A program made the position numbers and the translations under genes. The notes beneath the pieces are model-generated. The model made no database searches, was not told the DNA's origin, and saw only the letters and a list, made by a program, of their open reading frames with translations. A stretch of DNA of 63,118 nucleotides, counting the filler, from Collodictyon triciliatum (lineage: Eukaryota), in assembly GCA_043381765.1 (NCBI GenBank). It is 13 parts of 13 records of this genome, joined end to end, with 100 filler letters (N's around TTAATTAATTAA, not from the genome) between each part and the next. Parts side by side here need not be neighbours in the genome. Positions count along the whole stretch, not along the records: positions 14,603 to 19,367 come from JBHJMP010005778.1; 12 more parts are not named here. One strand, 5' to 3'. How positions within the stretch are numbered: position 1 is the first letter of the stretch; every line of letters begins with the position of its first letter. Of this stretch, positions 1 to 63,118 are shown in pieces.

Positions 1-13796: not shown

Positions 13797-15105
13797 CTGC
13801 GCAGATTGGGTTGTCGGGTGGCTGCGTTTTGGGTGGGAGTGTGTTAGGTGCCAGAGTCAGCGACACATTGGACTTGCCGTGTGCCTTCACTCGAGATGTC
13901 GGAACAAACTGTTTTTTTTTATTCCCTTCTTTTTCGTTCCAAAGTCGTTCTTTCACTTCAGGTGTCAAGACTTGTTAGATGTCCGTGTGCCACATTTGGC
14001 TTGAGTAATTGTTCCATTGTTCGCATTGTAGAGGCCTTTTCCAAGGGGATGACGGGCCTTATATACACAACGAGGCCAAGCATTTTCCCACATATAAGAG
14101 GAGGGAATTTATAAAGATGTGGTCGGCTTCTAGAAGGGTCAATAGCAAACCTCGCTACATGTGAGTCGAGCCCCGCTAGACTGATAGATTTTCAGTGAAA
14201 TTTCCTTCATCTGGTATTTTGCAGAAGCCTAGCAAAATTTAGCTGATAGGCTATCGCGTGCTAATTTCCAGCACGAAACATTCTGTACAAATATTCTATT
14301 CTGGAAAATAAAAGCGACATATCTGGAACCAGGAAGCTTCTAGAGTCATCCATCTCAATCACAGAAAGCTTCCAGACCACTTTTAACTCATAGAGGAAGG
14401 AGTCCGGTAGAAATACCAAATCAGGATTCGTGTGGTTTTTTCCCTTGCGAATATAAATTGGCCACCAGGAATCAAGAACGACTTCGGAACTGCGTAGTGA
14501 CANNNNNNNNNNNNNNNNNNNNNNNNNNNNNNNNNNNNNNNNNNNNTTAATTAATTAANNNNNNNNNNNNNNNNNNNNNNNNNNNNNNNNNNNNNNNNNN
14601 NNATGAATCCAAGAAACAATGAATTATATAATAATGTTAAAGATACTTCATAATATCATTCTATTCATGTAATTAATTCATATTTTATTGTTCATTTATG
14701 TAATATTATCACTATAATTCAAAAAATGACAAACAAGCCCTTGCCTTGGCGCAGATAGAACCCACCCTATAAATCTACCACCAAACATGCATTCCAGAAA
14801 AACATACTATCCACACTTTCGGCAATAATCATGTTGTTTGAGGCCCATATGTTGACTTTCAGTCGCAATGGTTATACGGCCGTCCTTTCGAACTCACCGA
14901 GTTGGCTCTCAGCGTTTTGTCTCAAATCACTTTTATAAAAAAAAAAAACTTTGTGTGTTTGTTTGCCACAATGCGCACATTTTGAAAGTCTCTGTAGATG
15001 CTTAATTTTATGCAGTTTTTTTTAAATTGGTTGATTGACTGAAGTTTTTTTAAAATTGAAAACACGGTAGTTTTCTAAAGGAAAAAGTAAAACAAAGACT
15101 TTCAG

Positions 15106-17063
15106 ATGAAGAAAACAAAATCTCTTCAGTTTGAGGATGTAAAGCTTGCAAAACCACACTATCGAAACGTGAAAACATCTCTAAAGTCGATTGTAAAGAA
15201 TGCGAATGGCTATGACAAAATCAACGATGCGGTTCTATTGTGTCATAATTTGGTTACCGACCCCTATCTGTTTGCAAGATGTCACATATTGAAACCATAA
15301 CAACTCCCAACAATCGATGAAAAGTTTTTTGTAAGCTTTAAAACAGTCGGAATAGTTTCACAAGATAGACCCGCAAGATTTTTTAAAAAAAACGTCCAGA
15401 AATGAGCAATGACATGATGATCTTTTTATCTCAATTATTTTCGATTCCTTTTGACCCGAGAAGAATGCTTTCCGTTGGTTGGACTGTCTCACGTGTTACA
15501 GTACTTGGCGAAGCAAATGTTAACATCTTATCATAATAACATTAAGGAGCATTTTGTAAAGAGGTTACTGCGCTTTGTAAATCAAACAGTACCTAAAGAT
15601 GAGAGAATATGATGGAAGCTGTTAAAAAGGCAGAGTTACAAAAGTCTTTTTTTTTTTTTATTCTTCTTTTCAACTTTTTGTGCAGGACCGAGGAAAGCAG
15701 AGTTACGAAAGTTTTAAAAAAAAAAAGTCATCTTCAAGAAATTCGAAATACCGGAACAATATAAAGGATGGGCTGCAATGCATTTGCATCGTATCATTCC
15801 CAGCGATATTGTAAATGGTATCGAATATGACGTCAAAGTCAATCCAGATGAGAACATTCCATGTCTGATATACATGAATCATATTTTTGAGGACATTGTA
15901 TCCAAACTGTATCAACCAATCCCCATAAGAACTAACAATATACCATGTCATATTACTCTAGATACTGCATGTTTGATTTATCTATTAGTATCATCAGAAA
16001 AAACCTTATTAATGAAGAATGTATCAGGATGCAAAGAGACCCTATGGGATGAGTTCTTTGAAATGAAGAAGAGGGTCTTTCATCAAAGAGGCTACAATTT
16101 TAAATACACGATACAAACAGGCGGCTTGGCGGTATCATTATTGTTTGAAAAGAAAGCTATTTCAAATTCAAAATTCCAATTTAATCAAAAAAAAACCCAA
16201 GAATGTGTTTATATAGATGAACTTTCCGAAGAGCAGTTATCTTCATTAGCGACAAAAAATAGTTGGAGTGGACGCAGGCAAGTTTAATTTGGTTTACATG
16301 GTAGATGAGATAGGTAAGAAATTACGTTACACGACTCACCAAGGAAGACATGATAGCAAATCTCTTAAAAATCACAAAATGCTCTTGCGCGAGAAAAAAA
16401 AAGTACAATGATTTCAGGGATATAATATATATGGCAACAGATTTACAAAGTGTTTTTTATTTTGGTCTCATAACTCTTGAAGAGAATCAGCGGTTTGAGA
16501 CATCAAGAACATCTTTAATCGATTTAGACAGAACCGAGTAAACATAATTCATGCACGGCCGATTATGAAAAGTTTCGAAAATATGTATCTATGAAATCAA
16601 GATACCAGACAGAACTATCCAGATTTTATGAACAAGTAACTTTTCGAAAGATGAGATGGAGACAGTATGTCAATACAAAAAGAAGTGGAGAGTTGTTTAT
16701 GGACCGAATCGAAAAGAAATTTGGCAAGGATGTTGTACTGGCGTATGAAGACTGGAGCAGAAAATCTCCGATGAACCATTTTATGCCAAGAATCGGAAGA
16801 GCATTACGAAAAATACTATCCAAACGTTTTGAAACAGTTATTGTAAATGGATTTAGAACCTCCAAGATGTGCTGCAACTGCAAAAAAGAACTGGAATATA
16901 TGAAACTGGAAGGAAACACAAAAAAGTGTATAGATGTCTCATATGTAAAGTATGCAATCGCCCAGAAAGCAAACAAAGTGTATTCTTGACCAAGACTTTA
17001 ACAGCGCTAATAATATACTCAAGTTTTTTTAACCCTTCAAAATATGCCTACACCTTTCTCTAA
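15106..17063 (+). pseudogene. Fanzor1-like (TnpB/IS200-IS605 superfamily) RuvC nuclease gene, disrupted by frameshifts and stops
   Basis: Motifs in the expected order across frames: YRNVKTSLKSIVK; YLAKQMLTSYHNNIKEHFVKRLLRFVN; HITLDT; FKYTIQTGGLAVSLLF; RuvC-I IVGVDAGKFNLVYM (Asp codon 16271-16273); FRKMRWRQYVNTKRS; VVLAYEDWS; IVNGFRTSKMCCNC; CLICKVC; DFNSANNIL (Asp codon 16994-16996). Confidence 0.88.
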
Positions 17064-17069
17064 AACAAT

Positions 17070-17282
17070 AGGCTGTCGGGTCTTTCCTGGCAGCCTTCAC
17101 CACTACACGACCTTTGTGAAAAAAAGTGGTGAGACCTTGGATACTAGCGCACCAGGTTAACCAATCGAAAGAATGGTATACCCTTTCTAGTTTATAAAAA
17201 TAAAAAAAATTGATAAACTAATCATCTTATAAATCGCCCACTGCTAGTTTTTTTTTTTAATTTGGTGCGTATTCGCACTCAA
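17070..17282 (+). ncRNA. Candidate Fanzor omegaRNA scaffold / element right end
   Basis: Consecutive hairpins directly after the ORF remnant: 17070-17096 (with G-U pairs), 17097-17132, 17134-17157, 17160-17177 (GAAA loop), 17188-17220 and 17265-17278, plus long-range complementarity. Confidence 0.6.
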
Positions 17283-18609
17283 CAGCAAAACCACAAGTGC
17301 TCTTGGATCCCAGCACCCGGTTGATGACCCACGGATTCTTTTTCTTTTAGTCCCTTTTCGTTCCTTTTTCTTTTGTTCCTGTTAAGCCTGGGTGCGTAAG
17401 TGCATGGCATCTTTCATAAAAACTTGGCACTTTCTCCTGGTGCGAGGATCTATTCTTATTCTTATTTCCTTTTTTTTTTTCTTCCTTTTATCCTTTATTC
17501 GATTCAAAGTGTATTATTTCTTTTTAAAATATCTTTTCTTTTTCTCTTTTCTTTTAGCATATATGAAGAGTACATAGCCTCTTGCCATAAATCCCATAAA
17601 CTCCAACATAAGAAAGGCATGTGATTCTAAAAGACACAAAGTCGATATACTTTAGCGAAGCAATAGCATGGTTTTATGGGCGCTAATTCGCCTCCCTTTC
17701 CGTGTACTTGGATTCGGGTCACGTTTGGCTCATCAGAGCGTTCGTTTGCTCACACTCTTCTACGTTCTCGGTAAGGCTTTGGTTCCCAAACACGATGATG
17801 AGTTCTAGCGATTCACCTTGATTCCACATGGTAAATTAATATCCAGCTCCACGTTGAAATGATGCATTTAGTCTTGTATTATTATAATATCCCAATATTT
17901 TAGATTATCTGCGCCTAAGGGTCTCCTTTCTACGTGTTCGATATGAGAATGACTTTCGAATCCCTTATGTTCCTGTGCATCGCTCTCTTCTGGAGTACAT
18001 CAACCATATCGTAGAGACGGCTCCGCGTTAAAAGTGAGAGTGGGACGCCTAAAGTCTTTGTAGTTTCTCACTAGGCTCTTTGATCCCGCCACCTATTGTC
18101 GCACACATTGGGTTCATATATAACCGTGCTCCAACACTTTTTCATTCCTGACTTTTGCCCTACAGCAAAATGTAGGAGTATAAAGTAAAATCCAGTTAGA
18201 GTCGGCGTGGGCGTAGTACCGGTAGTGGTTGCCTTCATAGTCCTGATGAATCTAATGTGTGTCTGCAGGATATGAAGTGGGAGTCCGTGTTGAGAATACC
18301 GTCAAGCATCATGAAAATGATTTGGCTGCGGTTTGTGAGGCGCACTTCAATCCCCTCTTCAGTGCGGCGCTTGTGGATATCTTCTCTGGTATATCTCAAT
18401 CTGTGAGATGTGAAATCACGCGCTGATGCAGCAAGATTCACAAAAATTACAGTAGCCAGACTTTTTAGACAAAGAAAAAAAAAAACAGGAGAGGGTGTTG
18501 AGTTGATTGCCACGTCCCACACAAACCCTTCTTAGCATCGAGGATATTGTGGGTTTAGGTGGATGAGGCTTGCGGGTCGGGTATCAACAAAAGAGACGGC
18601 CTGGTTTAT

Positions 18610-18780
18610 TTGTGGAATATACCTGTAAAATATATTATTTTGATAATTAGACCTATTTATGAAGCAATATTATTGTGGAAATTGAAACTATATATTATGG
18701 AGTTTCAATTTCCACAATTATTTTAAAAAATAATAGCATACAGATATATGAAATAGCATGCCAAATTTTATCTTCCACAA
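18610..18780. repeat. Perfect 18-bp inverted repeat with symmetric outer 8-bp inverted motif
   Basis: ATTGTGGAAATTGAAACT (18672-18689) and its reverse complement (18701-18718); TTGTGGAA (18610-18617) and TTCCACAA (18773-18780) share the same centre, 18695. Confidence 0.85.
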
Positions 18781-19467
18781 TTGACTAACAAAATCTATAG
18801 CAGTTCGTTGATTAGGTTGTGCAATTCCCTCATCTCAACACGAACGACAGCCATCTCGCATCTCTAGACCGATTCTCTCGTGAACCACAAGTTCCGTTAA
18901 ATTACTTACAAATGGGTTAATTCTTATGAATGTACTATAAAAAATTACATATTAGGTTAAATATCAACAAAATCTTTGTTCGTTTTATTGGTTCATTGCA
19001 ATAACCTAATGCCACATATTCGGATCTGGAGTGGGTCTTTACCCAAGAACCGAGATGATCCATTTGGGAATTCACTGCTGTATCCGCGGGGCACTTTTTT
19101 TTTTAAAGAATAAAGCAAAGAAAAGCAGGAAAGAATAAAGGCTGGGCCTTAGAATTTCTCTTCACTCTTTTTCTTCATCTCCCCATAATTTGTGAGCAGT
19201 TTCTTTGTGTTCTGACTCACCCATCTCGCATAACCACTGTATCCATACTCCATATCAATTTTATCTAAAAAAGAAAAATAAAAAAGAAAAATAAAAAAGA
19301 AAAATAAAAAAGAAAAATAAAAAAGAAAAATAAAAAAGAAAAATAAAAAAGAAAAATAAAAAAGAAANNNNNNNNNNNNNNNNNNNNNNNNNNNNNNNNN
19401 NNNNNNNNNNNTTAATTAATTAANNNNNNNNNNNNNNNNNNNNNNNNNNNNNNNNNNNNNNNNNNNN

Positions 19468-19567
<100 letters not shown>

Positions 19568-19898
19568 GCAAACCATTGCTTAATCTGGAGGAAAGAATAA
19601 TAAACAGCCGTTGCTCCTAATTGTGGAAGCGGGTCGACTTGATCTGCGTTTTGCGGAACCGGTTCGAAGCAATCCAGATTGAATGCGGGTTTGGCGATCT
19701 GTTTTGCAATCTCACTTGGCAGCACCGATCTCTTCCATCGACTGTCCTTTCTTTTTTTTTTTTTCCTCGCATCTGGTCAACGAGGCTGTTCTCTACTTCG
19801 AAACACACTCAAAGTCATAAGTCTAGAGACAGCATCTTAAAAAAAAAAGGAGAAAAAAGGAGCCATTAACCACGATTTTTCTTGCTTTATTATCACAG

Positions 19899-22358
19899 AT
19901 GGACTTCCTCTTCAAAAAGTCAGCCCAGGAGTACAAAGAGAGGGGAAACATTTTTTTTCAGCAGCAGCGCTACGCAGATGCAATTGCAGAATATACAAAA
20001 GCCATTGTAGCTTGATTTTCTTTCTCTTTCACCCCACGACACCACGTCTTATACTTCTATTCATACGTTCCCACGCTGCGTTCTTGAAGGCCTGATAAAA
20101 ATCGAATCTCACCAATGAGTTTTGTAGTCTGTGCTTTCAAGATTCTCACGAAAAGACTATTGCAACTTAGAAGTCAGATGGCACGTCTGCTGTTTTTTAT
20201 ACAAACCGAGCACTTTGTCATCTCCGGCTAAAAGCATACCCAAACACAATTTCAGACTGCAAAGCAGCTATCGCGCTCGACCACAAATCGTTCAAAGCAT
20301 ACTATTACTCAGGCCAGGTGGCCTATTTTTATTTATTTATTTTTACTGTTGATTTTTTTGACAAAACGGTATATATCTTTTTGCAATATATTTTATAAAC
20401 TCTGACCTCCGTATATAGCAAAAATAATACAACAACATTGCTGAATTCAAGTTTTATTATTTCCATGTAAAATACTGTGACAAATATCACTTTTTTACTC
20501 GTCAAACAAACTTCTATTGCGTAGGCATATTATGCCACGAGGGATGTGCTATCAGCTCTGGATTTTTTGAAGCAAGGTTTGGGAAACTTCATTTCATACA
20601 CTTCTGTATTTGATTCTACTTTCCTTTTGGTTATTATGTTGGAATATTTTATAATGCCCACTTTGAAATATCAGTGATCAGGTATACTTCATTAGTGTTC
20701 TGAGGAATATTTTGGGGCAAAATACTCAATATATCTTTTTTATTTCAGCTTACTCTCACGTTCAACGCGGGACTGAATTTGGGATGGAGATATGGAAACT
20801 CTACCGAAAAGTAAACAGAGAGGTGCGGGATTGATGTGCCAGAGAAAGTGAATATCTTTGTGTGTAGCTTTCGTGTATCTGAAAAGGATGTTGAAATTAT
20901 CCCAGATCTGGGAAAACAAACAGAAATGGGAGGCAGCGGAGATGGCCCGTATGAAGAACCAAATCACGGAGAGATTGCAGAATACTATGAGTTGGTATGC
21001 TTTATCAAACTTGATTGTATGGGCACCTTAAATGTAATCTTTTATTCTCCAAAAAAAAAAACTTGTTAACTTGTGCAACCAATAGGGAACTGAGTCAAAC
21101 TGGAATAAGACCAACAGATTCACAAGAGATTAAGAAATCATATGTGAGTGTGTGATATTATTTATAATTTTCCAAAAAAGAAAAAAGAAAAGAATAGAGA
21201 CAGTTAAAAACATCATAGAATAAAGAAGTTCTACTTTTATAACACTTTTTTTATTGCTGCAATTTTTTTATATAGGACCAGATTTTACAACAACTGGAGC
21301 TTAAATGCCAGCCTGCAAAACACTCCAGTTTTTTAGTGAGTCATATTTCTATCTCTGTTTATGACATTTAGATTCCATAATTATGCTCGGTTCTATTTAA
21401 CTTAATGAGAAATACTCATGGATATTCACATATGCTGTAACAATCTCTCGCTTCTAAACTATCTAAATATTTTGTAGGATGCACCTGATTGGACTTGTTG
21501 CAAAATAAGCATGGATTATATGCTGGACCCAGTAATAACTCCGAGGTTTGGCATTTTTTGAAATTGATAATATCAGCATATCCTATTCTTAGAATCGCAA
21601 GAACCGCGAAACTTTCTCACTGTTGTGATACATGACGGGCCTCGCTATAAAATATCTTTTAAAAAAAAACAATGTTTGTCTGCAGCGGTATATCGTATCC
21701 TTTAGTCGATGCAATAAAAGGCACACTGTTCATTTTTGTAAAAAAAAAAAAAAAAAAAAAAAAATTATTACGACAATATCCGTTTGAGATTCGATATCAT
21801 TCTCCTTAAGACATTCTTAGATACGAACGAGAGAGCATAATGGAGCACCTCAAGCAGAACGGGAACTTTGACCCAGTCACCAGGGAGGTAAGCATATGAA
21901 ACGACGTACATATTCCAAAAAAAAAATATGGAGAATTACAGCTAAAACATTATTATTAGTTTCTATGTTTATACTTTCCCATGGAAAAGTTAAAAAAATA
22001 AAAATAAAAAAGACATAATTCACTTGGCGAGTGTAATGACGAATCATTGTGATATAGGTATTGACACCAGCCCAGCTAAAGCGTAAGTTTCCGAGTTTCA
22101 AATAAAGCCAAACATCTAGATTTTCTTACTTGCAGACTTGCTTATTTGCTTACATGCACGTATGCTGAATATAATTGAATGAAAAGGGCAAAAAAAAAAA
22201 AAAACATTTTCATTCAGAATTAATTTCAACCAAAACTTGGATACTGATGAAGGAAAACTACAATAACAACAATGATAAATAACACAGCAAACAAAGCACT
22301 GCAAGAAGCCATCATCACTTTTCTAGATGAGAATCCATTCATGTACCAACCTGAGTAA
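19899..22358 (+). CDS. STUB1: CHIP/STUB1 E3 ubiquitin ligase (TPR + U-box), many exons
   Basis: N-terminal TPR (AQEYKERGNIFFQQQRYADAIAEYTKAI; FYTNRALCHL); C-terminal U-box [73 protein letters not shown]. Confidence 0.93.
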
Positions 22359-22873
22359 TCAAATGCAAACCAATACTAAATAAATGAACAAAAGAAAGTA
22401 TCGATGCCAGCCTACATCAGTCTGAAACGCGACTCAGCGCTGCTTTATCGTGAAAGTTTGAAACGGTATTGAAAGAGAAAGAAGGACTATGCGAAGGATT
22501 GCCCAAGCAAGACCCTTGATTTTCAAATATGTTGTCCTCCATCATAATTTTTTTTTGATGCTTTCGTATTTTATCTCTTCACACACCATAATTCAGAGGG
22601 GAGCGTGTTACATCTAAATGATCACAAAATGATATAAGAAAAGCAACATGAGACCCACTCTTTTTTTCTTCCCTGCTGTCTCCCTTTCGTTTTCCTCCAT
22701 CCGTCTGATTATTTTTGTTTTGTTCTGTTTTGTATCTTTCCTTCGAGAACAGGGCGCGAGAACAAACGCGGGCCAAAATGCAATTACATATATACATGTA
22801 CATATACCGAGCGAGCCCGGAAGAGAGGACGAGTGCGCGCCGAAGAGAGGCATGGGAGAGGAGGGAGAGGCGG

Positions 22874-24106
22874 TCACTTCCTGGCACGGGCGGCGGGGCG
22901 GACGGCAATGGCAGGGAGGCGGATGGGGAGGTCGCCGGTGGGGATGGAGGGGTGCGGCGGGGGAAGGAGGAGGCGCGGGTCCACAGGCACGGAGCGGGCC
23001 CTCGGCGAGTCAGCACGCAACGAGGGCAGAGACGGGGCGCGTCTGTTGTGGGGGGCGGTCAAGGCCGGGAGGAAACCATCGTGCCCGGTGCGCGCGGGCA
23101 TCTTCTGCCTGGCCGGGGCGTACGAGCGGTGGATGCGCGGCGGGAAGACGCGGATGGCGTGGATGCGGGGCACAAGCGCGTCCCACGACTCCGGCGACGG
23201 GTGCGCAGGCAGGGCGAGCGGGCGGAGCTGCGCGTCCGAGAGCTCCAGGCGGGAGCGCGGGTAGAAGGACCGGAGATAGAGGCACAGCTGCTGCAGCTCC
23301 TGCACGCGCCGCGGGAAGGGAATCAGCGCGTCCATCTCCGCATCTGCCACCACCACACGCACAACCCCGCGGATCAGCTCCGAGTTGAAGTCGTAGCAAG
23401 GCGGCAGGCGGATCGGGGCCATAGCCGCGCGCAGGGACGACGGCGGCGGGCGGTCGGCGTTTGTGTCGATGAGCAGGCGCTCCTCCTCGCGCGGGAGCGG
23501 CTCCGCGTACGACGCGTCGAAGAGGCGGGATAGGAAGCGCCAGGTGGGATCGAAGAAGTCGAACAGTGTGGCTGTGGCTGTGGCTGTGGCTGTGGCTGTG
23601 GCTGTGGCTGTGGCTGTGGCAAAGCCGCGCATGCGCGCCACGCGGAAGTGGACGGGGTCGAAGGCGGCGCCCCAGGCCGGCAGCAGCGTTGCGATGGCGC
23701 GGTGCCACGCGGCGAGATGCGGGAAGCGCGCCCAGTCCAGATCGAGCAGCTCCAGATCGGCCAGGGCGGCGGCCACGCTCACGTCCGCGAGGGTCGGGTG
23801 CGCGTGTGTGCAGAGGAAGCGCCGCGTGCGCAGGCTGCGGTCCACCAGGCGCAGGCACCGGACCAGCGGGGCGGCACAGCGGGGCGGGGCGGGCGGGCTC
23901 GGTCGCAGCGTCAGTCCCTTGCGCGCCATGTGCCCCAGAAGCAGCCGGCCCAGTGTGACGTAGCGCCACCGCAGCCATCGCTCGATCCCCGCCTGCGCCT
24001 CGGCCGCGTACCATCGCCCCAGACCGGCTGCCTCATGCGTCGCCGCGAGTGTGCGTAGGATGTTGTGTCTGCCGGTGTTGTGTGCGTAGTCTGTTTCATT
24101 CATCAT
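22874..24106 (-). CDS. GC-rich ORF (410 aa): GST C-terminal-like helical domain, (TA)n peptide linker, unknown C-terminal domain; true 5' end uncertain (near contig end)
   Basis: LRLVDRSLRTRRFLC..PTLADVSVAAAL..LDWARFPHLAAWHRAI fits the GST-C pattern; a (GCCACA)n hexamer encodes ATATAT. Confidence 0.55.
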   Translation of the reverse strand: MMNETDYAHNTGRHNILRTLAATHEAAGLGRWYAAEAQAGIERWLRWRYVTLGRLLLGHMARKGLTLRPSPPAPPRCAAPLVRCLRLVDRSLRTRRFLCTHAHPTLADVSVAAALADLELLDLDWARFPHLAAWHRAIATLLPAWGAAFDPVHFRVARMRGFATATATATATATATATATLFDFFDPTWRFLSRLFDASYAEPLPREEERLLIDTNADRPPPSSLRAAMAPIRLPPCYDFNSELIRGVVRVVVADAEMDALIPFPRRVQELQQLCLYLRSFYPRSRLELSDAQLRPLALPAHPSPESWDALVPRIHAIRVFPPRIHRSYAPARQKMPARTGHDGFLPALTAPHNRRAPSLPSLRADSPRARSVPVDPRLLLPPPHPSIPTGDLPIRLPAIAVRPAARARK

Positions 24107-24331
24107 GGTGATTGTATAAAGGGCTTTTCTCTTCTTTTCTTTTCCTTTTTCTTTTTCTTTTTCTTTTTCTTTTTCTTTTTCTTTTTCTTTTTCTTTTTCT
24201 TTTTCTTTTTCTTTTTCTTTTTCTTTCTCTTNNNNNNNNNNNNNNNNNNNNNNNNNNNNNNNNNNNNNNNNNNNNTTAATTAATTAANNNNNNNNNNNNN
24301 NNNNNNNNNNNNNNNNNNNNNNNNNNNNNNN

Positions 24332-37697: not shown

Positions 37698-38783
37698 TCA
37701 TTCGCTTCCACCAAACATTTGAACACGGTGATTGATATAATCGCAAACATAGAGCTTCTGATTCGGTCCAAAGCAGATTCCCATCGAGCTATTAAAGTGT
37801 CCATCTTTTGATGATGATTGCGGGGATGTGCCGAACGTATGAATATCAAAGTTGTCTTTTGTCGAGTCGTATACGCGGATGTGATGATTGTTGCATTCAC
37901 TCACCACAATTGTGTTGTTTGGACCTTCTGCAATCGAAACATAGTCCGACACTTTGTTAATCTCCCCCATGCGCAGAAATACTCCCATCGCATCATAAAC
38001 ATTGATTTTGTCTCCGCTGTGAACAATCACACACACACACACTTCGCTCTTTGAAGTCACACAAATATCTTCGGGTTTTGCGATTCCTTTCTCTTGCAAA
38101 GTTGACTCTGCAAATGAACGTTCATACTCAAATACCCGGTTGAACTTCTCCACTTGATTCTTGCCACAGTTTGCAACATAAAGATTGCCTTCGCTGTCGA
38201 AGCACATATTATATGGATTAGTGAACCCCCCAAAGTCACTCGATGCTGTGCTTTGTGCGCTTCTTTTGCGGCCCGATTCAATAGTATCAATCACATTGAA
38301 GTTGTCATCAAATATTTACAAACGATTTCCACTACACTCACCAACAGCGATGCGCCCATCAAGTGAAATAGCGATTCCGATTGGATAACTGAATTGACCG
38401 GGGCCTGAACCATTTGTGCCGAACGTGCGATAAAAGCTCAAATCCTCGTTCAGCACTTGAACACGATGGTTACCGAAATCAACAACGAATATCTGCTTTG
38501 TCTTTGGATGTACAGCAATTCCCCACGGACAATTAAATTGATGATTTCCGCTTCCCTGTGACCCGACCTTCTTCTGAAAAATATAGTCTCTGATGTTGTG
38601 TCTCCACGCCTTCTGGTACAAGTCCACCCCCATTCCCTTCTTTTCTTCCTCCGCCTTTGCAATCCGCTCCTTCTCTACATGGTACTCCTCCACTTTGTCT
38701 TCCAACTCTCTCATCTGCTTCTCTCTCTCCTCCATGCGTCTCTGCCACTCTGCGTTTTCCCTTCGAAGCTCTTCCAACTCCAA
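37698..38783 (-). pseudogene. Coiled-coil + NHL-repeat protein with a single in-frame TAA (38316-38318)
   Basis: GSQGSGNHQFNCPWGIAV, GSGPGQFSYPIGIAISLDGRIAVGECSGNRL*IFD, VCDYINHRVQMF; the two listed ORFs are in the same frame. Confidence 0.8.
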
Positions 38784-40303
38784 CCCGCACTTTGCGTGGA
38801 TTTCCTTCGTCGTCTGTGNNNNNNNNNNNNNNNNNNNNNNNNNNNNNNNNNNNNNNNNNNNNTTAATTAATTAANNNNNNNNNNNNNNNNNNNNNNNNNN
38901 NNNNNNNNNNNNNNNNNNGAAAAAAAAAAAGAAAAAAGAAAAAAGAAAAAAGAAACAAAGAAAAAAGAAAAAAGAAAGAAGTAAAAAGAAAAAAAGAAAA
39001 AAAGAAAAAAAGAAAAAAAGAAAAAAAGAAAAAAAGAAAAAAAGAAAAAAAGAAAAATGAAAAATGAAAACAGTGAAAAAGAAAAGTAAAACTAAAAAAA
39101 AAACTTGAAACACAATGACAAAGAGGAGGTAAGGATGGGGGTGTGGGATAGACATTTAAATAAGAGTTTCCCTTTTAGTCGCCCGCCTACAACCGATCAA
39201 GGTACTTGGCCATAAAGACACACCGGGACTCGAACATGCTATCCGCCTTTGTTGCAGAAGAAGGCTACCCAGCAAAACCAGGGCAGGCAAATCTCGATAC
39301 AATTGATATGGTATATTTTGTATAGTGGCACAGTCAAAAATAAAAAAATTATGATAATAATAATTGGGATGGGGGAATCAGATGGAGATTTCGGGCTCGG
39401 TCAACAACATCCAAGCTGGTTTGCGTAATGGTCACCTCTCAGGGTACTCACTCTTGCCACATGTGTACCATACACAAATTGTTGGCGAGACACACGATTC
39501 TGTATAGCATTCGCCATATGCAGACCTTGTATTGTCCCCTGAGTGAACCATATATGTATGCACAATGAACAATCTGGGCGGCTAGCGGAATAGCAAACCT
39601 CTAAAGACAATTCATTTATTTTCCGGATATGGCATCCATGTATAAACCAAATAGGAAACTGAACGCTATTCACGGATTTTGTTAAGTTTTTTATAGTCAG
39701 TCCATTTTTCCAAACGAAACAAAACACCACAACAAACAAAACAAAACAAAACAAAACAAAACAAAACAAAACAAAACAAAACCACAACAAACAAAACAAA
39801 ACAAAACAAAACAAAACAAAACAAAACAAAACAAAACAAAACAAAACAAAACAAAACAGAACTGAGTATATGAGCCTAAAAGAACGAACTGATGGATTGG
39901 GTTCGTAAATGGTATGGCAATCAAACAAATCAGTTTGGTTCTGTTTGCTGTCAGCGGATTGCAGCTCCTGGCAGGTGAACCGAGGAAAAGATTGCACGAA
40001 ATAGTTGACTATTAGGACAATCGCACATGTGAATGAAAATTACTCAAAATCTTGTTACTTACATTACCTTAACAGATTGATTTTGGTTTTGATTTTGATA
40101 TGATATGATATGATATGTTTTTCTTTTTCTTTTATCAGATAAGCTGACCTTATCAAATTTATGGACTCATCATTTTATTGATTTATTACGGACCGCTTAT
40201 AAGTAGAACTAAGCAAAGCACTTCCATTCGCACTTACATCCTTTAAAAAATGCACGAGTCATTTCTGAGGCTATTTAGTTCCTAACCCGGACAAAATCAT
40301 AGA

Positions 40304-40942
40304 ATGCCAGAGCACCCGCCACCATCGGAATCCGTCTGGATTGTCTGGCTGGCTGTTTTTTTATCGACGGCAGAGACTGTTATAAAAATTTCGGGCTGGA
40401 TAATAAACATCTTTGTGATTAGCACGACCATCGAGGATGTCGAGGGCGAGAGCCATTACATTGTCATTTATTCCTCCCACTCTTATTCAATCAAAGTGTT
40501 CGACCAACCAGGCGGAAATCTCCTCGCTGATACCGAAACCAATTATGCCAACTGTGCAGTTGAGTGGTGCGACAGCATCAAAAACCCAGCAGCAGTCGCT
40601 GGGTCGTTGTTTATAGTCTCGTGGATCCTATCGAATCTTTTCTGGGTAGCTTTGTTATGGGTAAGTATCAAAAAAAACTACAGTAAAATCCTTCCGTTGG
40701 TGTCTGTGACTGCCATATCTGTCGTCCTTGCCCTTGCTGGGTTAGTCAATTGGCTTGTCAACGGGCATCCCAATGTTCCAGATTATGTACCCGATGCTAT
40801 TGGCAATCCCGCAGTAGAAGCTCTAGACCGAGAAGTGTCAACCAAGTTTTCCATCACAATCATCTTGTCCATCACGACCCTCGTAATTCAAGCTCTGTTG
40901 TTGTGGCTAGTTCCCACCGCACACAAAAGGCTCAATGAATAG
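40304..40942 (+). CDS. Intronless four-TM membrane protein, claudin/PMP22-like topology
   Basis: Four hydrophobic segments, a long first loop with a Cys pair (CAVEWC), ATG start; family not identified. Confidence 0.6.
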   Translation: MPEHPPPSESVWIVWLAVFLSTAETVIKISGWIINIFVISTTIEDVEGESHYIVIYSSHSYSIKVFDQPGGNLLADTETNYANCAVEWCDSIKNPAAVAGSLFIVSWILSNLFWVALLWVSIKKNYSKILPLVSVTAISVVLALAGLVNWLVNGHPNVPDYVPDAIGNPAVEALDREVSTKFSITIILSITTLVIQALLLWLVPTAHKRLNE

Positions 40943-41607
40943 AACGGCTACTTTCTTGACTTTACATATATTTATATTCATACCTCTTCATCTCTAAAAA
41001 CAAGTTCGCAAACACAAGTTCGCAAAAGACTGCTTTTTGAGTCTTCCTATAATTTTTTTTTTAAAAAAAAAAAAATCCATAAATTAATGCATATCAAATT
41101 GGCTTGGTTTAACTAAACACTTTATCATTTTTCTCGTATCTTATTCATCTAAACACTTCTGATAAAACAAACCCGTGCTTATGTATTCTGCCGCCGTACC
41201 GGTGGTCAGTAACTTTTTATGATTCTTTTTTTTTTCAATAAAATATGTGTGCAGTCCTATACCGGAAATAAAATAATGCACAGGTTCCATTTACTTCGGT
41301 AGTATGTGCATATCTACCTCAATCGGCTTGGTAGAATTATAAGAGTCTTCATGAAGTATACAAATCATCAGTCGCCTCACTTGAAGTTTAATTATGAAAA
41401 CAAAAGGAGGAAACCAACACAAACAGTGCATTTTTATTCTTATTTTTTATCTTTAAACATTATTTTCTGTTTTTTTTTTTAATATGATGAGCTGTTGATT
41501 CTGAAGTGCTGTGACTATCTCATGTTTGACTGTATTGACAAGGAAGGGGAAAAAAGTAGATGAAGAATATAACGAGTCCATTTATCAGCGATAAATCACA
41601 TAAGATA

Positions 41608-41703
<96 letters not shown>

Positions 41704-41714
41704 AAATAGATAGC

Positions 41715-43560
<1,846 letters not shown>

Positions 43561-44085
43561 GGGCAAATGAAAGCAAAATAGTGACAAAAACAAAAACAAA
43601 AACAAAAACAAAAACAAAAACAAAAACAAAAACAAAAACAAAAACAAAAACAAAAACAAAAACAAAAACAAAAACAAAAACNNNNNNNNNNNNNNNNNNN
43701 NNNNNNNNNNNNNNNNNNNNNNNNNTTAATTAATTAANNNNNNNNNNNNNNNNNNNNNNNNNNNNNNNNNNNNNNNNNNNNAGAATAGAAAGAATAGAAA
43801 GAATAGAAAGAATAGAAAGAATAGAAAGAATAGAAAGAATAGAAAGAATAGAAAGAATAGAAAGAATAGAAAGAATAGAAAGAAAAAGAAAAAGGAAAAA
43901 GAAAAAGGAAAAAGAAAAAGGAAAAAGAAAAAGGAAAAAGAAAAAGGAAAAAGAAAAAGAAAAAAAGATGGAAAATCGTCACCTTTTTCAGATTCAAAAA
44001 CACGACCTAACACAAGTCCACTTTCTTTTAATGTTCTTTGTCTTTTTCTCCCTGCGGTGCCTTCCCCTTCCTCCATGTTTGTGAA

Positions 44086-44117
<32 letters not shown>

Positions 44118-44171
44118 CGGGCTGGGCTGGGCTGGGCTGGGCTTGGGCTTGGGTGGGGTTGGGGGCCGCAG

Positions 44172-45498
44172 GTTGGAGATCACGGAGGAGCAGCTGGAGG
44201 AGATGCGTGGGCACCTGGACGACATCAACTTCGAGGTTGCGGAGGCGCAGGAGCGGATTGTGCGGCACGACGTGATGGCGCACGTGCACGCGTTCGGGGT
44301 GCAGTGCCCGAAGGCCAAAGGGATCATCCACCTGGGGGCGACGAGCTGCTACGTGGGGGACAACACGGACCTGATCCAGCTGCGGGACGGCTGCCGGCTG
44401 GTGGAGCGGAAGCTGGGGGAGCTGGTGCGGGTGCTGGCGGAGTGGTGTGTGGCGCACAAGAGCCACGCGACGCTGGGATTCACGCACTTCCAGCCGGCGC
44501 AGCTGGTGACGGTGGGCAAGCGGGGTGCGCTGTGGCTGCAGGACCTGTGCATGGACCTGGAGGACCTGCGGGCGGTGCGCGCGTCGCTGCCGTTTCTGGG
44601 GGTGAAGGGCACGACGGGGACGCAGGCGTCGTTTGTGGAGCTGTTTGGGGGCGACGAGGCCAAGGTGCGGGCGCTGGAGGAGCGCGTGACGCGGCGCATG
44701 GGCTTTGCGCGCGTGGTGGGCGTGGCCGGGCAGACGTACACGCGCAAGATCGACGAGCGCGTGGTCAGCGTGCTGTCGCGCGTGGCGCAGAGCGCGCACA
44801 AGGCGGCCACCGACATGCGGCTGCTGATGCACCTGCGCGAGGTGGAGGAGCCGTTCGGGGCGCACCAGATCGGGTCCAGCGCCATGGCCTACAAGCGCAA
44901 CCCCATGCGGTGCGAGCGCGTGTGCTCGCTGGCCCGCTTCGTCATCGCGCTGCACGCAAACACGGCGCACACGCACGCCAACCAGTGGATGGAACGCACC
45001 CTCGACGACTCCGCCAACCGCCGCCTGACCCTGCCGCAGGCCTTCCTCGCCGTCGACGCCATCCTCGCGCTCCTCACAAACGTCCTGGGCCACGCGCAGG
45101 TCTGGCCCCACGTCATCCGCCGCCACGTGCTGGAGGAGCTGCCCTTCATGGCCTCCGAGAACATCCTCATGGCTGCCGTCAAGGCCGGCGGCGACCGCCA
45201 GGTCCTGCACGAGGCCATCCGCGCCCACGCCATGCACGCCGCCCGCAGGGTCAAGGACGAGGGCGCCCCCAACGACCTGCTCGACCGCATCCGCGCCGAC
45301 CCCCTCTTCGCCGCCGTCCTCCACAGGCTCGACGACCTGCTCGACCCCGCACACTTCATCGGCCGCTGCCCCGCCCAGGTCGACGACTTTGTCCGCGACG
45401 TCGCCCTCCCGCTCGTCGCCCTCGTCCACGCAGACAACGACGCCGACCCCGCCGCCCGCGCCCCGCACACCTCCGCCGACGAGACCGTCCGCGTCTGA
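44172..45498 (+). CDS. ADSL: Adenylosuccinate lyase (eukaryotic type); N-terminal exon(s) not on this contig
   Basis: RHDVMAHVHAF, IIHLGATSCYVGDNTDLI, TLGFTHFQPAQLVTVGKR, GVKGTTGTQASF, QIGSSAMAYKRNPMRCER; acceptor CAG at 44169-44171. Confidence 0.97.
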
Positions 45499-45624
45499 GG
45501 CCCCTCCAACCCCGGCGCCTTTCCCGCCTTTCCTTGCCCCTTCGCCCCTCCAATAAACACCCCCCTCGATCTCAATCTCGACTCCAACCCTTCCCGATTC
45601 TCCCTCCTCCCCCCCTTTTTCCCT

Positions 45625-46326
45625 ATGCAAAGACCCTCAGTGCGCGCTGGTCTTGCGAAAGCCCCAACTGGCAACGCGAAAGCCCCAACTGGTGTTGCGA
45701 AAGCCCCAACTGGCAACGCCAAAGCCCCGGCTGGTCTGTCGACACAACAGCTGGGACCCCAGGTACCTGCCCGATCCGCTCGTGTGCCGAAAGCTGCTGT
45801 TGGTGCTGCCAGTGCGGCCCCCACCCGCGTGGGTCGTCCGGCCTCTCGTCCGGAGAGCGCGTTGCCCAGGAAGAAGCCGCTTTGCTTCTTTGTTGTGGTT
45901 GCAGAGGAGATCCTGGTATGTGGACTCTTTGCTCCTGGCTTGCCAGCTGCTCTGCCTCCTCCTCTTCTGTGGGGCTTCGGCTCCTTTACTCATCTTCAAT
46001 TCTCATCCTGTTATCTATCTAGCTGAAAATATTTCAATACTTGGATATACTGGAGTTGCTCCGCATACAACGAGTCTGCTATCGATTCTACAGAGTATCG
46101 AGCGATAGGTGCATATGGAGCCCGTTGTATGATGCATACATCGAAAAGGGTATTTTGCCAAAGCGAATCCCCACTTATCAACCGGATATGCCCCATACAT
46201 CTTTGTTTCGTGGTATCTATGATCGTGCAAGGCTATCCAAGCTTCGAGAGATCTTGGTTTGATTCCCTCTATTTTATTTAACATCTTATTTCCTCTTCTT
46301 CTCTCTCTCTTACACAGAGACATAGC

Positions 46327-46425
<99 letters not shown>

Positions 46426-48275
46426 TTCTTCACACTCTTTTTGCGTTTCATCAAAAAAACATTTTATTATTATTATTATTATTTCTAAATATCATTTTCC
46501 ATTGATATAGGTTTCTAGATTTTTTTTTAAAAAAAGAAAAAATAATATAATAATATATCGCTAGATGTATTCATTCGAATAATTTATCTCAAACAAACAC
46601 AAGCACCAACATCAATTAATACCGTACACGCATAAAAGAAAAAATTGAAAATTGAAAATTGAAAATTGAAAATTGAAAATTGAAAATTGAAAATTGAAAA
46701 TTGAAAATTGAAAATTGAAAATTGAAAATTGAAAAATGAAAAATGAAAAAAATGAAAAAGATTAAGAAAAGAAGAAACCAAATGAAATCCAAAGGACTAT
46801 TTTTTTCATAAATATTCTCTTTTTTTTTCAAAACAAACAAACAAATTATACTAGCCCCTCCGTCGAGACACAAACACTTCAACGCAAACCTCTCATGGAA
46901 TACCTGCTGAAGACAGAAGGCAAACCCAAACAAGATCGCTAGAAAGGTTCCAGTTGTGCCGTGGAATTCGTATAACCTGCGAGCTGTTTATTGGAACCGG
47001 CGCTGGAGTAACTAAACAACTCACGCCTTTGGCATCTGGTTTCGAATTTTGTCCATTCTTTGTTTTGAGTCATAAACTTGGTCCCGAAAAAAAGCATGTT
47101 GGTGTTTCAAGTAGAGTCGGCATCACCACAGGGTCCATCAAACGCATCCAGATTCGACCAGTGGCAAAATATGCTCCTTACGGTGAAAATCACGTTATCT
47201 TCGACACCCCTATTATGAACCTAAACATAGGACCCAGTGATCCACGAACCACCAAAACCCTCTCAACAGATAACGATTGGTATTGCATTTCCACAGACCA
47301 AACACTCTCCTTGATGCTTGCTTGTGGCGGTCGGTTGCTCTTCGGGATTTGGTCAGACTCTGAAATACCAACACAGAGGAATTTTCAACCGCATATTGGA
47401 AACTCAAACATGTCATGGAATGGTGATGCTCGAAGGCTGGCATTTATACAGCCCCTCATCCACCCACAAGATTTGCTGGATTGGGTCCATCGCCACCTTT
47501 GGCCTGAATCTCCATTTCAATCAGTCGCATTGAGTCGAGGATTATCTCATACAGACACTTTATATATTTGCATACGATGGGGCGGTGTTATGTCCGTATC
47601 GTCAACAACATCTTTGAAATCATCCTCTTCACAAATACTTGCTCAGTCTTCAAGCTCCCAACACTCCACCCCATTACTGAACATATCCTTTAGACTCATA
47701 CGAGCAGACGTTCAGACGCCATCATCCCATAGCCAAAACGCTTTATTCAAGTCAAAATTTCTCACTGGCTCTGTTTATTACCTCGTTCATCCAAATTCGA
47801 TGAAGGCAACCCCACGACTGAGTCGGCCCATCCCTTCATACGACTGGACCAATGGCCTCATCCACGGTTCAATTCGACACGCAGGACTCATTCACGTCAC
47901 GGCCTGGGACCCTTACAAATCTGAGGTTTTTCCATTGGTCATAACTTTTATTATTTAGCTTACTTTCACTTTGTTATAATTCTAGTCTCTCATGCTCTCT
48001 GGTGTTTCTGAACTCCAACTAAACACACATACCTCTTTCTTTTTCCTTCAAAAAAAAAACATTTACATAATTTAATCATTGTGATGTTAAAAACGTATTA
48101 ATTCCGTGTCATATACTTATTTCAGCCCGTATGTTCATTCGTGAGGCTCCTATCTCCATCAAACCACAAGCAAGACTGTGACGCGATATCGTACTTTCTT
48201 GCAGATCGGTTCTTTGAGTTTGGGGCTGTCGTACACTCCGATGCAAACGAGTCCTCTGTTCGTGAGATGTTCCTG
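45625..48275 (+). CDS. F-box protein with low-complexity N-terminus, multi-exon; 3' end approximate
   Basis: Splicing ~45916 to ~46023 yields VAEEIL/LKIFQYLDILELLRIQRVCYRFYRVSSDRCIWSPLY (F-box consensus); large downstream exon includes ORF 46954-47958. Confidence 0.7.
45655..45734 (+). repeat. 21-nt coding tandem repeat x4 (AKAPTGN/V)
   Basis: GCGAAAGCCCCAACTGG core repeated with a period of 21 nt. Confidence 0.9.
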
Positions 48276-50699
48276 AAACTGCCCAATTAATCTTCGCCCG
48301 TCATCGCCACAGCCCTTCTCGTGCCGGAAGGTTTCATAAACATATTCTATTCCCCATGGCCCATCTCCATCCAGCGAACCCGGAATTCTTTTGCTACAGA
48401 AAGGGATGACGTACTGTGGTTGAACAAAGCAGATATTCACGCTAAGATAAAAATAAAAATAAAAATAAAAATAAAAATAAAAATAAAAATAAAAATAAAA
48501 ATAAAAATAAAAATAAAAATAAAAATAAAAATAAAAATAAAAANNNNNNNNNNNNNNNNNNNNNNNNNNNNNNNNNNNNNNNNNNNNTTAATTAATTAAN
48601 NNNNNNNNNNNNNNNNNNNNNNNNNNNNNNNNNNNNNNNNNNNGTTTTTTAATTTTTTCGTTTTTTTTCTTCTTTTGTTTTTTTTTTTTTTTTTTTTTTT
48701 CTTTTTTTCTTCCTTTTTTTTTTTTGGCAGCGCGGTTGTGTGCAGAAATAAGCGCTTGTTGGACTAAACGATATGTTGGGAACGAGCCGAATGTAACAGC
48801 AAATTGATATATAAACTGCTGCTGAACTACATTCAAACCTGTAATTTTGATGCCTTTCAGAATTTAACGCATAAAATTGGGACACTTTACTATTATTCTA
48901 TATTTCCCACAATCGTAATTAGCACGTCTAAATATGGCCACAGTCCATCCAGGGAGGAATGCGGGAATTGGGGGCTCGTTAAGATACCTTTTTTTTTTCT
49001 TCAAATGCACGGCGATAAGCGAAAAGTTGCGAGAATAAAACAAAATACTAAGATTACAAACGAGAGAAGATACCTGCGGAAATAATCCATAAAAATGAGT
49101 AATAGGCATCCCCTGTAATACATTCCATCGCACTTAAAGAACCCGGAAGCTTGGATGGGCAGGGATAAAGACCGCAAAGGTAAGTAGCACACAATAGAAT
49201 TGTGCTCTGTGGAACCCTTTAAATCTAGTTGATGGGACTTCCTAGCATTATTATGGAAGACTCAGGCCCGGGGACATCTGCTGGGAAATAAGAGTCCTAT
49301 TCATCCTTCTAAAGATCCGTCTTCTGCAGGAAAGGTTGTATTTGCTTTTGGAGTTGTCTTTTTGGGGAGGAGATGAGTGGCGTTTCATATAAAAACGACC
49401 AAAAATTAAAATAAATATAAATGGAATGCTATTGTATCATTATTCGCCCTGATAATATATTTGTGGGTGCATCACGTAGGTCGCAGAAGGGATATTCAAT
49501 TTGGGACAACGCTCAAATATACTCTCGAGAGGCAGAATCATTTTATTCAATTCAATATATAAAAATCTAAAATCTATAAATGGATGAATAAGAATGAAAA
49601 ATTAAAGTCTATTATATATATTTAACAAATCCTCTGTGGGTCTCCACTCCTGAAACTCTGCAGGTAAGCACGCTTTTGATGAATCGGTGTTTTTCAAAGA
49701 ATCCAGAGGGAACTCAGGTAGCCCAAATGCTTTGGTTGGGACAGGATATCAGAAAATTCTCATCAGGGTATTTGTGATAATTCCGCAGTATCACTTCAGC
49801 TTCTGATTCAAAAAAATCAGAAAAGGATATTGGCCAAGATGAAGACGCACCTGGAATGATACATCAACAAATCACATACAAAGAAAGCGGAGAGGCAGAA
49901 ACATCGTCCAAGTCGTCTTCACAGAAAAGTGACTGCTCCAAATCGACAATCATCACAAAAACAGTGGCTTCAGATAAGTCAAATCTTGACAGGAATACCT
50001 TTAAAGAGAGGGAAGGTGAATATATGAAAGAAGTCCGATATTACACAAGCAATCTTACATTGACATTGTAATGTAAATCAAATATATTCCTTCGTTCCCG
50101 ATAGAAACATGCCATAATATAGGCCCTATGTTTTTTCACATCCAATGAGATAACATTAACCACTATATATTAAGAGTGGTTGTTTTGGATGATGATTCAT
50201 CTTATTAATAATTCGAGCGATATAATTACTACCACAGACGTTGAATTTCAAATATTATCCAGCGACAACAAAAAACTGGCACCTCTGGATTGGAAAAAGT
50301 AAGCAGCTTAAGGAATCAATTTGTTATTTTGTTTTAAAAAAATTATCCTACCGTATTTTATCACTTTATTTGTAATTATTCAAAAGTACAATTTATTTGT
50401 GGCATTGACCAAGACAAAGGGTAAGAGAGAGGGATGATTTTCGCCGCCTGGAACCTCCAGACCCGCATCCACCCAGGTTTCGGCAGCGCTCATATGATTC
50501 ATTAGTTAATATCACCGAAACATTGAGAAGGGAGACACAGCAGGTTATCATAAACATACTTTGACGAATACTTGGTGCTTACAAACGAAAATTTAATCAA
50601 AATCAATAATCTATTACCAATGAACTGTTTCTTACAACCATAATGATATTTAAGTTCGTATGATTATTACATTGTTTACAAGACAATTTACTTTCATCA

Positions 50700-63118: not shown

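Follow-up and report, generated by a model that had tools for sequence, protein, structure and literature searches.

We asked whether a series of broken reading frames on a short contig of Collodictyon triciliatum is the remnant of an RNA-guided nuclease, to which type it belongs, and whether it stands alone. The window, meaning the whole stretch of DNA that was analyzed (63,118 nucleotides), consists of 13 short contigs of about 4.76 kb apiece, joined via N44-TTAATTAATTAA-N44 linkers. The contig of the nuclease copy itself comprises positions 14603-19367 only (4.77 kb) and begins inside a repeat. Positions 15106-17032 very probably represent a dead, nearly full-length copy of a gene for Fanzor1, the TnpB-like, RNA-guided RuvC endonuclease of eukaryotes and viruses, within a many-copy repeat unit whose limits lie before 14603 and at approximately 17170-17190. 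The unit is laid out as follows.

14603-15105, plus strand: upstream part (leader) of the repeat unit, on which diverged contigs of sequencing runs X2, X3, and X4 were placed.
15106-17032, plus strand: Fanzor1 pseudogene, with an ATG at 15106 and its present stop at 17030.
17033-17193, plus strand: 3' tail of the unit, in which hairpins are predicted at about 17070-17096 and 17097-17132.

The sequence-only reading had listed eight motifs of a Fanzor1-type nuclease, and all eight were present in the translations in the place and order claimed. VKTSLKSI, YLAKQMLTSYHNNIKEHF, and FKYTIQTGGLAVSLLF were read in frame 1, VGVDAG in frame 2, and RKMRWRQYVNTKRS, IVNGFRTS, and the first CxxC again in frame 1; the second half of the zinc finger (CLICKVC) lay in frame 3 and DFNSANNI in frame 2. 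When a read-through of 15091-16287, with X at stops, was searched against 1.84 billion representative proteins, 1151 proteins were matched at E<=1e-3 and 509 at E<=1e-10, the best at 1.8e-67. Profile A1, an alignment of 40 full-length relatives, scored 448 bits (E 7e-138) on the frame-1 read-through over profile positions 9-570, well above what chance would give, and 47 bits on frame 2, which carries RuvC-I. Searched against the PDB, the same profile retrieved the three solved Fanzor1 proteins SpuFz1 (E 6e-106), PpFz1 (3e-105), and GtFz1 (2e-77), bearing out the assignment to the Fanzor1 type. Among the matches listed at E<=0.01 there was no Fanzor2 or TnpB chain, and the next match after the Fanzor1 proteins was LaTranC, at E 3e-4 over 40 residues.

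Individual pieces gave a similar picture. By phmmer against the PDB, the 153-aa piece encoded at 16528-16989 matched the Parasitella Fanzor1 at E 1.2e-9, SpuFz1 at 4e-4, and GtFz1 at 6e-3, and the 189-aa piece at 15718-16287 matched PpFz1 at E 4e-8. The 53-aa RuvC-I piece by itself retrieved no Fanzor from the PDB, and none of the 7 ORF pieces reached a Pfam family (two chance-level matches, E 0.12 and 0.23); PF07282 was above the cut-off in the relatives P0009 and P0017. In a tblastn comparison, residues 12-584 of the 634 residues of P0004, a full-length relative, were collinear with 15136-17006 in four frame blocks.

The window copy is collinear over nearly its full length with SpuFz1 (8gkh), PpFz1 (9cf0), and GtFz1 (9cer), with the REC/WED motifs, the RuvC-I D, the helix region, the position of the alternative Glu, the C4 finger, and the RuvC-III RD..N..NI in the same order. 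Unlike these proteins, it is broken and has lost the catalytic Glu, and the similarity is low (phmmer E 1e-9 at best). The long N-terminal extension and the FRI insertion of PpFz1 have no counterpart in the window copy, the alignment beginning at about residue 150 of PpFz1 when the MBP tag is allowed for. Fanzor2 and the bacterial TnpB proteins (IS200/IS605, IS607) share the RuvC and zinc-finger core, from which an RNA-guided mode may be presumed for this family too; in contrast to them, the window family has a Fanzor1-type N-terminal half. Its protein is about 200 aa longer than a typical TnpB.

The reading frame is damaged along its whole length, as the following features show.

From 15106, plus strand: frame path of the first half, from frame 1 to 3 (about 15390), to 1 (about 15421), to 3 (about 15603), through the insertion, and to 1 (15718).
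15298-15300, plus strand: in-frame TAA, through which the P0004 alignment runs.
15644-15717, plus strand: 74-nt insertion in the ORF, with a 22-nt direct repeat on either side (15627-15648 and 15694-15715).
15718-17032, plus strand: frame path of the second half, from frame 1 to 2 (about 16253), to 3 (about 16403), to 1 (about 16526), to 3 (about 16920), and to 2 (about 16992).
16403-16527, plus strand: frame-3 stretch of about 125 nt opposite 7 residues in P0004, possibly a local duplication.

In total, the frame changes about nine times and is closed once by a clear in-frame stop; the 74-nt insertion and substitutions at conserved columns add to this. The earlier call of a dead copy is therefore upheld by the frame changes, the stop, the insertion, and a Gly at the catalytic Glu; its figure of at least five ORF fragments was right about the fragmentation and understated it. 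The frames at 15390-15620 and 16590-16854 were fixed by the close copies P0005, P0016, P0158, and P0159. The insertion at 15644-15717 corresponds to about 23-26 residues that are absent at the same place in P0005 and P0003. An intron was considered, as the insert contains a CAG and a pyrimidine tract; it was rejected, since the observed joints end GT..AA and excision of 47 nt yields no match to relatives. An alternative genetic code was also rejected, because the frame changes persist whatever the stops mean.

The catalytic residues and conserved columns are distributed as follows.

16120-16122, plus strand: Gly at the D of the T-D-G motif (TGG), a column with D in 34 and N in 6 of the 40 sequences of profile A1.
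16271-16273, plus strand: RuvC-I Asp, kept (VGVDAG), D in 40 of 40 relatives.
16747-16749, plus strand: Glu (YEDWS) where G-D-W-S has its Gly, a residue kept by all 40 profile sequences and all 174 ungapped relatives.
16849-16851, plus strand: Gly at the catalytic RuvC-II Glu (VNGFRTS against vDEfrTS), E in 39 of 40 relatives and a gap in one.
16870-16955, plus strand: C4 zinc finger (TNB domain), with CCNC in frame 1 and CLICKVC in frame 3, split at about 16920.
16992-17020, plus strand: RuvC-III motif DFNSANNI (motif at 16994-17017), with the Asp at 16994-16996 kept.

Both substitutions named in the sequence-only reading, TGG for TDG and Gly for the RuvC-II Glu, were confirmed by these columns. 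The T-D-G motif lies N-terminal of RuvC-I, and the neighbors of its D in profile A1 are T in 40/40 and G in 39/40. The residue after the RuvC-I Asp is Ala here and Pro in 39/40 relatives. VNGFRTS aligns with LIDEFRTS of PpFz1 and LLDEYKTS of SpuFz1; its Glu column is E in 174/174 ungapped relatives, and the close copy P0159 reads VDEY. In Fanzor1 proteins, the catalytic RuvC-II Glu has been placed on the loop before the TNB zinc finger (PMC11423790). Loss of this Glu at 16849-16851 bears on activity, not on descent. The zinc finger, TSKM-CCNC...CLICKVC, is present after [TS][TS]-X-X and divided between two frames, and the Arg/Lys codon that precedes the RuvC-III Asp is one base short. Judged from these changes, the window copy is expected to be incapable of RNA binding or RNA-guided cutting.

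Sequencing runs were used to look for further copies. Six runs were listed, and since none contained more than 8% of the sampled words (best share 0.08), the copy counts given here rest on short Logan contigs from runs that are possibly of sister species. No RNA run was identified among the six, and X2 and X3 are at most candidates for one. Contigs of four runs were placed on 14603-19367 (450, 423, 190, and 21), and those of X2 fell into likeness classes of 99+ (19), 95-99 (110), 90-95 (189), and under 90 (132). One place (16021) was covered by up to 20 different contigs of a single run. Several of the breaks are lacking in other copies. The 74-nt insertion is absent from contigs of X2 (1+3) and X3 (1+1), which join 15643/15645 to 15718/15720; two extra bases at 16525 occur in contigs of all four runs; one extra base at 16992/16993 occurs in contigs of X2 (3+1), X3 (2+2), and X4 (1); and the break at 16253 is likewise lacking in some other copies among the run contigs. 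The close relatives P0005, P0016, P0158, and P0159 are fragments of 68-139 aa, and P0016 and P0158 are frame-mixed themselves.

Because many diverged copies exist, some of them without the present breaks, and because P0159 keeps the Glu, the copy is placed in a many-copy family that was once intact. The proposal that the host carries or carried an active family is supported indirectly: the diverged copies and the G...DE of P0159 favor it, but no intact close copy was found among the runs and close relatives. For the same reason, namely many copies of which some lack the present breaks, natural intact nucleases of this subfamily may exist in the organism or a sister species. Other searches returned little. 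A word-indexed protein search for longer relatives gave none; its "near" class held one 84-aa fragment and its "shorter" class one 68-aa fragment. When the 153-aa piece was used to scan JGI metagenomes, 58 pattern matches came back, and one of these encoded a weak relative (L001, 43% over 36 residues).

As a relic, the window copy is ordinary, a member of the already known Fanzor1 type. Bao and Jurka (2013, PMC3627910), describing Fanzor elements such as SPu-1 of Spizellomyces and families in Hydra and Mayetiola, report copies about 90% alike with intact ORFs in some only. Like the window unit, those elements have a single ORF, are about 2.1-2.5 kb long, and occur in many copies, and the motif D-X(125,275)-[TS][TS]-X-X-C4-X(5,50)-RD given there is recognizable in the window copy (PMC3627910). 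Decayed, multi-copy eukaryotic Fanzor1 elements have been known since 2013, and surveys already hold thousands of Fanzor1 proteins (PMC10530073); the relic alone changes nothing in this respect.

The nearest intact full-length relatives were found on giant-virus metagenome (MAG) contigs of up to 254 kb. In IMG/VR, scanned with a pattern from 8 closer rows, 329 of the 447 pattern matches encoded relatives, and 80 loci were kept (L002-L081); at 67 of these 80, the longest plus-strand ORF was 590-690 aa. Identity between the window copy and L002-L007/P0004 was 33-35% in the N part and 49-53% in the C part, and only 13 of 156 representative proteins were >=50% identical to the 80 viral ORFs. In a phylogeny with viral Fanzors, the window copy and P0003 grouped together (support 100) inside a 35-row clade that contained all 22 viral rows (support 97), a clustering that is partly by construction, the viral rows having been picked by likeness to P0004. 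The giant-virus units resemble the window copy in being intron-less and of similar length (about 620-634 aa), and they fall in the same tree clade. They differ in being intact and in having a leader of about 50 nt and a tail of 50-90 nt with a near-invariant end and covarying stems (drawn by eye), whereas the repeat unit here has 500 nt or more ahead of its ATG and its tail fails the viral-tail model. Since the lineage is nearest to the giant-virus Fanzor1 clade, with its short, transposase-less units, we infer that the family likely originated by exchange, in one direction or the other, between virus and host. The subfamily connects a host-genome repeat with a large Fanzor1 clade that is borne mostly by giant viruses; earlier work has already described Fanzor1 elements shared by giant viruses and host genomes, and one host chromosome fragment has been reported as 80% identical to a viral Fanzor1 element (10.1101/2024.09.03.611062).

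Such relatives raise the question of whether the host genome carries here a fragment of an endogenous giant virus rather than a transposon copy. The viral MAG contigs just mentioned would fit this, as would the report that green-algal giant endogenous viruses carry Fanzor1 elements (10.1101/2024.09.03.611062). However, the 11 flank ORFs on contig 14603-19367 include no further viral-type gene, identity to the viral proteins is just 33-53%, and the listed diverged contigs lie on the nuclease unit only, while the listed flank contigs are near-identical (1 letter different in 352 for X2 and in 366 for X3), as is expected of a repeat in unique host DNA. We consider an endogenous virus very unlikely. 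It is scarcely credible that the gene is intact in the organism and that its breaks are sequencing or assembly errors such as homopolymer miscalls. The assembly is highly fragmented and several frame changes do fall at A/T runs (about 15386-15395, 16394-16403, and 16919-16925), but the TAA at 15298 and the breaks at 16525 and 16992 lie outside homopolymers, the 74-nt insertion carries its own direct repeat, and four substitutions occur at invariant or near-invariant columns. In addition, a separate run, X1, yielded a 151-nt contig without any difference from 16811-16961, a span that takes in the Gly codon and one frame change (the 16919-16925 run).

The two RuvC-II changes could also be read together, as marks of a sub-lineage whose catalytic Glu had returned to the canonical TnpB position and which was active before decay. 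The changes are reciprocal, at two columns that are G and E in 174/174 ungapped relatives; the Glu at 16747-16749 is common to the close copy P0158; and Fanzors have been described in which an "alternative" Glu replaces the canonical RuvC-II Glu (PMC10530073). Against this, P0159 lacks that Glu and retains G and DE, the pairing is known from one dead copy (P0158 is frame-shifted before the second site), both changes are single transitions amid much other damage, and the G column is equated with the canonical TnpB position by inference. This makes the moved Glu a very long shot, and it is extremely unlikely that such a sub-lineage, ancestral to the window copy and perhaps to P0158, arose in a giant-virus-seeded host-genome family with intact members possibly still in the freshwater-associated host. 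If true, it would amount to a naturally "rewired" RuvC-II site; the exchange of G and E between the two alternative Glu positions is in itself a curiosity.

Under the preferred reading, a decayed copy of a host-genome repeat, the ancestor can be sketched by analogy. Judged from SpuFz1, PpFz1, and GtFz1, it would have encoded a protein of about 630-680 aa with WED, REC, RuvC, and zinc-finger TNB parts. As in known Fanzor1 systems, this protein would have bound an omegaRNA that the 3' end of the same element encodes and cut double-stranded DNA beside a short transposon-adjacent motif through a D...E...D triad, the catalytic Glu of the family probably being the "alternative" one just before the zinc finger. 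Nuclease activity presumably aided persistence or spread of the element. After insertion, the window copy would have drifted neutrally, accumulating shifts of frame, a stop codon, one insertion, and changes at columns that are otherwise invariant.

The tail at 17033-17193 is the place where the putative omegaRNA scaffold would be expected. A fold of 16930-17215 gave -57.4 kcal/mol (z -1.65), and 13 of 200 shuffles folded as well. Covariance model R1, built on viral tails, was run over the whole window and gave 22 matches at E<=10, the best at 49902-50022 (E 0.081), with no match on the plus strand of 16950-17350; a local search gave 0.7 bits at 17083-17132. Neither the fold nor model R1 thus demonstrated an omegaRNA for the window copy. 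RNAalifold predicted 0 pairs on the 53-row viral tail alignment, and the viral-tail stems were drawn by eye afterwards, so that the covariation counts favor that drawn structure. With its conserved, covarying RNA-like 3' tail (stems drawn by eye), the giant-virus-borne clade may be a better start for study than the window copy. Two other likenesses of the tail were set aside. Its frame-1 translation (17014-17157) seemed to resemble the C-terminal tails of P0004-type proteins, but the BLASTP match had E 12 and lay elsewhere in the protein, and phmmer reached 3.5 bits at best, where 50 shuffles scored as high as 7.9. The reverse-strand AAAGGTGTAGG at 17047-17057, which is like a viral end motif, was taken as chance because the viral units have no inverted ends.

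The borders of the repeat unit were examined on contig 14603-19367. The contig starts too late to include the 5' border. Among the matches listed, one diverged contig spans 14623-14775 of the leader, and up to 14 contigs carry different letters over 14756-14896. On the 3' side, record 31 of X4, a diverged contig among those listed, spans 16995-17172; the drop in depth beyond about 17150 and the sparse cover of 17600-19367 were unusable for locating the border or for copy number, and the 3' border was therefore left between about 17172 and 17193 or beyond. No inverted repeat was found between the leader and the 3' end of the unit, and a TIR search of the contig returned low-complexity pairs only. 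By comparison with the elements that Bao and Jurka described, the unit allowed neither TIRs nor a target-site duplication to be defined, and no element ends were identified on the contig, the 5' end being off it. A Pfam scan of the 4 ORFs in the leader gave no family, and none of the 11 flank ORFs was above the cut-off; in agreement with the sequence-only reading, no transposase was found on this contig of merely 4.77 kb. The Fanzor1 elements of the Chlamydomonas endogenous giant virus differ here in carrying a Tc1/Mariner-type transposase. The window also includes AT-rich contigs with matches to NHL, LRR, kinesin, zf-RVT, and, weakly, TMEM132, which may point to an animal-like eukaryote as host, with bacteria-like contigs mixed in.

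All of the motifs listed in the sequence-only reading were found, in the order it gave, in translations of the 15106-17063 region. None of the seven ORF pieces of the relic reached any Pfam family. Among solved structures, the 153-aa piece at 16528-16989 matched the Fanzor1 proteins of Parasitella (PpFz1, E 1.2e-9), Spizellomyces (SpuFz1, 4e-4), and Guillardia (GtFz1, 6e-3), and its sole other match was unrelated (E 0.71). The 189-aa piece at 15718-16287 matched the same three proteins at 4e-8 (PpFz1), 0.015, and 0.033, and the 53-aa RuvC-I piece searched alone gave no relevant match. The seven stops of frame 1 over 15091-16287 were replaced by X, and the resulting read-through was collinear with PpFz1. 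Among 1.84 billion representatives it matched 1151 proteins at E≤1e-3, of which 509 reached E≤1e-10 and 13 reached E≤1e-30. The relatives were 600-700 aa at full length and their alignments began near their own N-terminus; this places the old start at the ATG of 15106 and makes the relic nearly complete in length. Profile A1, built from 40 full-length relatives, scored 448 bits against frame 1 (E 7e-138, profile positions 9-570 of 615) and 47 bits against frame 2, in the RuvC-I block. The outcome that would have refuted the sequence-only reading, no RuvC, TnpB, or Fanzor match, did not occur: the profile matched all three solved Fanzor1 proteins (SpuFz1, E 6e-106; PpFz1, 3e-105; GtFz1, 2e-77), and no Fanzor2 or TnpB chain was listed at E≤0.01. 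Homology and lesions together bear out the core of that reading: the window copy is a decayed Fanzor1 nuclease gene from a multi-copy element and cannot act.

The reading path was obtained by mapping P0004 (634 aa), the closest full-length relative, together with fragments of four close copies (P0005, 63%; P0016, 68-82%; P0158, 80%; P0159, 79-82%) onto the DNA, and the ORF frames were also compared with these five proteins. The path was as follows.

From 15106 (+): relic start, frame 1
From ~15390 (+): frame 3
From ~15421 (+): frame 1
From ~15603 (+): frame 3
15644-15717 (+): 74-nt insertion bounded by a 22-nt direct repeat
From 15718 (+): frame 1
From ~16253 (+): frame 2
From ~16403 (+): frame 3
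From ~16526 (+): frame 1
16747-16749 (+): Gly of G-D-W-S changed to Glu (Gly in 40 of 40 relatives)
16849-16851 (+): catalytic Glu before the zinc finger changed to Gly (Glu in 39 of 40 relatives, one gap)
From ~16920 (+): frame 3
From ~16992 (+): frame 2
17030 (+): present stop

About nine frame changes were counted, where at least five ORF fragments had been proposed, and ~125 nt at 16403-16527 stood against 7 residues in P0004. The previously noted changes of the RuvC-II Glu to Gly and of T-D-G to T-G-G both fell in conserved columns, the latter holding Asp in 34 and Asn in 6 of the 40 relatives. The Pro following the RuvC-I Asp, present in 39 of 40, was Ala in the window copy. Several of the breaks fall at A or T runs, which raised the question of assembly error; four observations argue against it. 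The in-frame TAA at 15298 lies outside any homopolymer, as do the breaks at 16525 and 16992; the 74-nt insertion carries its own direct repeat; four conserved columns carry substitutions; and a 151-nt contig from a separate public run was identical to the window over 16811-16961, a span that takes in the Gly codon as well as the A-run of 16919-16925.

The substitutions at 16747-16749 (G>E) and 16849-16851 (E>G) were reciprocal. These two columns were Gly and Glu in 174 of 192 relatives of at least 450 aa; the other 18 were gapped, and no other residue occurred. We infer that the G>E column is the position of the canonical TnpB RuvC-II Glu. In the Fanzor1 structures, the catalytic Glu lies on the loop that links the fifth strand to the TNB domain (PMC11423790), and the Glu mutated here matches the glutamate described as 'alternative' in Fanzors (PMC10530073). 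The G>E change was also present in P0158; P0159 (...YGDWS...VSVDEY) had neither change, so that its Gly and its catalytic Glu were retained. The simple reading is that two transitions arose independently in a dead lineage, and a lineage in which the Glu moved back to its canonical position is very improbable.

The best share of sampled words of the stretch in any public run was 8%. Contigs of four runs (X1-X4) were placed on contig 14603-19367 at 85% likeness, giving, in descending order, 450, 423, 190, and 21 contigs, depth not being taken as copy number. The X2 contigs fell into likeness classes of 99% and above, 95-99%, 90-95%, and under 90% in numbers of 19, 110, 189, and 132, and at single positions a run had as many as 20 distinct contigs with a letter unlike the window's. 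Among those listed, contigs of the nuclease unit were ~10% different from the window, and flank contigs at 17947-18298 and 17903-18268 showed one difference in 352 and in 366 letters, respectively. The pattern points to a unit that is present in many diverged copies, within DNA that is otherwise unique, in the same species or a sister one. Contigs joined across the 74-nt insertion in X2 (1+3) and X3 (1+1). Two extra bases were present at 16253 in three X2 contigs, and three extra in one contig each of X2 and X3; two extra bases were present at 16525 in 1, 4, 4, and 1 contigs of X1-X4, and one extra base at 16992/16993 in X2 (3+1), X3 (2+2), and X4 (1). These contigs show that some copies lack breaks of the window copy. 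Word-indexed protein searches and a JGI metagenome scan gave almost no close relatives and no intact close copy. Of the close fragments mapped above, P0016 and P0158 (NCBI; contigs of 714 and 513 bases) were themselves frame-mixed; they are predicted proteins from other broken copies of this element, each partly read in a frame wrong for the nuclease. What the window copy offers is a lead to sister copies, possibly intact, and to a large Fanzor1 clade, borne by giant viruses, whose 3' tail is structured and well defined.

When IMG/VR was scanned with eight P0004-like proteins, 329 of 447 pattern matches encoded relatives, and 80 loci (L002-L081) were kept, several on giant-virus MAG contigs of 100-250 kb. 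The longest plus-strand ORF was 590-690 aa in 67 of them, including L055, where it lay at another place. L002 was 88% identical to P0004. The window was 33-35% identical to the P0004/viral group in its decayed N part and 49-53% in its C part; P0003, a 291-aa 'hypothetical protein' (NCBI/JGI record), was closer (50-74%). The proposed phylogeny with viral Fanzors was run as a quick tree, by maximum likelihood, on 75 rows, in which the window paired with P0003 (SH-aLRT 100) inside a 35-row clade (97) of unresolved inner order that held all 22 viral rows, a clustering that is partly by construction because the viral rows were picked by likeness to P0004. Only 13 of 156 representative proteins were at least 50% identical to the 80 viral ORFs. 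Viral spread was proposed by Bao and Jurka, 2013 (PMC3627910), and in Chlamydomonas, Fanzor1 elements are reported to be common to virus and host, a host-chromosome fragment being 80% identical to a viral element (bioRxiv 10.1101/2024.09.03.611062).

Copy-to-copy similarity of the viral loci began ~50-95 nt upstream of the ATG and ended 47-90 nt past the stop. These units (e.g., L011:4760-4900) had neither transposase nor inverted ends; each comprised a ~50-nt leader with a common GCGT(T)AAAA..ACTTAAA motif and a 50-90-nt tail with the near-invariant end ...TCGGCGTTT[TG]AAATG...AAAGGTGTAAA. Nested stems with covarying sides preceded this end; the ORF read through them in some subclades and stopped ahead of them in others. 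RNAalifold predicted no structure for the viral tails and the stems were then drawn from the scored sequences themselves, so that the counts lean toward the drawn structure: on a 17-row alignment, 90% of cells paired versus 45-60% with the partner slid, two-sided changes occurred in 7 of 20 pairs, and the covariation score was reached by none of 500 shuffles. The tail looks as an omegaRNA scaffold would be expected to, but this is a feature of the viral loci. Covariance model R1, built from this tail, gave 22 matches at E≤10 over the whole window, none on the plus strand of 16950-17350, and a local search of the window tail gave 0.7 bits at 17083-17132. A likeness of the window tail to viral tails and their C-terminal peptides, seen by eye, was rejected on testing. 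Because R1 had no match in the window tail and the two-hairpin fold of that tail was equaled by 13 of 200 shuffles, we infer an omegaRNA of the window copy from its family only.

The 63,118-base window was split into 13 pieces by 24 runs of 44 N, paired around TTAATTAATTAA and ~4,863 bases apart (N44-TTAATTAATTAA-N44 linkers at 4770-4869, 9637-9736, 14503-14602, and onward), and the pieces (4,769, 4,767, 4,766, 4,765 ... bases; ~4.76 kb) were ordered by falling size. It is made of contigs of a fragmented assembly, and adjoining pieces are not genome neighbours; therefore, only the fourth piece, 14603-19367, is the context of the relic. No transposase had been visible there, and a scan of its 11 flank ORFs agreed, giving no family above cut-off and only three chance-level matches. 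No terminal inverted repeats were found on this contig, and the left end of the element is missing because the repeat runs into the contig start. A 13-nt tandem repeat, TAAAAAAGAAAAA (7.8 copies, 19266-19367), closes the contig, and a T-rich stretch farther in (17532-17555) matches repeats with 13-nt spacing that open the first contig (10-85); the repeat is satellite-like, and contigs break at it. On another contig, 11258-11401 (-) weakly matched residues 403-451 of the relative P0021 (tblastn, 33%, E 0.005), probably by chance; no other relative matched there.

Most pieces were AT-rich (GC 0.28-0.39), with ORFs matching NHL, LRR, kinesin, and zf-RVT families and, weakly, a TMEM132 domain. Three GC-rich pieces (0.52-0.67) lay among them, at 12735-13856 (-), 22600-24230, and 43782-46100; one of the three carried an aldo/keto reductase ORF (E 2e-66), another a GST C-terminal domain, and another long overlapping ORFs without a Pfam match. 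They look bacterial, which would make the assembly mixed, through a symbiont, a contaminant, or a metagenome bin. The ORF at 36509-37393 (+), with a zf-RVT domain (E 7e-7), is probably part of a retroelement. Across the window, the only Rfam match to reach the gathering score was a tRNA gene at 54165-54236 (+; 62.9 bits).
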